Source of the DNA: Candidatus Omnitrophota bacterium
GTDB taxonomy: Bacteria; Omnitrophota; Gorgyraeia; Gygaellales; Profunditerraquicolaceae
Length of the DNA: 60,870 nucleotides
Assembly (NCBI GenBank): GCA_041651035.1
Contig: JBAZKC010000001.1
Span: 1-60,870 of the forward strand
Direction: 5' to 3'
Shown: one piece after another, positions 1 through 60,870 of the stretch
Layout: each line of letters opens with the position of its first letter
How positions within the stretch are numbered: position 1 is the first letter of the stretch
Program-made: the position numbers and the translations under genes
The notes under the pieces: generated by a model
Seen by the model: the letters and a program-made list of their open reading frames with translations, nothing else
Database searches by the model: none
What the model was told of the DNA's origin: nothing

Positions 1-122
1 CATAAGTGAATTCTGTTTTTACCTTAACCAATTCAATTTTTTTGCATAACTTCTTAATCAATCTGCACCTATCAACGCCTCCGCCAAATCCGCCATGCTG
101 TGTCTATAAGGTAGACAACGGC

Positions 123-154
123 CATCCAAAGGTCTTGATAAAGACCTTTGGATG
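123..154. repeat. Perfect 14-bp inverted repeat (hairpin) with GATA loop
   Basis: CATCCAAAGGTCTT (123-136) pairs perfectly with AAGACCTTTGGATG (141-154). It lies in ORF-poor DNA at the left edge of the window. Confidence 0.8.
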
Positions 155-158
155 ACAT

Positions 159-227
159 GTCGAATTCTGGCCCAAAGATTTCGAGCTGTCTTCCAAGCGA
201 GAAATCGACGGCCGTTTAGAATTCGAC
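159..227. repeat. Extended imperfect hairpin of about 69 nt (22 bp in four helical segments)
   Basis: Pairings read directly: GTCGAATTCT (159-168) with AGAATTCGAC (218-227); GGCC (169-172) with GGCC (210-213); GATTTC (177-182) with GAAATC (201-206); GC (185-186) with GC (197-198). Confidence 0.7.
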
Positions 228-262
228 GTTTCCTTGCTATTCATAGCTATTCTCATACTTTG

Positions 263-329
263 CTTCCTGCCGCGAGAGATTTTCGAGCAAGATTTGAAAT
301 TCGGGGTAACCCTTCCTGCGCGAGATTTT
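263..329. repeat. Direct repeat pair CTTCCTGC(CG)CGAGA(GA)TTTT
   Basis: The sequence at 263-283 (cttcctgccgcgagagatttt) matches 312-329 (cttcctgcgcgagatttt) apart from two 2-nt indels. The region is GC-richer than its surroundings and has no credible ORF. Confidence 0.6.
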
Positions 330-439
330 GCCGCCGTTTTGAGGCCGGTGCAACTTTCTTAATCTTCATATTTTTACCTCTTTTAAATCTAAGATATCAC
401 GTACATTCATCTGCTAAGAAACTAAAACAGGACGCCCTG

Positions 440-1285
440 TTATTTCACACTCCACTGGAATGACTCAAAATCAAACGCAGACCGCTCAACTGGACAATAG
501 ATGTCTCTATCTTTTAAGACATCGGCGACTTTATTCTTCCTGCTATTTTTCATGCCAGGACAAACAACAACACGCCGAATAAAATCCTTTGTTAATTGAA
601 CGCGAATACCCTTATTAGGTTTTCGTCCGCGTAATAAACTTGAATTTCCCAACATGAAACTATCACAAATAACACGAAATTCTTTCTCAAATGATAATGC
701 AGAATGCTTAAGTGACAATCCTCCTAACGCAAAGCAGTGAGAAGGATTAGATATGTTTTGTCCATTTGGATCAGAAAACTCAAAAGTTGATTGTTCGACT
801 TCGCTAGGAGGGTTTTCCTTTGGATTTATATAGGTTACATTACGCGCCATAATAAATAATTTCCTGTTGTGAGCTTGCCACAATTTTTCAAACATAGCTT
901 TTAATTTATCAATATCAGTCTCTATGCATACACCGCAAGTATCTTGGGAATACAGTTTCCACATCGCCATTGATTCTTCTGTTGAATTATACCAACAACT
1001 CAAGAAAACATGTGTTAAAGCGTCATTAATTTTGCCTCTTCCCATGATCGGAGTTGGCTCAATAATATCAACATCAGTAATCGTTTCATTGCCCATTTCT
1101 ATTTGCTTACGATTGAAGACATTTAAATTTTGTGTAGCGATCTGTTCAGCAATCTGCCGCCAATGAAATATTGTCAATCCTTCCCATGGATCATTTTTGA
1201 GATAATAATTTGCTGGAGGAAGGAATAAACCTTTCCTACAAACATCAACAAACCGTTTAAATGTCATGTAACGAGAAATAATCAT
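440..1285 (-). CDS. DUF2971-like protein, function unknown (accessory gene)
   Basis: 281-aa ORF. The N-terminus ISRYMTFKRFVDVCRKGLFLPPANYYLKNDPWEG fits the DUF2971 pattern as I recall it. The gene is AT-richer than the housekeeping genes. A short stem-loop (427-440) plus a T-run overlaps the stop. Confidence 0.5.
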   Translation of the reverse strand: MIISRYMTFKRFVDVCRKGLFLPPANYYLKNDPWEGLTIFHWRQIAEQIATQNLNVFNRKQIEMGNETITDVDIIEPTPIMGRGKINDALTHVFLSCWYNSTEESMAMWKLYSQDTCGVCIETDIDKLKAMFEKLWQAHNRKLFIMARNVTYINPKENPPSEVEQSTFEFSDPNGQNISNPSHCFALGGLSLKHSALSFEKEFRVICDSFMLGNSSLLRGRKPNKGIRVQLTKDFIRRVVVCPGMKNSRKNKVADVLKDRDIYCPVERSAFDFESFQWSVK

Positions 1286-1387
1286 TGTTTCACCTTTTAG
1301 AATCTATTTTTATTATCACCAAAATCATCTCGCGTCACTTACACCAATGAACAACCGAAGGTTTTAGCAAATATTAATTTATTCACT

Positions 1388-2386
1388 CTAATTGTTCCTA
1401 TTTATTAGATTCACAACCAGCATTACTATAATATCGCGTTCACTGGGCTTGCTTTCAGCAGTCATTAACGTCAAGGCAACCAGGGCATTATCGGCAATGC
1501 GCTTTGAGCCATCTTCTTTATACAAGAGACTATTTTTCTCTAAAAACCATAGAAATATTGAAGCTGCAATCCGCTTGTTGCCGTCAACAAATGAGTGATT
1601 TTTGACAATAAAATAAAGAAGGTTAGCTGCCTTCTCTTCAACGCTTGGGTATAAATCTTTTCCGTCAAACGTCTGATAGATTGAAGATACCGAACTCTTA
1701 AACGATTTATCGCGCTCTGTACCGAAAAGATTTGAACTGCCGATTCTTTCTTTAAGCTTATTTACAGCTTCTATTGCGAGTTGGTAGCTTAAAACAAATT
1801 TCTCTTCTCTTGAAGTTTTACTTATCTTAAGCCGCTTATAGTCATAGTCATCTAAAAGCCCAAGAGCGTAGTTATAATCGTTGATAACCTCAAGCAGGCC
1901 CATAGCTTCTTTGTATTCAAGCTGTTTACGGTCTTTCATACTGCCGATAAGTTTTACTGCCCGTTGTAATGCCTGAAGTTTTCGAGCTTGTTCTTTTAAG
2001 CGCTTTTCATTTAAAGTGTACCCGTCAATTAGATGCCGCTTTAAGATATTGGTAGCCCAAATACGAAACTGGGTAGCTCGAATAGAATTAACCCTATAGC
2101 CAAGCGAAATTACCGCATCAAGGTTATAGAATTTTACCGGCTTATCTGAAAAAGCAATGTGCAAAAAATGCACATTGCTTTTTCCGTCCAATTCACCAGA
2201 ACGGAATATATTACCTAGGTGCTTAGTAATAACACTCCGCTCTGTTTTAAAAAGTTTTGCTATTTGCTCTTGTGACAGCCAAACAGTTTCCTGCTCCAAC
2301 TTAACCTCAAGCTGGATTTTTTTATCTTTGGTTCGATAAATGGCAATCTCGCCTTTTGACGGAATCTCAATAATTTTGTTTTTCAT
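1388..2386 (-). CDS. RhuM-family N-terminal domain fused to a Fic/Doc (death-on-curing type) domain
   Basis: 332 aa. The N-terminal half (WLSQEQIAKLF...YNLDAVISLGYRVNSIRATQFRIWAT) is typical of RhuM virulence-protein family members. The C-terminus carries HSFVDGNKR (1571-1597), matching the Doc-type motif HxFx(D/N)(A/G)NKR. Confidence 0.8.
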   Translation of the reverse strand: MKNKIIEIPSKGEIAIYRTKDKKIQLEVKLEQETVWLSQEQIAKLFKTERSVITKHLGNIFRSGELDGKSNVHFLHIAFSDKPVKFYNLDAVISLGYRVNSIRATQFRIWATNILKRHLIDGYTLNEKRLKEQARKLQALQRAVKLIGSMKDRKQLEYKEAMGLLEVINDYNYALGLLDDYDYKRLKISKTSREEKFVLSYQLAIEAVNKLKERIGSSNLFGTERDKSFKSSVSSIYQTFDGKDLYPSVEEKAANLLYFIVKNHSFVDGNKRIAASIFLWFLEKNSLLYKEDGSKRIADNALVALTLMTAESKPSERDIIVMLVVNLINRNN

Positions 2387-2399
2387 AATTTACTAATTT

Positions 2400-2558
2400 T
2401 TAGAAAATAGTATAAATAAATGGCGTCAGTGTTGAAGATTGCGTAAAAAACATAAGCGCGCCCAATAATAAAAATATGATAATGATAGGCGCAAGCCACC
2501 ATTTCTTCCTTGCTTTAAGAAAAAGCCATAATTCTTTAAAAATAGCCAATTTTGACAT
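2400..2558 (-). CDS. DUF5989-like small membrane protein (52 aa), absent from the supplied ORF track
   Basis: Hand translation gives MSKLAIFKELWLFLKARKKWWLAPIIIIFLLLGALMFFTQSSTLTPFIYTIF*. The ELW.FLK.RKKWWL.PII...PFIYT.F pattern and the position right after an SxtJ-like gene match the DUF5989 family as I recall it. Confidence 0.6.
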   Translation of the reverse strand: MSKLAIFKELWLFLKARKKWWLAPIIIIFLLLGALMFFTQSSTLTPFIYTIF

Positions 2559-2573
2559 CTTGGCTTCCTTTTG

Positions 2574-2975
2574 TTAAAATTGCCTCTCGTAATCAGCCGG
2601 TAGAAATTGCTTATTTTCTTTGGGCTTCCAATACGAGCCGCGGGAACGATCGAACTTTCTTTCTAAAAGATCCACCCTGAATAAACGCATGATCAAGCCA
2701 ATGGGTGAGAAAATAAAATAAAAAATAAAACATAATAACAGCCTCGTATTAAGCCAACTTAAAACAAAGGCCAGCTTCATCCATGGGATATAAAAATACT
2801 TTAGCAAGGCCGGGGCGCATAGCGTAAGCAAAAGAAAGAATAAGGAAACTACCCCTGTCAGGATCAGGGAGTGTTTATCCCTAAGAAAAAGAATCAACGT
2901 AATCCCGGCAAAACATAGCGCCATGATCAGGCCAAAGTTCCTTAAAATATTCTTATCTGTTTTTATTTTATCCAT
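2574..2975 (-). CDS. SxtJ-like small membrane protein
   Basis: 133 aa with multiple TM helices. It has LRNFGLI near the N-terminus, SPIGLIMRL...SYW and a C-terminal YERQF. It sits directly downstream of a carbamoyltransferase, as SxtJ-family genes usually do. Confidence 0.6.
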   Translation of the reverse strand: MDKIKTDKNILRNFGLIMALCFAGITLILFLRDKHSLILTGVVSLFFLLLTLCAPALLKYFYIPWMKLAFVLSWLNTRLLLCFIFYFIFSPIGLIMRLFRVDLLERKFDRSRGSYWKPKENKQFLPADYERQF

Positions 2976-2979
2976 TATC

Positions 2980-4797
2980 TTAGTCTAATTCAAAATGTTT
3001 TTTCCAACCTTCGTCTTTTTCAACGCTTTTCTGAAGCCGCTTATCCAAAAGGTAACTTCCCATGACTAAATAATCCATCTCTGTGCGCATAAAACAGGAA
3101 AATGCGTCTTCCGGGGTAGAGACCAAAGGCTCTCCCCGCACATTAAATGAGGTATTTATAATAACAGGGCAGCCCGTTTCTTTAAAGAACTCATTTATCG
3201 TATCATAATAGAGAGGTTGATCATCCCTCTTAACAGTCTGTACCCTGGCTGAATAATCAACATGAGTTACTGCTGGAATTAACGAACGCTCAACTTTAAG
3301 CTTATCTAATCCATTGGCTGCCTTAAGCGCGATATCCACATCCAGCCTCTTATCTTTTTTTATGGGAGCAGTAAAAAGCATATACGGGCTTTCTCTATCC
3401 AACTCAAACCATTGCGCAGCTTCTTCTTGAAGCACCGCAGGGGCAAAAGGGCGAAAGGACTCGCGATATTTGATCTTAAGATTCATCTTGGCTTGCATCT
3501 CTTTATTCCTCGCGTCAGCAATAATGCTCCTGGAACCTAAAGCGCGCGGCCCAAATTCCATTCTTCCCTGAAACCAGCCAATGATATTTCCTTCCTCAAT
3601 AAGCCTGGCAACAGATTTCGGCAGCTCTAACAAATTAAGTTTCTTAAATGGGATGTTTTTGCCTTTCAGGAAATCGCCAATCTCTTCATCATCGTAGGCG
3701 GGCCCTAAAAAAGAAGCCTGCGGAGAATCCGTGATGCCACCGGAGGACCGGTTATTCCCAAGATGTTTATGCCAAATCAATAACGCCGCGCCCAAAGCCC
3801 CGCCAGCGTCTCCGCTTGCCGGTTGAACCCATATATTCTCAAACGGCCCTTCGCGTAAAATACGGCCGTTGCTTACACAATTAAGAGCTACGCCTCCTGC
3901 CAGACAGAGATTTTTTTGTCCGGTAGTCTTATAGATATGCCTGGACATCTTCAACATAATATCTTCAGTAACTTTTTGGATAGAAGCGGCTAAATCCATC
4001 TCTTTCCGCGTAATCCTGGTCTCTGGTTTACGAGGCGCTCCGCCAAATAAACGGTCAAACTTACCATTGGTCATACGTAACCCATTGCAAAAACCAAAAA
4101 ATTCCATATTTATCCTGAAAGAACCGTCATCTTTAATATCCACTAAATTCTTAAGAATCAGATCTGCATAGCGCGGCTGGCCATAAGGAGCAAGCCCCAT
4201 CAATTTATATTCGCCTGAATTAACTTTAAATCCGGTGTAATAAGTAAACGCTGAATAAAGGAGTCCCAGTGAATGCGGAAATCTCAGATAATATCGCGGT
4301 TCTAAATTGTTACCTTTGCCTATACCAAAGGCTGCTGTTTCCCATTCGCCAACACCATCTATAGTAAGAAACGCCGCTTCCTTAAATGGCGAAGGATAAA
4401 AAGCGCTGGCGGCATGAGATTCATGATGGCCGCAAAAGAGGATTTTCCCCTGATACCCAAGCTGATCTTTAATAATTTCAGGGATCCATAATTTCTGCTT
4501 AAGCCATGAAGGTATGGCCTGGATAAATTGTTTTATCCCTGAAGGGGCATAGGTAAGCGCGGTTTCGAGAATGCGCTCAAACTTAATAAATGGCTTATCA
4601 TAGAAAACCACATAATCGAGGCCCTTGCTGCTGGTCTTGCCTTCTTTTAAACACCAATTGACAGCATGCAAAGGAAAACTAAGATCATGTTTTTTACGGC
4701 TAAAACTCTCCTCCTGCGCGGCCCCGATGATCTTACCATCGCGCAGCAGGCAAGCCGCGCTATCATGATAAAAACAGGAAATACCTAAAATATCCAC
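2980..4797 (-). CDS. Carbamoyltransferase (NodU/CmcH family)
   Basis: 605 aa. The N-terminus ILGISCFYHDSAACLLRDGKIIGAAQEESFSRKKHD and the overall length are characteristic of the family. Confidence 0.9.
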   Translation of the reverse strand: MDILGISCFYHDSAACLLRDGKIIGAAQEESFSRKKHDLSFPLHAVNWCLKEGKTSSKGLDYVVFYDKPFIKFERILETALTYAPSGIKQFIQAIPSWLKQKLWIPEIIKDQLGYQGKILFCGHHESHAASAFYPSPFKEAAFLTIDGVGEWETAAFGIGKGNNLEPRYYLRFPHSLGLLYSAFTYYTGFKVNSGEYKLMGLAPYGQPRYADLILKNLVDIKDDGSFRINMEFFGFCNGLRMTNGKFDRLFGGAPRKPETRITRKEMDLAASIQKVTEDIMLKMSRHIYKTTGQKNLCLAGGVALNCVSNGRILREGPFENIWVQPASGDAGGALGAALLIWHKHLGNNRSSGGITDSPQASFLGPAYDDEEIGDFLKGKNIPFKKLNLLELPKSVARLIEEGNIIGWFQGRMEFGPRALGSRSIIADARNKEMQAKMNLKIKYRESFRPFAPAVLQEEAAQWFELDRESPYMLFTAPIKKDKRLDVDIALKAANGLDKLKVERSLIPAVTHVDYSARVQTVKRDDQPLYYDTINEFFKETGCPVIINTSFNVRGEPLVSTPEDAFSCFMRTEMDYLVMGSYLLDKRLQKSVEKDEGWKKHFELD

Positions 4798-4829
4798 TCT
4801 GACCCTCTTCTTAGTTATATAGCCTTGCC

Positions 4830-5906
4830 TTAAGAATTACTCAGGAATTTGCGCCTGTAAAGAATCTCCCGGATCGCTCTGGCAGTTACGCCTGAGCCAT
4901 ATACATTCGGATGACAGCCATCCCCAACGGTATATATTTCTTTTAAAGAAAGAGGCTTGCTTTTGGGCAATGCGGCGGATGTCATCTCCTGGTAATCTTT
5001 AATGAAGAAATCAGCTAATCGGTATGAATCTAAATTGTATTTCCTGCAAATTGCCTCAATTTTTAGCAGCCTTTCATATTGCCCCGGCATAGGGCAGAAA
5101 TCCTTAATCGCCGCCCTTAGAGGCGAAGAATCAGAAAATCTCGGCCATATCACCACAAACATTTCAAATCCATATTTCCGCGCGATCGTTTTCATGCGCG
5201 CGATGCCTGATCCTACAGAATCGCGCAATGTTTCTCTATGGAGTTTTTTGCGGTAATTCAAGTCCGTACGAAATCTAAGCTTGCATATATCAAGCTTTAA
5301 CACCACAAAACGAAAAAGGCAGGATTTCTTAAAAAGCATCTTCTCTATACCGGAGATCTGCGGGTCATAATAAGCAATATCACTATTTTCTGGATCAAAA
5401 TCATTATCTTCAAAAACAAGAATTACCAGATCCGGAGAATATTTTACGCCTTTGGCCCTGAGCAATTCCGACTCCGCCAAAGTCTGGTACCCGCCTACCC
5501 CCAAATTCAAGACTTCAATATGAGCTAAAGCAGGCAAAGACCGTTCCAATTGCCGGGAAATGGTATCATCAAGTCCCCAAACTCCGTGCCCGGCAACAAT
5601 AGAATCGCCTAATAGTATAATCCTTCTGACACCGCGAGGTTTTAAATAAGCCCGCTCAATATCTCTCTGGCCGTGCGAATTCGTCTCTGGAAAATTGCCA
5701 AAATGAAGGCTGGGGTTGTTATCGCGGTAATTGGCTTTTAATTCATACCCCAAAATCGGATTAGATGAGCTTTTGTAACCGCTTTTTCTGGAATCAACGC
5801 TCAAAGAAAATAAACTGGGAGCAAGATGCAGCACCCTTACAGCAAACTCCCCCAGAAATAAGGCGACAATAATAGAACAAAAAAATAGTAAAACATTCCA
5901 TCTCAT
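4830..5906 (-). CDS. Membrane-anchored SGNH/GDSL-type hydrolase
   Basis: 358 aa with an N-terminal hydrophobic anchor. It has the GDS block ILLGDSIVAGHG and a late DGCHPN block resembling SGNH block V. Confidence 0.7.
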   Translation of the reverse strand: MRWNVLLFFCSIIVALFLGEFAVRVLHLAPSLFSLSVDSRKSGYKSSSNPILGYELKANYRDNNPSLHFGNFPETNSHGQRDIERAYLKPRGVRRIILLGDSIVAGHGVWGLDDTISRQLERSLPALAHIEVLNLGVGGYQTLAESELLRAKGVKYSPDLVILVFEDNDFDPENSDIAYYDPQISGIEKMLFKKSCLFRFVVLKLDICKLRFRTDLNYRKKLHRETLRDSVGSGIARMKTIARKYGFEMFVVIWPRFSDSSPLRAAIKDFCPMPGQYERLLKIEAICRKYNLDSYRLADFFIKDYQEMTSAALPKSKPLSLKEIYTVGDGCHPNVYGSGVTARAIREILYRRKFLSNS

Positions 5907-5920
5907 TTTAATCTATCCGC

Positions 5921-6214
5921 CTATCCTTCCGCCACTAACTCCTCTTTCTGCTCCCTGGTCAGCGCCTTTATCCTTTTTTCTTCCAAGAAAGCATTCTTGA
6001 AATATCTATACTCCTTGCACCACACTAATTTTACCGGCCTTCTGTCCCGGGTATACTTGGCACCTTTACCCTGGTTGTGCAATTTTACGCGATTCTCTAA
6101 GTCAGGCGTATATCCGGCATAATAAGTCTTATCCGCGCATTCCACGATATAGGCATAAAATCTTCCCTTGCGGACGAATTTAACCCTTGCCTTTTTCCTG
6201 CCCTTCTTTTTCAT
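5921..6214 (-). CDS. GIY-YIG nuclease family protein (small stand-alone type)
   Basis: 97 aa. [31 protein letters not shown] matches the GIY-YIG core. Confidence 0.85.
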
Positions 6215-6222
6215 AAGAAACT

Positions 6223-6939
6223 TTAATTATCCAACTTGGACCCGGAAAGAAGTTCTCTTGCCCCATTCTTATCTTGAATATATACTTCGGGGATAAATTC
6301 TATGGAATTGGGGATAAGACTGGCTATAACTTTCTTTATTCTTGCCTGCTGCGTTTCATTCTGAAGGTCAAAGATGGGATTCTGGCTGATATCGTTTAAT
6401 AAAAGAACAACTGGATCATGCGGAAATACAAAATCCTTTAAAATCTGCTTGATAAGGATATCTAAATAATCCGGCTTGTCCTTGAATACATCCACAGTAG
6501 TTTTAAAAGTTATCTTCCCCCAGTCTCCGGCAATCGTTTTATGCATGAGCGCGTAAACGGAAGAATATTTGATCATCTTAATTTCCCCGGGGGCTAATTT
6601 AACGGCTGTATTCATAATGACGGTAGAAAGTTCGGCGTGCTTGAATGTTTTTATTTCCTTGTGTATATCAATAGTCAGGAGGTCAAAAATATAGCCGCCG
6701 CGGACTCCGGGGATAGCGTTGACTATGCTGCGTTTTAAGAAATCCTCTATCGCCTCCCAGAGGATCTTTTCATCATCGCGGATAAAATTTAATGCCAGGA
6801 CATTACAGGCCTGGCCTTCGCGGATAGCTTTATATTGGCGGACTTTTTCCTCATTATGCCCGGTATAGGAAATTTCGTCAAAAAGCGGCATATGCTGGAA
6901 GAGGTTTGAATTCTGAAATCCAAAATCAATTAAATTCAT
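6223..6939 (-). CDS. Hypothetical protein
   Basis: The ORF is open to 7050, but that extension overlaps the rubrerythrin gene. The start is placed at MNLIDF (6939), 22 nt after the rubrerythrin stop. No family was recognised. Confidence 0.45.
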
Positions 6940-6961
6940 AAGGTTGCCTGGATTATCTTGC

Positions 6962-7540
6962 TTAATAATTCCCAGCCAGGACTTCATAAAATGCCTGAGG
7001 ATGCTTGCAGGCCGGGCATTCCGCGGGAGCCTCAATGCCCTCAAACACATAACCGCAATTAATGCAATGCCATTTTACCGGCGCCTTCTTTTTAAAGACT
7101 TCTCCGTCCGTAAGATTCTTGATCAATTTTCTGTATCTTGATTCATGGAAACGCTCAACCCTGGCTACCTGTTCAAAAGAGCGCGCGACATCCGCGAACC
7201 CTTCAGCTTTGGCGACCTCGGCGAAATCCTGATACAAGACCGTCCATTCTAAATTTTCTCCGGAAGCCGCTGCTTCCAGGTTGCTCTTTGTATCCTTTAT
7301 CGAACCTGCCGGATAGGCGGCGGTGATCTCCACGTCTCCGCCTTCAAGATACTTAAAGAAAACCTTAGCATGCTCTTTTTCGTTCTCGGCGGTTTCAATA
7401 AAAATATTGGCTATCTGCTCATAGCCCTCTTTTCTGGCCACGCTGGCAAAATAGGTGTACCTATTCCTTGCCTGCGATTCTCCGGCGAATGATTTCAAAA
7501 GATTCTGTTCTGTCTTTGTCCCTTTAATTGATTTTGCCAT
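6962..7540 (-). CDS. rbr: Rubrerythrin
   Basis: 192 aa. It has the ferritin-like diiron domain (TEQNLLKSFAGESQARNRYTYFA...ENEKEHAKVF) plus a C-terminal rubredoxin-like CINCG...CPACKHP. Confidence 0.9.
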   Translation of the reverse strand: MAKSIKGTKTEQNLLKSFAGESQARNRYTYFASVARKEGYEQIANIFIETAENEKEHAKVFFKYLEGGDVEITAAYPAGSIKDTKSNLEAAASGENLEWTVLYQDFAEVAKAEGFADVARSFEQVARVERFHESRYRKLIKNLTDGEVFKKKAPVKWHCINCGYVFEGIEAPAECPACKHPQAFYEVLAGNY

Positions 7541-7610
7541 CTTTTATCCTCCTTGCCCAGAGGGGCACACCGGCCTATCCGATAAGGCCGGGTGTAACTT
7601 TCCGTTTATC

Positions 7611-9341
7611 TTAACGTAATATTACGAAATTAAGCACCGCGCCCACAATAAGGCTTATGCCTATCATGATAGAAGTAGATTTAATCAGGCTTTTGAAACC
7701 CAATTCTTTCCATAAGACTATAAAAGTGGCTACACAGGGAAACGACACTGCTAATAAGGTTGCCGCGATAAATAATTGTTTGGCGGAAAGCCCCAAGGGC
7801 ATCAGCATGCCTACGGCAACATCCTTTCTTAAGAAGCCTATCACTAAAGCAACTACTGCTTCTTTGGGCAAACCGAATAAACCGTTAACTATCGGAGCAA
7901 ATACGCCGGTTACTATATCAAATACCTTAAGGTATAACAGGATATTTATCGCCATAACGCCGATAAGGACCACCGGTACCGCCTCTATCAGGAAACCTTT
8001 GATACGGGAATACAACTTATGCCCTAACATGTGCAGCGGCGGAAACCTATAAGGAGGGATCTCCAGCAGAAATTCAGGGCTATATCCTGTTAAGGCGCGG
8101 TTTAAGATCAATCCTAATATTACAACCAAAGAAAATAAAACCAGATACACTCCGCTTACATAAAATCCGCCGAATTTACCTAATAAACCAAAAATCATTG
8201 CCTGCAAAGGCACGCACGGCACGCCTATGGAAATAATAGTTGAGGCGATAAATCTTTCGCGCTTGGATTCTAAGACCCTGGTAGCTAAAATACCGGGGAC
8301 ATTGCAGCCGAAACCTAAAAGCACAGGGATGATCGCGTAACCATGCAGGCCCAGCCGGTGCAAAACGTTATCCAGCAATATCGCCAGGCGGGGCAAATAT
8401 CCTATATCTTCCAGGAGGCTTAAGATAAAATAAAATGACACGACGTATGGCAGCACCATACCGAATTCAATATACGGAGCCGTAGTCAACACGCCTAAAG
8501 ACTGTTTAAAATCTATCTTGCCGTTGATTAAATCGCCAATAAGCAAATGGAACCAGAATCCCTTTTCTTGCCAATGAAAAGTCAGTTTCTCCAACAGCGG
8601 CTGGTATAGATTGATAAAAACGGGGTCTGTTATCCTGCTGATGATCAGCTCGCCCACAAAACGCACGATCTTAAACGACGCGTAGATAACTCCTGCCGCG
8701 ATCAAGAAACCGGTCAGCGGCCTGACAGACGCGTCTTCCAGGGACTCTCTTAAGGTATGATGCCTGTGCTCCAGGCGCTGTACTTGCTCAACAATTTTGC
8801 CTATTTCCATCCAGCGCTCTTCATGCGCGAGCCTGCCCCTTACAACAGAAGTTGTTTCTTTTATCCGCTCGATCAACAATTTAACGCCTGTGCCGGTTAC
8901 CGCGCAAGTTGGGACAACCGGTACCCTTAAAAGCTCTTCTAACTTTACGGTATCAATATGGACCCCTCTATGGCTGGCATCATCGCACATATTCAAACAG
9001 ACGACCACCGGATATCCTTCTTCAATAAGCTGTAAAGTCAGGAGTAAATTTCTTTCCAGGTTAGTGGAATCCAGTATATTAATAACCGCCATTTCATTCC
9101 TGGGGCCTTCTTTTAATAAAGATACCGCTACTTCTTCCGCGCGGGAAGTCGGATCTAATGAATAAGCCCCGGGCAGGTCTATAACCTCTATTCTTTCCTC
9201 GCCTAAGCTTAAGTACCCCCTGGATATTTCTACTGTTGTACCGGGATAATTTGAAGAAATTACCTGTATACCGGTAAGGCGGGAAAAGACTACGCTTTTA
9301 CCGACATTAGGATTGCCTATTAAATAAACTTTCTTGATCAT
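7611..9341 (-). CDS. feoB: Ferrous iron transporter FeoB
   Basis: 576 aa. An N-terminal G-domain (GNPNVGKS, DLPG) is followed by a polytopic membrane domain. It overlaps feoA by 4 nt. Confidence 0.9.
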   Translation of the reverse strand: MIKKVYLIGNPNVGKSVVFSRLTGIQVISSNYPGTTVEISRGYLSLGEERIEVIDLPGAYSLDPTSRAEEVAVSLLKEGPRNEMAVINILDSTNLERNLLLTLQLIEEGYPVVVCLNMCDDASHRGVHIDTVKLEELLRVPVVPTCAVTGTGVKLLIERIKETTSVVRGRLAHEERWMEIGKIVEQVQRLEHRHHTLRESLEDASVRPLTGFLIAAGVIYASFKIVRFVGELIISRITDPVFINLYQPLLEKLTFHWQEKGFWFHLLIGDLINGKIDFKQSLGVLTTAPYIEFGMVLPYVVSFYFILSLLEDIGYLPRLAILLDNVLHRLGLHGYAIIPVLLGFGCNVPGILATRVLESKRERFIASTIISIGVPCVPLQAMIFGLLGKFGGFYVSGVYLVLFSLVVILGLILNRALTGYSPEFLLEIPPYRFPPLHMLGHKLYSRIKGFLIEAVPVVLIGVMAINILLYLKVFDIVTGVFAPIVNGLFGLPKEAVVALVIGFLRKDVAVGMLMPLGLSAKQLFIAATLLAVSFPCVATFIVLWKELGFKSLIKSTSIMIGISLIVGAVLNFVILR

Positions 9342-9571
9342 TCTGCCTCTATTATGACTTTTGCCGCCACGCCATGGCCTAAGGCTAAAATACTTCTGCC
9401 TGATTTGATCACCACCGGGCCCCTTAAACCGAGATGGCTAAGCTTGGTGATCTCTTTGCCTTTATACACACCCAGATTCATCAGCCTGCTCTTAAGGTTT
9501 GTGCCGCCTGAGATCTCTAAGATCCTGCCTTTATGATTTGCCTTCAGTTGCGCTAAGGATATTTTTTTCAT
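9338..9571 (-). CDS. feoA: FeoA family protein
   Basis: 77 aa SH3-like FeoA sequence (LAQLKANHKGRILEI...RLMNLGVYKGKEI) directly upstream of feoB. Confidence 0.8.
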   Translation of the reverse strand: MKKISLAQLKANHKGRILEISGGTNLKSRLMNLGVYKGKEITKLSHLGLRGPVVIKSGRSILALGHGVAAKVIIEAE

Positions 9572-9587
9572 TTCTGCCTATAAAATT

Positions 9588-9621
9588 AAACCCCGCACTT
9601 TAAATTCAAAGCGCGGGGTTT
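9588..9621 (-). terminator. Intrinsic terminator after the 9645-10325 gene
   Basis: On the minus strand AAACCCCGC...GCGGGGTTT forms a 9-bp stem followed by AATTTTAT. Confidence 0.65.
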
Positions 9622-9644
9622 AATCGGAACTTATACAGCAAGTG

Positions 9645-10325
9645 CTATTTCTTTGACTTCAATTTTTCTATTAACTCATTGACAAACTTCCCGGCGGCGT
9701 CTTTACAACCCAAGCCAAAAGCCAAAGCAAAGCCCAGGCCGATAGAAGCTAACGCTATACTCAATGTCAACTCTGTTATCTGTATACCGATCTTAAGCTG
9801 CTCCAAGGCTACAAACACAGCAAAGAGGCTTATTATAACCTCTACGATCTTACTTAAGATCTTGCCTTGCGATAAACCCGCGTTACTAGCTGCAGTTTGA
9901 ACAATATTCTTTAATAAAGTGGCGATAAACATGCCTAATATCAAAATAAATATAGCGGCAATGACATTAGGTATATAAGCGATTACCTGCCTTAATAAAT
10001 CCGCGGCAACCGTTAAACCCACAGCATTGATGGCGACCATAACAGTAACTAAAAGCGCCAGCCAATAGCAGATTATACCGATCAACTCGGAAAGAGAGTA
10101 ATTAATACCACCTTTTTCAAGCAATTTGTCCAATTCGATGTTAACGGAGAGCTCATCAAGCTTCAGGATCCTTAGGCCCTTTGTGACTATCGCCTTGATA
10201 AGTTTGGAAATGAGCCAACCTACGATAAGTATGGCCAGCACTAACAGAATACTTACCAAGAATTGACCGATTTGGCTAAGCACAACCCTGGCCGGTTCCA
10301 GTAAAACTATTTGCCAACTACTCAT
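9645..10325 (-). CDS. Small-conductance mechanosensitive-channel-like membrane protein (conserved TM-helix repeats)
   Basis: 226 aa with about 5 TM helices. It shows the repeated helix pattern seen in TM_helix/MscS-related proteins. Confidence 0.55.
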   Translation of the reverse strand: MSSWQIVLLEPARVVLSQIGQFLVSILLVLAILIVGWLISKLIKAIVTKGLRILKLDELSVNIELDKLLEKGGINYSLSELIGIICYWLALLVTVMVAINAVGLTVAADLLRQVIAYIPNVIAAIFILILGMFIATLLKNIVQTAASNAGLSQGKILSKIVEVIISLFAVFVALEQLKIGIQITELTLSIALASIGLGFALAFGLGCKDAAGKFVNELIEKLKSKK

Positions 10326-10394
10326 CCTGCACCTCCTTTGGTTTGGCGGTACGATTTTTTAAACTTTATCATAATTAACGAGTTAAGTCAAGAG

Positions 10395-10420
10395 AAAACC
10401 TGCTTTGACCAGCAGATTTT
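10395..10420 (-). terminator. Probable intrinsic terminator after the MBL-fold gene
   Basis: The minus strand reads AAAATCTGCT-ggtcaa-AGCAGGTTTT, a 10-bp stem including one G.U pair that exists only in the minus-strand RNA, followed by CTCTT. A TTGACT-17-TAAAGT promoter-like pair follows. Confidence 0.5.
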
Positions 10421-10426
10421 ACCTGA

Positions 10427-11221
10427 TCAGAAATTTACGGCCATTCCGTCGTAGGCGGCTATTACTTCAATACCCAGGCTCTTAGTTAATTTTTGCGCCT
10501 GTATATGCGGCTTTGCCTTAAGCATGGTCATGCCAAAATGCGTCAGTATTACCTTCTTGGGTTTTATCTCCCTGATCAAAGCCTCGGCATCAATAAGGCT
10601 TAAGTGGTCTATACCGGCCAGGGGCTTAAGGAAAGCCACACACATAATTAATAAATCGGTTTTATTGTAGGAATCCGCCAGCCCCTTGAAATACCTGGTA
10701 TCCGCCAGGATAGCCACGTTTGTATCCTTCATTTTAAATTTTAAACCGTAGGTCTCCACGGTATGGACATGCCTCATTGACGTCCGGAAGGCGAATTTTC
10801 CTATCCGGTAGGTTTTATTTCCTTCTAATACCTCAATCCTCTCAGGTAAAACCCTGACATATTTTAAGATCACCGCGTCTTGGCCTATGGCGTCTTTAGA
10901 GCAGAAGACCAAGCCTCTTTTCTTAAACCCGCCGCCGGTCATAGCTTCGATCATCACATTAATATCTCCGGAATGATCAAGATGGCAATGGGTAAGAATT
11001 ATACCATCCAACTTAGAAGGGTCCAGCTTGGGCCTGCTTGTTGAACAGCGCACGATGCTTCCGGGGCCGGGATCTACCAATAAATTCATACCTTTAGAAG
11101 AGATCCATATGCCTCCGGAAGAACGCAGTTGCTTTATCATCACAAAGCGCGCGCCCGCGGTGCCTAGAAATTTTATAAAATCACTATTCTGGCTTCTGTC
11201 TCTGGGTTTTATTTCAGCCAT
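10427..11221 (-). CDS. MBL-fold metallo-hydrolase
   Basis: 264 aa with the HCHLDHSGD (HxHxDH) motif. Confidence 0.8.
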   Translation of the reverse strand: MAEIKPRDRSQNSDFIKFLGTAGARFVMIKQLRSSGGIWISSKGMNLLVDPGPGSIVRCSTSRPKLDPSKLDGIILTHCHLDHSGDINVMIEAMTGGGFKKRGLVFCSKDAIGQDAVILKYVRVLPERIEVLEGNKTYRIGKFAFRTSMRHVHTVETYGLKFKMKDTNVAILADTRYFKGLADSYNKTDLLIMCVAFLKPLAGIDHLSLIDAEALIREIKPKKVILTHFGMTMLKAKPHIQAQKLTKSLGIEVIAAYDGMAVNF

Positions 11222-11718
11222 AACTGCCTTAATTCCTGGTTTATTTTATGTATCTGGCTATAATTGAGCTCTACCTTAACAGGTTCTTTCCTCCGCGGAT
11301 TGGCCGGCTTTTCCCCCCGGCTTATAAAATCCTGTATGTTTGATACCTTAGCGCCAGAGGACTTAACAGAAAACACTATCTCCCTATCATTAGAAACCAC
11401 AACTATATTTTTAGGATTAACGGCACCTTCGACTATCTTTTTTATCCACTCATCCGCTGTTTCCTCCCTGGAGAATACGATATTAATATCTGATTCGCCT
11501 GATACGCGGCTCGATGAATCAGGATATCCGTCGAAAACCAAGGTGACCTTATTTTTCTGGCTTCCGCAAAGCCTGTTTGCCCTGATAAATTCCGAAAGCG
11601 CGGCCCCGGGGTCCTTTATAGAGCAATCGGCGGCAGGATCTGTTTTCTTAAAGGCGTGCTGTATGAATAGGGAATGATTTATGATGTTGTATCCGTCTAT
11701 GATGTACTGTAAAGACAT
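11209..11718 (-). CDS. NYN-domain (YacP-like) putative RNase
   Basis: 169 aa. YIIDGYNIINH at the N-terminus and VFDG are typical of YacP/NYN proteins. Confidence 0.7.
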   Translation of the reverse strand: MSLQYIIDGYNIINHSLFIQHAFKKTDPAADCSIKDPGAALSEFIRANRLCGSQKNKVTLVFDGYPDSSSRVSGESDINIVFSREETADEWIKKIVEGAVNPKNIVVVSNDREIVFSVKSSGAKVSNIQDFISRGEKPANPRRKEPVKVELNYSQIHKINQELRQLWLK

Positions 11719-12652
11719 AAATAAGGCCTCCTAAGGCTCCACAAACAAATATAAAGGAAGTATTTAAAAGCGACATAGCCACGGTTAGGTTCTGGCTTAT
11801 GCCCACCTGGGAAAAGAATATAACGGTAGTCATTTCCCTTAAACCCAGCCCTCCTATGGAAACAGGCAGTAATGTAATAGCACCGATGACGGGAAGGAAT
11901 ATAAAGAAATAAACAGGGCTTACTTTTATTCCCAGTGATAAAGCAATGACGAAGAAAGCCACGGGGCCGGTAGCCTGTATAAACAAAGAAAGGATCAGGC
12001 TATTCACTATAACTTTTTTATGGTGCTTAAAATGATGTATCTCCTCATGCAGGTCCTTTAATAATTCCCTGATCTTTCCTGATCCGGAAGAACTAAGTAA
12101 TCTGCTTATTTTAGAATAGATGAATTTATTGAACAAAATGAATAAGAGGGTGCTGAGTATGGCAGTTATCACTGCTATGGCAAATAAAATGTTTTTCTTA
12201 TCATGTATAAGCGGCCAGCCTATTATCATGGAAAATAACACCAGGATCACCAGGCCTATATACCCGCTTAACCTGTCTAAGAAAACCGTAGCGATGATTT
12301 CTTTAGGCTTTTTTGTATGCGCGGCAAGGTCGATACTGCGCAGAAAGTCCCCTCCTATGGTAGAAGGAAGGAACAAATTAAAGAATGTGCCTCCGGCAAA
12401 AGAGGTGATCACTCTTTTTAAAGGCAAATGGACCTTAAACGCCTTAAGCAGCATCTCCCAGCGCAGGAGGCTTAATATATAGTTAAATAAGAAAATGCCG
12501 AACGCCAAAGCCAGCATGAACTTATCCGCTCTCCTTATGTCCTGCATCAGGCTATGCGTGTCTATTTTATTAAACCGCAATACAATAACCAGCAAGATAA
12601 CGCTTATGCCGACTCTTAGGAAAATAGATAATATCTTTTTAAATATGCGCAT
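11648..12652 (-). CDS. Flippase-like / lysylphosphatidylglycerol-synthase-TM-region family membrane protein (UPF0104)
   Basis: 334 aa polytopic protein with FFNLFLPSTIGGDFLR and the GGLGLRE motif. Confidence 0.7.
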   Translation of the reverse strand: MRIFKKILSIFLRVGISVILLVIVLRFNKIDTHSLMQDIRRADKFMLALAFGIFLFNYILSLLRWEMLLKAFKVHLPLKRVITSFAGGTFFNLFLPSTIGGDFLRSIDLAAHTKKPKEIIATVFLDRLSGYIGLVILVLFSMIIGWPLIHDKKNILFAIAVITAILSTLLFILFNKFIYSKISRLLSSSGSGKIRELLKDLHEEIHHFKHHKKVIVNSLILSLFIQATGPVAFFVIALSLGIKVSPVYFFIFLPVIGAITLLPVSIGGLGLREMTTVIFFSQVGISQNLTVAMSLLNTSFIFVCGALGGLIYVFTVHHRRIQHHKSFPIHTARL

Positions 12653-12656
12653 TTAT

Positions 12657-13550
12657 TTAGTTGAGGTCCCTGCCCGTAAGCCGGGCATACGCTTCTAAAT
12701 ATTTTTGGCTGGTTTTTAGAACGATCTCTTCCGGCAGTTTGGGCGCGGGAGGAGTTTTATCCCAATCCAGGGTCTCCAGATAATCCCTGACGAATTGCTT
12801 GTCAAAGCTGGGCTGAGGCCTGCCAGGGGCATATCCGTCTTTCGGCCAGAAACGCGATGAATCAGGGGTGAGCGCTTCGTCAATTAAAATAATACCGTCA
12901 TTATATATTCCGAATTCGAATTTTGTATCGGCGATGATTATGCCGCGGCTTAACGCGTAATCGCTTGCCTTCTTATAGATCTTTATAGAGGCCTCGGCCA
13001 ATTTATCAGTTACCTTCTTGCCCAGCATATTCTCCGCGGATTCAAGCGTAATATTGATATCGTGGCCTTTATCTTCTTTGGTGGAAGGCGTAAATAAAAC
13101 CTCCGGTAATTTATCCGACTCCTGAAGCCCTGACGGCAGTTTTATGCCGCAGATGGACCCTTTTTCCTTATATTCCTTCCATCCTGAACCAGATAGATAA
13201 CCCCTTACCACGCATTCCACGGGAAGGGATTTTGTTTTCAAGACCAGCATGGAACGGCCCGCGAGGGCATTTTTATACTCTTTTAATTCCGCGGGGTACT
13301 TATTTATGTCGCAGGTTAGAAAATGATTGGGAATGATATCCCGGATAAAGTCAAACCAGAAACAAGAAAGGCCTGTTAATACCCTGCCTTTATATGGTAT
13401 GCCTCCGGACAGGATCACATCGAAACAAGAAATCCTGTCAGTAGAAACGATCAAAAGACGATCCCCTAAGTCATAGACATCCCTGACTTTTCCACGCTTG
13501 TAAAGTTTTAAGCCTTTAAGATCCGAGGATAAAAGAACGCCTTCACTCAT
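12657..13550 (-). CDS. purC: Phosphoribosylaminoimidazole-succinocarboxamide (SAICAR) synthase
   Basis: 297 aa long-form PurC ([13 protein letters not shown]...[10 protein letters not shown]...[10 protein letters not shown]). Confidence 0.9.
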
Positions 13551-15336
13551 GGGATTTTAAACGGTTAAGAAGAGCTGTGTATTCCTGCCACAATTCATCA
13601 GGGAGGTCCTTTTTAAACTTCCCGAAGAATTCCTTTATTCCTTTTAATTCATTAACCCAATCTTCTTTATTTATCTCCAGCAGCTTTTCTAACGCTCCTT
13701 CGGATAGCCGCAATCCAGTCATATCAATATCAGTTGAACGGGGCAGATACCCTATAGGCGTCTTTACCGCGCCCACCTTATTATTACAACGGTCCAGTAC
13801 CCATTCTAAGATCCTAAGGTTTTCTCCGTAACCCGGCCATAAGAATTTTCCTTTCGCGTCGGTCCTGAACCAATTAACATGAAAAATTTTGGGCGGCTTG
13901 GCCATTTTTTTCCCGGTCCCCAGCCAGTGCCGGAAATAATTTGCCATATTATAGCCGCAAAAAGGAAGCATTGCCATAGGGTCCCTGCGTACTTCTCCTA
14001 TTTTCCCGGATTGCGCGGCAGTACGTTCAGAAGCCATGGTCGCTCCGATAAATACGCCATGCTGCCAGCTAAAAGATTCATACACAAGCGGCGCTAAATG
14101 CTGCCTGCGGCCGCCGAAAATAATTGCTGATATGGGGACACCGTGATGCTGCTCTAATCTAAATGACGCGGAAGGGCAATTAACAATGGGAACGGTAAAA
14201 CGGCTGTTAGGATGCGCCGCTAATACAGGCTTGCCATGAGCATCCACCATAGCCGGCTTCCAGGGACGGCCCTGCCAATCAATACCTTCTTGAGGTACCG
14301 GCCCGTCTGCGCCTTCCCACCAAACTGTTCTGTCCGGTTTCAAGAGAACGTTAGTGTATATGGTATCCTTTCTGATTGTTTCTGTCATGCTGGGATTTGT
14401 CCGGGAACTTGTTCCCGGGGCGACCCCGAAGAAACCTATTTCCGGATTGATCGCCCAAAGCGATCCGTCGCTATCAACGCGCATCCAGGCGATATCGTCC
14501 CCTACTGTCCAGATACGATACCCCTTTGCCTTAAGGCCTTCAGGCGGAATTAACATCGCCAGGTTTGTTTTCCCGCAGGCGCTGGGAAATGCCGCGGCGA
14601 TATATTCAACATGGCCGTTTGGCTCTTCTATGCCCATGACCAACATATGCTCTGCCAGCCAATGCTCTTTTCTGGCGATAAAACTGGCGATACGCAGGGA
14701 AAGGCATTTTTTCCCCAAAAGCACATTACCGCCGTAGCCGGAACCAACGCTCCAAATAGTGTTGTCTTCCGGAAAATGCAATATAAGCCTCTTATTAATA
14801 TCCAATTGCGCTTTGGAATGAAGGCATTTTGTGAACATATCATCTTTTTCCAATTGCCTTAAAACAGGCTCCCCTACCCTGGTCATAATAAGCATATTTA
14901 GGGCCACATAACGGGAATCAGTCAATTCTACTCCAATCTTGGCAAACGGAGAACCTACAGGGCCCATAGAAAAAGGAATAACGTACATGGTCCTTGAGCG
15001 CATCGCGCCTTTAAAGATAGCCCTGGCTTTTCTATAAGCCAGCTGCGGAGACATCCAGTTATTGGTGGGGCCAGCGTCATGTTTTCTTTTTGTGCAGATA
15101 AACGTAAGATGCTCTGTGCGGGCAACATCATCTATGGCGGTGCGATGCAGAAAACATCCGGGGAGTTTTTCCTGATTTAACTGTATGACCTCATCTGTAG
15201 ACATAGCCTCTTTTTCCAGGAGCCGCTTCTGTTCATCCGAGCCGTCTATCCAGACAATATTTTCAGGCCCGCAGAGACGGGCCATTTTATTTACCCAATC
15301 CTTTAATTTCTTATTATTGGTAGGAAAACCGCTCAT
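13543..15336 (-). CDS. pckG: Phosphoenolpyruvate carboxykinase (GTP)
   Basis: 597 aa. [15 protein letters not shown] is the kinase-1a P-loop of GTP-PEPCK, and WMRVD and FHVNWFR are also present. Confidence 0.9.
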
Positions 15337-15341
15337 GCTAT

Positions 15342-16250
15342 TTACCTTTCTTGAGCTATATATTTGTACGCGGAATCGCTGGCTATCGCGCCATCGCCGC
15401 AGGCCGTAACTACCTGATATAAGCTTTTCCTGCGGCAGTCCCCGCAGGCAAATACGCCTTCCGCGGATGTCGCTAAGTTTTGGTCCGTGATTATAAATCC
15501 GGCTTCATCCAGCCCTACTTTATTTTTGATAAAAACTGTTTCCGGTTCATAGCCGATATAAATGAACATACCGTCGCAGGAAACACTCCGCTGTTCGGAA
15601 GTATTGACATCTTTTATCTTTACTGATTCTATTTTTCCGGATCCGGTTATTTCCGTAACCACGCTGCTTAAAATAAAATGTATTTTTTTGTTTTCTTTCA
15701 GCCTCTCCTGCAGGATCGCTGAAGCGCGTAAGTCGTTCCTCCTGTGTATTATATCCACCCTCTTGGCAAAACGCGTTAAATAGATCGCTTCCTCTGCTAC
15801 GGCATTACCTCCGCCTACCACGATCACATTTTTTTCTTTATACAACGGCCCGTCGCAGGTAGCGCAATAAGAGACGCCCCTGCCTGTTAATTTATCCTCT
15901 CCCGGAACGCCGAGTTTCCGCGGACGCGCGCCTGTGGCGATAATAATGGATTTAGCGGTATATATTTTTGACCCCGCCTTAACCGTTTTTGCTCTACAGT
16001 CCAATTCCAATGCTTCTTCTGTTTCAAACTCAACATCTAAAGCCCTGGCCTGCTCTTCCATACGGTTGACTAATTCCTGCGTGGATATTCCCCCGGGGAA
16101 ACCCGGATAATTCTCAATGGTTTCAGTAAGCAATATTCTGCCTCCTACTCCCATCTTTTCCAAAACAACGGTTTTCAGGCGGGACCTGCCCGCGTATAAG
16201 GCAGCGGTTAACCCGGCCGGCCCTGCTCCGATAATAATCAGATCATGCAT
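15342..16250 (-). CDS. trxB: Thioredoxin-disulfide reductase
   Basis: The start is set at [13 protein letters not shown] (16250), because the longer ORF start at 16328 would run into lipA. The redox motif CATCDG is present. The ATG overlaps the lipA TGA (ATGCATGA). Confidence 0.9.
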   Translation of the reverse strand: MHDLIIIGAGPAGLTAALYAGRSRLKTVVLEKMGVGGRILLTETIENYPGFPGGISTQELVNRMEEQARALDVEFETEEALELDCRAKTVKAGSKIYTAKSIIIATGARPRKLGVPGEDKLTGRGVSYCATCDGPLYKEKNVIVVGGGNAVAEEAIYLTRFAKRVDIIHRRNDLRASAILQERLKENKKIHFILSSVVTEITGSGKIESVKIKDVNTSEQRSVSCDGMFIYIGYEPETVFIKNKVGLDEAGFIITDQNLATSAEGVFACGDCRRKSLYQVVTACGDGAIASDSAYKYIAQER

Positions 16251-17106
16251 AAATAAGCTCCCTAAAAACTTCTTCTGCTTTATAAGAACTGCGGACAAGC
16301 GGGCCCGATAATACCGATTTAAACCCACAGCCTAGCCCGATATCCCGGTATTTCCCGAACTGCTCAATACTTATGAATTCTCTTACGGGATAATGCCCGG
16401 AGGATGGAGCCAGATACTGGCCTAAAGTCAGAATATCACAGCCATGTTTTCTTAAATCCTTCATAACCTCTAAGACCTCTGGCTCTCTCTCACCCAGGCC
16501 TAACATTATCGATGATTTAGTTATTACCGCCGGGTTTAATTCCTTGATCTTACTCAATACGCTCAGAGAAAGCCGATAATCCGCCAACGGCCTTAATCCG
16601 CTATACAGCCTTCTTACGGTCTCAATGTTATGAGCCACTACCTCGGGCCTTGCGCCTAACAGGCGCCGTAAAGATGTTATTTTACCACAAAAATCCGGTA
16701 TTAATACCTCTATTTTTATATCTTTATTTATTCCGTGGATCAACTCTATGGTTTTAGCAAACATACCTGCCCCGCCGTCAGGAAGGTCATCGCGGCTGAC
16801 AGAAGTAATTACCGCGTATTTTAAGCCCAACGCCTCTACAACCCGGCTGATCCTTAAAGGCTCATCCTTATCAACAATAAGGCCGGCGCCTTCTGACTTA
16901 GACACCCCACAGAACTTGCAATTCCTGGTACAGGCGTCTCCTAAGATCATAAAAGTAGCTTGTTTATTCTTAAAACAACCGGTGATGTTAGGGCACTTGG
17001 CTTCCCGGCAGACAGTATGCACATTAAATCCGGAAAGCAGGCGCCTGAAATTCATAACCTCGCCATCAGGAATATCCTGCCGGAACCAGGAAGGGAGCTT
17101 ATTCAC
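16243..17106 (-). CDS. lipA: Lipoyl synthase
   Basis: 287 aa with the radical-SAM CTRNCKFC motif plus the N-terminal CxxxxCxxxxxC auxiliary cluster ([12 protein letters not shown]). Confidence 0.9.
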
Positions 17107-17296
17107 TTGTCTTTATAAAATTCTTGATTGAGCGGTCGTAAGTTTTTTCTACGTCGGAGGGGAAAAAACAGGCGGGAATCTGGCCGTTCTTTCGGTGATA
17201 AGAAACGCATTCGCAACATATGCCTTTACGCTGGCACGGAGTATAACTGCAATTACAATTTATAAGATTTTGTTCCTGGTTCGGACAAGCCTTCAT
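17099..17296 (-). CDS. Small cysteine-rich protein (DUF6485-like)
   Basis: 65 aa. [22 protein letters not shown]...PACFFP resembles the DUF6485 family from memory. It overlaps the def 3' end and the lipA start. Confidence 0.5.
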
Positions 17297-17840
17297 TCCG
17301 CCCTCCCCTTCTTAAACCGCCCCTTCCATTATCTTTTATGTTCTCTATTTTCTTCTTTAATTTTTCTATCTGTTTAGTTATTTTTAGTTTCTTTAGCAAG
17401 GAAGCATAGTCTAGGATAAGCTTGCCCTTAAGATGATCTATCTCGTGCTGGAATACACAGGCTAATAAATCGCTGGCTTCTATCGTAATCGGCTTGGCAA
17501 ATTCATCGCAAGCCGAAACCTTGATCTTCCTGGCACGTTTTACCTTTACGCACACCCCAGGCAGGCTAAGGCAGCCTTCTTCCAAAACCTGACAGCCTTC
17601 TTTCTTTACAATAACCGGGTTTATAAGCTTATAGAGGCCGGAACCCGCGTCAACAACTATCATGGAATCGCTAATACCTACTTGAGGAGCAGCTAATCCT
17701 ATGCCGGAAGAACTATACATTAATCTTGCCATTTGGGATAGGATATCCCTATGGCCTTGAGTTATTTCCTTTACCGGAGAGGCCTTCTTTCTCAGCACGG
17801 TATCGCCTAACAGCCTAATCTTTAATGCGGTTACGTCCAT
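17253..17840 (-). CDS. def: Peptide deformylase
   Basis: 195 aa with the motifs [16 protein letters not shown] and HEIDHL, plus a basic C-terminal tail. Confidence 0.9.
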
Positions 17841-18165
17841 CGACTTTTATCAGTTTTGGTTTTATAGCCTTGGCTTCTTTATCGTCGGCAGATACATAGG
17901 ATACAATGATCACTTCATCGCCCACGCAGGAGCCTCTGGCGGCAGGACCATTCAAACAGATCACGCCTGTCCCGGAATCGTCGCTGATAGCGTACGTTTC
18001 CAGCCGGCTGCCGTTATTAACATTGAATACCTCTACTTTTTCACCTTCTATGATATCCGCCGCTTTCATCAGGCCGGCATCAATAGTTATACTGCCTTCA
18101 TAATAAAGGTTGGCCTCTGTAACGCGCGCCCGATGTATTTTGGATTTTAAAACCGTCCTTAACAT
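17815..18165 (-). CDS. panD: Aspartate 1-decarboxylase
   Basis: 116 aa. The sequence MLRTVLKSKIHRARVTEANLYYEGSITID includes the self-cleavage G-S site. Confidence 0.9.
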   Translation of the reverse strand: MLRTVLKSKIHRARVTEANLYYEGSITIDAGLMKAADIIEGEKVEVFNVNNGSRLETYAISDDSGTGVICLNGPAARGSCVGDEVIIVSYVSADDKEAKAIKPKLIKVDGRNRIKD

Positions 18166-18177
18166 ATTATTGTTCTC

Positions 18178-18687
18178 CTATTTATTCAACGCTTTCGCGA
18201 TCTCTTCTCCGAATGCTTCAGCCGCATCCGGGCCTGAAGCAGTAATGATATTGCCGTCCTTTTCTACTTTTCCCGCCGTATATATCGCTCCGGCGGCCTT
18301 AAGCTGCTCTATTCCAGAAGGAAAAACAGTCGCCCGTTTTCCCGCGAGTATCCCCGCTTTGGCCAATGTCACAGGGCCTATACAAATCGCTCCCACGATC
18401 CGGTTGGAATTAATGGCGTCTTTAACCAGCTTATGGGCCAAAGGATCATCCCAATAGCGGATTGCCCCCGCCCCGCCTACGAATATTACGGCGTCAAAAT
18501 CTTTTATATTTATACTGCTGAATGTGATATCCGGCTTAACTTCCGCGCCTCTGGAGCCCTTTGCTATATTAAGGCTGACCGAAGCAACCTTGACTTCAAT
18601 GCCGGCTTTTTCCAGGGCAGCTTTGGATTCTAAAAGCTCTTCGTCCCGGAAATTATCTTGAGAGATGATCATAACTGCTTTGCTCAT
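18178..18687 (-). CDS. DJ-1/PfpI family protein
   Basis: 169 aa with the nucleophile-elbow motif VGAICIGP. Confidence 0.85.
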   Translation of the reverse strand: MSKAVMIISQDNFRDEELLESKAALEKAGIEVKVASVSLNIAKGSRGAEVKPDITFSSINIKDFDAVIFVGGAGAIRYWDDPLAHKLVKDAINSNRIVGAICIGPVTLAKAGILAGKRATVFPSGIEQLKAAGAIYTAGKVEKDGNIITASGPDAAEAFGEEIAKALNK

Positions 18688-19745
18688 ATAGTTTTTTTAA
18701 TTAAAGCAAATGCCTGACGGGCGATCATCAACTCTTCATCCGTAGGAATAACTAATATCCTGGGTTTCTTATTTAAATGCGTAAATGAACCCCGGCAAAC
18801 CATTTCCCTGATCTTTTTCTGATTCTCGCCGATGCCGGCAGTAAATGCTATCGCGTCAAGGCCGCCCATAACAGCGGTATAAGCGCCGATATATTTCTTT
18901 ATGCGGTAAACAAAGATATCTATGGCCAGCTGGCAGCGCTTATTCCCTTTACCCGCGCTGTCATCTAGTTCCCTCATATCATTGCTTATGCCGGAGATAC
19001 CTTTTAAGCCACTGGCTTTATTCAGCAATCGATCCAGGGAATTAATATCTAAGCGTTTCTTACGCATAATAAAGGTAACTAAAGCGGGATCGATGTCTCC
19101 GCAGCGCGTCCCCATAACCAGGCCCTCAAGCGGCGTAAATCCCATACTGGTATCAACTGATCTACCCTTATCTACCGCGGTAATACTGCAGCCGTTACCC
19201 AAATGACAGGTAATTATCTTCAATTTACTCAGGGGTTTCTTTAAGATCCGGGCTGCTTCATAAGCCACGTATTCATGGCTGGTGCCGTGAAAACCATATT
19301 TCCTGATGCCAAACTTTTTGTAATATTCATAAGGAAGTCCGTAAATATAGGCGTACTCCGGCAGGGTTTGATGAAACGCCGTATCAAACACCGCGACCTG
19401 CTTTGTACCCGGCAGCAACTTTTTACATGCCAATATGCCTGTTAAATTCGCGGGGTTATGTAAAGGAGCGATCGCGCAACACTGCTTTATGCTTTTAATC
19501 ACCGAATCATTAATTAACACGGGCTGCCGGAATTTCTCCGCGCCGTGCACAACTCTATGGCCTACTGCTGCTACGGAATTTACTCCTTTAAGGATTATTT
19601 TTAATCCGGAGTAATGCTCCTTAACCTTTGACCCGGTTTCGCCGATATGGGCGATTATACCCTTTTGCACCCTCCGCTCCCCGGGCATTTCAAAGAGCTC
19701 ATATTTTATGGAAGAACTGCCGCAATTTATAACCAGTATTCTCAT
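18684..19745 (-). CDS. ackA: Acetate kinase (compact, 353 aa)
   Basis: MRILVINCGSSSIKYELF, VGHRVVHG, FDTAFHQT, HGTSH and TAGIGEN are present. It is about 45 aa shorter than E. coli AckA. Confidence 0.85.
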   Translation of the reverse strand: MRILVINCGSSSIKYELFEMPGERRVQKGIIAHIGETGSKVKEHYSGLKIILKGVNSVAAVGHRVVHGAEKFRQPVLINDSVIKSIKQCCAIAPLHNPANLTGILACKKLLPGTKQVAVFDTAFHQTLPEYAYIYGLPYEYYKKFGIRKYGFHGTSHEYVAYEAARILKKPLSKLKIITCHLGNGCSITAVDKGRSVDTSMGFTPLEGLVMGTRCGDIDPALVTFIMRKKRLDINSLDRLLNKASGLKGISGISNDMRELDDSAGKGNKRCQLAIDIFVYRIKKYIGAYTAVMGGLDAIAFTAGIGENQKKIREMVCRGSFTHLNKKPRILVIPTDEELMIARQAFALIKKTI

Positions 19746-19749
19746 ATAA

Positions 19750-20679
19750 TTATTGCGCCCTTGTCGCTGTTACTGCCACGCAATCCATAACATCTTCAAC
19801 AGAACACCCGCGGGAAAGGTCGCTTGCCGGTTTATTCAAACCCAGGAATAAAGGGCCTAACGCGCGCGCGTTACCTAACCATTGCACAAGCTTATAACTT
19901 ATATTGCCGGCCTCAAGGCTGGGGAATATCAAAACATTGGCTTTCCCGCCTAACGGGCTGCCGGGGTATTTTATCCTGGCTACCGCTGGCACAACAGCAG
20001 CATCCACTTGTAACTCACCATCCACAAGCAGTCCTGGAGCCATCCCTTTAAGTAATGCCAATGCCTCGGATATCTTTTCAATCTCCCTGCCCTTGGCTGA
20101 ACCTTTAGTAGAATAACTAAGCAAGGCGATACGAGGGGTGAAATCCAAAACCTTGGTTATCAATTCCGCGGAAGCTAAAGCAATACAGGCAGTCTGCCTG
20201 GAATTCGGATCCGGGATTATTCCGCAATCAGCAAAAATAAAAGTACCGTTTTCTCCATAAGGGCAATTGGGCACAACCATAATAAAACAACTGGCAACTA
20301 TGCTTATACGTTCTTCTACGCCTATACAACGGATGCATGCCCTGGCTATATCAGCCGTAGTATGGCTTGCCCCGGCCACTAAGCCGTCCACTTTGCCTTC
20401 CCTGGCCATCATGGCCCCGTAATAAAGAGTGTCATTAAATAATGCCTTCACATCATCCATAGCGGGGATCTTAATTTTGTGCATTTGATAAAATTCATCA
20501 ATGTACCTGCTTTTTTCCTTAGGGTCAATTTTATCCCTGGTCAAAAGCACTACTTTAGCTATGCCTTCTTTTTCAATAAGCCGGGCTGCTTCCGCTACAC
20601 GGGCATCATCATATTCAGGTAAGACAATAGTCTTTAATTTACTGCCCGCTTTACCGCGTATCTTTGTGATCGTATCCAT
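19750..20679 (-). CDS. pta: Phosphate acetyltransferase, catalytic PTA_PTB domain only
   Basis: 309 aa. The sequence IVLPEYDDARVAEAA...DGLVAGASHTTADIAR...SRGCSVEDV is typical of the Pta catalytic domain. Confidence 0.85.
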   Translation of the reverse strand: MDTITKIRGKAGSKLKTIVLPEYDDARVAEAARLIEKEGIAKVVLLTRDKIDPKEKSRYIDEFYQMHKIKIPAMDDVKALFNDTLYYGAMMAREGKVDGLVAGASHTTADIARACIRCIGVEERISIVASCFIMVVPNCPYGENGTFIFADCGIIPDPNSRQTACIALASAELITKVLDFTPRIALLSYSTKGSAKGREIEKISEALALLKGMAPGLLVDGELQVDAAVVPAVARIKYPGSPLGGKANVLIFPSLEAGNISYKLVQWLGNARALGPLFLGLNKPASDLSRGCSVEDVMDCVAVTATRAQ

Positions 20680-20682
20680 ATA

Positions 20683-21780
20683 TTACATCCCTCTTGATAT
20701 TTTATCCAGATCCACGTTATCTTTGATTAATTTTATGACCGCGTTGATCTTATCGGTATCCTGGGGCCTGATCTTTACAGTCAAATCATAGACGCGCGTT
20801 GCCACGCCGTAGGTGTCAGCCTTGGCCAATAACACCGGTATTTGAGCCTTCCCTAATAAATCCATGATCGGCTTATCCGGCGTAATGCCTCCGGATAAAA
20901 TAATACCTGCGACCTTAAGCTTCTTTTCGCTGCCTTCTCTAAGGCACCCTAAGACACTCACGATTATATCCTCCCTGTCTCCGGGAGTGATCATCAGGCT
21001 GTCATTAACTATATAATTTATGGCATCGTGCGGCTCCATGGCGCCCACGATAACCTGAGATACAGTATGCTCTAAAGAATCCCTGCCGCATAAAACTTCA
21101 AAATCAGTTTCTTCCAGGATCTGCTCTATGGTAGGCTGGGCAAGCATCGGGTTATAAGGTATAACGCCTAAAACATTGATCTTTTTTCTTTCCAGGCCTT
21201 TTCTTACCAGGCGGTTTATTTTATCAAATTTATCCGGCATGACCTTATTGATTATTACGCCTAATACCTTAACCCCTTCCCTCTCAAAGAGCGCCTTATT
21301 TAAAGCTATTTCATCTATCGGCCTGCCGATACCTCCCGAAGAAACAATTATAGCCTTTGAGCCAAGCAGCCTTGCCACGGCAGCGTTGGAATGATCAAAA
21401 ACAGAGCCCACTCCGGCATGGCCCGTACCCTCAATGATCACCAGGTCCGTGCCTTTAGATACATGCCTGAACGCTTCCTTGATCTTAGCGGTGATTGCTT
21501 TCTTATTCGGCGAGTTTATGTATTTTTCGGTAAAGCCCTTTTCTACAGCCACAGGGCTCATATCTTTTAACCCGCGTTTTACACGATGCTCGGTAACAAC
21601 CTTTTCAATTAAAACAGAGTCTTCATCGATCTTAACGCCGTCTTCTTCCAGATAACGCTGGCCGATAGGCTTTATAAAAGCCACCTTCTTAAACCTATCC
21701 TTAAGGCTGCAGATCAAGCCCAGCGATACTGTCGTTTTGCCGTCGTTCTGCTTGGTGGCCGCTATAAATATCTTTTTCAC
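20683..21780 (-). CDS. Pta N-terminal-type protein (BioD-like P-loop fold plus DRTGG domain)
   Basis: 365 aa. IFIAATKQNDGKTTVSLGL resembles the N-terminus of class II Pta, and a DRTGG-like region (ITPGDREDI) is present. It is in the same frame as the catalytic ORF and separated from it only by TAA-TAT. Confidence 0.75.
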   Translation of the reverse strand: MKKIFIAATKQNDGKTTVSLGLICSLKDRFKKVAFIKPIGQRYLEEDGVKIDEDSVLIEKVVTEHRVKRGLKDMSPVAVEKGFTEKYINSPNKKAITAKIKEAFRHVSKGTDLVIIEGTGHAGVGSVFDHSNAAVARLLGSKAIIVSSGGIGRPIDEIALNKALFEREGVKVLGVIINKVMPDKFDKINRLVRKGLERKKINVLGVIPYNPMLAQPTIEQILEETDFEVLCGRDSLEHTVSQVIVGAMEPHDAINYIVNDSLMITPGDREDIIVSVLGCLREGSEKKLKVAGIILSGGITPDKPIMDLLGKAQIPVLLAKADTYGVATRVYDLTVKIRPQDTDKINAVIKLIKDNVDLDKISRGM

Positions 21781-22101
21781 TTAAAGATACTCTGCTATCT
21801 TCTTCCTTAGGTCCGCCTTACTTAAAGCGCCTACGATCTGATCCATAACTTTGCCGTCTTTAAAAAAGAGCAAAGCGGGTATGGACATGATCCCGTAGTC
21901 GGTGGCGATTTTGGCGTTAGAGTCAATATCAATCTTGCCGATCTTTATTTTATCTTTATATTCACTGGCCATCTCTTCTATAATAGGCGAGATCATCTTG
22001 CACGGCAGGCACCAACTTGCCCAGAAATCAACCAAAACCGGAAGACGGGATTCCAAGACTTCCTTCTTAAAATTGCTGTCGGTAAAATGTACTATGCTCA
22101 T
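21781..22101 (-). CDS. trxA: Thioredoxin with atypical WCLPC active site
   Basis: 106 aa thioredoxin fold. The active site reads W-C-L-P-C (22000-22014) rather than WCGPC. Confidence 0.85.
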   Translation of the reverse strand: MSIVHFTDSNFKKEVLESRLPVLVDFWASWCLPCKMISPIIEEMASEYKDKIKIGKIDIDSNAKIATDYGIMSIPALLFFKDGKVMDQIVGALSKADLRKKIAEYL

Positions 22102-22197
22102 ATTAGCTCTTGGGTTAAAAAGATTAATAAATATTGGCAGGTGAAGTCATAAAATATCATAAATAGGTGCCAAATGCAAGGAATTTTAATCCCGAAA

Positions 22198-23754
22198 TTA
22201 TTTTCCACACCGGGAAAAATAGCCTCCGGTGAGAGCATCAAGAGAAGCGGTAAGTTCTTCCAGCCTCAACTCTTTCTCCAATCTTTTTCTTTTGTCTTCA
22301 ATTGATAAATTATCCAGCTCCAACTTCACCCGCCGACGCTCAAAATACAGCTTAGTTACCTCATCCAGAATATCGCCGCGCAGCTCGACCATCAGCCGCG
22401 AACGGACATCAATGGAAGTCTGGTCCTCGTTCCAGATGAGCTCGCTTAAATCCCAACTTAACGCTATGTCCCAACCGCTGGACATATCTTCCGGCCCCTC
22501 ATATACATAATGCGTGGTCGCGCTTGTATATATTTCATAGTTGGTATTCCTGGAATTATCTAAACCCACTGTCAGTTTGGGTAAGATCGCTTTCATCTGG
22601 GCCTTTTTTCTCCACTGTTTGATCTTATCCGGCTCAACCTCCGCATACTTAATTGCCGCCTCCTGAACTTCATTAATTCCAGGCTCATCTTTATAATACG
22701 CCGCTGCCGTGATAATATCTTTCTGCTTATCTCCGCTGAAATGGCTGATATCCGCCTTAAACAACCCTTTATCGCAGGCAGCGTAAATATTACCCTGCTT
22801 ATCTAAATCAAGGTACCTGACATCCTGAGCAACCAGGCCTAATGATAATTCCTGCCAACGGCTGTTCCTATACGTAAAAATGCCGGATTTTGCGGCCGCG
22901 TAAATAATCGAATCAGAAGAAATCAATAATAATTTTACATCTCTATTAAGCAAACCGTAATCAGACATCGGGCCCCAGGACTTGCCCTTATCCTGGCTCT
23001 TGTGAACTCCTTTCTTAGAAGCAATATAAAGATAATTTAAATTATTCGGGTCTATGCTTATATATCTTATATCTGAAAATTGTTCTTCTCCATCCCGGTC
23101 TTCGCCTGGCCGATCTTCATCACCGCCATCTTCCGTAGGATGCGCAACAAATATTCTTTCCCAGTGTTTGCCGGCATCCTGCGTTTTAAATATGCCATCC
23201 AGGCAAGCAGCATAAATAGAATCCGACTCGCTGATATTATAAGCAATAGCTAATATCTGGCTATTGCCGAGCTTGCCCGCTTCTTTACACCAGGACCGGC
23301 CGTTATCTTTACTGGTAAATAGCCCCGCCTTTGTGCCTAAAAATATATGCCCGGGAAAAACCGCCAGCGCGGTACATTCTCTCTCTAAATAGCTCTTGCC
23401 CTGGAAAATCCTGCTCCATCTATTGCCTTCATTAATACTATAAAATAGCCCGTTAGCGGTAGCAGCATATATAGTTTTTTTATTCGCGGCGCTGAATAAT
23501 AAAGAATTTACCGCTTTGCTCTGTCCCTTAATTAATAAAATATTTCTCCAACTCTTGCCGGCGTCCTCGGTCTTAAGAACCCCGTTGCCAGAACCGATAT
23601 AAATAACACGGGGATTATCGGGCTGGACCAATACTGTTCTTATATCGGCATTGCCTTCTCCTATATCTTGCCAGGATATTTCTTCAGCTACTGCCAGAAT
23701 CAAAGATCCTAAAATCCAAAAACTTAATAACCCAACAACACCAATCTTTTTCAT
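22198..23754 (-). CDS. Secreted Asp-box (BNR/sortilin-like) beta-propeller protein with C-terminal coiled-coil region
   Basis: 518 aa with a signal peptide (MKKIGVVGLLSFWILGSLILAVA). Repeated SxDxGxSW-type boxes are present (TEDAGKSW, SKDNGRSW, TQDAGKHW, SQDKGKSW). There is an acidic insert (EDGGDEDRPGEDRDGEE) and a heptad-like C-terminus. A good SD (AAGGGAGGTG) precedes the start. Confidence 0.6.
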   Translation of the reverse strand: MKKIGVVGLLSFWILGSLILAVAEEISWQDIGEGNADIRTVLVQPDNPRVIYIGSGNGVLKTEDAGKSWRNILLIKGQSKAVNSLLFSAANKKTIYAATANGLFYSINEGNRWSRIFQGKSYLERECTALAVFPGHIFLGTKAGLFTSKDNGRSWCKEAGKLGNSQILAIAYNISESDSIYAACLDGIFKTQDAGKHWERIFVAHPTEDGGDEDRPGEDRDGEEQFSDIRYISIDPNNLNYLYIASKKGVHKSQDKGKSWGPMSDYGLLNRDVKLLLISSDSIIYAAAKSGIFTYRNSRWQELSLGLVAQDVRYLDLDKQGNIYAACDKGLFKADISHFSGDKQKDIITAAAYYKDEPGINEVQEAAIKYAEVEPDKIKQWRKKAQMKAILPKLTVGLDNSRNTNYEIYTSATTHYVYEGPEDMSSGWDIALSWDLSELIWNEDQTSIDVRSRLMVELRGDILDEVTKLYFERRRVKLELDNLSIEDKRKRLEKELRLEELTASLDALTGGYFSRCGK

Positions 23755-23907
23755 CCCGCACCTCCCTTTCTACTTTAATAGACGCAGGAGGCAAAATAAT
23801 CTAACAAGAATTCTTAAAGAAGATATTAGTCTCGTGGTTTAAAATAAGGGTTAGGCAATTAGATAAAACAGGCTGGCAATTACGGTCAGAGAAACGGGCT
23901 AAATAAT

Positions 23908-23940
23908 GGGGACGGTTCTGTCAAAGATAGAACCGTCCCC
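23908..23940 (-). terminator. Stem-loop (12 bp) immediately after the CHAT gene; member of a repeated hairpin family
   Basis: GGGGACGGTTCT (23908-23919) pairs with AGAACCGTCCCC (23929-23940). On the minus strand ATTATTT follows. The same arm sequence recurs at 35855-35889. Confidence 0.6.
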
Positions 23941-23951
23941 TAGTTTTGGGT

Positions 23952-26147
23952 TCAATCCAAACTCAAAAGCTCCTGCTTTACTCTTTGGTAATCCGGAGTA
24001 TCTATCCGGGTATATATCTCTTGCGCCTGCCGGAGATACTCCCTGGCTTTGTTCTTTTGCCCTTTCCTCTTATATAGAGAACCTAGATTATTATAAGCAG
24101 CAGCTGATTCTAAAGGCGCGTCTATATCTTTACAAACTGAAAGGGCCTGGTAAAAATATTTCTCCGCTTCGGTAAAATTATCTATTTCTACATATAATTC
24201 ACCGATCATATTATAATCCGAGGCTATATTAGGCATATTACCCTGTTTTTGATCTATCTTTAACCCCTGAAAATAAAAATCCAGCGCTTTCTGGTATTCT
24301 TTCTGATAAGAATAGACCTCGCCGACATTAAAATAGTAATCGCTTAATTCACGGGCCAGCTTAAGCCTGTTGAATAACCTGAAACTCTTATCGTAGAATT
24401 CCTTAGCGGTAGCAAGATCATCTTTATTCAGGAACAAAAGCCCGAGATTAAAATAATCACATGCCAGATTATACCTGTGCTTGTATGAGTATTGCCTTTC
24501 CCGGTTAATTTCTGAACTCTTAGTAAGCAGCTCAAGGGCTTTATCATCTTCTCCCTTATCCATATACCAAACCGCCAGCTTCCTTAAGGCAATAGCCTCG
24601 TTTAACCTATCCTTATTCCCCTTGCTTAAAGCTATTGATTTATTATAGAACTCAAAGGCCTTGGCGTATTCTCCGTATAGATGATAGATCCAGCCAATGC
24701 CGATATAAGCAGAACTTAAATTCTTTTTATCACGCCTTTTCTCGCTGAAGAACGCGTAATCAAAATAATATTTCAGGGCATTATCTTTATCTCCTAACCT
24801 CTGATAGGTATCTGCCAGCAAAGGATAAATTGCCAGGAATGAAGGTTCATTCTTTATTATGCGGCCGGATTGCGAAATGACTCTTTGATTCTGGCCTCCC
24901 CGGAATGACCTCTGGGATTCCAGGAATAAACGATAGGTATTAGGGTTTATAGTAGGCAGCCAAATATACAGGCAGATACAGACAGATACAAACACTACTG
25001 CCGCAAAGAACCAGGCCAGCCGTTTCCTATGCAAAGAAATATTTATTCTCGGCTTATCGCTCTTCGGCTTTACTTTTGGCCGGAATAATATAAAATTGGG
25101 GTCTCCGTAAAGAAGATAACTTGCCCAATGCATAGGCATTATACCGTATTCACTAATTAACTTAAGGCGGCCCAATCTGATACTCTCGCCCATAGACTTG
25201 CCGGAAATCAACTGCGCGTAGAATTCTTTTGAAAAAGACAGGCTGACCGGGTCTTCTATCTTGCGTATCGCCCCGATATAATGACGGACACCGGAAAACA
25301 GGAATGCTGACGCCAGGCTGTAATTGTTCTCCTGGTAATCCGCTTCCATCGGTTTTGCGGTGTTTACAGCGGAATGACAGGCGTTAGAGAATATTAAGGC
25401 GGGTAAAGAAACGGCTGAACCCATGGCAAGGATATCCTGGATAGTAAACTTAGAGTCGCTTAGGACCCAGCCGCTATTATCGGGGTTATCCGCCTCATAT
25501 TCACAGTGCCCGGCAAAGTGCACGATATCGTAATCGCAGAGGTTTTTCTTTACATACATCTTATCGATATACGTGGATTTAAAATCGATATGCACATTAT
25601 TGCTTTTGCGGTCAAATTGATTTTTGATATTTACGCCTTCTAAGTAAGCGGATTTTAAATCATTGGTGGGATTGACCATTATCAGCATTTTAAGAACACC
25701 GGCGAAACTACGGTACCGGGGCCGGCTTACCGGCTCCCTGGTCCTGATCACCCTGCCTATATTAAAAGCAAGGCATAAGAAGCTCCTTCCATCATAGAGG
25801 AGTTCCCAGGGAATGTTAATTAACTCTTCATCCGTAGAAAGTATCAGGCTGGAGATTTGAGAGGATTTTAATTTTTCCTTAACTGACGGGGTAAGCAGGT
25901 GATCCCAGAGCAGCCGGCCGGATTTGATCAAACCCTTGATCAGTTCCTTGTCATAAGCGCTATTTTTACCTGCCTTATTTAATATAAAGGAAATTTCCTG
26001 GCATAATTTATCTATTTCCGCGGATGAAACAGCGCACTGGCTATAATGCCGTAATGTCGAAGCAAGTTCCAGACGCTCAAAAACACTCATTTTGAGCGTC
26101 TGTCCCTGCTTTAATATTTCTAAGACCAGGGTACCGGCTTCCTGCAT
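23952..26147 (-). CDS. CHAT (caspase-like protease) domain - single TM helix - TPR repeat protein
   Basis: 731 aa. The CHAT hallmarks are IVHFAGHCEY (His), LIFSNACHSA (Cys) and WASYLLYGDP. A basic stretch KVKPKSDKPRINISLHRKR precedes the TM helix LAWFFAAVVFVSVCICLYIWL. About 320 aa of TPR-like repeats follow (repeated A..Y/F...L patterns). Confidence 0.8.
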   Translation of the reverse strand: MQEAGTLVLEILKQGQTLKMSVFERLELASTLRHYSQCAVSSAEIDKLCQEISFILNKAGKNSAYDKELIKGLIKSGRLLWDHLLTPSVKEKLKSSQISSLILSTDEELINIPWELLYDGRSFLCLAFNIGRVIRTREPVSRPRYRSFAGVLKMLIMVNPTNDLKSAYLEGVNIKNQFDRKSNNVHIDFKSTYIDKMYVKKNLCDYDIVHFAGHCEYEADNPDNSGWVLSDSKFTIQDILAMGSAVSLPALIFSNACHSAVNTAKPMEADYQENNYSLASAFLFSGVRHYIGAIRKIEDPVSLSFSKEFYAQLISGKSMGESIRLGRLKLISEYGIMPMHWASYLLYGDPNFILFRPKVKPKSDKPRINISLHRKRLAWFFAAVVFVSVCICLYIWLPTINPNTYRLFLESQRSFRGGQNQRVISQSGRIIKNEPSFLAIYPLLADTYQRLGDKDNALKYYFDYAFFSEKRRDKKNLSSAYIGIGWIYHLYGEYAKAFEFYNKSIALSKGNKDRLNEAIALRKLAVWYMDKGEDDKALELLTKSSEINRERQYSYKHRYNLACDYFNLGLLFLNKDDLATAKEFYDKSFRLFNRLKLARELSDYYFNVGEVYSYQKEYQKALDFYFQGLKIDQKQGNMPNIASDYNMIGELYVEIDNFTEAEKYFYQALSVCKDIDAPLESAAAYNNLGSLYKRKGQKNKAREYLRQAQEIYTRIDTPDYQRVKQELLSLD

Positions 26148-26159
26148 TATATAATCTGA

Positions 26160-26867
26160 TTAGTTACTTATATCCAACAATATCGAGGCAAGCTTATTCT
26201 CAAAAACAGATACCTCAATCCTGTAATTACCCAACAGGATGTGGCCGAAGGTAACTGAACCTGTATCAGTAAGGTAGGATTCCAATTCCAGGTCATCTTT
26301 AAGAAGAGTGACTCTTAGATCTTTAACTATATTCTGGGTCTGTTTTTCTTTAACCACAACCATGAGAATAAAAGCGCCCTCCCCTTTATTCTCTATCTTA
26401 GCCTCTACTTTTATATTCTGAAGGTCTTTTAGAATAGTCACTCCCTCTTTAAAATCTTTTATCAAGCGGCCGCGTAAAAGAGGAGCGGGCACTAACTCCC
26501 GGCCCACCAGGACGTCTCCGGTAGTATTCAATATCTCCAGCAACTTTCCTTTAGCCCTTAAGAGTATCTCTAAAATAGGAGCTCCGCATTCAGCGGTAAA
26601 GAGCGAACCCTTGATCTTGTCAAGTAATTCGCCAGGTACCTCTTTTTTATCTACTGTTTTCATCCCTAAGCCAAGAACCACAGACTGAGCGCAATCATCA
26701 CAACTTAGCAAATGAGCTTTAAGATGGTCATTCTCTTCCTTAGACAGGCGGCCTTCCAGGAAACAGGCAATAGCCTCTTCATCAGGATGCACCCCCTCAA
26801 CCTTGCCTAATCCTGACTTCCATTTCTTATAGACCAGCTTAACCAGGCTCTCGAATCTATCCTGCAT
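26160..26867 (-). CDS. Putative anti-sigma factor with zf-HC2 (ZAS) motif, no TM segment
   Basis: 235 aa located immediately after the ECF sigma gene. It has HLLSCDDC (HxxxCxxC). No hydrophobic stretch long enough for a TM helix is present. Confidence 0.6.
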   Translation of the reverse strand: MQDRFESLVKLVYKKWKSGLGKVEGVHPDEEAIACFLEGRLSKEENDHLKAHLLSCDDCAQSVVLGLGMKTVDKKEVPGELLDKIKGSLFTAECGAPILEILLRAKGKLLEILNTTGDVLVGRELVPAPLLRGRLIKDFKEGVTILKDLQNIKVEAKIENKGEGAFILMVVVKEKQTQNIVKDLRVTLLKDDLELESYLTDTGSVTFGHILLGNYRIEVSVFENKLASILLDISN

Positions 26868-26903
26868 ATGTATACTCTCCCCAATATAATAGACGTACCA
26901 GTA

Positions 26904-27512
26904 TCAGAAATCTAACAAAAAACCTTTACTTTTAAAGCACTCTTTTAATTTATTAATAAGGCGTGATTTTTGCATATCTATGGCGCCGCGTGAAAGCTTG
27001 AGATGATCTTTTAATTCCTCAAGCCTTATCCCCCTCTTCATATGCAGTTCTAAGAAGTATTTATCATCGCTGTCTAATCTTTCAATACAGTCTGTTAAAC
27101 TCCCAAGCTTTTCTTCATAACTAAGCATATCAGGAACAGGCTCAGCGCCGTCTACAAGCAGATTTTTCAGGTTAAGATCGTCATCCGGTTCTTGGCTATC
27201 GAGATAAACGGCGGGTTTCATCTTACGGATATAGTCTATCGTAAAGTTAATGGTAACCTGCCTTAACCAACTGGCAAGGCTGCATCCGTTTATTGCTTTA
27301 AAACTTCTTAATTTCTTAGAATTATCCTTGAGTAGAGAGCAGAAGATTTCCTGGAATACATCGTTGATGTGGTCTTGCGCGGAAGCGTAACCTTTTACAT
27401 TAAAAACATTGTGGATATAGTTATATATCAGGCGGGAATATTTACTTAAGAATTCATCCCAGGCTGCCTTGTCTCCTTTGACGCACCTCTGGACAAATTC
27501 CAAGTCATCCAT
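26904..27512 (-). CDS. ECF-type RNA polymerase sigma-70 family factor
   Basis: 202 aa. Region 2 is LSKYSRLIYNYI...DVFQEIFCSL and region 4 is the HTH LEELKDHLKLSRGAIDMQKSRLINKLK. Confidence 0.85.
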   Translation of the reverse strand: MDDLEFVQRCVKGDKAAWDEFLSKYSRLIYNYIHNVFNVKGYASAQDHINDVFQEIFCSLLKDNSKKLRSFKAINGCSLASWLRQVTINFTIDYIRKMKPAVYLDSQEPDDDLNLKNLLVDGAEPVPDMLSYEEKLGSLTDCIERLDSDDKYFLELHMKRGIRLEELKDHLKLSRGAIDMQKSRLINKLKECFKSKGFLLDF

Positions 27513-27521
27513 AATGGAATT

Positions 27522-27549
27522 ATTATACCATTAAACCTTGTAAGTCAAA
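27522..27549 (-). promoter_or_regulatory. Sigma-70-like promoter placing the ECF sigma ATG about 9 nt after the -10 (near-leaderless)
   Basis: On the minus strand TTGACT (27548-27543) or TTTGAC precedes TATAAT (27527-22) by 15-16 nt. Then aattccatt and the ATG (27512) follow. No SD is present. Confidence 0.5.
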
Positions 27550-27560
27550 ACAAATAATTA

Positions 27561-27595
27561 GGGACACCCTTCCTGCCAATCAGGAGAGTGTCCCC
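27561..27595 (-). repeat. Imperfect hairpin sharing the GGGACACCCT arm with the hppA terminator
   Basis: GGGACA (27561-27566) pairs with TGTCCC (27589-27594) and TCCTG (27571-27575) with CAGGA (27581-27585), with an internal loop between the helices. The first 10 nt are identical to 27621-27630. Confidence 0.6.
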
Positions 27596-27613
27596 ATAAG
27601 AAATCAAAAGCTT

Positions 27614-27655
27614 AAAAAAAGGGACACCCTTAGCTTTAGCAAGTTGGGTGTCCCT
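27614..27655 (-). terminator. Intrinsic terminator of hppA
   Basis: The minus strand reads AGGGACACCC-15 nt-GGGTGTCCCT followed by TTTTTTT. It starts 5 nt after the hppA stop. Confidence 0.8.
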
Positions 27656-27659
27656 AAGA

Positions 27660-29765
27660 TTATTTGAAGAAACTGTTAGAGATGATAAAGGAGGCAAAAA
27701 CAATAGAGACCATGGACATTAGTTTGATCAAGATATTCAAGGATGGCCCCGAAGTATCTTTGAAGGGATCTCCTACGGTATCTCCGGTAACTGTAGCCTT
27801 ATGAGCCAGTGAACCTTTGCCGCCATGATGGCCTTCCTCTATATACTTCTTGGCGTTATCCCAGGCTCCACCGGAATTAGCCATCATGACTGCCAGAACA
27901 AATCCTGTAACCGTTGCCCCGCACAATAAACCCGCTTCCGCTTCAATACCCACAAGAATTCCCACGGCAATAGGAGCGGCAATCGCCAAAAGGGACGGAA
28001 AGATCATTTCTTTCTGGGCTGCCGCGGTAGCAATACTTACACATCTGGCGTAATCCGGCTTGGCCTTGCCTTCCATCAAACCGGTTATTTCTTTAAACTG
28101 CCTCCTAACCTCAACTACGATCTTACCAGCCGCTCTTCCCACCGCGCGCATGGTCAACGAGCAGAAAAAGAACGGAAGCATACCGCCGATAAATAACCCC
28201 ACCAAAACATTGGGATTCATCAGGCTTAAAACCATATCCTTACCGGAAATTATCAGCACCTGATCTTTATACGCGGCGATCAAAGCCAGCGCGGTCAAAG
28301 CAGCTGAACCGATAGCAAAACCTTTACCGGTCGCGGCTGTAGTATTTCCTAGAGCATCTAAAGCATCGGTTCTTTTTCTTACTTCCGCAGGTAAATGGGA
28401 CATTTCCGCATTCCCTCCGGCATTATCCGCTACCGGCCCGTAAGCGTCAGTAGCCAGAGTAATACCTAAAGTAGAAAGCATACCTACGGCAGAAATCGCT
28501 ATCCCGTAAAGCCCGGCATTAAAATTCTGGGCTCCGCCGGCAAGAAAATAGCTGGCCAGGATAGCTATACAAACAATGATAACCGGCAAACCGGTAGACA
28601 TCATCCCTACAGCCATACCTTCAATAATCACTGTGGCCGGCCCGGTAATTGAAGCATCGGCAATCCCACGGGTAGGCTTAAAACCGCTGGAAGTATAGTA
28701 TTCGGTAATCAAACCGATCAATACGCCTGCCAGTAACCCGGAAAGCACTGCCCAGTAAACTCCCAGATGTTCAACGCCTAAAGTATATTTAATCAAAAAG
28801 AATGAAATTATCGCAACCAAGATAGAACTGGTAAAGACACCTTTACGTAAAGCAAGAAGCAATACTTTCTGAGAAGCCTGTTCCCCGCTTTTTACGAAAA
28901 ATGTCCCGATGATAGAAGCGACCACGCCTACCGCGGCCATAACTAAGGGAACGGTTACGCCCGCAACCCCTAAACCAGCGGCCACGCCTAAAGCTGAAGT
29001 TGCTACGATTGAACCGACATAAGACTCATACAGGTCAGCTCCCATACCTGCTACGTCACCGACATTATCACCGACGTTGTCCGCGATGACTGCAGGATTT
29101 CTCGGATCATCCTCAGGAATTCCCGCTTCTACCTTACCGACTAAATCTGCCCCAACATCAGCAGCTTTGGTAAAGATCCCGCCGCCGACCCTGGCAAAAA
29201 GAGCCATGGAGCTCGCGCCCATACCAAAGCAAAGCATAGTAGAAGTAATCGCCGCGATCTTATCAATTCCGTGAGGAGTAGCATGCCCGGCGTAATACCA
29301 ATTCAGGAAATAATACCAAATACTTAAATCTAATAGGCCAAGCCCGACGACAGTCAAACCCATGACCGCGCCGCTGGAAAATGCTACCCGAAGGCCGGAA
29401 TTAAGGCTTTTCATGGCAGCTGCCGCGGTGCGATTAGAAGATTGGGTAGCTATGCTCATCCCGATAAAACCGGAAAGGCCGGAGAAAAAACCGCCGGTCA
29501 GGAAAGCAAAAGGCACAAACATAACCAGATAGCCTTTAAAAGCCAGGACTAAAAGTATAAAAAACATTACGATGAAAAATAAGGCTACTCCCGTATACTG
29601 CCTTTTCAGGTAAGCCCGCGCGCCGATCCTCACCGCTTCGGCGATCTCTTTCATCTTATCCGAGCCTTCGTCCATTTTCATGATGCTCATAGCCAGGTAG
29701 AAAGCAAAACCGAGAGCAAGGATTGAACCGGCCGGAGCCAACAATAACAAATCAAAACCTGCCAT
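27660..29765 (-). CDS. hppA: Membrane-bound proton/sodium-translocating pyrophosphatase
   Basis: 701 aa polytopic protein with [41 protein letters not shown] and [12 protein letters not shown]. Confidence 0.9.
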
Positions 29766-29833
29766 TTAAACCCTCCTTTTATAAAACAGCTGATCTATAA
29801 AGTTAACCATGGTCCAATACGAATAAAGGCATT

Positions 29834-29861
29834 ATATTAACACAAAACCTAAGAAAGTCAA
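29834..29861 (-). promoter_or_regulatory. Candidate sigma-70 promoter of hppA
   Basis: On the minus strand TTGACT (29861-29856), a 16-nt spacer, then TAATAT (29839-29834). A strong SD (AAAGGAGGG) lies upstream of the ATG. Confidence 0.45.
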
Positions 29862-29870
29862 GGGGCCTAC

Positions 29871-30251
29871 CTACGATAATATAAGCTTGCGGATTTCTTC
29901 GGGGATGACCTTTGGTCTAAGGCTCTTATCCACAAAAACCAGGGTGGTTTTTGCCTTGGAAACGATCTGATTATTTTGATTCCGTATCTCGTAATCAAAT
30001 TCAACGCGTGCCCCGCCAACCGCGCTGACGTGCGTATCTACCTCAAGAGTATCCGCGTAAAAAGCGGGTAATTTATAGTCTATTTCCTGACGGGCTACTA
30101 CAAACAGCGCGTCCTGCCTGGCGAGTTCCTGCACTGAAATCCCTTTCTCCGCCAGGAATTCAGTGCGCGCCTCCTCCAGGAATTTCAGGTAATTGGCGTA
30201 ATAAACTACTCCTCCGCAATCAGTATGATGATAGTAAATCTTAAACCTCAT
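29871..30251 (-). CDS. Acyl-CoA thioesterase (YbgC/4HBT hotdog fold)
   Basis: 126 aa. The sequence YYHHTDCGGVVYYANYLKFLEEARTEFL is typical of YbgC-like thioesterases. Confidence 0.8.
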   Translation of the reverse strand: MRFKIYYHHTDCGGVVYYANYLKFLEEARTEFLAEKGISVQELARQDALFVVARQEIDYKLPAFYADTLEVDTHVSAVGGARVEFDYEIRNQNNQIVSKAKTTLVFVDKSLRPKVIPEEIRKLILS

Positions 30252-30275
30252 TAGTAACGCTCCTTTTTACTATTA

Positions 30276-31520
30276 TCAATCAGAGTAACGTTTTAAGATC
30301 AGACATCCATTACAATTGCCGAATCCAAAAGAATTTGTCAAAACAACATCTACCTTGGCCTTCCTTGCCTGGTTAGGCACATAATCTAAATCACAATCGG
30401 GATCCGGATATTTATAATTGATTGTCGGTGGGATCAGGTTGTTTTCTATGACCAGCGCGCAGACCAACGCTTCTATCGCGCCCGCGGCGCCAATGCTGTG
30501 ACCGATCATTGATTTAGTTGAAGATACCGGAATCTTATAAGCATGGCTGCCGAATACTTCTTTTATTGCGCTGGTCTCAGCCTTATCATTTAATGTGGTA
30601 GCTGTGCCGTGGGCATTGATATAATCCACATCTTCGGGTTTTGCCTGGGCATCCTGTAAAACCTTGCGCATTGCTTTTGCCGCGTCACGGCCTTGCGGCT
30701 CAGGCATAACTATATGGTAGGCTCCGGAATTACTGCCATAACCGGCGATCTCAGCATAGATATGGGCATTCCTTTTTAAGGCATGCGTAAGCTCTTCTAA
30801 TATAAGTACTGCTGAACCTTCGCCAAGGACAAATCCATCCCTTTTTTTATCAAAAGGCCGGCTGGCCTCTTGAGGAAAATCATTATTTCTGGAGAGGACC
30901 CTTAACACGGAATAAGCGCCAAAGGTAAATTCAGTAAGCGGGGCTTCCGCGCCTCCGGAGAGACATACATCCATATCGTTACTCTGGATAAGCCTGAATG
31001 CCTCGCCGATCGCGAATGTACCTGAAGCGCAGGCGTTGGATATAACCATATTAGGGCCCATAAGTCCATGTTGAATAGCGATATGGCTTGCCACAGCATT
31101 CGGGCTGATCCTGGGAACGCTTCTGGCGTTAATCCTACGGGTACCTTTATCGTATGCAGCCATGATTTGCTCTTCATGGAAAAGAAGCCCTCCCAGGCCA
31201 GAGCCAATAATTACGCCGATCCTGTCCTTGTCTTCTTTACCCGGATCCAGCCTGCTGTCGTCTAAAGCCGCCTTGGCAGAAATTAAACCCAGATGCACGA
31301 ACCTGTCTATCTTCCTTACTTCTTCTTTAGGAATATAATTTGAGTTCTCCAGGTCTTTTATTTGTCCGCAGATCTTGGATTCAAAGTTAGACACGTCAAA
31401 AGAGGTTATCTTGCCCACCCCTGACCTGCCTTCAATATTGGCCTTCCAGAATTCCTCTTTTCCGATCCCATTGGGCGCGGCTACGCCCAAACCGGTTATA
31501 ACCACACGACGATTAGACAT
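30276..31520 (-). CDS. fabF: Beta-ketoacyl-ACP synthase II
   Basis: 414 aa with RRVVITGLG, the active-site NACASG, HGTATTLND and the GHSIGAAG motifs. Confidence 0.9.
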   Translation of the reverse strand: MSNRRVVITGLGVAAPNGIGKEEFWKANIEGRSGVGKITSFDVSNFESKICGQIKDLENSNYIPKEEVRKIDRFVHLGLISAKAALDDSRLDPGKEDKDRIGVIIGSGLGGLLFHEEQIMAAYDKGTRRINARSVPRISPNAVASHIAIQHGLMGPNMVISNACASGTFAIGEAFRLIQSNDMDVCLSGGAEAPLTEFTFGAYSVLRVLSRNNDFPQEASRPFDKKRDGFVLGEGSAVLILEELTHALKRNAHIYAEIAGYGSNSGAYHIVMPEPQGRDAAKAMRKVLQDAQAKPEDVDYINAHGTATTLNDKAETSAIKEVFGSHAYKIPVSSTKSMIGHSIGAAGAIEALVCALVIENNLIPPTINYKYPDPDCDLDYVPNQARKAKVDVVLTNSFGFGNCNGCLILKRYSD

Positions 31521-31543
31521 CTATTTCTGATCCCCTTTCTCGA

Positions 31544-31822
31544 CTAGCCCGTAATCTTATCGAAGTCTTCTACTATTATCGCCGGAAAGGTAGTAAAGGC
31601 GATATCCGTGGATTTTGTAAGTTCGATCGAAGACTTCATTACTTCCTGGATCCCGGGAAAATCAACCATAAAAGCCAGATCATAAGCTCCTAATAACGCG
31701 TACATGAAATTGATCTTGCCGCCTGACCTCTCGATGGTACCTATTACTTTATTCGTGCGTTCAGCTGTTATCCCCTTTATTGCTTCTACTGAATACTTCC
31801 CCAGCATCAAAAACTTGGCCAT
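31544..31822 (-). CDS. GYD domain protein
   Basis: 92 aa. MAKFLMLGKYS...LLGAYDLAFMVDFP matches the GYD family pattern. Confidence 0.7.
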   Translation of the reverse strand: MAKFLMLGKYSVEAIKGITAERTNKVIGTIERSGGKINFMYALLGAYDLAFMVDFPGIQEVMKSSIELTKSTDIAFTTFPAIIVEDFDKITG

Positions 31823-31835
31823 ACCCGCCTCCTTT

Positions 31836-32198
31836 CTATTTATAAACCTTAAAACCGGGCAACCGGTCGTTTTTTACCCTCTGGAAACGCTCATCGTCAA
31901 CGGTCATCAGCGCCTTTATATAACGCCAGGCGATAAGTATGTCTGCCTTTACTTTTTCTTTTACCTGTTTATTGGGCGGGATCAATCCGCCTTGATCGTC
32001 CCACCAGATCCCGAGTTCATAAGCGGGATTCTCTATCCATATCCCCACGTCATCTATTCCGGTTACAACAGCCCATGCTTCATCTTTATAAATTTGAAAA
32101 AGAGGGAGATCCGCTTTTATTTCTTCGGAGAATTTAAAGAGCACTAATTTACCTTTCAGCCCTTCTGCCTGCATATCGCCCTCCCGCATAGCCTCCAT
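31836..32198 (-). CDS. Hypothetical protein
   Basis: 120-aa ORF in the co-directional gene string. No family was recognised and the start is uncertain. Confidence 0.4.
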   Translation of the reverse strand: MEAMREGDMQAEGLKGKLVLFKFSEEIKADLPLFQIYKDEAWAVVTGIDDVGIWIENPAYELGIWWDDQGGLIPPNKQVKEKVKADILIAWRYIKALMTVDDERFQRVKNDRLPGFKVYK

Positions 32199-32267
32199 CC
32201 TAAAGAAAGGAATGACTGTATTCTACCGCTAAAAAGCCTGTTTTTCAATGGAGATTTTGTGGACAGC

Positions 32268-32636
32268 TTATTCTTTATGCTGATTAACGCCTTTTAAAGA
32301 TTCAATTACCTTTACAGCTTCTTTCTTGGTAAGCTTACTAATGTCGGGCTTATGGTAATATTTGTGTATAAAATTGTTAAGATGCCCCTCTTCCCAGCCG
32401 GCCTCTCTAGCAAGATATTCGATATATAACTTCTGCCTGATGGTCAAGCCAAAGGGATTAACCTGATAATATTTGCTGCGTACAAAGAAGTTCATCAGCT
32501 TCCTGAACTTTTCATCATCCAGCTCCTTGGCGCTGCTTACTCCTGCTATCCGCTGAAGGGTATCTCTGTATTCAGCATCACTTAAGTTTAATTCTTTTTT
32601 GACAATATGTATAACAGCTAATTTCTTTTTGTCCAT
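32268..32636 (-). CDS. Phage Mu gp16/GemA-like protein (DUF1018)
   Basis: 122 aa. KLAVIHIVKKELNLSDAEYRDTLQRIAGVSSAKELDDEKFRKLMNFF and LTKKEAVKVIESLK fit the DUF1018 pattern from memory. Confidence 0.6.
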   Translation of the reverse strand: MDKKKLAVIHIVKKELNLSDAEYRDTLQRIAGVSSAKELDDEKFRKLMNFFVRSKYYQVNPFGLTIRQKLYIEYLAREAGWEEGHLNNFIHKYYHKPDISKLTKKEAVKVIESLKGVNQHKE

Positions 32637-32643
32637 TTCGTAT

Positions 32644-32659
32644 TTTATTCGCGAATAAA
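32644..32659. promoter_or_regulatory. Perfect 16-bp palindrome TTTATTCGCGAATAAA in the divergent intergenic region
   Basis: Read directly from the sequence. It lies 8-23 nt upstream of the GemA-like ATG, where an SD would be expected, and none is present. It is about 90 nt upstream of the radical SAM gene. Confidence 0.5.
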
Positions 32660-32746
32660 CACCTTATAAGAGTTCTCCTACAAGGCAATTATAAATACTA
32701 TATATTACTATATCAAGTATTTTCCCGCCTTTATTTATTGCTTAAG

Positions 32747-34243
32747 ATGCCATTTAATGGTAAAGTTATTATAAGCAACACTATAATAAAGGAGATTAAA
32801 ATTAAGTATAATCACGTTTTATTCCTCAATCCTTATATCGAAAGCAGCGCCACAAGCACAATGATGCTTTTCCCTCCCACAGGCCTTGAATATGTGGCAA
32901 CGAGTGCTAAGGGCCTGGTCAATAAGATCACTCTCTTGGATCTGCGCTACGAAAAAGACCTATCCGACATAAATAAGCTTCTGGATTTTATATCCGGACA
33001 GGTCGATATTATCTGTGTGGGTATCGGCTGGGACCGGCAAATCGAAGAAATCTGCCAGCTTCTCAACCGCATGCCGGCTCACATCCCTCTGGTTGTAGGG
33101 GGCTATACAGCTACGGAAAAAGTAAATGAACTCTTTAAGGCATGCCCTGCCATAAATATCATAGCCAGAGGCGAAGGCGAAGAAACAATGAAAGAGATAC
33201 TAAAGGGCCTGCCGCTTAAAGATATCCGCGGTATCTCTTATAGGCAAGACGGACAAATAATACATAATCCCAACCGGCCCCTTCCCGATGTAGACAGCCT
33301 CGCTGCGCCTGACCGTTCCTTAAGGCGTAATGAATACTCACTTGCTGTAAACGGCGTAAGCCTGGCGGGCATAACCTTTGATTCAGTATTGAGCGCGCGG
33401 GGCTGCCCCTTTAACTGTAAATTCTGCACGTTCAGTTTAAACCCGTTAGGGCAAAAAAGAGAGTATGCCGCCCGCAGCGTAAACTCTGTAGTTGATGAGA
33501 TCCAGGGTTTAAAAGCGGGAGTGATACTCTTCAGCGACGACAACCTGTTCGTTGACCCCAAGAGGGCGGAAGAAATCTGTGATTTACTGATCAAACGAAA
33601 GATAAAAAAACGCTTCATCGCGCAAGCCCGGCTGGATATCGCCAAGTATCCGGTACTGCTGGAGAAAATGGTTAAGGTGGAATTTAAGGCGCTATTGATC
33701 GGGATCGAATCGCCCCATGACTGGATACTGACACAGCTTAGCAAAGGATTTAATCAAGAGACCATACGAAAATCGTTTGAGGTCCTTAAGAAATATCCTA
33801 TCTTCTATAACGGTTATTTTATTTACGGCAATATAGGGGAAACTGAAGAAGAGATGTTGTATATCGGGCAATTCGCCAAGGAAATAGGAGTTGATTCCAT
33901 CGCCTGCAATAAATTAAGGATCGAGAAGTTCTCGCCCCTAAGGGAGTTAGCGCTGAATTCCCCGGGTTATCATGTTACCGACAGAGGAGAACTATATTCG
34001 GACACCTACAGCCATGCCGCCTTGAAAAAAATAGGCAGAAGAATAAAATTCTCTTTTTATACCCCTTCACGATTTATGAAAATACTCTGGAAGAATATTT
34101 TCATAACAAAGTTCTTCACTTTTAAAGAAATGCTTCTTGTCCTAATCGCCTCCCCGCGCATCCTCGCAAACGTTATTATCAGAGAAAACCGCAGAGGCAG
34201 GCTCAAAGACTCTCTAAAACGCACCTTTATTAAGAATACCTAA
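32747..34243 (+). CDS. B12-binding-domain radical SAM protein
   Basis: It has an N-terminal cobalamin-binding-like Rossmann region and the radical SAM motif ARGCPFNCKFC. The track start at 32738 is TTG, and the first ATG is at 32747. This is the only substantial plus-strand gene. Confidence 0.85.
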   Translation: MPFNGKVIISNTIIKEIKIKYNHVLFLNPYIESSATSTMMLFPPTGLEYVATSAKGLVNKITLLDLRYEKDLSDINKLLDFISGQVDIICVGIGWDRQIEEICQLLNRMPAHIPLVVGGYTATEKVNELFKACPAINIIARGEGEETMKEILKGLPLKDIRGISYRQDGQIIHNPNRPLPDVDSLAAPDRSLRRNEYSLAVNGVSLAGITFDSVLSARGCPFNCKFCTFSLNPLGQKREYAARSVNSVVDEIQGLKAGVILFSDDNLFVDPKRAEEICDLLIKRKIKKRFIAQARLDIAKYPVLLEKMVKVEFKALLIGIESPHDWILTQLSKGFNQETIRKSFEVLKKYPIFYNGYFIYGNIGETEEEMLYIGQFAKEIGVDSIACNKLRIEKFSPLRELALNSPGYHVTDRGELYSDTYSHAALKKIGRRIKFSFYTPSRFMKILWKNIFITKFFTFKEMLLVLIASPRILANVIIRENRRGRLKDSLKRTFIKNT

Positions 34244-34244
34244 A

Positions 34245-35522
34245 TCAGGGCCTGTGGTATCTGCCGCGCCCCTGCCTATACTTGCCTTTTGCCTGCCTAT
34301 CCGAAGATTGACGCGAAGATTGATGTGAAGGCTGATGCGAAGATTGAACAAAATGTTCCTGGGAGAAATCCGGGTGCTTTGAAATAGGTAATGAAGCCTT
34401 AATAAGTTTCTCAATATCCCGCACATCACGGCCCTGGTCAGGCATTGCAAAAGAAACTGCGTGCCCCTTATGGCCTGCCCTGCCTGTACGGCCGATACGA
34501 TGCACGTAGTTTTGCGCGTCATCAGGAAGGTCATAATTAATAACCAGTTCAACCCCGATAACATCAATACCCCTGGCGGCAATATCAGTAGCAACCAGCA
34601 CTCTGTATTTACCTGATTTAAAACCTTCCAGGGCTTCACGGCGCTGGCTTAGAGAACGGTTAGAATGTATCTCCGCTGCCCTATAGCCCATATCACTAAC
34701 GGACCTGGTGATCTTTCTTGCGTTGTGCTTAGTACGGGAGAATAAAAGGACAGGCCCATGGTATTGCGCGAGCAACTTACTAAGAAGCCGCGGCTTAGCA
34801 TCTTTTTTAACAATAAATACTTCCTGGGTAATGCACTCCGAGGTGGTCCCGGAAGGGGCTATCTCAACACAAACAGGCAGTTTCATGTGTTTGGCGGCTA
34901 TATCCATAACCTCTTTGGGGATAGTCGCGGAGAAAAGCATAGTCTGCCTCTCTTTGGGCAGAAAACGCAGGATCCTCTCTATCTGCGGGGCAAAACCCAT
35001 ATCAAACATGCGGTCCGCCTCATCAAGCACCAGCATTACTACCTCATCAGGCAAGACATTCCATCTACCCATATGATCAATAAGCCTGCCGGGAGTAGCA
35101 ATGACTATACGGGGATCTTTACGAAGCGCGTGTACCTGGTCTTGCATGGAAGCTCCTCCGATAAGGCAAGCTGTCTTCATACCAAAAGCATGCGCGATAT
35201 TCTGAAAAGCCTCATCGATCTGAATAGCCAATTCCCGCGTAGGAGCCAGGATCCAACCTGTACCCTCTTTCTGCGCCAGTAGCTGCACCATAGGAATAGC
35301 AAAGGCGTGGGTTTTACCGGTTCCTGTCTGCGCGATACCGATAAGATCCTTGCCTTGAATTGCCATAGGGATCGCCTTCATCTGGATCGGGGTCGGGACC
35401 TTGAATTTCATGCGTTCAAGAATATCCAGGATCTTAGGCGCGATACCTAACCCGTAAAAACTCTTGTCAGATGGTTCAACCCCTTGAGATAAATTATTTG
35501 TATTAGTTATTCTATGCGGCAT
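34245..35522 (-). CDS. DEAD-box ATP-dependent RNA helicase with low-complexity basic tail
   Basis: 425 aa with the Q-motif region, AQTGTGKT, DEAD (VLDEADRM), SAT and HRIGRTGRAG. The C-terminal tail is SSHQPSHQSSRQSS...GRGRYHRP. Confidence 0.9.
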   Translation of the reverse strand: MPHRITNTNNLSQGVEPSDKSFYGLGIAPKILDILERMKFKVPTPIQMKAIPMAIQGKDLIGIAQTGTGKTHAFAIPMVQLLAQKEGTGWILAPTRELAIQIDEAFQNIAHAFGMKTACLIGGASMQDQVHALRKDPRIVIATPGRLIDHMGRWNVLPDEVVMLVLDEADRMFDMGFAPQIERILRFLPKERQTMLFSATIPKEVMDIAAKHMKLPVCVEIAPSGTTSECITQEVFIVKKDAKPRLLSKLLAQYHGPVLLFSRTKHNARKITRSVSDMGYRAAEIHSNRSLSQRREALEGFKSGKYRVLVATDIAARGIDVIGVELVINYDLPDDAQNYVHRIGRTGRAGHKGHAVSFAMPDQGRDVRDIEKLIKASLPISKHPDFSQEHFVQSSHQPSHQSSRQSSDRQAKGKYRQGRGRYHRP

Positions 35523-35527
35523 AATGT

Positions 35528-35716
35528 TTAGGCTGCTTTTAACCTCTGCCTTTCATCGACTTGGCCAAGATGAATATGGCAGTAAGCTTCGTGATTGTAG
35601 ATACTTAAGATATGTTTGCAATGCGGAAACCTGCACTTTCTACCCTTAGGTGAAGATTTTATTTTTTTAATAGCTGCTCCTTGTGAGAAAACATCGGTAT
35701 AATTTTGTACATTCAT
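35528..35716 (-). CDS. Small Cys/His-rich (zinc-finger-like) protein, possibly a coupling upstream ORF
   Basis: 62 aa with CRFPHCKHILSIYNHEAYCHIH. Its stop lies 5 nt before the helicase ATG. Neither this ORF nor the helicase has a recognisable SD. Confidence 0.45.
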   Translation of the reverse strand: MNVQNYTDVFSQGAAIKKIKSSPKGRKCRFPHCKHILSIYNHEAYCHIHLGQVDERQRLKAA

Positions 35717-35738
35717 TTAAAAATGAATGTACAAAATT
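35701..35738 (-). promoter_or_regulatory. Perfect 18-bp hairpin occluding the start codon of the small ORF
   Basis: AATTTTGTACATTCATTT (35701-35718) pairs with AAATGAATGTACAAAATT (35721-35738) across a 2-nt spacer. On the minus-strand RNA the 3' arm contains the AUG (35716-35714) and the next four codons. Confidence 0.7.
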
Positions 35739-35777
35739 AAAAAGCCGTAAAGGTTAGTTATCTTCCCTTTACGGCTT
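35731..35777 (-). terminator. Intrinsic terminator/attenuator inside the 5' leader
   Basis: The minus strand reads AAGCCGTAAAGG-12 nt-CCTTTACGGCTT, a perfect 12-bp stem (35777-35742), followed by TTTTTAATTTTG. Confidence 0.7.
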
Positions 35778-35809
35778 AAGATTTCCTAATCTTTCTAGAT
35801 TTACGTTTT

Positions 35810-35837
35810 ATTATACCATCTTATATGGATTTGTCAA
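35810..35837 (-). promoter_or_regulatory. Consensus sigma-70 promoter (TTGACA-16 nt-TATAAT)
   Basis: On the minus strand TTGACA lies at 35837-35832 and TATAAT at 35815-35810. Both hexamers are identical to the consensus. Confidence 0.7.
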
Positions 35838-35854
35838 TAAGTTTAACAAAGACA

Positions 35855-35889
35855 GGGGACGGTTCTGTCCTTAGGACAGAACCGTCCCC
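35855..35889 (-). terminator. 16-bp stem-loop immediately after phoU; same family as 23908-23940
   Basis: GGGGACGGTTCTGTCC (35855-35870) pairs with GGACAGAACCGTCCCC (35874-35889) around a TTA loop. TGTCTTTGTT follows on the minus strand. Confidence 0.6.
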
Positions 35890-35895
35890 CAGATC

Positions 35896-36564
35896 TTAAC
35901 TTAGCTCTTCAGGATGGTGTTTTACTACCTTGCCTCCGACCATATAAATGACGTCTTCTGCGATATTGGTAGTATGATCACAGATACGCTCAAGATGACG
36001 GGCGATCAATAATAACAGCACAGCGCGCGGCGCGGAACCTGGGTCTTTTGCCATGTAATCATTGATCAATTCTTCCTGGACCATATTGCGCAATTTATCG
36101 GCCTGAGGATCAGAAAGAACCACCTTTTTGGCAAGCTCCACGTCTTTTTCTACAAACGCGTTTATTGCATCGCGAACCATATCCTGCGCGACAATAGACA
36201 ACTTGGGAATATCTATCAAAGGCTTAAGTACCGGCTTATCTATCAACTCCAGGACGCGCTGCGATATATCTACCGCCAGATCCGCAATACGCTCAAGTTC
36301 GGCGTTTATCTTCATGCCGGTAGCGATAAACCTTAAATCCCCCGCCATAGGTTGATGCCTGGCGATCAAATCAATGCATTTTTCATCAATTTCTAATTCC
36401 AGCTTATCAACTCGGTCGTCGTTATTAATAACTTCTTCAGCCTGGAGTTTATTCCGGGTTTTTAACGCCTCAATAGACTTAAATATCGCCTCCTGGGCCA
36501 TAACTGCCATCTTAAGGATATCCTTATGCAAGCCTTTCAGTTCTTCGTCAAAATGCCTTTCCAT
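35896..36564 (-). CDS. phoU: Phosphate signalling complex protein PhoU
   Basis: 222 aa with two PhoU repeats (DxxxD-type E/D clusters; ARHLERICDHTTNIAEDVIY). Confidence 0.9.
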   Translation of the reverse strand: MERHFDEELKGLHKDILKMAVMAQEAIFKSIEALKTRNKLQAEEVINNDDRVDKLELEIDEKCIDLIARHQPMAGDLRFIATGMKINAELERIADLAVDISQRVLELIDKPVLKPLIDIPKLSIVAQDMVRDAINAFVEKDVELAKKVVLSDPQADKLRNMVQEELINDYMAKDPGSAPRAVLLLLIARHLERICDHTTNIAEDVIYMVGGKVVKHHPEELS

Positions 36565-36599
36565 TCCAACCTCCGATCTTTCTCTCTATTACTCCTGGG

Positions 36600-37355
36600 T
36601 TATCCATACCTTCCGGTAATATAATCTTCCGTCCGCTTATCACCTGGAGCGGTAAATATTTCCTGCGTTCCTCCGAATTCTATTAATTCTCCCAAAAGCA
36701 TGAAACCCGTGTCATCCGAAACACGCGCCGCCTGCTGCATATTATGAGTGACTATTATTATAGTATAATTATTCTTAAGCTCACGCATCAATTCTTCAAT
36801 CCTGGCGGTAGCCTGCGGGTCTAACGCAGAGCACGGTTCATCCATCAATAATATATCCGGCTTAACCGCGATAAGCCTGGCGATGCATAATCTCTGCCTC
36901 TGCTCTAAAGATAACCTCAAAGCAGGGCTATGTAGTTTATTCTTTAACTCATCCCATAAAAGAACGCTTTTCAGGCTTTTCTCAACTATCCCGTCTAATT
37001 TATTCCGGGCTCTCCCGTTGGAATGGATCTTTTCTCCGAAAATGATATTCTCGTAGATAGACAACGGGAACGGGTTAGGCCGCTGGAATACCATGCCTAC
37101 GTTCCTGCGCAAGGATACCAGGTCTGTACGGGGATCAAGAATATTGGCTTTACCAATCAAAACTTCGCCTTTTGTGCGCACACCCTCAATCAGATCGTTC
37201 ATACGGTTAAAAACCCGCAGCATGGTTGATTTACCGCATCCCGAAGGCCCGATTATAGCGGTAATCCTATTAGCGCTAAAAGATGAATTTATGCCTTTTA
37301 AAGCGTGAAAATCACTATACCAAAGATCCAATCCTTTCGTTATTATCTTTGACAT
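36600..37355 (-). CDS. pstB: Phosphate ABC transporter ATPase PstB, copy 1 (degenerate signature motif LSLEQ)
   Basis: 251 aa with the PstB-specific C-terminus [10 protein letters not shown]. Walker A (GPSGCGKST), the Q-loop (VFQRPNPFP), Walker B (LLMDEP) and the H-loop (VTHNMQQA) are canonical. The signature is LSLEQ (36900-36914). Confidence 0.9.
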
Positions 37356-38101
37356 TATCCGAACTTCCCCCTGATATAATCATCTGTGCGGCTGTCATCG
37401 GGAGCCGTAAAGATCTTATCTGTCTTATCCAGCTCAATGAGTTCCCCGCCCAAGAAGAAAGCCGTCCTGTCACCGACCCTGGCGGCCTGCTTTACGTTAT
37501 TAGTAACCAGGACTATAGTATATTTTTGTTTAAGCTTGATCATAGCGTCTTCTATTTTGGCAGTAGAGATAGGATCAAGGCCCGAACAGGGCTCATCAAA
37601 TAAGATCACTTCCGGCTCAACCGCCAGCGTCCTGGCTATGCATAAACGCTGCTGCTGGCCTCCGGATAATTTAAAAGCAGACGAGCTTAACCGGTCTTTT
37701 ACCTCTTCCCAAAGATAGGCCTCTCTTAAGACGCTTTCCACTCTCTCTTTTAATAATTTCGTATTTCTTGCTCCGTGCATCCTTATTCCGTAAGCCACAT
37801 TATCAAATATAGATAACGGCAAAGGAAGGGGCAGCGCGAATACCATACCCACCATTTTCCGTAACAGCTCCACATCTATTTCTTTAATATTTTTCTTATC
37901 AAGCTTAACCTCCCCGCCCATCCTGAAATTAGGCATAAGATCATTTAAGCGGTTAAGCATCCTTAAGAAAGTCGTTTTGCCGCTGTTTGACGGCCCGATA
38001 ACGCTTAATATCTCATTGGACTGGATATCCATGCTCACGTTTTTTAACGCCTGTATTAAACCAAACCAGATATTAAGATTTTTTATGCCGAATATTACCA
38101 T
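37355..38101 (-). CDS. pstB: Phosphate ABC transporter ATPase PstB, copy 2 (degenerate Q-loop and H-loop)
   Basis: 248 aa with C-terminus [10 protein letters not shown]. The signature [13 protein letters not shown] is canonical. The Q-loop Gln is replaced by Ala (37835-37837), the H-loop His by Asn (37499-37501), and Walker A reads GPSNSGKTT. Confidence 0.85.
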
Positions 38102-38946
38102 TTCTTTCTCTTCCTGAATTTATAACGTATGATTATCGCGACTAAATTCATGACTAAGACGAGCGTTAACAATACCAAGGCGGTCCCATACCTTACCTTC
38201 TCATCCACATTAGGCACCTGCGTTGAAATAACGTAAAGATGGTACGGCAGGGCCATTGCCTGATCAAGCGCGGATTTCGGAAGCTGAGGAAGATAAAACG
38301 CCGCTACCGTAAACAAAATCGGGGCCGTCTCTCCCGCCGCGCGGCCCAGGCCTAAAATAGTCCCGGTTAATATCCCGGGGATAGCGTTTGGTAAAACAAT
38401 ATGCCTTATGGTCTGCCATTTGCTGGCACCCAAGGATAAACTTACCTCGCGGAATGAATGCGGGACGCTTTCCAGCGCCTCGCGCGAAGCGGTAATGATC
38501 AACGGCAAAATCATAATCCCCAGTGTAAGCGAACCAGAAATAATGGACGCTCCCAGCTTAAAAAACACAACAAACAACGCTAACCCAAAGAGCCCGTAAA
38601 CTACTGAGGAGACGCCCGCCAGATTCACAATCGCTAATTTTATAATACGGTTGAGCGCGTTGTCCCTGGAATACTCGCTTAAATATACAGCTGCCAGCAG
38701 CCCTATCGGCAAGGCAAAAACGATCGCGCCTGTTACAAGATACAAAGTCCCTACGATTGCCGGGAAAATCCCTCCGCTGCGCATCCCCTGCCGCGGTATA
38801 TCGGAGAGAAACTGCCAGTTGATCGCAGGCAGCCCTTTCTGGATAATAATAACAACGATTAATCCTACAGGGACTACTATTAAAAGCGTCGCCAGGAATA
38901 AAAAGAAAAAAGCGATATTCTGCGTGCGGTAAGGATTCCTCATCAT
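38095..38946 (-). CDS. pstA: Phosphate ABC transporter permease PstA
   Basis: 283 aa polytopic protein with the EAA-type loop (SLGASKWQTIRHIVLPNAIPGI). It is the second permease in pstSCAB order. Confidence 0.9.
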   Translation of the reverse strand: MMRNPYRTQNIAFFFLFLATLLIVVPVGLIVVIIIQKGLPAINWQFLSDIPRQGMRSGGIFPAIVGTLYLVTGAIVFALPIGLLAAVYLSEYSRDNALNRIIKLAIVNLAGVSSVVYGLFGLALFVVFFKLGASIISGSLTLGIMILPLIITASREALESVPHSFREVSLSLGASKWQTIRHIVLPNAIPGILTGTILGLGRAAGETAPILFTVAAFYLPQLPKSALDQAMALPYHLYVISTQVPNVDEKVRYGTALVLLTLVLVMNLVAIIIRYKFRKRKKW

Positions 38947-39806
38947 TGCCTTTTATGCAGGAACAGATCCGCGGTTACATTGATCGCGAAACTCATGATA
39001 AACAAGACTACGCCGATAGCAAATAATGCGAAATAATGCTCACTTCCTACCACTGCTTCACCCATTTCAGCGGCGATGGTAGCAGTTAAGGTCCTGACCG
39101 GCGCCAGGATACTCTGCGGCATTGCTGCGGCGTTACCGGTGATCATCATTACCGCCATGGTCTCTCCGATTACCCTGCCGATCCCGAGCATAACCGCCGC
39201 AAGTATACCGCTGGAAGCCGCCGGAAGCATTACGCGCCATATCGTCTGCCAATGCGTTGCCCCTAAAGCGAAGGCCCCTTCTTTGTAATTCTTAGGCACT
39301 GAATAAAGCGCGTCTTCTGCGATTGAGACTATTGTCGGCATAGCCATAAACGCCAGCATTATTGAACCGGATAAAGCAGTTAACCCCGTCGGCAAATGAA
39401 AAATACTTTTTACTAAGGGCACTAGGGTCACCATTCCGATAAACCCCAAGACAACGCTCGGGATTGCTGCCAATAATTCTATCCCCGCCTTAAGGACTTC
39501 CTTGACTTTCAAGGGAGCTATTTCGGCAATGTAAATCGCGCAACCTACGCCTATAGGAATAGAAATAATTGCCGCCCCCGCGGTAACCAAGAGCGACCCA
39601 AGTATCAAGGGGAGTATCCCCAATTGCGGCGGTTCTGAAATTGGATACCAGCTTTTCCCAAAAAGAAACTTAAAGGGGCTTACGGTTTTAAATACCGCAA
39701 GCCCCTCCTTAAGCAGAAATAAGAAAATAAGCGCGACGAATAATATTGAAGCTAGGCCGCAGATAAGTATAAGTTTCTCAATAATAAACTCTTTGAATTT
39801 ACGCAT
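38943..39806 (-). CDS. pstC: Phosphate ABC transporter permease PstC
   Basis: 287 aa with ALGATHWQTIWRVMLPAASSGI. It is the first permease after pstS. Confidence 0.9.
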   Translation of the reverse strand: MRKFKEFIIEKLILICGLASILFVALIFLFLLKEGLAVFKTVSPFKFLFGKSWYPISEPPQLGILPLILGSLLVTAGAAIISIPIGVGCAIYIAEIAPLKVKEVLKAGIELLAAIPSVVLGFIGMVTLVPLVKSIFHLPTGLTALSGSIMLAFMAMPTIVSIAEDALYSVPKNYKEGAFALGATHWQTIWRVMLPAASSGILAAVMLGIGRVIGETMAVMMITGNAAAMPQSILAPVRTLTATIAAEMGEAVVGSEHYFALFAIGVVLFIMSFAINVTADLFLHKRQ

Positions 39807-39846
39807 TGAGCCCCTGATTTTTCTTATTGCGGTGAAATTTCACAGG

Positions 39847-40698
39847 TCATTTTACCGGAACAAAATCGGTTGCCAAAACCACATCCTGGCCTTCCTTGGA
39901 AAGCGTAAAATCTGCGAATTTACTTATTAACCCTTGCGGCTGCCCGTTTGTATAAAGGAACAGTGGACGGGATATAGGATACTTGCCGCTTCTTACATTT
40001 TCAATAAGGGGCGCGATATATTCTGAATTCTTGTCTTTGGCTACCAGAATAGCTTTTTGCCTGGCGCAGACATAACCCATCCCATAATAACCGATAGCCG
40101 CCGTATTATTAGCTACTTCATCGGCAATTGCCTGGGAAGATGAAAGCATCAAGGCCCCGGCAGCAAACTCTTCTTTTGAATCAGGGTCATTCTTTCTTAA
40201 CACGTGCTCTTTAAAATAAACATGTGTGCCTGAATTGACTTCCCGGGATAGTATGACAATCTTTTCATCCTTGCCTCCTACCTCTTCCCAGTTAGAGATC
40301 CTGCCGGTGAAAATCCCCGCTAACTGCTCAATGGTAAGCTTGCTTACAGGATTACGCGGACTAACCACAACCGCCAGCCCATCCAATCCCACTTTTATTT
40401 CATTCGGATTTACGCCTTTCTGTTTAGCCAGGGCAATTTCTCTTTCTTTAATGTTCCTTGAACTCATGGCAATATCGCAGGTTCCGCTTATAAGGCTGGA
40501 GAACCCGGTGCCCGAACCTCCGCCTGTAACTGCCACAAAACTACCAGGGTTATCCTGCATATATTTTTCAGCCCAGGCCTGGCCTAAATTAACCATGGTA
40601 TCTGAGCCTTTGATCTGGATGGAATTCTTATCTTTGGCGGCAAACGCAGACGCCGTAAATATAAACGCGGCTAATATGAATAACCAATTCCTACGCAT
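39847..40698 (-). CDS. pstS: Phosphate-binding protein PstS
   Basis: 283 aa with a signal peptide and GSDTMVNL...GGGSGTG, typical of the PstS/PBP family. Confidence 0.9.
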   Translation of the reverse strand: MRRNWLFILAAFIFTASAFAAKDKNSIQIKGSDTMVNLGQAWAEKYMQDNPGSFVAVTGGGSGTGFSSLISGTCDIAMSSRNIKEREIALAKQKGVNPNEIKVGLDGLAVVVSPRNPVSKLTIEQLAGIFTGRISNWEEVGGKDEKIVILSREVNSGTHVYFKEHVLRKNDPDSKEEFAAGALMLSSSQAIADEVANNTAAIGYYGMGYVCARQKAILVAKDKNSEYIAPLIENVRSGKYPISRPLFLYTNGQPQGLISKFADFTLSKEGQDVVLATDFVPVK

Positions 40699-40768
40699 GA
40701 TTCCTCCTTTTAGGATTACTTATTTTAACAGATAATTTACCGGAAGGCAACGCTATTTGGATGAATAT

Positions 40769-42139
40769 TTATTTCTCCAATATATTCTTGGAAAAATGGC
40801 AGGCAGGCTTAATTGGGTACTTTCCCGTGTAACAGGCGGTACAAAAATTTTCTTTGGGAAGAGGCATGGATTTCAGCATCCCTTCAAGGCTTAAGTATTC
40901 TAGGCTGTCCGCACCGATAAAATCGCGGACCCAGGCAATATCATGCTTTGAGGCAACAAGTTCTTTCTCGGTAGGAAAATCGATCCCGTAAAAACAGGGG
41001 AATCTAAGCGGCGGGCAGCTTACCCGCATATGTATCACTTTCGCCCCTGCCTGGCGCAAAGTTTTCACGCGCATCCTGCTGGTCGTACCACGCACAATGG
41101 AATCTTCCACTATAATGACTTTCTTGCCGTTTAATACTTCTCTTAAGGGATTAAGTTTTACCCTCACCCGGAAATCGCGCAGGTCTTGAGTCGGCTGGAT
41201 AAACGTCCTGCCGATATAATGGTTGCGGATCATTCCGTATTCAAAAGGAATCTTTGAAGCTTCAGAAAACCCTAAAGCCGCGTATGTGCCTGAATCGGGG
41301 ATAGGCATTACCAGGTCTGCCTCAGCGGGAAATTCAGCTGCTAATTGCGCCCCCAGCCTTTTACGCGTAGTATAGACGTTATGCTCAAAGATATTGCTGT
41401 CCGGCCTGGCAAAATATACGTATTCAAAGATACAGAACGCGCGCGCCGTCTCTTTAGGGGACATGACAGATTCTATCCTGTCTTTATAGATAAATACGGT
41501 CTCCCCCGGCTGAATATCTCTTATATATTTAGCGCCGATCAGATCCAAGGCGCAAGTTTCACTGGCTAATACATGCGCGCCGTCTAGTTGGCCTAAACAC
41601 AACGGCCTCCAGCCAAAAGTATCCCTTGCCCCGATTAAAATATCATTGAGCATCAATACTAAAGAATAAGCCCCTTCTAATTTAGAGAGCGACCAGGTTA
41701 TCGCTTCCTTAACATCATTCTTCTGGCTGTGCGCCAACAGATGGGCGATGATCTCCGAATCCATGGTAGTCTGGAACAAAGCGCCTTTATTTTCTAATTC
41801 TTTATGGAGGCTTGATGTGTTGGTAAGATTGCCGTTATGCGCGATAGCGATATCGCCGATTTTTGATTTTACGTAAAAAGGCTGGGTATTCTTGATGTTG
41901 CTTGAGCCGGTAGTAGAATAACGCACATGGCCTATTGCCATTTCACCGCGTAAGGAACGGATTATTTTTTCATCAAAACAATCACTTACTAAACCTAACG
42001 CTTTATGCAAATATACCTTCTTGCCGTTGCGCGTGATTATCCCGCTTGATTCCTCTCCTCTATGCTGAAGAGCGTAAAGGCCTAAACAAGCAAGGTTTGC
42101 CGCGTCCTTATGTGGATATATCCCGAATATTCCGCACAT
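40769..42139 (-). CDS. purF: Amidophosphoribosyltransferase
   Basis: 456 aa. MCGIFGI provides the N-terminal Cys nucleophile, and the PRT motif VIIVEDSIVRGTT is present. Confidence 0.9.
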   Translation of the reverse strand: MCGIFGIYPHKDAANLACLGLYALQHRGEESSGIITRNGKKVYLHKALGLVSDCFDEKIIRSLRGEMAIGHVRYSTTGSSNIKNTQPFYVKSKIGDIAIAHNGNLTNTSSLHKELENKGALFQTTMDSEIIAHLLAHSQKNDVKEAITWSLSKLEGAYSLVLMLNDILIGARDTFGWRPLCLGQLDGAHVLASETCALDLIGAKYIRDIQPGETVFIYKDRIESVMSPKETARAFCIFEYVYFARPDSNIFEHNVYTTRKRLGAQLAAEFPAEADLVMPIPDSGTYAALGFSEASKIPFEYGMIRNHYIGRTFIQPTQDLRDFRVRVKLNPLREVLNGKKVIIVEDSIVRGTTSRMRVKTLRQAGAKVIHMRVSCPPLRFPCFYGIDFPTEKELVASKHDIAWVRDFIGADSLEYLSLEGMLKSMPLPKENFCTACYTGKYPIKPACHFSKNILEK

Positions 42140-42181
42140 TTGAGCACCTTAAGCTTTTATTCAGCGAAATCCCGCCGAATG

Positions 42182-42245
42182 CCCTAAAATTATCGCAAGA
42201 GAATTTTAGGGTAGATTATGAGGAGGGATAGCATGGCTATCCCTC
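42182..42245 (-). promoter_or_regulatory. Two consecutive perfect 10-bp hairpins between purL and purF
   Basis: CCCTAAAATT (42182-42191) pairs with AATTTTAGGG (42202-42211). GAGGGATAGC (42223-42232) pairs with GCTATCCCTC (42236-42245), and this second hairpin overlaps the purL stop codon. Confidence 0.5.
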
Positions 42246-44465
42246 AATCTTCCTCTTTAACGACCCGCCCCACTCTTCATATAAATCTTCCAAGGGCAGA
42301 CAAATCAATTCTTTCGCCCCGTTTAAAATCCTTAAAACCTGCCCTCCGGTCTTGCCGATAACGCGAAAAGGGGCTTTAAATTTCAAAGCTATCTTCCTGA
42401 TCTTTTCCACAGAAGCTTTATCGCAAGAAATAATGATCCTTGACTGGGACTCGCCAAAAAATAAAGCATCTGACCTGATATTATAATCCAAATTATCAAT
42501 ATTGGCTCCAATAATTTTATTCTTATTTGAAATACAGCATTCAGCCAGGGCTACAGCCAGCCCGCCTTCAGAACAATCATGGGCCGAATTAACCAAGCCC
42601 TTCTCTATCGCTTCCAGAGCTGCCTTTTGGACAGCCTGCTCTAACTTCAGGTCTATATGAGGCACGCTGCCTTTTATCATATTATGCGCCTCTGCCAGGT
42701 ACTCGCTTGCCCCTAATTCTTCTTTAGAGCGGCCTAAAAGTATGACCATATCTCCGGACTGTTTAAAATTCTGAGTGCAAACTCTATCCACATGATTAAC
42801 AATACCGATCATGCCTATGGTAGGAGTAGGATTAATGCTAGATTGCGGGCTTTCATTATAGAGAGAAACGTTACCGCTTACTACCGCTACATTAAATGAC
42901 TTGCAGGCATCCCGTATCCCTTCTATGCAATTCTTAAAATACCAGAAACTTTCCGGTTTTTCGGGATTACCAAAATTAAGGCAATCCGTAACTGCTGCCG
43001 GACGAGCCCCTGAACAAACAAGATTCCTGGCTGCTTCTGCTATAGCGATCTGCGCGCCTTTATAGGGATCAAGAAAACAATAGCGGCTATTACAATCGGT
43101 AGTAGCAGCTATAGCCTTATCAGTTCCTTTTAACCTCAACACCGCGGCATCCGAACCAGGTAATACTATGGTATTAACCTGCACCATATGGTCGTATTGT
43201 TCATATACCCAGGCCTTATTAGCAATAGACGGAACTGCCAAGAGTTTTAACAACGCCTTATTATAATCCTTGGGCTCAGGGATATTCTTAAGCGCGAACT
43301 TAGTTGCCTCTTTTAAATGCGCGGGCTTTTTATAAGGCATGTCGTATACCGGGGCCCTGGTTAAAGAATGCGCTTTTATGCGGGCTACTATCTTGCCGTT
43401 ATCCCTGATGGTTACTGATTTATCATTAGTGACTTTCCCAATAACAGAGGCGCAAAGCCCCCACTTCAGGAATATTTTCTTTACCTGTTCTTCCTTGCCT
43501 TTCTTTACGCAAACAAGCATCCTCTCCTGGGATTCAGACATCATTAATTCCCAGGGCTCCATATTCTCTTCGCGCCTGGGCACTGCCTGCAATTCCACAT
43601 CCATGCCTGAATTGCCCGCTGATGCCATTTCGCTCGTGCAACAGGTAAGTCCGGCAGCTCCCATATCTTTGATCCCCGCGACATAGCCTGTATTGATGGC
43701 CTCCAGCGTAGCCTCTATCAAACACTTCTCGGTAAATGGATCGCCTATCTGGACTGTAGGCCTTTTTTCTTCGCCTTCTTTAAATTCATGCGAAGCCAGT
43801 ATGCTGCATCCGCCTATCCCGTCCCGCCCCGTGCTTGAACCTACATACATGATCGAATTCCCCAGGCCAACTGCGCGCGCCCGGACCAGTTCAGTCTGTT
43901 TGGCTATGCCGATACACATCGCGTTAACCAGGCAATTACCGGTGTAGCTCTTATCAAAATAGATCTCTCCTCCGACAGTAGGCACCCCCACGCAATTCCC
44001 ATAGAACTGGATACCTTCTATAACTCCCCTAAAGATATACTTATTATACGTTTGAGTAAGCGGGCCGAAACGCAGAGAATCCAACAATGCGATTGGCCTG
44101 GCTCCGGCAGTGAATATATCCCTTATAATACCGCCTACTCCCGTAGCAGCGCCTTGCTTAGGCTCAACCTGAGAGGGATGATTATGGCTCTCCATTTTAA
44201 ATATTATGGCTAAACCATCGACGATAATGCCTCCCGCGTCTTCTCCTATTAATGTCTTGTATTTACCTGTCTTAGGCAGGATTTTCAGCCATTTACGGGA
44301 ACGCGGGTATCCGCAATGCTCAGACCATTCCACTGAAAACATCGCCAGCTCCGTATCCGAAGGCTTACGCTTTAAGATCTTTAAAATATGCCGGTATTCC
44401 TGGTCGCTTAAACCGAGCGAGCGGTATGCGCCTGGTTTCATCGTTATCTTTTGACCTCCAGCCAT
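42237..44465 (-). CDS. purL: Phosphoribosylformylglycinamidine synthase subunit PurL
   Basis: 742 aa small-type PurL ([18 protein letters not shown]). Confidence 0.9.
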
Positions 44466-45142
44466 TTAACTATTGACTCAAATATGAAATAGCCATCACG
44501 CAAACCAAGGTCCGTTTCAGAACTGCGTTCAGGATGCGGCATCATACCCAAGACATTACCTTTCTTGTTTATAATTCCCGCGATATTATCCAACGCTCCA
44601 TTGGGATTAGCTGAACCGTCAACCACTCCCGCGGCGGAGCAATAACGGAATGCTACCTGATCATTGTCTTTCAGTTCTTTTAACCCGTCGGAGTCAATAT
44701 AATAATTGCCTTCGTTATGCGCGATGGGGATATTTAATACTTGGCCTTCTCGGTATAAGTTCGTAAATCTGGTGCGGGTATTCTGTGCCTTTATATAAAT
44801 ATGCCTGCAGATAAAATGCAGTCCGGCGTTCCTTAACATAACTCCGGGCAATAGCCCTGCTTCCAGAAGTATCTGGAATCCATTGCAAATCCCTATTACG
44901 GTCCCGCCCTTGGCGGCAAAAGCAGCGACAGACTTCATCACCGGAGAAAACCTGGCTATAGCGCCTGTCCTTAGGTAATCTCCGTAGCTAAACCCCCCCG
45001 GCAATATTACGCAATCAAGCCTTTTGAGTTCGGTATCTTGATGCCATATATACTTAACGGGCTGCTTCAGGACGTCTTTTATTACGTAAAAACAATCCTT
45101 GTCACAATTAGAACCCGGAAAAACTACTACTCCAAATTTCAT
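44444..45142 (-). CDS. purQ: Phosphoribosylformylglycinamidine synthase, glutaminase subunit PurQ
   Basis: 232 aa with [21 protein letters not shown] and MPHPER. Confidence 0.9.
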
Positions 45143-45391
45143 TTATTCCTCGGTTATCTTAAAACGATATTCTTCTATTATGGGATTAGCCAACAGCTTT
45201 TTACACATTTGTTCAACTTCTTGTTGGGCCTTCTTCTTATTCTGGGAATTTAGTTTAAGGACAACTAGTTTGCCGGCACGGACATCTGCCAAGCCTTTAT
45301 AGCCTAACGATTCTAAGGCGTGCCTGATAGTCAAACCCTGGGGGTCGGCTACGGTCCTCTTTAAAGTAATACTGATCTCTGCTCTTAACAT
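45143..45391 (-). CDS. purS: Phosphoribosylformylglycinamidine synthase subunit PurS
   Basis: 82 aa with VADPQG...L, in the position typical for purS-purQ-purL. Confidence 0.85.
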   Translation of the reverse strand: MLRAEISITLKRTVADPQGLTIRHALESLGYKGLADVRAGKLVVLKLNSQNKKKAQQEVEQMCKKLLANPIIEEYRFKITEE

Positions 45392-45406
45392 GCCTCCTCC
45401 ATAATT

Positions 45407-47053
45407 TTAAGACTCATAAGTCGAATAATAGTACGGAGTAAATGCCTCAAATTCCGCCGCGCAAGTATCTACAAGTTTATAGGCCGGCTCTATCCCTAAT
45501 CCCTGCCGCCATTTTCTTACCGCCCCTTCGGTCTGATGCAATAAACGGGCCAGCTGCAGGTCTGAAAAACCAAACTCTTTTGCTTTTCTGAGCAGGCCAA
45601 CCGAACTTGCTTCCTGGTTTAATCTTAACCCCGAGATTATATCTTTTTCCAATTCCACGATCTGCCGGATATTTTCCAAGAACCAGGGGTCAATCTGGCT
45701 CAATTGATTGATCTCTTTTATCCCCCATCCTTGCTGAAGAGCATGTTTAATATACAGGATCCTTGAGGCATTAGGGATCCTTAAGTTATCCTTTAACTCA
45801 TCTACGGAAGGCTTATGTTTTAAGTCTTCTAAGCCGCTTAATCCGATCTCTAAGGAGCGCAGGCCTTTTTGCAGCGCCTCTTTAAATGTCCGGCCGATAG
45901 ACATGACTTCTCCCACGGATTTCATAGAAACGGTTAAAGTAGGGTCGGTAGAAGGAAATTTTTCAAAAGTAAACCGGGGGATCTTTACCACACAGTAATC
46001 AATAGCCGGCTCAAAACAAGCGGGTGTTTTCTTGGTGATGTCGTTGGATATCTCATCTAAAGTATATCCCACCGCCAGTTTTGCCGCGATCTTGGCTATA
46101 GGAAAACCGGTCGCTTTAGAGGCTAACGCGGAACTTCTGGAGACGCGGGGGTTCATCTCAATAACAACCATTCTTCCTGTCTGAGGATGGACGGCAAACT
46201 GGATATTAGAACCTCCAGTTTCCACGCCGATCTCCCTGATACAGGCGATAGCCGCGTCCCGCATCTTCTGGTATTCTTTATCGGTAAGCGTTTGAATGGG
46301 TGCTACGGTTATGCTGTCTCCAGTATGGACGCCCATCGGGTCAAAATTCTCAATAGAACAAATAATTACTACGTTATCTTTTAAATCCCGCATTACCTCT
46401 AACTCGAATTCCTTCCATCCCATAACGGATTCTTCAATAAGGACCTCGCCTATGATACTTGACTCCAGGCCCCGTTTAGCTAATACATTAAATTCTTCTA
46501 TATTATAAGCTACGCTGCCACCGGTACCTCCCAAGGTAAAGCTTGGCCTGATAATTACCGGAAACCCTATATCCCTAACGACATCGCAGGCTTCTTTTAA
46601 GTTATACGCCCTTCCGCTCTTAGGCAGGTCCAAGCCGATCTTTTTCATCGCTTCTTTGAATAACTGCCTGTCTTCTCCTTTTTTAATCGCCTTTACATCG
46701 GCTCCTATGGTCTCTACTTTATATTTCTTTAATACGCCTTTTTCCGATAATTCCACTGCCGCGTTTAAAGCAGTCTGGCCGCCTAAAGTAGGCAAGAGCG
46801 CATCCGGTTTCTCTCTGGCGATGATCTTGGTTATTGATTCTACGGTAATAGGTTCAATATATGTCCTATAGGCCATATCCGGGTCAGTCATAATAGTGGC
46901 GGGGTTTGAATTCACCAAAACTACCTTATAGCCTTCCTGCGCCAAAACCTTACAAGCCTGGGTGCCGGAATAATCGAATTCACAAGCCTGGCTGATGATG
47001 ATCGGCCCTGAGCCGATGATTAATATTTTTTTTATATCTGTTCTCTTAGGCAT
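45407..47053 (-). CDS. carB: Carbamoyl-phosphate synthase large subunit, N-terminal half only (split carB)
   Basis: 548 aa from [33 protein letters not shown] to [18 protein letters not shown]. It ends where full-length CarB continues into its second ATP-grasp half. purS follows 15 nt later. Confidence 0.9.
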
Positions 47054-48152
47054 ATGTTTTAGCTCTACGCTTTGAACCTTTCATCAGGTCTACAAATTCC
47101 CCGAATAGATACGCGGCATCATGAGGCCCTGCCGAAGCTTCCGGATGGAATTGCACGGAGAATATGGGCAGTTTTTTATGCCGCATCCCTTCTAAGGTCT
47201 GATCATTTAAATTTATATGGGTCATCTCTACTTCCTTTTTATTTAAAGAATCTAAATCTACGCAGAAACCATGATTCTGAACCGTTATAGAAACCTTGCC
47301 CGTCCTTAGATCTTTGACCGGATGATTCGCGCCGTGATGGCCAAATTTAAGCTTATAAGTTTTGCCTCCGAGAGCAAGGCCTAATATTTGCTGCCCCAGG
47401 CAGATACCAAATATCGGCAGTTTTCCCATCAATTTTCTGGTAGTTTCAATAACATAACTTACAGCCGCCGGGTCTCCGGGGCCGTTAGAGAGCAATAGCC
47501 CGTCCGGTTTCATCTTCAGTATCTCTGCGGCTTCTGTATCAGCGGGCATAACTATAGGCTGGCATTTATTTCTTAGTAGTTCCCTTAAAATATTAAATTT
47601 TACCCCGCAATCAAGGACAACTACCTTATATTTGCCTTGCCCTGCTTTATTCCAGATATACTGGCGGCGGCTGGCGACTTCCTTAACCAGATCCACGCCG
47701 ATAAGACCGGGCGAATCCTTGGCCTTTCTGACCAGGTTTTTTTCATCCAGGTCTTCTGTAGACAAGGCTGCCTTCATTGCCCCTGCCTGCCTTATATGCA
47801 AAGTAAGCCTGCGCGTGTCTATACCTTCTATACCCAGAATGTTATTTTCTTTAAGATACTCGCTTAAGGATTTCTCTTTACGCCAATTGCTGGCGATCTT
47901 GCTGCATTCTTTTACGACGAAACCCTCCAAGAAAGGTTTGCAGGATTCCACGTCTTGCGCGTTGACACCGTAATTGCCTATCAACGGATAAGTCATGGCA
48001 ACAATCTGGCCCTTGTAGGAAGGATCTGTAATGATCTCCTGGTAGCCGGTCATGCTGGTATTAAAGACCACTTCTCCGAATCTTTCTCCTCTGGCGCCGA
48101 AAGATTCGCCAATAAACACCGTTCCATCCTCTAAAACAAGCAACGCTTTCAT
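47046..48152 (-). CDS. carA: Carbamoyl-phosphate synthase small (glutaminase) subunit
   Basis: 368 aa with GICLGQQ and FHPE. It overlaps the carB start by 8 nt. Confidence 0.9.
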
Positions 48153-48215
48153 TTTTTATTTATACCTTTTACCGCCACAGCCATTGGATATCCTCGGAGG
48201 GATCCCGCTTCGCGG

Positions 48216-49841
48216 TTATTTATGCGTCGGTTCGGGGGAATTCTGGAATTTTAACGCCGCTTTGATAAACTCCCTGAATAAAGGAGCCGGCTTATCAGGT
48301 TTAGATTTGAATTCCGGATGAAACTGCACCGCGATAAAATAAGGGTGGCCTTTTAATTCAACGATCTCTATCAACCCCCGCTTAGGATATATGCCGCAAA
48401 ATTCCAAGCCCTTGTTCTCTAATAATTTCTTATACTTATTATTGAATTCATACCTGTGCCGGTGGCGTTCCTGAATCAGGGTTTTTCCGTATACCTTAAA
48501 AGCCAGGGAATCTTTTTTAATTTTGCAAGGATAGGCGCCCAGGCGCATAGTGCCTCCCATATCCTTAACCTTCTCCTGCTCCGCCAATAAGCTGATCACC
48601 GGGTATTTGGTCTTGGGGTTGAATTCCGTAGAATTGGCATTTTTTAAGCCGCAGGCATTCCGGCTGAATTCAATGACAGCGCATTGCATACCCAGGCACA
48701 GTCCCAGGAAGGGGATCTTATTTTTCCTGGCAAATTGTATAGCCTTAATCTTGCCTTCAATACCCCTATAACCAAACCCGCCCGGGACAAGGACCCCTGA
48801 GACATCTTTAAGAAACTTTTCCGGCCCTTCCTTTTGGATATCTTCGGAATCTACCTTCCTGATTTCTACTCTGGCATCGTTATATATTCCCGCGTGGATC
48901 AAAGACTCATAAATAGATTTATAAGCGTCCTGTAAGGCAATATATTTACCCACCAATACTATAGTTACCTTGTTCTTAGGATCAACCGCTCTTTCTACTA
49001 CATTCTTTTCCCACTCTTTTAGATCCGAGAATTTACATATCAATTTAAAATGGCTTAAGATTATTTCATCCAAGATCTGATTTTTAAAAAGCAGGGGTAT
49101 CTCATAAATTGAACCTACATCCCTGGCTTCTATAACCGCTTCTTTGCGCACATTGCAAAATAAGGATATCTTATCTTTTAATTCATTAGACAACGCTTTT
49201 TCCGTGCGGCAGATCAATATATCCGGCTGTATGCCGATCTCGCGCAATGTCCCGACGCTGTGCTGCGTCGGCTTTGTTTTTATTTCATCCGCGCACTTTA
49301 TATAAGGAACAAGGGTAAGGTGGATATATATAACATTGTCCTTGCCCGCGTCTAAACTGAATTGCCTGGCTGCTTCTAAAAACGGCAGGCTTTCGATATC
49401 GCCTACTGTCCCGCCGACTTCAACAATAACGATATCGGCTCCGGATACGCTGGCGACTTTCTTTATCCTGTCTTTTATTTCGTTAGTTATATGGGGAATT
49501 ACCTGGATGGTTTTGCCTAAATAATCTCCGTGCCTCTCTTTGGAGATTACCGTATTATATACCTGGCCGGTAGTAACATTATTGAACTTGGTCATCTGAG
49601 CCGAGACAAATCTTTCGTAGTGCCCTAAATCCAGGTCTGTCTCTGCCCCATCCTCGGTGACATAAACCTCGCCGTGCTGATAGGGATTCATTGTACCGGG
49701 GTCTACATTAATATAAGGATCAAGCTTCATCAGGGTGACTTTTAACCCCCGCGATTCCAGGATCCTGCCTATGGAAGCGGAGGTAATCCCCTTACCTAAG
49801 CTTGATATCACGCCACCGGTTACAAATATGTACTTTGCCAT
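48216..49841 (-). CDS. pyrG: CTP synthase
   Basis: 541 aa with [26 protein letters not shown] and QFHPEF. Confidence 0.95.
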
Positions 49842-49864
49842 AGCTTTACTCTATATATAAAATC

Positions 49865-49900
49865 AGCGTTTAGTACCGACACCTCGGCCTCCTAAACGCC
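49865..49900 (-). promoter_or_regulatory. Terminator-like hairpin in the pyrG 5' leader
   Basis: In the minus-strand RNA GCGUUUAG (49899-49892) pairs with CUAAACGC (49873-49866). An inner helix CCGA/UCGG is present, and GAUUUUAUAUAU follows. The structure lies 24-59 nt upstream of the pyrG AUG. Confidence 0.55.
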
Positions 49901-49937
49901 GTTGTTTTTATTTCTAAGGGCTCCCTTGCCCTAAAGT

Positions 49938-49965
49938 AGTATAACACATTTTTATATACTGTCAA
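49938..49965 (-). promoter_or_regulatory. Sigma-70 promoter of pyrG with extended -10
   Basis: On the minus strand TTGACA (49965-49960), a 16-nt spacer, then TGtTATACT (-10 at 49943-49938). The predicted start falls on GGGC (49931-49928). Confidence 0.65.
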
Positions 49966-50070
49966 ACAAAAAGCGCCATCAAAATATAGGCCTATATATG
50001 TAGAGTCTTTAACTATTCCTAGCGCTATCTTTCGCAATAATATTAACCATTTTTCCGGCTTCGCTTCCGC

Positions 50071-50094
50071 GTGCTGAAAATTTTCTCCGTGCAC
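50071..50094. repeat. Copy 1 of a 23-24-bp motif GTGC-N-GAAAATTTTC-TC-N-TGCAC
   Basis: The sequence is gtgctgaaaattttctccgtgcac. Its core GAAAATTTTC (50076-50085) is a perfect 10-bp palindrome. Confidence 0.7.
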
Positions 50095-50194
50095 TGCGGT
50101 TTACACCTCGCTTACGCTCGCGACTTACGCTTTTAAGAGCAGATTACTCGGCTTCAGCTCGGCGTAATCCCTTGTGCACTACTTTTAAGGCGCT

Positions 50195-50217
50195 GTGCCG
50201 AAAATTTTCTCATGCAC
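50195..50217. repeat. Copy 2 of the same motif, 124 bp from copy 1
   Basis: The sequence is gtgccgaaaattttctcatgcac, with core GAAAATTTTC at 50200-50209. Confidence 0.7.
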
Positions 50218-50269
50218 GCTCCAGCAAAGCCGCGAAAGCTGCTTTATTGCTAGAAATATAGCTGTCTAG

Positions 50270-50506
50270 CTAATGAACCTGACGATTATTCGAGCGAATG
50301 GAGCTTTTAGCCAGAGGAGCTTATAGCATTTGAGGGAATCCCGAGGTCAGCCGACAGGCTGACAATCTCGGGACGACGATGCTGTTTGAGTAGCATTTGC
50401 TAGAGCAAATGCTAAGAGTTCAGCAGCCGCCGAGAATGCGAAAGAACTCTGGCAGGCCCGTTAGGGCAAAAGCGACCTTGAGCGAGAAGAACGGCAGATT
50501 CATTAG
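50270..50506. ncRNA. Candidate structured RNA or DNA element (about 237 nt, multi-helix); class and strand unknown
   Basis: The closing helix pairs 50270-50281 with 50495-50506 (11 of 12 bp). A nested hairpin pairs CCCGAG+GTCAGCC with GGCTGAC+CTCGGG (50340-50372). A 9-bp hairpin pairs AGCATTTGC with GCAAATGCT (50392-50413), flanked by GCTG/CAGC. A bulged helix pairs GCCGCCGAG with CTC(T)GGC(A)GGC (50426-50457). No credible ORF is present, and the GC content is higher than in typical intergenic DNA here. Confidence 0.3.
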
Positions 50507-50535
50507 ATACGGTGGCTATTACCTATATATGAGAA

Positions 50536-50567
50536 TACAAAAGCGCCCCGAAAAACCCGGGGCGCTT
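50536..50567 (-). terminator. Intrinsic terminator of the glt operon
   Basis: The minus strand reads AAGCGCCCCG-7 nt-CGGGGCGCTT (10 bp) running into TTTTGTATT. It starts 27 nt after the stop at 50594. Confidence 0.8.
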
Positions 50568-50593
50568 ATAACGCATTCCTACAGAGAAGACCT

Positions 50594-52234
50594 TTAAGAT
50601 TTCAGGATCTTCTTTGCCTTATCGTCATCCCTATCCGTAATAAACGGTACGCCTGTTTCTTTTTCAGTCTCACGGTTAGCTGAAAAGATATCGTCGCGGC
50701 TGATGGCCTTTAAGGAGAATCTCCTGGCTCCCGCCATTAATTGCTGTATACCGGCGACTAATTTATCCGCTAGCGTCCATACAGCGATCGCCCCGAATGG
50801 GATATTCTTTATCTCGTCCTTGCCGACTTTTTTCTGGACATCGTAGTAACCGGCGAAGATCTCTTCAGGCATGGCCCCGAATTCAGACACGGAATTAGGC
50901 AATTTATCCCAATTCCCATGCACCCTGTCTTTTGCTGAAGCGTTTAAAGCGCCTTCAATGTTTGAACCCAGGAAACCCGGTATCATTAAGGCACGGCCCA
51001 TGCAAACTAATTTGGTGTACGGCGCGCCCAAAGCCAATGCTTTAAAAATATGATCCTCTCTTGCCAAGCCTCCGGCAAAAGCCATATCCACTACCTTCTT
51101 GCCTTTCTTGGTAAGTATCTGGGCGTATTCATAGGCCTTGGCATGCAGGAACAAAGAAGGAACCCCCCAGGTCTCCATCATATTCCAGGGGCTCATCCCG
51201 GTTCCGCCGCCTGAGCCATCGATAGTGAGAAGATCAAGTTTTGTGTCGGTAGCAAGCTTGATGGACATAGCCAATGCTTCCATACCATAAGAACCCGTCT
51301 TAAGGGAAATGCGCTTGTAACCGATCTTGCGCAGATGCTTTACCGCCTGGATAAAGTTATCCTCTACGGCCTTGCCTGAAGAAAGGCTGGTATAGCCTAA
51401 ACGGCTGTGCCTGGCAAATGACTTAATCGCTCCATGTTTAAAAGCTTCCTGTACCCCGGGAAGCGTGGGATCCGGGTCAACAACGTAGCCTCTCTTTTTA
51501 AGGAAGATCGCGTATTCAAGGCTGGTAACTTGTATTTCACCACCGATGTCCTTGGCACCCTGGCCCCATTTTAATTCAATAATTACTTTGTCACCATATT
51601 TACCAATGACGTATTCTGCTACGCCATTACGCGTATCCTCAACATTCATCTGGACTATAATTGCTCCGTATCCGTCGTAATAACGTAAATATGTCTCAAT
51701 TCTGCGGTCTAATTCCGGGGCCTTGATGATTTTCCCGTCTTTAAGCTCCGCTTTCTGATCAATGCCGACAACGTTTTCTCCAACAACTATAGGAAATCCC
51801 ACCAACGCCGCGCCCACAGCAAAAGATTCCCAATATTTGGCAGCAACAAAAGTTGAACCTAGGGCTCCGGTCATGACCGGGATCCTGGACTTTGTCTTTA
51901 CTTGCTGGCCGAATTCAGTTTCCAGGCTTACATTAGGGAAAATGCATTCGTCTTCGGAATTGGATAACCCCTTAGGCAAGCCAGTGGCGCCGTAATTGTA
52001 ACCATTTATACGTAACGAATTATAACAAACTCCTAAATGCGAGGTATTGCCGCTTCCAGCTGTAGAGAAACTATATTCTCTGGGATAAAGTACTTTTCTC
52101 CCTCTTAAAGAAGATAACCATGTTTCGCATTTACCCGTACAACTTACCAGGCAAAGCGTGCATAAACCGGATTCCGCGGGATTGCCCCTGTTTACTGTTC
52201 CTAAAACATCATTTGCTTTTGGCTGCTGAATCAT
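50594..52234 (-). CDS. Stand-alone FMN-binding glutamate-synthase-domain-2-like protein with N-terminal Cys cluster
   Basis: 546 aa. The N-terminal cluster is CTLCLVSCTGKC. It resembles the GltB FMN domain (DGSGGGTGMSP, GGLAREDHIFKALALGA). Confidence 0.8.
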   Translation of the reverse strand: MIQQPKANDVLGTVNRGNPAESGLCTLCLVSCTGKCETWLSSLRGRKVLYPREYSFSTAGSGNTSHLGVCYNSLRINGYNYGATGLPKGLSNSEDECIFPNVSLETEFGQQVKTKSRIPVMTGALGSTFVAAKYWESFAVGAALVGFPIVVGENVVGIDQKAELKDGKIIKAPELDRRIETYLRYYDGYGAIIVQMNVEDTRNGVAEYVIGKYGDKVIIELKWGQGAKDIGGEIQVTSLEYAIFLKKRGYVVDPDPTLPGVQEAFKHGAIKSFARHSRLGYTSLSSGKAVEDNFIQAVKHLRKIGYKRISLKTGSYGMEALAMSIKLATDTKLDLLTIDGSGGGTGMSPWNMMETWGVPSLFLHAKAYEYAQILTKKGKKVVDMAFAGGLAREDHIFKALALGAPYTKLVCMGRALMIPGFLGSNIEGALNASAKDRVHGNWDKLPNSVSEFGAMPEEIFAGYYDVQKKVGKDEIKNIPFGAIAVWTLADKLVAGIQQLMAGARRFSLKAISRDDIFSANRETEKETGVPFITDRDDDKAKKILKS

Positions 52235-52469
52235 TTTCTAGGTCCTCCCTGTTAAGCTTTAATCATATTCTGCCTCAATATTAGGCATTGTAGCTTTTTA
52301 AAAAAATACGCCCCTTAAGCTCAAGAGACGTCTTTGTCTTTTGCTTTATATCCTGATATCCTGTTACTTTAAGTTTCCTTACTTCTTTGTAAGGGCTCTA
52401 AAGGGATACCGTGTTTTAATGTATTAATAATAATATAAAGGTATCCTTTGTCAAGGATTTTATAGTTTG

Positions 52470-53912
52470 TTATATTACCGGCAAGCTGGATTCCCCCATA
52501 AGGTATTTATCAATATGGTATGCCGCGCTGCGGCCTTCGGATATGGCCCAGACAACCAGAGATTGCCCTCTATGCATATCTCCGGCCGCGAATACCTTAT
52601 TTACAGAAGTAAGATATTCATTATTGGTTTTTACATTCCCCCTGCTGTCTAATTCCAAATTGAACTTTTCTAATAAGCCTTTTTTCTCAGGATGAAGAAA
52701 CCCTAAAGCCAAAATAACCAGGTCTGCCTCAATTTCAAACTCACTCCCCCTGATCTCCCGCATAGCCGGGCAGCCTTTAGCGTCTTTCTTGAACTCTGCC
52801 CTGACACAGAGTATTTTCTTTAACTTCCCGGACTCGCCAATAAATTTCTTGGTAAGAATAGACCAGTCGCGCTCTCCTCCCTCTTCATGGCTGGTTGATG
52901 TCTTAAGAATAAGCGGATATTTTGGCCAGGGATAATCCCGGGTGCGGCATTCTTCGGGCCTGGGCATAATTTCAATCTGAGAAACACAAAGCGCGCCTTG
53001 CCTATGGGCTACGCCCATACAATCCGCACCTGTATCTCCCCCACCGATAACTACAACTCTCTTGCCCCTGGCATCAATTAATTTATCAGCGGCAATCTTT
53101 TCACCAGCCACCCGCTTATTAGACTGTATAAGGTAATCCATGGCAAAATATACGCCGGATAAATCCCTTCCTTCGATATCCAGGTCGCGGGGGGTACGTG
53201 AACCGCAAGCCAAAACTAAAGCATCAAAGCCTTTCTTTAATTCTTCTACCGGATAATCCAAGCCTACGCTTACCGAAACCTTAAATTCTATACCTTCTTT
53301 TTTAAGTAAATTTATCCTCCTATCTAAAATATTTTTTTCTAATTTAAAATCCGGTATGCCGTAGCGCAATATTCCTCCGATCTTATCATCGCGCTCAAAG
53401 ACAGTTACATTATGGCCTGCCTTGTTAAGCTGGTCCGCGCAGGCAAGGCCCGCGGGGCCTGAGCCGACCACGGCGATCTTCTTACCGGTGCGTTTCTTGG
53501 GTGGATAGGGTTTAATTATCCCGTGCTTAAAGCCATATTCAGTAATTGCCAATTCATTATCGCGGATAGTTACCGGGTCATCATTTATCCCTAAAACACA
53601 GGCATATTCGCAAATCGCCGGGCAGATCCTTCCGGTAACCTCAGGAAGATTATTTGTCGCGGATAACAACCCAAACGCCTTTTCCCAATGTTTGTTGAAT
53701 ACCGCGTCGTTCCATTCCGGTATATAATTTCCTACCGGGCAGCCCCAATGGCAAAAAGGCGTTCCGCAATCCATACAGCGCGAAGCCTGCTCCTGGGAGT
53801 GTTCTTTCTTAGGCAGGACCGTTACCTGCGCGAAATCTTTTACGCGCTCGCAAACCGGGCGAGCCTGGCCCTTCTTGCGTTTAATTTTCAGGAAACCTTT
53901 AATATCACCCAT
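52470..53912 (-). CDS. gltD: Glutamate synthase small subunit (NADPH)
   Basis: 480 aa with an N-terminal Fe-S Cys motif (CMDCGTPFCH), VVGSGPAGLACA and AAGDMHRGQSLVVWAI. Confidence 0.9.
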   Translation of the reverse strand: MGDIKGFLKIKRKKGQARPVCERVKDFAQVTVLPKKEHSQEQASRCMDCGTPFCHWGCPVGNYIPEWNDAVFNKHWEKAFGLLSATNNLPEVTGRICPAICEYACVLGINDDPVTIRDNELAITEYGFKHGIIKPYPPKKRTGKKIAVVGSGPAGLACADQLNKAGHNVTVFERDDKIGGILRYGIPDFKLEKNILDRRINLLKKEGIEFKVSVSVGLDYPVEELKKGFDALVLACGSRTPRDLDIEGRDLSGVYFAMDYLIQSNKRVAGEKIAADKLIDARGKRVVVIGGGDTGADCMGVAHRQGALCVSQIEIMPRPEECRTRDYPWPKYPLILKTSTSHEEGGERDWSILTKKFIGESGKLKKILCVRAEFKKDAKGCPAMREIRGSEFEIEADLVILALGFLHPEKKGLLEKFNLELDSRGNVKTNNEYLTSVNKVFAAGDMHRGQSLVVWAISEGRSAAYHIDKYLMGESSLPVI

Positions 53913-56900
53913 CTGAATATTCCTCTAAATCTAACTTTTTCACTAATTTCTTTTCTTCTAATATGCGTTTGTATTCCAAGGGCATCACTTTTATAAAATG
54001 CTTAATTTCCTGTTTTAAATTATCCAGGATCATCTTGGCTAAAGCGCTGGCAGTATATTTATGATGATTCAAAAGGAGGTTCTTGATTGTTTCGATATCC
54101 TGCTTATCCGGTGAATCCAGTTCTACCATACCCATATTACATTTATTTTTAAAAGTACCCTCTTTATCGTAGACATAGGCGATCCCTCCGGACATACCCG
54201 CCCCGAAATTCCTTCCGGTCGCCCCTATTACCGCTACCCGGCCCCCGGTCATATATTCACAGGCATGGTCTCCCACGCCTTCAACTACCGCCAGAAGCCC
54301 GGAATTCCTGATACAAAATCTCTCCCCCGCCACCCCCCGTATATAAGCTTCTCCGCTGATCGCGCCGTAAAAAGTAGTATTACCGATAATAATATTATCT
54401 TCCGGTCTGTAATCCGCTTTCTTATCCGGATAGACTATGATTTTTCCTCCGGAAATACCCTTACCGATATAATCATTACTCAAACCTTCAAGTTCAAAAG
54501 TTACGCCCTTAGCAAGCCAGGCGCCGAAACTTTGGCCAGCCACGCCTTTAAATTTAAAATAGATTGAATCTTCCGGCAACCCTTCTTCTCCGTAAGTTTT
54601 GCAGATTTGGCCGCTGAGCATAGCGCCGGTAGCCCGGTTGACATTCTTAATAGGAAGTTCTTGCCTGATTTCTTCTTTCTTCTCTAAGGCCGGCCTGGCT
54701 AATTCTATAAGCTTACGGTCCAATATATCATCAATACCGTGGTCCTGTTTAATTACGCAATGCCTGCCGATAGATTCCCGGACATTGGGCTTATAGAGTA
54801 TCCGCGAGAGATCTATGCCTTTTGCTTTCCAGGGCAGTATATCTGAATTCAACTCAAGCAAATCAGCGCGGCCGATCATCTCATCTATTTTCCTGATGCC
54901 AAGCGAACTCATGATCTGGCGCAGTTCCTGCGCGACAAAACGGAAATAATTCTCAATATATTCGGGTTTGCCCTGAAACTTTTTCTCAAGCATTTCATCC
55001 TGCGTGGCGATCCCTACCGAACAGTTATTCAGGTTACAGTGCCTTAACATTACGCAGCCTAAAACTATCAATACCGCCGTGCAAAACCCAAATTCCTCCG
55101 CTCCCAATAACGCGGCTATAGCTACGTCCCGTCCGGTGCGCATCTGCCCATCTGCCTGAAGCCGCACCCGGCTGCGCAGATCATTTAACACCAGGGTCTG
55201 ATTGGCCTCAGAAATCCCCAATTCCCAAGGTAAACCCGCGTGCTTAATTGAACTTAAAGGAGACGCGCCTGTCCCTCCATCTCCGCCTGAAATTAAGATC
55301 ATGTCCGCGTGGCCCTTGGCTACACCGGCGGCAATAGTCCCTACGCCAATTTCAGAAACTAACTTTACGCTTATACGCGCGGACGGATTAGTATTTTTTA
55401 GATCAAAAATAAGTTGGGCCAGATCTTCAATTGAATAAATATCGTGGTGGGGAGGGGGAGAAATTAAGGTAACCCCGGGCGTAGTGTAGCGCGTCTTGGC
55501 TATGGTTACGCTTACCTTATGCCCCGGCAATTGCCCGCCTTCTCCGGGTTTAGCGCCCTGGGCTATCTTGATCTGTATCTCATCTGCGTTTACCAGATAA
55601 TTCGTAGTTACGCCGAAACGGCCTGAAGCAACTTGTTTGATGGCGCTTCTTTTTGATTCTCCGTTGGGTAACGGATTAAAACGGCTGGGGTCTTCCCCGC
55701 CTTCTCCGGTATTGGATCTGCCTCCCAACCGGTTCATGGCAATAGCGATTGTTTCATGGGTGGCGCGGGAGATTGAACCAAAACTCATCGCCCCGGTAGC
55801 AAAACGCCTGATGATCTCTTCAGCCGGCTCAACTTCTTCAATAGGAACAGGCGTGGGATTCTTGAACTTAAGGATGCTTCTTATGGTGGTTGGTTGCCTG
55901 GACTGATCATTAATTAATCGCGAGAACTCAATATAACGCTTGGCATCGTTATTGCGGGCGGCATCCTGCAAGGCGGCAATACTCTCCGGATTCCAAAGAT
56001 GGAATTCTCCGTCGCGTTTCCACTGATACAGGCCGCCTGAAGATAAGAGTTGGGGATTTTGGGTAATTCCGCTGAACGCGGCTTTATGGCGCATTAACGT
56101 CTCTTTGGCTATGACCTCTAAGCCTGCTCCGCCAAGGCGTGAAACTGTTCCGGTAAAATATTCCTCAATTACATCATTATCTAATCCCAGGGCTTCAAAT
56201 ATCTGCGCGCCGCGATAACTCTGTAAAGTAGATATCCCCATTTTAGAAAGTATTTTTAAGATCCCTTTATTAATGGCCTTGATGTAATGTTTTACCGCGC
56301 TTTCCTTATCTATTGTAAGCTCTTTATCATCCGCGAGCCTTTCAACTGCTTTATATCCTAAATAAGGATTGACGCAGTCAGCGCCATAGCCGAACAATAG
56401 CGCGAAATGATGCACTTCGCGCGGCTCAGCGCTCTCTATAATTAAGCTGATCTGTGTACGCTTAGCCTTACGGACCAAATAATGATGCACGGCTGCTGTA
56501 GCTAAAAGGCTGGGTATGGCCGCATGGCCCTTATCTATTCCCTTATCAGATAATATTATAAAGGTATACTTATCTTTTAAGGCTCCAACAGCTTCTTTAC
56601 GTATCCTTTCGATCGCTTTTCTTAAAGAATATTTCTTATCAGCTTCAAATAGTAATGATATGGTCTTAGTTTTAAAACCGGCTTTTTTTATCTTACGGAT
56701 TATCTCCAGCTCTTCATTTGTAAGAATAGGATTCCTGACGAATAACTTATGGCAATGCGCGGCTGTTTCATCCAGGATATTCTTCTCCGGGCCCAGATAC
56801 GTATGCAGGCTCATAACCAGTTCTTCGCGAATAGGGTCGATCGCCGGATTAGTTACCTGGGCAAAAAGCTGCTTAAAATAACTAAAGAGCAATTGCGGCC

Positions 56901-58434
56901 GGCTTGATAGCACCGCCTGCGGAGTATCATTGCCCATTGAGCCAACCGGCTCCTGGGCGTCTTGCGCCATGGGTTTGAGTATAAATTTAAGGTCTTCGCG
57001 GCTGTAGCCAAAATTATTCAAAAGCTTGATTGTGTCTGTCTTATATTCTTTTACCTTTATCTTAGGAAGTTTATCCAGCTCTAAAATATTTTCTTTGAGC
57101 CAGGAAGTATACGGCTTTCCCTGGGATACTTCTTTCTTGACCTGGGTATCATCAATTATCCGGCCGGCCTGGGTATCAATAAAAAACATCTTGCCAGGCT
57201 CAAGCCTTCCGGAATAAGCGATATTATCCGGGCTTACATCTAAAACCCCGGCTTCCGAAGCCATAATTACCAAATTATCCTTGGTCACTAAATACCGGGC
57301 TGGGCGCAAGCCATTTCTATCCAGGAGCGCTCCGATCTTTACGCCATCGGTAAAAGCCATTGCTGCCGGGCCGTCCCAGGGTTCCATGGAACAAGTATTA
57401 AAGCGGTAAAATGACCTGATCTTCTCATCAAGTAAATGGTTTTCTTCCCAGGCGCCGGGGATAAGCATCATCATTGCCTGCGGCAGGGATCTGCCGGATA
57501 GATACAGCAATTCAAAAACATTATCGATAGTAGCTGAATCACTCCCTCCAGGGACAATCACGGGGAAAATCTTTTTTAAATCGCCAAAGGCTTTATTTCT
57601 AAGCAGCCCTTCTCTTGCCGCCATCCAATTGATGTTGCCGCGTAATGTATTGATCTCTCCGTTATGCGCCAGGAATCTAAAAGGCTGAGATAAATCCCAG
57701 GTCGGAAAGGTATTTGTAGAGTAGCGCGAATGTATGAGCGCCAGACAACTTTTCATATCCTTATCCAGCAGATCCGGAAAGAACCTCTCCACCTGTTGGG
57801 GCATAAGCAGGCCTTTATAGGAAAGGGTATGGCTGGATATATTGGTAATATAAAAGAACGATTTCTGTTTTAATTTTGAAGAGCGTATTATATTTTCCAC
57901 CCGCTTACGGATCAAATAGAGCTTTCTTTCCAGGTCCAGCCCTGCTAATTTAGACCCGATAAAAACCTGTTCGATCACCGGCTCAGTTTCTTGGGCAGCC
58001 TTGCCTATATCCGCGTTATCCACCGGCACGCTCCTCCAGCCAAGCAGTTCTTCTTTTTCCTGCTTGATGATCTTGGCAAACGCGTCTTTACAAAATTTAC
58101 GCTCTGACCCGGCCTGAGGCAGGAAAACCAGGCCTACTCCGTATTTTCCTTCTTTCGGCAAGCTGATCTTATTTTCTCCGGAGACTTTAGCGATGAATTC
58201 ATGCGGCATCTGGATCAATATGCCTGCCCCATCTCCTGTCTTAGGATCCGCTCCGGTAGCACCCCGATGCGCCAGGCGCTTAAGAATTTCCAGGCCGCTT
58301 ATGACAATATCATGGGATTCTATACCCAAAACATTGCAAATAAAACCCACTCCGCAGGAATCATGCTCAAAACGGGGATCATACAACCCTTGAGCTGGAG
58401 GCAAATGATTATTTCTGATTATGTTGTTTTCCAT
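53905..58434 (-). CDS. gltB: Glutamate synthase large subunit
   Basis: 1509 aa. It has the N-terminal amidotransferase CGVGFI, an FMN domain and a C-terminal GXGXG domain. Confidence 0.95.
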   Translation of the reverse strand: MENNIIRNNHLPPAQGLYDPRFEHDSCGVGFICNVLGIESHDIVISGLEILKRLAHRGATGADPKTGDGAGILIQMPHEFIAKVSGENKISLPKEGKYGVGLVFLPQAGSERKFCKDAFAKIIKQEKEELLGWRSVPVDNADIGKAAQETEPVIEQVFIGSKLAGLDLERKLYLIRKRVENIIRSSKLKQKSFFYITNISSHTLSYKGLLMPQQVERFFPDLLDKDMKSCLALIHSRYSTNTFPTWDLSQPFRFLAHNGEINTLRGNINWMAAREGLLRNKAFGDLKKIFPVIVPGGSDSATIDNVFELLYLSGRSLPQAMMMLIPGAWEENHLLDEKIRSFYRFNTCSMEPWDGPAAMAFTDGVKIGALLDRNGLRPARYLVTKDNLVIMASEAGVLDVSPDNIAYSGRLEPGKMFFIDTQAGRIIDDTQVKKEVSQGKPYTSWLKENILELDKLPKIKVKEYKTDTIKLLNNFGYSREDLKFILKPMAQDAQEPVGSMGNDTPQAVLSSRPQLLFSYFKQLFAQVTNPAIDPIREELVMSLHTYLGPEKNILDETAAHCHKLFVRNPILTNEELEIIRKIKKAGFKTKTISLLFEADKKYSLRKAIERIRKEAVGALKDKYTFIILSDKGIDKGHAAIPSLLATAAVHHYLVRKAKRTQISLIIESAEPREVHHFALLFGYGADCVNPYLGYKAVERLADDKELTIDKESAVKHYIKAINKGILKILSKMGISTLQSYRGAQIFEALGLDNDVIEEYFTGTVSRLGGAGLEVIAKETLMRHKAAFSGITQNPQLLSSGGLYQWKRDGEFHLWNPESIAALQDAARNNDAKRYIEFSRLINDQSRQPTTIRSILKFKNPTPVPIEEVEPAEEIIRRFATGAMSFGSISRATHETIAIAMNRLGGRSNTGEGGEDPSRFNPLPNGESKRSAIKQVASGRFGVTTNYLVNADEIQIKIAQGAKPGEGGQLPGHKVSVTIAKTRYTTPGVTLISPPPHHDIYSIEDLAQLIFDLKNTNPSARISVKLVSEIGVGTIAAGVAKGHADMILISGGDGGTGASPLSSIKHAGLPWELGISEANQTLVLNDLRSRVRLQADGQMRTGRDVAIAALLGAEEFGFCTAVLIVLGCVMLRHCNLNNCSVGIATQDEMLEKKFQGKPEYIENYFRFVAQELRQIMSSLGIRKIDEMIGRADLLELNSDILPWKAKGIDLSRILYKPNVRESIGRHCVIKQDHGIDDILDRKLIELARPALEKKEEIRQELPIKNVNRATGAMLSGQICKTYGEEGLPEDSIYFKFKGVAGQSFGAWLAKGVTFELEGLSNDYIGKGISGGKIIVYPDKKADYRPEDNIIIGNTTFYGAISGEAYIRGVAGERFCIRNSGLLAVVEGVGDHACEYMTGGRVAVIGATGRNFGAGMSGGIAYVYDKEGTFKNKCNMGMVELDSPDKQDIETIKNLLLNHHKYTASALAKMILDNLKQEIKHFIKVMPLEYKRILEEKKLVKKLDLEEYSDG

Positions 58435-58799
58435 TTTTCCACATTAATTTCTAATTTTCTTATTTTTGAACGAAGCGTATTACGATTTAAACCGAGGATC
58501 CGCGCGGCCTTAAGTTGATTGCCCTCCGTACGTTTCAACGCCTGTTCAATCAAAGGCTTTTCAATTGCCTCAACAACGGATTTGTATAATACGCCCTTTT
58601 TTTCATTAAACAAGGAGTTCTCAAAAGTGATAACCTTGTCCTTAATAAAAGCCAGATCCCTTATGCAGTCTTTCTTCACTAATCTTATAACATCGCCTCC
58701 AGAGGCTGCCTCGGGAAGAATATAGCCCTCTTTCGCCAGCATCTCTTTCAGCGCTTCTTTAATCTTCAGCTCATTATCAGCAATAACTATTGTAATCAT
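58419..58799 (-). CDS. Small Fis-type HTH protein resembling an NtrC with the AAA+ core and most of the receiver deleted
   Basis: 126 aa. The N-terminus MITIVIADNELKIKEALKEMLAKEGY resembles receiver beta1-alpha1. The C-terminus EKPLIEQALKRTEGNQLKAARILGLNRNTLRSKIRKL is a Fis/NtrC-type HTH. It overlaps the gltB start by 16 nt. Confidence 0.6.
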   Translation of the reverse strand: MITIVIADNELKIKEALKEMLAKEGYILPEAASGGDVIRLVKKDCIRDLAFIKDKVITFENSLFNEKKGVLYKSVVEAIEKPLIEQALKRTEGNQLKAARILGLNRNTLRSKIRKLEINVEKWKTT

Positions 58800-58832
58800 A
58801 TTTTGCTTAAAAAATAGTCACTAAAAATTAAC

Positions 58833-58876
58833 AAAAAGGCGTTCACTCCGGCTAAAAAGCAGCCATCATGAACGCC
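58833..58876 (-). terminator. Intrinsic terminator of glnN
   Basis: On the minus strand GGCGTTCA...TGAACGCC forms an 8-bp stem with an inner GGCT/AGCC helix, followed by TTTTTG. Confidence 0.7.
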
Positions 58877-58917
58877 TATGTTCTGCATGGAATTAAAGCA
58901 CTACGGTGTGCTTAAGC

Positions 58918-60870
58918 TTACTTTATAAACAGCATCTCCCTGTACTTGGGCAGGTCCCAAGCATCGTCGGAAACTACGCATTCAAGCTGATCAACGTGCT
59001 TTCTTATGTGTTCCATTAAAGGCTTTAATTCTTTGAAATAAATCTCAGCGCGTTTTTCATCACTCGCTTTTTGCGCCTTCTCCAGGCACTTGTCCATTTC
59101 CAGGGTATTGCGCCTAACATAATATATCTTTAAAACTATCTCAGAAAGATGTTCTTTTTTGTCCTTTAAAGCCGCCGCATCAAGGGCCAGGCCCGCTGAT
59201 TTCTTGAGATTAACCAATTCGTGCAATGTAGCCGCAAGAAGTTTTTCATATTCATACCCGGCTGGAACCACCGAAGCATTAACCATTTCTTTTAAGGCAT
59301 TTGCCTCAATCTCTAAGGTCAGGTTATACATGTGGATCCATATATGATATCGCGCGATAAGCTCCTCTTTTGAAAAGACCTTGTACTTCTCAAAAAGCGA
59401 AATGTTCTTTTCTTTTGTCAAAGCTTCCAGGGCTTCATAAGTTGAAGCTACGTTAGGAAGCGAACGCTTCTTTGCTTCTTTGATCCACTCTTCGGCATAA
59501 TTGTTCCCTTCAAAACGGATATCCTTTGTTTCTTTGGCAATCTCCGAAATTACCTTAAGTACTACGACATTAAAATCCTTACCGCTGGAGGCTTTTTTGA
59601 TCTTATCCGCTACATAATCCAGGCTTTCGGCTATTATCGTATTAATTATGGCGATAGGCGTGGAAATATTTTGGGATGAACCAACAGCGCGGAATTCAAA
59701 CTTGGCACCCGTGAAAGCAAATGGCGAAGTACGGTTCCTATCGGTAGTATCTTTGTTGAATTTAGGCAGGCGGCCAATTCCTAAATCAATAATATCGCTC
59801 TTAGAAACCTTGGATTTAACTCCCTTTTCGATCATGTTCAGAATTTCAGTCAGCTGCGCCCCTAAAAATACGCTGATAATTGCCGGCGGAGCTTCGTTAG
59901 CGCCCAAACGATGTTCATTACCGGCCATGGCAACAGACGCGCGTAAAAGATCGGCGTGTAAATACACCGCGCGCAAAACAGCAGCCAAGACCGCTAAAAA
60001 TTGCAGATTATCTTCCGGAGTCTGGCCAGGGTTAAGCAGGTTATTGCCTTTATCATCCGCCAGAGACCAGTTCAAATGCTTGCCGCTTCCGTTTATTCCA
60101 GCAAACGGTTTTTCATGTAAAAGGCAAACCATATCGTGCCTTAAAGCGATTTTCTTCATTAATTCCATCAGCAGCTGATTATGGTCAGCGGCAATATTAG
60201 ACTCTTCAAAAATAGGGGCGAATTCATACTGATGCGGGGCAACCTCATTGTGGCGGGTCATTAAAGGTATGCCTAATTTATACGCCTCTTCGGCTACTTC
60301 AAACATAAAATTAACCACGCGCTCTTTAATTGTCCCGAAATACTGGTCTTCCAGCTGTTGGCCCTTGGGTGAAGCAGCGCCAACTAAAGTCCTTCCGGTC
60401 ATAACTAAATCCTGGCGCAGGTTATAATAATTCTTATCGATCAGGAAATATTCCTGTTCAGGGCCGCAGGTAGAGAATATCTTTTTAACATCCTTATGGC
60501 CAAAGAGTTTTAATAACCCCAGAGCCGCTTTGTTCAATGCTTCGTCCGAACGCAAAAGCGGCAATTTCTTATCCAGCGCCTCGCCATGATAAGAAATAAA
60601 TATGGTGGGGATACAAAGGGTTTTGCCAAGCTTACTCTCAATGATAAACGCGGGGCTTGAGGGATCCCAGGCAGTATAACCGCGGGCCTCGAATGTGGCG
60701 CGGATCCCGCCTGAAGGGAAACTTGAGGCATCAGGCTCACCTTGAATTAATTTATTTCCTGAAAATTTTTCGATTACTTTGCCGGGGCCGGTTATAGAAA
60801 TAAAACTATCATGCTTCTCCGCGGTAAGCCCGGTCATTGGCTGGAACCAATGGGTATAGTAAGTCGCGCC
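58918..60870 (-). CDS. glnN: Glutamine synthetase type III (5' end cut by the window edge)
   Basis: The frame stays open to the window end (..[21 protein letters not shown]). [15 protein letters not shown] and [17 protein letters not shown] are GS-III-like. Confidence 0.9.

Follow-up and report, generated by a model that had tools for sequence, protein, structure and literature searches.

A candidate three-gene switch with a transmembrane CHAT protein and a soluble anti-sigma for ECF sigma control in Candidatus Omnitrophota

Genes and predicted proteins at the locus

The window analyzed here is a 60,870-nucleotide stretch from a Candidatus Omnitrophota bacterium (assembly GCA_041651035.1, contig JBAZKC010000001.1, positions 1 to 60,870). 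An ORF check of the window located four open reading frames, which, like all other features described below, lie on the minus strand. The first-pass annotation had described their products as an ECF sigma factor, a ZAS-type anti-sigma without a transmembrane segment, a CHAT–TM–TPR protein and a secreted Asp-box propeller, and the ORF, domain and hydropathy results agree with this description, the propeller being of BNR type. Models for the sigma, CHAT and propeller domains were all matched above their cut-offs, with the zinc-finger model of the anti-sigma falling marginally short. The sigma factor (26904-27512; 202 aa) scored 70 bits against TIGR02937 (sigma70-ECF; cut-off 42.9) over residues 17-192 and 26.5 bits against Sigma70_r2 (cut-off 24, E 5.5e-6). 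It consists of the sigma2 and sigma4 regions alone, and these sequence matches place it among the ECF (group IV) sigma-70 factors. Its closest solved structure is SigW (5wuq, E 9e-6), and its matches to NCBIfam equivalogs were all far under their cut-offs.

The soluble ZAS-type anti-sigma (26160-26867; 235 aa) was characterized by profile, hydropathy, family alignment and predicted structure. It is built from an N-terminal anti-sigma domain, a conserved linker (TTGD…P-A-P-L-L-R132-G-R) and a C-terminal beta-sandwich at about residues 143-233. The zinc ligands are C35, H52, C56 and C59, the last three of which are carried by the motif HLLSCDDC (HxxxCxxC type). Against zf-HC2 (PF13490) the protein scored 22.0 bits, marginally under the gathering score of 22.2, and many of its homologues have a precomputed PF13490 match. 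The H-x3-C-x2-C motif, the upstream cysteine and the N-terminal helical anti-sigma domain together assign the protein, as far as its sequence can tell, to the ZAS type. Its maximum 19-residue Kyte-Doolittle (KD) hydropathy is 1.2, so no membrane helix is expected, and nearly all family representatives stay below the threshold of 1.6 used in the family survey, in line with the earlier claim of an anti-sigma without a transmembrane segment. This family comprises 1,111 clusters at 50% identity. In 121 representatives the only residues that are 100% invariant are H52, C56, C59 and R132. C35 is invariant in the close alignment, and 90% or more of the distant alignment has a cysteine at the equivalent position. 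Arg132 (codon 26472-26474) is therefore the sole fully invariant residue outside the zinc site. It sits in the linker motif P-x-x-L-R-S/G and, in the predicted structure, within a low-confidence stretch (residues 132-135 have a pLDDT under 50) that links the helical anti-sigma domain to the confident beta-sandwich.

The third gene (23952-26147) encodes a CHAT–TM–TPR protein of 731 aa. Its CHAT domain, of predicted caspase fold and clan CD, spans residues 76-349 (25101-25922) and scored 106.6 bits against PF12770 (cut-off 24, E 2e-30; model positions 3-289 of 289), compared to 135-145 bits for the CHAT proteins that partner related anti-sigmas. The conserved His and Cys residues expected of such a protease are H210 (25518-25520) and H214 (25506-25508), both in VHFAGH, and C257 (25377-25379), in SNACHS. 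None of the three varies across 35 close and 7 distant sequences. The broader pattern YDxxH[FY]AGH and the motif cysteine (C257, with S259 two residues on) are invariant even among partners that are 34-59% identical, in keeping with the His/Cys dyad proposed earlier. His and Cys are spaced by 43-47 residues here versus 45 in DdvA (H862/C907). The AF2 model of the CHAT domain is poor (pLDDT 30-60). A single transmembrane helix follows a basic cluster, KVKPKSDKPRINISLHRKR, at residues 377-399 (24951-25019), as judged by hydropathy and by an AF2 helix at 371-396; residues 377-395 have a KD of 2.59, with nine K/R in the 25 residues before and four after. Beyond it lies a TPR array (residues ~402-731; 23952-24944), a candidate sensor recognized by profile and AF2, with a TPR_12 match of E 5.6e-34 over roughly residues 440-730 and a pLDDT above 90 across most of residues 400-720.

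The first-pass annotation had placed the CHAT domain in the cytoplasm, and our topology check points the same way. K+R content is higher on the N-terminal side of the helix in 120 of 120 CHAT homologues (mean 5.8 versus 1.8), and none of these 120 has an N-terminal hydrophobic segment or signal. In one relative (locus L009) a Guanylate_cyc domain (class III cyclase, residues 56-215) precedes CHAT on the same side of the membrane, and TPR and CsgG-like domains follow the helix. The CHAT domain is accordingly predicted to be cytoplasmic and the TPR array to lie outside the cytoplasmic membrane.

The fourth gene (22198-23754) encodes a 518-aa BNR/Asp-box beta-propeller whose C-terminus forms a helical tail. 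It scored 50.6 bits against Sortilin-Vps10 (PF15902; cut-off 33), a sequence match that assigns it to the BNR/Asp-box (Sortilin-Vps10-like) family, and hydropathy reveals an N-terminal signal-like segment ending LAVA/EE, consistent with secretion. The score against the NCBIfam F510_1955 glycosylhydrolase family, 97.7, fell short of the cut-off of 175.

Promoters, hairpins and gene linkage

The sigma gene is preceded by a promoter of housekeeping type (27519-27548), composed of TTGACT (27543-27548) and TGgTATAAT (TATAAT at 27522-27527). Its end is 9 nt from the ATG and no Shine-Dalgarno sequence is present there, so a leaderless or almost leaderless mRNA is probable. The TATAAT box is conserved at 6–9 nt from the sigma ATG, and a TA[TAC]AAT box was found 12-16 nt before the ATG in 53 of 63 loci. 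A different, ECF-type promoter, GTTAGATT-N13-CGTCTAT, occurs twice in the window, versus 0.01 expected. Both copies were located by motif search as GTTAGATT-N13-CGTCTA. The copy named P1 (26890-26916) stands before the anti-sigma–CHAT pair, overlapping the last codons and stop of the sigma gene some 22 nt ahead of the anti-sigma ATG, and P2 (23779-23805) precedes the propeller ATG by about 25 nt. The position of P1 is shared by loci L001-L004, L007, L011 and L012, and variants occur in L009, L010 and L013. A strict search returned 112 matches in 757 kb versus 0-2 in shuffles. Sixty-six of these stand before anti-sigma genes and 28 before propeller genes; the remainder include the variable downstream gene of distant loci (cellulase or alpha-2-macroglobulin, A2M). 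P1 would drive the anti-sigma–CHAT pair, and the motif would be the one that this sigma reads.

The hairpins around these genes had been taken as strong terminators on both sides, and this stands only in part. They are real, and the upstream pair terminates the preceding H+-pyrophosphatase gene. That pair, two GGGACAC…GTGTCCC hairpins 3' of the H+-pyrophosphatase gene (27555-27655), forms the upstream boundary of the module. By folding energy, the hairpin at 27615-27655 reaches -20.1 kcal/mol (z -4.2), precedes a U7 tract and serves as a terminator; the second, within 27555-27610, reaches -26.3 kcal/mol (z -5.3). Downstream, 3' of the CHAT gene, the hairpin GGGGACGGTTCT…AGAACCGTCCCC (23908-23940; -24.4 kcal/mol, z -6.1) is both terminator-like and REP-like. 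All of these hairpins represent one repeated GGGGAC…GTCCCC palindrome type that is present elsewhere too.

Among relatives the sigma, anti-sigma and CHAT genes stay together, as the co-occurrence proposed earlier would have it. In all 72 metagenome loci that could be assessed, the anti-sigma gene precedes the CHAT gene, and in 63 of them it does so within 120 nt. A sigma gene lies further upstream in 56 of 57 assessable loci, 52 of which passed the distance filter and four of which were slightly beyond its cut-off; locus L023 shows none. The same three-gene order is found in five fully read distant loci whose flanks are unrelated. A sixth distant contig carries the sigma and anti-sigma genes, and its third gene, which has no annotation, is truncated where the contig stops. 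In four of the distant loci (L009, L010, L011 and L013) the anti-sigma gene runs 4-26 nt into the CHAT gene. One relative's CHAT protein falls in the same 90% cluster as OGP55724.1, from a MAG labelled Deltaproteobacteria by NCBI. Gene order and sequence thus point to a three-gene sigma/anti-sigma/CHAT switch that is conserved in Omnitrophota.

The propeller gene does not share this linkage, and the four-gene module of the first-pass annotation has to be reduced to three. The propeller has its own Shine-Dalgarno sequence, GGGAGGTG, 3' of P2; 10 of the 37 loci that could be assessed have no propeller gene within 2.5 kb; and in distant relatives its position is taken by a cellulase or an alpha-2-macroglobulin. 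It is a separate transcription unit. The suggestion that it serves as an output fared better: its ECF-type promoter P2 has the motif seen in P1 before the anti-sigma–CHAT pair, and the propeller is a predicted member of the regulon.

Proposed mechanism and rival explanations

We consider it, on a slight balance, probable that the three genes form a transmembrane module in which an ECF sigma factor is controlled by cytoplasmic proteolysis and not by regulated intramembrane proteolysis. Gene content, domains, topology bias, family invariants, strict linkage and the shared promoter motif are what we observe at this locus and its relatives; from them we infer that CHAT binds and cleaves the anti-sigma, where the cut falls and how the protease is activated. 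Sigma would be made constitutively from its housekeeping-type promoter, probably on a leaderless mRNA, and would be held inactive by the N-terminal zinc-binding domain of the soluble 235-aa anti-sigma. The single-pass third protein would expose CHAT to the cytoplasm and its C-terminal TPR array to the periplasm. A cue on the TPR array would activate CHAT, most simply by induced proximity or dimerisation, and active CHAT would cut the anti-sigma linker, probably after Arg132 (…P-A-P-L-L-R/G-R…). This cut would part the anti-sigma domain from the C-terminal beta-sandwich; the leftover anti-sigma fragment would be lost to general proteases and sigma would be freed. Free sigma would then turn to GTTAGATT-N13-CGTCTAT promoters, expressing the propeller as output and the anti-sigma–CHAT pair as negative feedback that resets the switch.

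Peptidases of MEROPS clan CD are P1-specific, and separase, metacaspases, gingipain R and MALT1 cut after arginine. Arg132 is a candidate P1 residue of the cleavage site, and the beta-sandwich may be a docking domain. Two positions ahead of the catalytic Cys stands Asn or His, unlike the Asp of metacaspases and MALT1, and arginine specificity is therefore unsupported from that position. As a counterpoint, R132 could instead be structural or sigma-contacting.

A non-proteolytic arrangement was also weighed. The CHAT–TM–TPR protein might bind the anti-sigma beta-sandwich and hold sigma and anti-sigma at the membrane, a periplasmic cue then freeing sigma uncut by tethering release or partner switch, with CHAT as a scaffold. 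The strict linkage and overlapping genes suggest a stoichiometric complex of this kind, and DdvA dyad mutants are without phenotype in unperturbed cells, the DdvA active site being described as incomplete (PMC11506125). However, His and Cys that stay invariant across such divergent partners are unexpected in a pure scaffold, and the linker Arg is invariant too; we regard tethering as unlikely. A redox or thiol switch appears similarly doubtful. Here oxidation of the zinc site would free sigma, as in RsrA/SigR, and the CHAT–TM–TPR protein would be a co-transcribed regulon member with other substrates. The invariance of HxxxCxxC and C35 suits this idea, as does the best NCBIfam match of the anti-sigma, which is RsrA, though weakly (18.9 bits). 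The CHAT gene is moreover downstream of the sigma-type promoter P1 and, as part of a putatively sigma-dependent transcription unit, could be an output and not a regulator. Yet RsrA-type anti-sigmas are about 100 aa long and have neither the extra conserved linker nor the beta-sandwich, it is the true output genes (propeller, cellulase, A2M) that differ between loci and not the CHAT partner, and many ZAS proteins are not redox-sensitive.

CHAT might also act on another target, either on sigma itself or on its own basic juxtamembrane linker, auto-cleavage yielding a soluble active protease. The former has a parallel in ECF54, where CHAT gene context led to the proposal of proteolytic control without an anti-sigma (PMC8999054), and the latter in the DdvA model of self-cleavage in trans at the linker beside the membrane helix (PMC11506125); a basic cluster precedes the helix in the present CHAT protein as well. 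Nevertheless, the juxtamembrane segment of CHAT proteins is poorly conserved, with an x-rich consensus, and a strictly linked, dedicated anti-sigma whose linker Arg is invariant is the better candidate substrate, making this alternative quite improbable. We give hardly any credence to an anti-phage defence module akin to Craspase or DdvA, in which sigma would turn on immunity genes. All characterised CHAT/sigma couples are defence-linked, and the sigma has a weak match to the type III-E CASP-σ model NF041236, but at 23.8 bits this is far under the cut-off of 100. No CRISPR array, Cas genes or Rfam matches were found at the locus, PADLOC defence models gave only a generic TPR model and a sub-threshold BovA (E 0.006), and a type III-E Craspase module was rejected on these grounds. 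The locus instead lies within a stable core-metabolism backbone with synteny from genome to genome, and its predicted outputs are secreted envelope proteins.

Returning to cleavage of the anti-sigma by CHAT, we offer a wider form of this proposal tentatively, as a serious possibility. It would be a widespread route in which a membrane CHAT protein with a periplasmic sensor (TPR or other) directly cuts a dedicated soluble ZAS anti-sigma at the invariant Arg, one cytoplasmic cut replacing the site-1/site-2 cascade. Such a route would be related to Craspase and DdvA but serve housekeeping, not defence; it would exist in Omnitrophota and in at least one lineage besides. Its anti-sigma family exceeds 1,000 clusters at 50% identity, and its promoter and regulon are readable from sequence. 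If true, it would add a third general route from the envelope to an ECF sigma beside intramembrane proteolysis and partner-switch/phosphorylation, and CHAT proteases would be ordinary transmembrane signal transducers beyond CRISPR/CBASS immunity. The system is compact (three genes, a defined promoter, the candidate Arg132, the dyad and a readable regulon), so a heterologous host would allow a direct test, and it is of potential use as an orthogonal protease-gated transcription switch. Omnitrophota have, to our knowledge, few or no cultured representatives, and the module would provide a first handle on their gene regulation.

Relation to known systems

The novelty claimed for a link between CHAT and an anti-sigma survives in narrower form. 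Release of an ECF sigma by a CHAT protein is documented for Craspase and proposed for DdvA, and CHAT proteins have been noted in the gene context of ECF54, but our literature search found no account of the membrane-spanning version in a core-metabolism region. In Myxococcus xanthus, DdvA is a single ZAS–TM–TPR–CHAT polypeptide with a periplasmic CHAT domain and the partner sigma DdvS; it is proposed to self-cleave as the site-1 step before RseP, and its regulon is a CBASS/CRISPR island (PMC11506125). DdvA is also the best solved-structure match of the CHAT profile (8rot_B, E 0.008), and the anti-sigma profile matches it marginally (8rlz_A, E 0.97). Both systems have an ECF sigma held (by prediction here) by a zinc-binding anti-sigma domain (CHCC in DdvA), a CHAT His/Cys dyad and TPR in the signalling unit, a single membrane helix and a proposed proteolytic release of sigma. 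Unlike DdvA, the present system divides anti-sigma and CHAT between two genes, and its separate soluble anti-sigma carries an additional beta-sandwich. Its membrane protein is arranged CHAT–TM–TPR, CHAT is predicted to be cytoplasmic, no intramembrane step would be needed, and the predicted outputs are secreted envelope proteins. A DdvA-like single-polypeptide anti-sigma was rejected, given the two genes, the anti-sigma without a transmembrane segment and CHAT on the K/R-rich side of the helix.

In Craspase, Cas7-11–Csx29 (TPR-CHAT) cuts soluble Csx30, an inhibitor of CASP-σ/RpoE (PMC10028731; PMC9825189). It shares with the proposed module a cytoplasmic CHAT protease (predicted here) directed at a soluble sigma inhibitor, a cut between two domains and the relief of an ECF-like sigma. 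It differs in that its trigger is target RNA on Cas7-11 and not a membrane-spanning sensor, in that Csx29 is soluble with an N-terminal TPR, and in that Csx30 is no ZAS protein and is cleaved after Met or Leu; no similarity between the anti-sigma and Csx30 was detected. The CalpL–CalpT–CalpS and type III-B SAVED-CHAT→PCaspase→PCc-σ systems (bioRxiv 10.1101/2023.06.23.546230) likewise employ a signal-activated protease against an anti-sigma-like protein or sigma of the same operon. In contrast to the module described here, they respond to cyclic oligoadenylate via SAVED, are all soluble and are defence-linked, and CalpL is a Lon-type protease and not a CHAT protein. For ECF54 of Actinobacteria, CHAT proteins are reported as conserved beside the sigma gene and proteolytic control is proposed (PMC8999054; PMC7826278); that group is described as having no anti-sigma and belongs to another phylum.

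The proposed module also resembles RseA/DegS/RseP and RsiW/PrsW/RasP, where an extracytoplasmic cue leads through anti-sigma proteolysis to an ECF sigma and the anti-sigma belongs to the regulon as negative feedback. Control of this anti-sigma by intramembrane proteolysis of the RseA/RsiW type was rejected, as it has no membrane helix by the hydropathy maximum given above. RseA and RsiW are themselves membrane-spanning anti-sigmas, cleaved first by a site-1 and then by a site-2 protease, whereas here it is the predicted protease that spans the membrane.

Gene content and conservation of the locus

The four minus-strand open reading frames listed in the first-pass annotation were all found at exactly the coordinates given there, and the proposed layout of an ECF sigma factor, a helix-free zinc anti-sigma, a CHAT–TM–TPR protein and a secreted propeller was matched by domain scores and hydropathy analysis. 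The sigma factor (26904-27512, minus strand; 202 aa) matched TIGR02937 with 70 bits (cut-off 42.9) and Sigma70_r2 with an E of 5.5e-6. The anti-sigma (26160-26867, minus strand; 235 aa) carries the motif HLLSCDDC and reached 22.0 bits against zf-HC2, just below the gathering score of 22.2; because none of its 19-residue windows exceeds a Kyte-Doolittle (KD) value of 1.2, it was considered to be without a membrane helix. The CHAT protein (23952-26147, minus strand; 731 aa) displayed a full-length PF12770 match (106.6 bits, residues 76-349) and a single strongly hydrophobic helix at 377-395 (KD 2.59), followed by TPR repeats up to the C-terminus. The last gene (22198-23754, minus strand) encodes a 518-aa propeller of the BNR/Asp-box, Sortilin-Vps10-like type, whose N-terminal signal-like segment ends in LAVA|EE. 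The C-terminal 170 aa or so of the propeller (22198-22700; residues about 350-518) have no family match and end in a charged helical segment (…RRRVKLELDNLSIEDKRKRLEKELRLEELTASLD…); the whole of this region is kept in the homologues of the related loci L004 and L007.

Hairpins upstream of the sigma gene (-20.1 and -26.3 kcal/mol) and 3' of the CHAT gene (-24.4 kcal/mol) folded well, with z-scores for all three from -4 to -6. The strong terminators originally described here were borne out to this extent, but the upstream ones close the preceding H+-pyrophosphatase gene. With the reading frames in place, the domains matched and the hairpins folding well, the original observation of the gene group is confirmed. 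All of these hairpins are of one repeated palindrome type, GGGGAC…GTCCCC, which is also present elsewhere in the window (e.g. 35855-35889) and in related genomes. Such gene-end palindromes, GGGGACGGTTCT…AGAACCGTCCCC and GGGGACAC…GTGTCCCC, lie at 23908-23940, 35855-35889 and 27555-27655 and also in L001, L004, L007 and L009, and look like REP-type elements that double as terminators. A separate intergenic element at 35700-35739, a perfect 19-nt inverted repeat (TAATTTTGTACATTCATTT / AAATGAATGTACAAAATTA, 2-nt spacer), looks like an operator and is adjoined by a 12-nt inverted repeat at 35742-35777.

The CHAT protein has homologues with 61-76% identity over the full length in more than 120 clusters, and anti-sigma homologues share 55-70%; the sources are MAGs and metagenomes, and the named homologues of both proteins carry the label Candidatus Omnitrophota. 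A contig search with one single protein yielded five close relatives only. Close relatives are syntenic over the whole backbone (PPase – sigma – anti-sigma – CHAT – propeller – trx – pta – ack), a weak argument by itself, since gene order is kept in any case between genomes so closely related. Among 80 metagenome loci retrieved by CHAT-domain alignment (54-78% identity, mostly close family), the anti-sigma gene lies upstream of the CHAT gene in 72 of the 72 with enough upstream sequence, within 120 nt in 63, and a sigma gene precedes the anti-sigma gene in 56 of 57. The latter count includes 52 loci passed by a scripted distance filter and four of the five flagged ones, whose printed rows still show sigma upstream; the exception, L023, has only a partial anti-sigma match. 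A propeller gene lies within 2.5 kb downstream of CHAT in 27/37 loci.

The sigma – anti-sigma – CHAT order recurs, with completely different flanks, in five distant loci from a sample whose anti-sigma family members are 21-30% identical to the window protein, and in four of the five the anti-sigma and CHAT reading frames share 4-26 nt. A sixth distant contig holds sigma and anti-sigma genes, then an unannotated gene cut at the contig end. The gene after CHAT varies in these contexts, encoding a 1,273-aa GH5 cellulase (L010, L013), an alpha-2-macroglobulin (A2M; L011) or a FadL/Toluene_X porin (L009). The L009 CHAT protein shares a 90% cluster with OGP55724.1 from a MAG labelled 'Deltaproteobacteria bacterium RBG_13_61_14' by NCBI; on that label, therefore, the trio extends beyond Omnitrophota. 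What is conserved is a unit of three genes; the fourth varies. Of the four genes grouped together at first pass, the sigma–anti-sigma–CHAT linkage stood, but the propeller proved to be a partial associate that is replaced in distant loci.

Additional genes were noticed beside the module in single lineages. One relative (L004, 9212-10285) carries two small secreted genes between the CHAT gene and the propeller, a 187-aa putative lipoprotein and a 138-aa chagasin-family cysteine-peptidase inhibitor (Inhibitor_I42, E 1.3e-19). The cellulase-linked clade (L010 4040-5294; L013 222-1472) carries two unannotated genes of 97 and 258 aa, neither with a Pfam hit, directly upstream of sigma with a 12-nt gap; these may be extra members of that operon.

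Features of the CHAT partner and the anti-sigma family

CHAT partners that are 34-59% identical share an N-terminal region of about 100 aa and the common motifs IPWE[LI]L, YDxxH[FY]AGH and WASYxLYGxP. C257 is invariant among the partners, usually within SN[AS]C, with a Ser two residues later. The hydrophobic helix at about residue 375 is likewise common to them, if weaker in L011 (KD 1.58), while the segment after it varies, consisting of TPR repeats, of TPR with an added CsgG-like domain, or of sequence in which no domain is recognised. A PDB search with a single CHAT-domain sequence gave no match and one with a full-length CHAT-protein profile gave TPR proteins only; a seven-sequence CHAT profile found weak matches, the best being DdvA (8rot_B, E 0.008), followed by a SAVED-CHAT protein (8tl0, E 0.13). 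The AF2 model of the CHAT protein (33-sequence alignment) was confident for the TPR half only, with a pLDDT of 30-60 in the CHAT half, and the CHAT fold and dyad geometry accordingly stand as predictions.

The cytoplasmic placement of the CHAT domain proposed at first pass agrees with several features of the family. In 120/120 close homologues, lysine and arginine are more numerous over the 15 residues N-terminal to the helix than on its C-side (means 5.8 vs 1.8), and an N-terminal hydrophobic segment was found in 0/120. In the L009 partner, CHAT is preceded on its N-terminal side by a class III nucleotide cyclase domain (Guanylate_cyc, E 1e-21). Class III cyclase domains require cytoplasmic nucleotide triphosphates, and this fusion therefore offers independent support for a cytoplasmic CHAT side, which would be the compartment of the sigma factor and the anti-sigma. 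The complete L009 protein (6710-9934; 1,074 aa) comprises the class III adenylate/guanylate cyclase, CHAT, a membrane helix, TPR repeats and a CsgG-like domain, and suggests a link between the protease module and cyclic-nucleotide signalling.

Searched with a profile, 1.84 billion representatives gave 1,111 clusters for the anti-sigma family at E ≤ 1e-3, 428 of them at ≤ 1e-10. Among the 150 matches listed, about 120 are 205-255 aa and the remainder are mostly shorter fragments; HxxxCxxC occurs near residue 50 in nearly all listed members whose sequence covers the N-terminal region, and by the 1.6 threshold a membrane helix is present in no more than a few of those listed. AF2 modelled the N-terminal part as helical at low to medium confidence (pLDDT about 35-72), which would suit an anti-sigma domain whose folding takes place on its partner, and residues 143-233 as a confident beta-sandwich (pLDDT 75-89). 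A fold search with this model returned only generic Ig-like or prealbumin-like sandwiches (E above 3e-3) and no informative relative, and some family members have weak precomputed matches to CarboxypepD_reg or SpaA domains. The close family is most highly conserved between the helical part and the sandwich, in the stretch TTGDxLVGQELVPAPVLRSR. Only the zinc ligands H52, C56 and C59 and Arg132, in P-x-x-[VL]-L-R-[SG]-[R], are 100% invariant in 121 representatives, and residues 132-135 have a pLDDT below 50. A P1-specific clan CD protease would be expected to have a site of this sort, an invariant Arg with a small residue after it in a flexible interdomain linker; cleavage after Arg is common to separase, metacaspases, gingipain R and MALT1. 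Arg132 is tentatively put forward as the scissile residue.

An ECF-type promoter motif and its candidate regulon

Alignment of the DNA upstream of the propeller from five genomes revealed an island of identity in otherwise diverged sequence, GTTAGATT-N13-CGTCTATT, about 25 nt before the ATG. Both its geometry and its CGTC -10 element are as usual for ECF promoters. The strict motif occurs 2 times in the 60.9-kb window against 0.01 expected, once before the propeller (23779-23805, minus strand) and once overlapping the last codons and stop of sigma, about 22 nt before the anti-sigma ATG (26890-26916, minus strand). Both positions are conserved in relatives, and the motif is retained even where the intergenic DNA around it has diverged. 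It was found before the anti-sigma and A2M genes in L011 and before the cellulase in L010 and L013, where the TTTAGAAA variant precedes the anti-sigma; the L009 sigma/anti-sigma junction retains CGTCTATT with GCAAGA at -35, and no motif was found before the L009 porin gene. The strict pattern matches 112 times in 91 loci (757 kb), against 0-2 in shuffles; these matches are not independent of one another, as the loci are related. Of them, 66 lie ahead of anti-sigma genes, 28 ahead of propellers, 4 ahead of IS200-like Y1 transposases, 3 ahead of cellulase or A2M genes and 2 ahead of other ORFs, and 9 are without a qualifying downstream ORF. A one-mismatch copy (GTTAAA-N14-CGTCTATT; 43228-43251, minus strand) within the PurL-like gene at 42237-44465 was dismissed as probably due to chance.

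The IS200-like Y1 transposase genes (160-165 aa, PF01797), possibly REP-associated, adjoin the module in L004 (4961-5452, minus strand), L031, L046, L067 and L007 (11834-12538). In four loci they are preceded by GTTAGA-N15-CGTCTA, the same promoter motif as that of the anti-sigma and propeller.

The sigma gene itself (upstream region 27513-27548, minus strand, in the window) is preceded by a TATAAT box, often TGnTATAAT, which ends 6-9 nt before the ATG without a Shine-Dalgarno sequence in 53/63 loci; this implies a transcript that is probably leaderless or near-leaderless, from a housekeeping-type promoter. Because no ECF-type motif precedes the sigma gene, autoregulation seems to be absent. 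Position and co-occurrence suggest that this sigma factor reads the motif. The simplest reading is a constitutive sigma factor, negative feedback through a sigma-dependent anti-sigma and protease, and the propeller, or the secreted protein of other lineages, as output.

Proposed mechanism and relation to known systems

The three genes very probably form one functional sigma-control module. In the mechanism proposed, a periplasmic cue would act on the TPR array and thereby activate the cytoplasmic CHAT domain, which would cut the soluble anti-sigma in its linker, perhaps after Arg132, a position that is less certain than the cleavage as such; transcription by the freed sigma factor would then start at the propeller and at the anti-sigma–CHAT pair. 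Chief among the competing readings are a tether that works without proteolysis, a redox switch of the RsrA kind in which CHAT would be no more than an output, CHAT action on the sigma factor or on itself, and a defence role. Proteolysis is favoured over these because the dyad is invariant, the CHAT partner stays constant while the outputs vary, and the linker Arg is invariant. The first-pass interpretation, that CHAT inactivates the anti-sigma, is partly supported; binding and direct cleavage we infer, and we lean modestly towards this mechanism.

A defence system was rejected, since PADLOC returned only generic TPR models and a sub-threshold BovA hit for the window, which holds no CRISPR array and no Rfam match. 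Elsewhere the window codes for core metabolism (glutamate synthase, type III glutamine synthetase, CTP synthase, carbamoyl-phosphate synthase, PurL, PurF, Pta–Ack, thioredoxin, FabF and H+-PPase), and the locus is chromosomal backbone, not a defence island.

The first-pass annotation knew of no described coupling of CHAT to an anti-sigma, but the literature holds both Csx29–Csx30–CASP-σ and DdvA. Csx29, a TPR-CHAT protein, cuts the soluble Csx30, an inhibitor that binds the ECF-like CASP-σ (PMC10028731). [quoted passage not shown] CalpL/CalpT/CalpS and SAVED-CHAT/PCaspase/PCc-σ are further protease–sigma couples (bioRxiv 10.1101/2023.06.23.546230), and for ECF54, which is without an anti-sigma, CHAT proteins have been recorded in the gene context (PMC8999054). 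Full-text literature searches found no description of a CHAT–TM–sensor protein with a split, soluble ZAS anti-sigma as its partner and no sigma-factor regulation of such kind in Omnitrophota. Unlike DdvA, the module does not combine its parts in one polypeptide with a periplasmic CHAT; it lacks the Cas7-11, CRISPR array and Csx30 of Craspase, and the membrane-spanning anti-sigma of RIP. The module works like the known protease–sigma couples and is a member of none. ECF sigma control gated by a CHAT protease is already known; what is new here is its membrane-spanning, non-defence, three-gene form with a readable promoter and regulon, the ECF-type promoter that ties the parts together being a new element of this analysis.

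Follow-up and report, generated by a model that had tools for sequence, protein, structure and literature searches.

The window, i.e., the whole stretch of 60,870 nucleotides from a Candidatus Omnitrophota contig which was analysed, carries on its minus strand a short structured leader, a gene for a small zinc protein and a gene for a DEAD-box RNA helicase. The elements named in the original prediction, i.e., a consensus promoter, two hairpins, a Cys/His open reading frame (ORF) of 62 aa and the helicase ORF, were all found on this strand in the predicted places. Listed in the direction of transcription the features are:

35855–35889, minus strand: terminator-like hairpin after phoU, 17-bp stem, then UGUCUUUG
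35810–35837, minus strand: sigma-70 consensus promoter, TTGACA (35837-35832), 16 nt, TATAAT (35815-35810)
35730–35807, minus strand: leader RNA motif, covariance-model match of 84.6 bits, consisting of box A, P1, P2, box B and U-tract
35786–35794, minus strand: box A, AAAGAUUAG, nearly invariant, the same sequence in 66 of 78 instances
35793-35788 with 35783-35778, minus strand: P1 stem, AAGAUU (from the 5' part of box A) paired with AAUCUU
35742–35777, minus strand: P2 (hairpin 1), perfect 12-bp stem with a conserved 12-nt loop, GAAGAUAACUAA
35749–35757, minus strand: box B, CUAACCUUU, nearly invariant, the same sequence in 67 of 78 instances, spanning P2 loop and 3' arm
35732–35743, minus strand: terminator U-tract, UUUUUAAUUUUG, overlapping the 5' arm of hairpin 2
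35700–35739, minus strand: hairpin 2, perfect 19-nt inverted repeat, 35739-35721 with 35718-35700 around a 2-nt centre
35677–35682, minus strand: Shine-Dalgarno sequence (SD) AAGGAG, 5 nt upstream of the AUU start
35528–35671, minus strand: small zinc-protein gene, 47 codons and stop, start AUU at 35671-35669
34245–35522, minus strand: DEAD-box RNA helicase gene, 425 aa, RhlE/CshA-like, no SD

The gene upstream of the leader is phoU, which has a strong terminator hairpin of its own. This hairpin insulates the leader promoter from upstream transcription. Its sequence is found again at 23908-23940.

The promoter scores 12/12 and possesses an extended -10 TG at 35818-35817 (TGgTATAAT, 35818-35810). 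A perfect TTGACA-N16-18-TATAAT is present once in the 60.9-kb window as compared to 0.02 occurrences expected by chance; the predicted transcription start is at about 35803. Near-perfect promoters of identical layout (TTGACA-16-TATAAT, 11-12/12) are located 5-27 nt 5' of the same leader in nearly all related loci, which bears out the claim of a consensus promoter. Because the promoter is positioned 5-27 nt ahead of nearly every true instance of the motif it is a part of the conserved unit, and transcription is predicted to start at P1 or a few nt before P1. The 306-nt leader folds more stably than its shuffled versions (z = -5.95).

The leader motif and the genes behind it

Orthologous upstream regions share a motif with the consensus AAAGAUUAG-AAAAUCUU-AAGCCGUAAAGG-(A/G)AGAYAACUAA-CCUUUACGGCUU-U(5-8), which follows directly after the consensus promoter. 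A covariance model built from 59 instances has 85 matches of 39-88 bits in loci from Omnitrophota and related MAGs. In the window there is exactly one true match, 35807-35730; a weak match at 2878-2973 is inside a coding sequence and was dismissed. RNAalifold, run on a MAFFT alignment of the motif, returned no structure on account of gappy columns, and therefore the pairs were set by hand and by the covariance model. The first stem, P1, has 6 bp. A kissing loop of UUAG in the P1 loop and CUAA in the P2 loop was set aside because UUAG is partly within the P1 stem in most instances.

The second stem, P2, pairs AAGCCGUAAAGG (35777-35766) with CCUUUACGGCUU (35753-35742) and is followed by UUUAAUUUUG. 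It has the sequence features of an intrinsic terminator, i.e., a 12-bp stem with 6 G-C pairs and then UUUUUAAUUUU, and the U-run after P2 is kept in most instances. The loop of 12 nt is larger than those of typical intrinsic terminators. A simple terminator scan accepts loops of 3-8 nt and therefore leaves P2 unlisted.

P2 covaries across the relatives. At one pair we observe UA 27, CG 16, UG 7 and GC 3 times, at another one GC 37, GU 14 and AU 6 times. Altogether, covariation is found at 3 pairs, at a level reached by 0 of 500 shuffles. Further, 89% of the P2 cells are paired; sliding the partner column lowers this value to 35-57%. The excess of G·U pairs, 72 versus 17 for A·C, places the structure on the sense-strand RNA. 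The earlier assignment of hairpin 1 plus U-tract as an intrinsic terminator inside the leader thus gains support from conservation and covariation in relatives. Asked of both hairpins, conservation and covariation in relatives hold for hairpin 1 and fail for hairpin 2, which the relatives do not have.

With gathering thresholds Rfam 15 has no match in the whole window. A permissive search of the leader yields at best 28 bits or less, compared to thresholds of 40-79, with unrelated hairpin families, and the leader does not match the cspA family of Rfam. This agrees with the original statement that the leader is of no known riboswitch class. Given 85 instances, covariation in P2 and a consistent set of downstream genes, we classify it as a structured cis-regulatory leader RNA. 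The comparisons support the notion that the promoter, a small hairpin at the 5' end and hairpin 1 plus U-tract represent a single leader motif, with an RNA of about 60 nt, which is conserved across Omnitrophota.

The distance from the P2 terminator to the SD or start codon is 15-37 nt, unstructured, in about 30 of the 42 loci in which the motif directly precedes the zinc protein. Such a gap has no space for a second promoter, and expression therefore needs read-through of P2 and the U-tract. Expression exclusively by read-through in turn makes the leader an attenuator, with termination itself presumed. RNA runs searched for the window and for related loci gave no match, and lake metatranscriptomes of the sample which had yielded a related MAG contained only generic helicase-motif matches, from other organisms.

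The conservation of boxes A and B extends far beyond the needs of P1 or P2 pairing. The two 9-mers are complementary at 8 of 9 positions, and 97% of the alignment cells are pairable. Together with a UCUU:AAGA pairing the boxes form an alternative hairpin which uses the CCUUU of the terminator 3' arm. Since both boxes are invariant, covariation of the box A:box B helix is nil. In canonical leaders its predicted stability is -5.7 kcal/mol versus -20 kcal/mol for P1+P2 (37 C). A different picture emerges in a subgroup whose zinc protein stands alone and ends in PYHHP. There, P2 and the U-tract have decayed and both boxes are kept; the fold of box A with box B has the minimum free energy and is also the consensus of the alignment. 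From these observations box A:box B is a putative weak antiterminator helix which would be stabilised by a factor or by low temperature. Unaided, the helix may not form, and an alternative role of the boxes is that of a binding site for a protein.

The genes behind the motif form a narrow set. Of the 85 motifs, 56 have the zinc protein as their first gene, 19 a cold-shock-domain (CSD) protein, 4 an NMO/FabK-like protein and 6 another gene (including one PlsC-type acyltransferase), counts which are biased because the loci were mostly retrieved via the zinc protein. Pfam confirms the CSD, NMO and Acyltransferase assignments. In a metagenome sample picked by DNA pattern only, the zinc protein lies behind 16 of the 19 motifs that were confirmed; the pattern scan produced mostly chance matches, of which the covariance model confirmed 14 among the first 80 plus 5 in L161-L200. 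Four gene orders recur: motif, zinc protein, helicase; motif, CSD, zinc protein, helicase; motif, CspA-like, CSD, zinc protein, helicase; and motif, (CSD), FabK-like, zinc protein, (helicase). The window itself has no cold-shock-domain gene. RNA chaperones, an RNA helicase and lipid-remodelling enzymes are the classic content of a bacterial cold-shock regulon. The suggested link to cold shock is thus supported, as the same leader precedes cold-shock-domain genes. By its gene content the motif appears to be the leader attenuator of a cold-shock-type regulon, with the response to cold as such presumed.

The zinc protein and the DEAD-box helicase

The 62-aa ORF of the original prediction starts at AUG 35716. 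A comparison with homologues changes this assignment. In the alignment the homologues begin, with their Met1, at Ile16 of the ORF in the window; the 15 residues before it occur in the window alone. The codon of Ile16 is AUU 35671, and it has an AAGGAG at optimal spacing; AUG 35716 is without SD. The original prediction had stated that neither ORF possesses an SD. This is correct for the helicase and incorrect for the small ORF, which has AAGGAG at 35682-35677 ahead of the in-frame AUU 35671.

A DNA-level tblastn search with one genome per species confirmed 262 copies of the gene, of which 80 were fetched. The aligned start codon (n = 78) is ATG in 33, ATC in 26, ATT in 18 and GTG in 1 copy, i.e., 44 of 78 have ATY. 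In 33 of the 44 ATY copies there is no in-frame ATG, GTG or TTG before the upstream stop, which is often just 2-7 codons away, and downstream of ATY no canonical codon occurs before the conserved KGRKC motif. ATY at the aligned position and the lack of an alternative start identify AUU/AUC as the initiation codon in the majority of the family. The SD is located 4-5 nt upstream of this start. The strength of the SD varies with the start codon. The median SD pairing is -10.0 kcal/mol for ATY versus -5.75 kcal/mol for ATG copies (Mann-Whitney p = 2.5e-6, without phylogenetic correction), and 41 of 44 ATY copies are below -6 kcal/mol SD:anti-SD versus 15 of 34 in the ATG group. As far as can be judged from these sequences, initiation of the zinc protein seems to be held weak either by the start codon or by the SD. 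The AUU/AUC start may be a brake, or it may serve as an input for IF3 or ppGpp. In extracts of E. coli, mRNAs with AUU are poor competitors, all the more so at low temperature (PMC5499595); because of this behaviour in the cold the AUU start is not an obvious device for cold induction.

The protein itself has invariant ligands in the order CX4CX8HX3C, directly followed by HXH (C13, C18, H27, C31, H32, H34). In protein databases its homologues amount to 19 clusters of 47-59 aa, exclusively from Omnitrophota-type MAGs. An exhaustive profile search expands the family to 251 clusters, almost all of 42-130 aa. A few remote members carry a helix-turn-helix domain or an endonuclease VII/Lar-like zinc module as a fusion, which hints at a possible nucleic-acid binding by the zinc module. 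The best PDB match, 1liq, is a 27-residue peptide of CBP and remains below threshold (E = 0.014). Likewise, Pfam zf-TAZ (PF02135) scores E = 0.006 and 17.4 bits versus a cut-off of 25, with a single module, and we do not assign the protein to this family. With a TAZ module of CBP/p300 the protein shares the exact spacing of the ligands, CX4CX8HX3C, and it resembles this module in local sequence (RxCxxPHC...NH..xC). The differences are that TAZ has three modules whereas the bacterial protein has one in 47 aa and scores below the family thresholds. AlphaFold2 predicts no confident fold for the zinc protein (mean pLDDT 53). The 3' neighbours of zinc-protein copies without a helicase are heterogeneous and give no functional hint.

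The second gene is clearly a DEAD-box helicase (Pfam DEAD 2.6e-49, Helicase_C 3.2e-30, DEADR motif). Its closest NCBIfam models are CshA and RhlE, both below the equivalog cut-offs. An orthologue with 70-79% identity follows directly after the zinc protein in about 64 of 81 copies. The last nucleotide of the small ORF is 35528, and, as originally reported, 5 nt separate its stop from the helicase ATG (35522). In about 58 loci the distance from the stop of the zinc protein to the helicase start is -4 to +14 nt (ATGA, TAATG, -1, +2, +5), mostly without an SD; the window, with +5 and no SD, is a regular member of this group. The proposal that translation of the helicase is coupled to that of the small ORF is supported by this conserved geometry and the usual absence of an SD, and the two genes are best regarded as a translationally coupled pair.

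Proposed mechanism and alternative explanations

The features of the original prediction are confirmed and its interpretation holds in part; the locus is best described as a putative attenuator leader, conserved in Omnitrophota and absent from Rfam 15, of a cold-shock-type regulon. The best explanation for the entire region, one which we consider likely, is that it is the 5' control region of a cold-shock-type operon of zinc protein and DEAD-box helicase in which an attenuator leader, an AUU start and coupling are combined. Conservation, covariation, gene association, the position of the start codon and the stop-start geometry are observed. Actual termination, the antiterminator, the sensor and the induction by cold we infer.

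The operon would work as follows. A constitutively strong consensus promoter would generate a leader of about 60 nt in which P1, P2 and the U-tract act as an intrinsic terminator. With read-through as the only route into the genes, the output of the operon would be set by conditional termination. The box A:box B antiterminator would prevail over the terminator only in the cold or with a bound protein. On read-through mRNA the weak initiation at AUU would be compensated by the strong SD, and ribosomes which have terminated behind the 47-aa zinc protein would re-initiate 5 nt further on at the SD-less helicase gene. Termination may be relieved by temperature, by cold-shock-domain proteins, by the zinc protein or by the helicase. 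The zinc protein is the gene most tightly linked to the motif. It is conceivable, albeit rather unlikely as a whole, that it is the trans-acting factor of the motif, i.e., a very small RNA-binding antiterminator for the box A:box B hairpin encoded behind its own target and started at an IF3-sensitive AUU/AUC. Jointly with CSD proteins and the coupled helicase it would then constitute a self-limiting cold-shock circuit of Omnitrophota and neighbouring PVC lineages.

Originally, hairpin 2 was assigned the decisive role: it would hide the start of the 62-aa ORF as an RNA thermometer or a gate melted by the helicase, and upon opening admit ribosomes to the small ORF and the coupled helicase. Indeed, hairpin 2 is a perfect, very stable helix of 18-19 bp, and its 3' arm contains the in-frame AUG 35716-35714 and the next four codons. 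Yet this AUG is not conserved, and neither are the 15 N-terminal codons which it opens; the codon at which the homologues start corresponds to AUU 35671, which has its own SD. The real start region is outside of the hairpin, which ends at 35700, 18 nt ahead of the SD and 29 nt ahead of the AUU, i.e., it is positioned between terminator and SD. Further, none of the 80+ related leaders has hairpin 2, nor do the related contigs of the same metagenome. In the source metagenome the depth of related contigs rises over the motif and over the core of the zinc protein and is at single-contig level across 35694-35735. The gate is thus highly improbable, and the claim of an occluded start codon falls. 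Judged from sequence comparisons, hairpin 2 is a lineage-specific insertion or accessory which does not cover the real SD or start. Strong, non-homologous hairpins exist in the same spacer of a few loci (L051, L052, L023, L034, L100, L039), so some role is possible; hairpin 2 may stabilise the mRNA, or be a substrate for processing or for the helicase.

The remaining alternatives concern the motif proper. Promoter, P1, P2 and U-tract might specify an independent, trans-acting sRNA of about 60-70 nt with the loop and box B as seed, and the downstream genes would be transcribed by incidental read-through. A strong promoter, a short predicted transcript with a terminator at its end and an invariant single-stranded loop fit such an sRNA, and the anti-SD-like CCUUU of box B could pair with ribosome-binding sites. 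It is difficult to reconcile with a motif that is always in sense orientation, immediately before a narrow gene set and without space for a second promoter; moreover, a free-standing sRNA could not tolerate the loss of the terminator, and one subgroup keeps the boxes without it. We regard an sRNA as unlikely, noting that it is compatible with an attenuator and that the two do not exclude each other. Quite unlikely is the absence of any switch, with P1 and P2 as constitutive 5' stabilisers and P2 as a leaky terminator which fixes a low level of expression. P1+P2 is by far the most stable fold at every modelled temperature, as this would predict, yet box A, loop and box B are invariant far beyond what stems need, the boxes outlive the terminator in one subgroup, and a regulated response in common is indicated by the company of cold-shock-domain, helicase and lipid-remodelling genes. 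Finally, the boxes may be regarded as DNA, i.e., as operator half-sites past the -10 region (box A AAAGATTAG; box B as reverse complement AAAGGTTAG) at which a repressor, possibly the zinc protein, acts on initiation. They do form an 8/9 inverted repeat with a spacing of mostly 26-30 bp, and the fusions of distant zinc-module relatives to helix-turn-helix or endonuclease VII-like DNA-binding domains would be in line with an operator. It is nonetheless very unlikely: the distance from -10 to box A ranges from 5 to 27 nt, outliers of the box spacing reach 47 nt and all arise from insertions in RNA loops, the stretch from one box to the other shows the covariation of an RNA stem and a G·U bias of the sense strand, and a conserved U-tract follows the stem.

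Significance and relation to known systems

To our knowledge Omnitrophota are uncultured and their gene regulation is almost uncharted. The locus exposes a phylum-wide leader RNA and a candidate cold-shock regulon which comprises CSD proteins, a DEAD-box helicase, a tiny zinc protein and FabK-like plus PlsC-like lipid enzymes. Further, it reveals a gene family with AUU/AUC as majority start which is invisible to standard gene callers, as is evident from 19 database clusters versus 262 tblastn copies. It is a clean natural case of start-codon/SD compensation together with termination-reinitiation coupling.

The nearest parallels are from cold shock. In the account of Bae et al. 2000 (PMC16622) given in PMC8307031, CspA-family proteins of E. 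coli antiterminate at intrinsic terminators upstream of cold-shock genes; the CspB/CspD proteins of B. subtilis alter terminator read-through in favour of termination (PMC8307031). In common with these systems an intrinsic terminator follows the promoter and precedes genes of the cold-shock type, an RNA helicase among them, and many Omnitrophota relatives encode cold-shock-domain proteins in the same operons. Unlike them, the terminator is here inside a sequence-conserved motif, a few to about 20 nt from the predicted 5' end, and the leader has two invariant complementary boxes; a Csp protein is a candidate for the regulator. The cspA mRNA of E. coli is a thermosensor with a cold box, and csdA/deaD has a long autoregulatory 5' UTR (bioRxiv 10.1101/2021.03.08.434349). 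A strong promoter and control after initiation by a structured 5' leader are shared features. The Omnitrophota leader, in contrast, has no similarity to these RNAs in sequence or structure, is much shorter and is based on a terminator rather than on a translational thermosensor.

The RAT elements of BglG/SacY/LicT are protein-stabilised antiterminators. In a comparable manner, a weak, conserved and imperfect hairpin overlaps here with a terminator of far greater stability, against which it would prevail only with a factor bound. The differences are that the operon has no CAT-PRD protein, that the candidate binder is a tiny zinc or CSD protein, and that the pairing is putative. Lastly, infC, the gene of IF3, has an AUU start codon. 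The behaviour of AUU starts has been described (PMC5499595, PMC9723500). As in infC, a non-canonical start of the AUU class is conserved across many species and, by analogy, implies initiation sensitive to IF3 fidelity. In contrast to infC the start belongs to a 47-aa zinc protein, AUU and AUC alternate with AUG, and the strength of the SD compensates.

Forms of the leader motif at related loci

The leader motif, an RNA of about 60 nt read as an attenuator, comprises box A, stem P1, the 12-bp stem P2, box B and a U-tract. When related loci from Omnitrophota-type MAGs and metagenomes are compared, it is encountered in several states. A subgroup consisting of loci L086, L087, L117, L127, L131, L144, L156, L159, L165, L171, L174 and L196 has lost the P2 stem and the U-tract, i.e., the terminator, while box A, the AAGACAA loop and box B are all unchanged. 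The gene which follows is a stand-alone variant of the zinc protein with a C-terminus ending in PYHHP; no helicase is present downstream of it.

In the orthologous loci L040, L042 and L053 the leader motif is absent altogether. Here, AGGAGG comes straight after a consensus promoter, and the start codon is ATC or ATT. As natural 'leaderless-motif' cases, these three loci are a control for the attenuator.

The copies which precede canonical CspA-like genes (L003:890, L020:4671, L043:2330, L048:96, L055:4446, L068:2383, L078:3172 and L154:6540-6617) constitute a separate variant of their own. P2 is shorter, and a conserved GTAGTAAATAA box is located immediately 5' of the motif.

Gene neighborhood and inverted repeats in the window

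The genes around the helicase gene and phoU include:

32268-32636, minus strand: GemA-family protein gene (phage Mu gp16-like; Pfam 1.5e-11)
32738-34243, plus strand: B12-binding radical-SAM gene
36600-38101, minus strand: two tandem pstB-like ABC-ATPase genes, annotated by eye

The radical-SAM gene and the helicase gene (34245-35522, minus strand) are convergent with stop codons one base apart; no terminator is located between them. On the far side of the radical-SAM gene, about 1.6 kb past the 3' end of the helicase gene, lies the GemA-family gene, which hints at a Mu-like prophage remnant in its vicinity. The pstB-like pair is positioned upstream of phoU, and at 37355 the first gene's stop and the second gene's start overlap.

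A G+C-rich hairpin arm, GGGGACGGTTCTGTC, is present at two sites, 23908-23940 and 35855-35889; each site is an inverted repeat resembling a terminator, and both of its arms have this sequence. This amounts to 4 arm matches in the window vs 0.04 expected. The copy at 35855-35889 is the phoU terminator. The recurrence may reflect the reuse of a terminator, or the hairpin may be REP-like. Two further long inverted repeats are:

2148-2184: perfect 16-nt repeat around a 5-nt loop
9585-9624: 20 nt, 90%, without spacer

Relatives and neighbors of the zinc protein

At L024 and L056, where copies of the zinc-protein gene occur without helicase, nearby downstream genes encode small proteins of the pattern C..C-KKECEVPFKP-x8-9-YC..CY, which by appearance look like zinc ribbons.

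The zinc module itself, GRxC..GC.TxLSxYN..YC.xH, has distant relatives in seven proteins from the profile search (P0108, P0166, P0105, P0139, P0146, P0158 and P0159). Their fusion partners are helix-turn-helix domains or endonuclease VII/Lar-like cysteine modules, and these fused domains match phage protein families (PHROGs).

Follow-up and report, generated by a model that had tools for sequence, protein, structure and literature searches.

The DNA analysed here, a stretch of 60,870 nucleotides from a Candidatus Omnitrophota genome (GCA_041651035.1 JBAZKC010000001.1:1-60870; hereafter the window), contains on its minus strand an operon in the order pstS-pstC-pstA-pstB-pstB-phoU (Table 1). The two adjacent pstB genes are referred to as upstream and downstream pstB, and no further pstB was found within the window. 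The genes are closely packed. According to the coordinates, pstA shares 4 nt with pstC and 7 nt with the upstream pstB, and the two pstB genes overlap by 1 nt at the junction TAATG. A gap of 70 nt separates purF from pstS and holds the promoter-like site, and the terminator-like hairpin, which is strong and accompanied by a T-run, begins 5 nt past the stop codon of phoU.

Table 1. Genes, candidate signals, and motifs of the pst operon (positions counted from the first letter of the window)
Feature	Position	Strand	Basis
pstS, periplasmic phosphate-binding protein, first gene of the operon	39847-40698	-	TIGR02136, 260 bits (cutoff 206.6)
pstC, permease	38943-39806	-	TIGR02138, 299.8 bits
pstA, permease	38095-38946	-	TIGR00974, 294.2 bits
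Upstream pstB, 248 aa (copy 2 of the preliminary description)	37355-38101	-	TIGR00972, 342.3 bits
Downstream pstB, 251 aa (copy 1 of the preliminary description)	36600-37355	-	TIGR00972, 362.5 bits
phoU, final gene of the operon	35896-36564	-	TIGR02135, 201.1 bits (cutoff 130.25)
Promoter-like site 5' of pstS, TTGCCT-17-TAAAAT with TG	40722-40750	-	Consensus scan only, 9/12 matches; weak
Terminator-like hairpin, 18-bp stem, 11 GC pairs	35853-35891	-	Consensus scan
Upstream PstB, Walker A GPSNSGKTT; fourth residue Asn39 instead of Gly; Lys42 and Thr43 kept	37970-37996	-	Translation
Upstream PstB, Ala89 at the Q-loop Gln position (E. coli Q98); MVFALP	37835-37837	-	Translation and alignment
Upstream PstB, signature LSGGQ, intact	37655-37669	-	Translation
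Upstream PstB, Walker B ILFDEP; catalytic Glu170 kept	37589-37606	-	Translation
Upstream PstB, H-loop region N201-N-V-K204; VTNN	37490-37501	-	Translation and alignment
Downstream PstB, degenerate signature LSLEQ	36900-36914	-	Translation
Downstream PstB, H-loop His204, intact	36744-36746	-	Translation and alignment

Both pstB products had been taken for PstB proteins in a preliminary description of this DNA, and the profile searches bear this out. The downstream protein scored above the TIGR00972 cutoff (343.2 bits). The upstream protein fell 0.9 bit below it, and despite this shortfall TIGR00972 (PstB) was by far its best-scoring family. The upstream protein aligned over its whole length with E. 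coli PstB (9k3x; E = 8.5e-80), and in pairwise alignments the upstream and downstream proteins were 51% and 57% identical to E. coli PstB, respectively, and 50% identical to each other; they are thus two non-identical nucleotide-binding domains (NBDs). The operon context with pstS, pstC, pstA, and phoU agrees with this assignment, and the gene order is kept in related loci. An AF2 monomer model of the upstream protein (pLDDT 70) gave a TM score of 0.87 to 9k3x_C and of 0.83-0.88 across the E. coli PstB chains, its best structural matches; this moderate model confirms the PstB fold and nothing further. The nearest homologues are almost all labelled Candidatus Omnitrophota. Neither copy carries the full catalytic motif set that is expected in each subunit of a canonical PstB, and both proteins are therefore PstB homologues and not canonical PstBs.

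The two proteins deviate at different motifs. In the upstream protein, Asn39 of Walker A aligns with E. coli G46, Ala89 replaces the Q-loop Gln, Asn201 (37499-37501) stands in place of the H-loop His (E. coli H210), and Lys204 is found for Gln (E. coli Q213). Replacement of the Walker B Glu, which is typical of degenerate sites and not obligatory, is not seen; Glu170 is kept and invariant. In the downstream protein, all motifs of the P-loop side are intact, namely Walker A (GPSGCGKST), the Q-loop (MVFQRP, Q91), Walker B (LLMDEP, D172/E173), and the H-loop (VTHN, H204), and the changes lie in the ABC signature: L150 corresponds to E. coli G156, and Glu151 (36903-36905) occupies the position of the second signature Gly (E. 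coli G157). The D-loop reads SGLD in the upstream protein and SALD in the downstream protein. The preliminary description had reported the same states, with an upstream copy that lacks the Q-loop Gln and the H-loop His, has the Walker A GPSNSGKTT, and keeps LSGGQ, and a downstream copy that is canonical except for LSLEQ; translation at the respective coordinates reproduced each of them. In alignment with the E. coli PstB of known structure, the substitutions fall at true motif positions (G46, Q98, H210, and G156/G157).

As a reference we used 44 canonical PstB sequences, with residue numbers from the E. coli PstB of the PstSCAB structures 9k3x and 9k3s. Q98, G156, G157, and H210 were 100% conserved across this set; thus, the substitutions lie at invariant catalytic positions and do not represent chance variation. 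The changes that define the upstream type against the 44 sequences were found solely in the Walker A (C47S and S50T), Q-loop (Q98A and F103L), and H-loop (I207L, H210N, M212V/T, and Q213K) motifs, and Lys or Arg three positions past the H-loop is among the class-defining residues. Those of the downstream type were chiefly the changes at the signature residues G156 and G157, together with A137V and the penultimate residue F/Y256, which lie outside the motifs.

The same states recur in the homologues. Alignment-based residue counts in 120 upstream-type homologues (78-85% identical) gave N201 and LSGGQ in 120/120 and A89 and N39 in 118/120 each. K42, T43, D169, and E170 were each present in all 120, and the A-loop Phe13 is invariant in this type. 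In 120 downstream-type homologues, L150 and E151 were invariant (120/120), as were Q91, H204, Walker A, and D172/E173. Across the species of GTDB, each represented by one genome, at least 431 loci were found to encode a relative, and the best 80 of these were used. From these species genomes, with the window included, 81 upstream-type and 78 downstream-type sequences were aligned. A89, N201, and LSGGQ were found in 81/81 and N39 in 79/81 of the upstream type; L150 and E151 were found in 78/78 of the downstream type and H204 in 77/78, the remaining sequence being truncated at a contig end. A count with a regular expression had indicated Lys or Arg for the downstream H-loop His in a quarter of the orthologues; this was an artefact, as the pattern matched an N-terminal IITKN, and the alignment gives His.

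The two genes are inherited together. Tandem pairs were found in 77 of the best 80 loci, always in the order upstream then downstream, and the other three loci were cut by contig ends. The two genes overlapped by 1 nt in 45 of the 77 pairs and were no more than 10 nt apart in 61. Downstream-type sequences had a mean pairwise identity of 77.7% and upstream-type sequences one of 75.5%; both types are under comparable purifying selection, and neither is decaying. In eight related loci, PstC and PstA were 86-94% and 83-90% identical, respectively, to those of the window, and both were more conserved than either PstB. The substitutions are (nearly) invariant in the 120 and 120 homologues as well as in the 77 tandem pairs.

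The distribution of the pair extends beyond the phylum of the window. The best 80 loci comprised Omnitrophota and repeated, independent genomes of Phycisphaerae and Sedimentisphaerales (Planctomycetota). A profile search over 1.84 billion representatives clustered at 50% did not isolate the subfamily, as at this level the Omnitrophota proteins were merged into clusters whose representatives are canonical PstBs. The search nevertheless returned divergent upstream-type proteins with VTNN, a Q-loop Gln replaced by Ala, Ser, or Val, and the canonical Walker A glycine, and divergent downstream-type proteins with LSAEQ or LTEEQ. With one divergent member (P0331) as query, a search gave 120 proteins, the query among them, and 118 of these had both the Gln to Ala and the His to Asn change; Ala was found at the Q-loop position in about 99% of this set. 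Sorangium sp. So ce260, Polyangiaceae, and Gemmatimonadaceae are among the sources of these proteins.

Seven loci from other phyla were sampled (L081-L087, where L081 is Sorangium sp. So ce260, CP150320.1), and the complementary pattern was found in all seven: the cultured Sorangium (Myxococcota), a metagenome-assembled genome (MAG) of Gemmatimonadaceae, and five others. The order was pstS-pstC-pstA, upstream-type pstB, and downstream pstB, with pstC and pstA fused in Sorangium. A phoU gene followed the pair in three of the seven; L082, L083, L084, and L087 had no adjacent phoU. The downstream signatures in these loci were LTSEQ, LSAEQ, LPLEQ, or LSGEQ; since the signatures vary but the Glu is constant, the Glu is the invariant change. 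At the fourth position of Walker A, the P0331 set, which represents the family outside Omnitrophota, had G in 89, R in 25, and A in 3 proteins. The change of Gly to Asn is thus specific to the clade of Omnitrophota and Phycisphaerae and not a family-wide lesion. The family-wide core consists of Gln to Ala, His to Asn, and Gln to Lys or Arg three residues past the H-loop in the upstream subunit, and of the second signature Gly to Glu in the downstream subunit.

In a neighbour-joining tree, each subunit type formed one clade, also when the motif columns were masked, with bootstrap values of 31 and 57 of 100. As the values for the exact clades are weak, a single ancient origin is likely and not proven. 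In five related genomes, a canonical operon with a single pstB adjoins the asymmetric operon, so that the asymmetric system could be specialised and not a housekeeping one. A tblastn search against plasmids gave 149 matching records, all with less than 60% identity; among these, motifs were inspected in the Listeria tandem pair alone, and both of its copies are canonical. The complementary PstB pair is a conserved subfamily across several phyla and not a peculiarity of a single genome, and in this respect the finding reaches wider than the preliminary description had proposed.

[quoted passage not shown] Under this architecture, all the substitutions would map to one composite site, that of the upstream P-loop side and the downstream signature. 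The remaining site would be fully consensus, with Walker A, Q91, D172/E173, and H204 of the downstream protein and LSGGQ of the upstream protein, all of which are invariant. The earlier suggestion that the lesions are complementary, with one composite site affected and the other consensus, is supported by the motif positions and by their conservation, together with the head-to-tail arrangement. In a homodimer of the upstream protein both sites would be without Gln and His, and in one of the downstream protein both would contain LSLEQ; a fully consensus site would arise in the mixed dimer alone. Combined with the strict co-inheritance and the translational coupling of the genes, this points to an obligate heterodimer. 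The PstB dimer of E. coli PstSCAB holds two jointly bound ATPs at its interface, and its two subunits dock on different permeases (PMC12976172), so that the scaffold of Pst permeases is already asymmetric.

We therefore favour, with a probability of roughly 0.7, an obligate PstB heterodimer that has one catalytic site and one non-catalytic or slow nucleotide site. The importer would consist of PstS, PstC, PstA, and the two different NBD gene products, and translational coupling would lead to the synthesis of both PstBs in equal amounts. The consensus site, formed by Walker A/B, Gln91, and His204 of the downstream subunit and LSGGQ of the upstream subunit, would hydrolyse the ATP that drives alternating access. 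The degenerate site, formed by the P-loop side of the upstream subunit and LSLEQ of the downstream subunit, would keep the nucleotide-binding residues (A-loop Phe13, Lys42, Thr43, Asp169, and Glu170) and would lack the Gln that senses the gamma-phosphate and the H-loop His, and a Glu would face the position where the backbone of the signature Gly contacts the gamma-phosphate. Such a site most likely binds nucleotide with slow or absent hydrolysis, and about one ATP would be used per cycle. The combined loss of three gamma-phosphate contacts and retention of the nucleotide-binding residues favours a site of this kind.

Studies of other ABC proteins indicate how such a site might behave. In Pdr5, restoring symmetry between the two ATP sites abolished function. 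In CFTR, electrophysiology indicated that G551E and G551D, and not G551S or G551K, stop ATP-driven NBD closure, which was attributed to repulsion with the gamma-phosphate (PMC4178940). In the histidine importer HisP2MQJ, one active site suffices (PMC3971661). In NBD2 of MRP1, mutants with the H-loop His changed to Asn or Gln kept wild-type-like transport (PMC7756269); as the change to Asn is tolerated there, the site on the upstream side may be slow and not dead. The invariance of the upstream Walker B Glu and Walker A Lys would be unusual for a dead site, and residual hydrolysis is thus possible. The signature Glu and the Lys or Arg past the H-loop belong to the same composite site and could form a salt bridge across the interface.

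The alternatives differ in what they make of the upstream subunit. If the altered site had been remodelled and were still catalytic, Asn201 and Glu170 would support hydrolysis with altered kinetics, two ATPs would be used, and the heterodimer would tune the rate or the cooperativity. The invariance of Glu170, Lys42, and Thr43 in the upstream subunit and the continued transport by the MRP1 mutants (PMC7756269) speak for such a site. We nevertheless regard it as unlikely, as three independent gamma-phosphate contacts (the Q-loop Gln, the H-loop His, and the signature Gly, now Glu) are altered together, the CFTR change G551E blocks ATP-driven closure (PMC4178940), and the variable fourth position of Walker A (G, R, A, or N in the clade) suggests relaxed catalytic constraint. 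The upstream PstB might instead have mainly a regulatory or sensing function, its non-catalytic site reading ATP/ADP or another phosphorylated ligand and signalling to PhoU and the Pho regulon, with the downstream PstB powering transport. The four sampled loci without adjacent phoU do not fit this well, and we consider it quite improbable as the main function, even though phoU follows the pair in most of the related loci, E. coli PhoU has been reported to interact with PstB and PhoR (in a reference cited in PMC12976172), and the canonical pst operon beside the asymmetric one in some genomes suggests a division of labour. A regulatory function is also compatible with the obligate heterodimer and does not exclude it.

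The two PstBs could also form alternative homodimers for different conditions, as the genetics of PstB1 and PstB2 in E. faecalis might suggest: the tandem pstB genes of that species are not functionally equivalent, and PstB2 in excess can substitute for PstB1 (PMC12096839). The pairs in E. faecalis and Listeria, however, are canonical in both copies, whereas here a downstream pair would have LSLEQ in both sites and an upstream pair would have neither Gln nor His, and the genes are strictly co-inherited and translationally coupled; this makes separate homodimers very improbable. Strain-specific decay, or a sequencing error in one MAG, has a negligible chance of being correct. The preliminary description had noted that its inference would be weakened if relatives retained the consensus motifs, and they do not: the lesions are kept in homologues, in tandem pairs, and in other phyla, with identical changes in hundreds of independent assemblies from several phyla and both genes under comparable purifying selection, which refutes decay and error alike.

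Beyond the obligate heterodimer itself, the observations can be joined in a more speculative reading, which we consider possible and rather doubtful. There would be an ancient multi-phylum Pst family in which one ATP site has become a permanent non-catalytic latch, the pair of signature Glu and post-H-loop Lys or Arg may replace the gamma-phosphate bridge, one ATP would be spent per phosphate, and the spare site may sense energy or phosphate status for PhoU. If such a latch exists, it would make this the first type I importer in nature in which the NBDs are separate subunits and a degenerate site is built in.

Degenerate ATP sites have been studied mostly in exporters and channels (TAP, CFTR, MRP1, Pdr5, and TM287/288), and the number of ATPs needed by a binding-protein-dependent importer is still debated. 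The PstB pair provides a natural type I importer in which a consensus site beside a non-consensus one has been conserved, whose subunits can be mutated separately, and for which a canonical relative, E. coli PstSCAB, has been solved; at least one cultured organism, Sorangium, has the pair. Three points become testable with it: how many ATPs are used in each transport cycle, what a non-catalytic nucleotide site does in an importer, and why a signature Glu like that of CFTR G551E has been fixed. For annotation, all such proteins are now named PstB, and half of them probably do not act as autonomous ATPases.

We found no published description of a degenerate-site PstB pair in open-access papers and bioRxiv, although such absence is not proof; what is new is the degenerate-site PstB pair, and the consensus/degenerate design itself is known. 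The closest characterised relative, E. coli PstSCAB (9k3x, 9k3y, and 9k3s; PMC12976172), shares the PstB fold and family, the partners pstSCA and phoU, and the C-terminal tail (T)(E/D)DYI.G(R/K)(Y/F)G. It has, however, two identical PstBs and two consensus sites, whereas the pair described here consists of paralogues with complementary changes at Q98, H210, Q213, and G156/G157. Tandem pstB genes are known elsewhere, in E. faecalis (PMC12096839), Listeria, and B. subtilis (PMC11466899), the last of which the preliminary description had pointed out; cyanobacteria also have such genes. The Firmicute PstB1/PstB2 genes are likewise adjacent, lie between pstA and phoU, and are presumed to encode a heterodimer. 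In contrast to the pair in the window, which is not of this type, both copies have canonical Walker A, Q-loop, LSGGQ or MSGGQ, and H-loop motifs, and there is no degenerate site; this holds for E. faecalis (PMC12096839) and for Listeria monocytogenes (locus L088), in which we checked the motifs. PstBA/PstBB of B. subtilis was modelled as a heterodimer, and degeneracy was not mentioned (PMC11466899). The degenerate sites noted in the same modelling paper are confined to RbsA and NupO. These sugar and nucleoside importers also have one of two ATP sites predicted to be non-functional, but their NBDs are fused, they belong to another importer class, they have lost the Walker A Lys and/or Walker B residues, and they do not transport phosphate (PMC11466899).

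According to reviews, the pairing of a consensus with a degenerate site is found mainly in exporters (PMC3971661, PMC7756269). The asymmetric design with one degenerate site is common to the PstB pair and to TM287/288, TAP1/2, CFTR, MRP1, and Pdr5, and the Glu of LSLEQ is matched in position by that of LNVEQ, the degenerate signature of Pdr5 (PMC7756269). In those exporters and channels the Walker B Glu is usually replaced, whereas the PstB pair belongs to a type I importer, its NBDs are separate polypeptides, and the upstream subunit has lost the Q-loop Gln but kept the Walker B Glu. The signature change has its counterpart in CFTR G551D and G551E (PMC4178940, PMC2151620), in which the second Gly of LSGGQ, facing the gamma-phosphate, becomes acidic; G551E is the same change as that found here. 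In CFTR it is a disease-causing loss of function in the catalytic site, whereas in the PstB pair it is fixed, conserved, and, as judged from the motif positions, confined to a site that is already non-consensus.

Canonical and asymmetric Pst transporter types are present side by side in five related genomes. In L012, L032, L040, L043, and L075, which are among the best 80 related loci (L001-L080, one genome per GTDB species), the asymmetric operon is immediately preceded by another pst operon of the canonical type (pstC-pstA-single pstB), and the product of the single pstB retains the LSGGQ signature, the Q-loop Gln, and the H-loop His in all five. The canonical operon is followed by phoU in four of these loci, the exception being L043. 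Several of L001-L080, with pairs 72-79% identical, carry the labels Elusimicrobia, Krumholzibacteriia, Proteobacteria, or 'uncultured Planctomycetales'. Such labels may reflect mislabelled or misbinned Omnitrophota, or else true transfers.

In Sorangium sp. So ce260 (CP150320.1; locus L081), PstC and PstA apparently form one fused permease of 594 aa (L081 4220-6004), and the same kind of asymmetric PstB pair follows it.

The genes surrounding the asymmetric operon in the window are listed in the table together with the canonical operons. Upstream of the operon, the long run includes glutamate synthase large and small subunits, type III glutamine synthetase, the small chain and a large-chain fragment of carbamoyl-phosphate synthase, purF, purL, a purQ-like gene, and CTP synthase. 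On the downstream side, the sigma-70 consensus is located about 290 nt before the DEAD-box helicase gene; thus, a long 5' leader is implied. Nearly all of this region is encoded on the minus strand, and the B12-binding radical SAM gene is the one gene of any size on the plus strand. The small protein resembling phage Mu GemA matched PF06252 (E = 1.5e-11) and the adjoining 120-aa ORF had no Pfam match; the two stand alone amid housekeeping genes. The pyrophosphatase gene, a further phosphate-economy gene, and the pst operon are separated by about 6 kb.

Positions of genes and signals around the asymmetric operon, and of the canonical operons in related loci
Feature	Sequence	Position	Strand	Remark
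Glutamine-dependent nitrogen and nucleotide genes, long run	window	40769-60837	-	
Extended sigma-70 consensus	window	35810-35837	-	perfect by sequence consensus: TTGACA-16-TATAAT, TG upstream
DEAD-box helicase gene	window	35522-34245	-	
B12-binding radical SAM protein	window	32738-34243	+	ORF start TTG
Small phage Mu GemA-like protein and adjoining 120-aa ORF	window	32268-32636 and 31836-32198	-	
Membrane H+-translocating pyrophosphatase	window	27660-29765	-	PF03030, 904 bits
CHAT-domain (caspase-like) protein	window	23952-26147	-	731 aa, TPR repeats at C-terminus
Canonical pst operon	each of L012, L032, L040, L043, L075	~1-3300		pstC-pstA-single pstB

Among the PstB-like representatives from the profile search, the first signature Gly alone is altered in six, giving LSLGQ (P0266 and P0387), LSIGQ (P0272 and P0307), LSVGQ (P0354), or FSLGQ (P0365). 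In the tree, these variants fall outside the LSxEQ clade, that is, the downstream-type PstBs in which the second signature Gly is replaced by Glu, and they may represent additional Pst ATPases of independent origin that are asymmetric or atypical.
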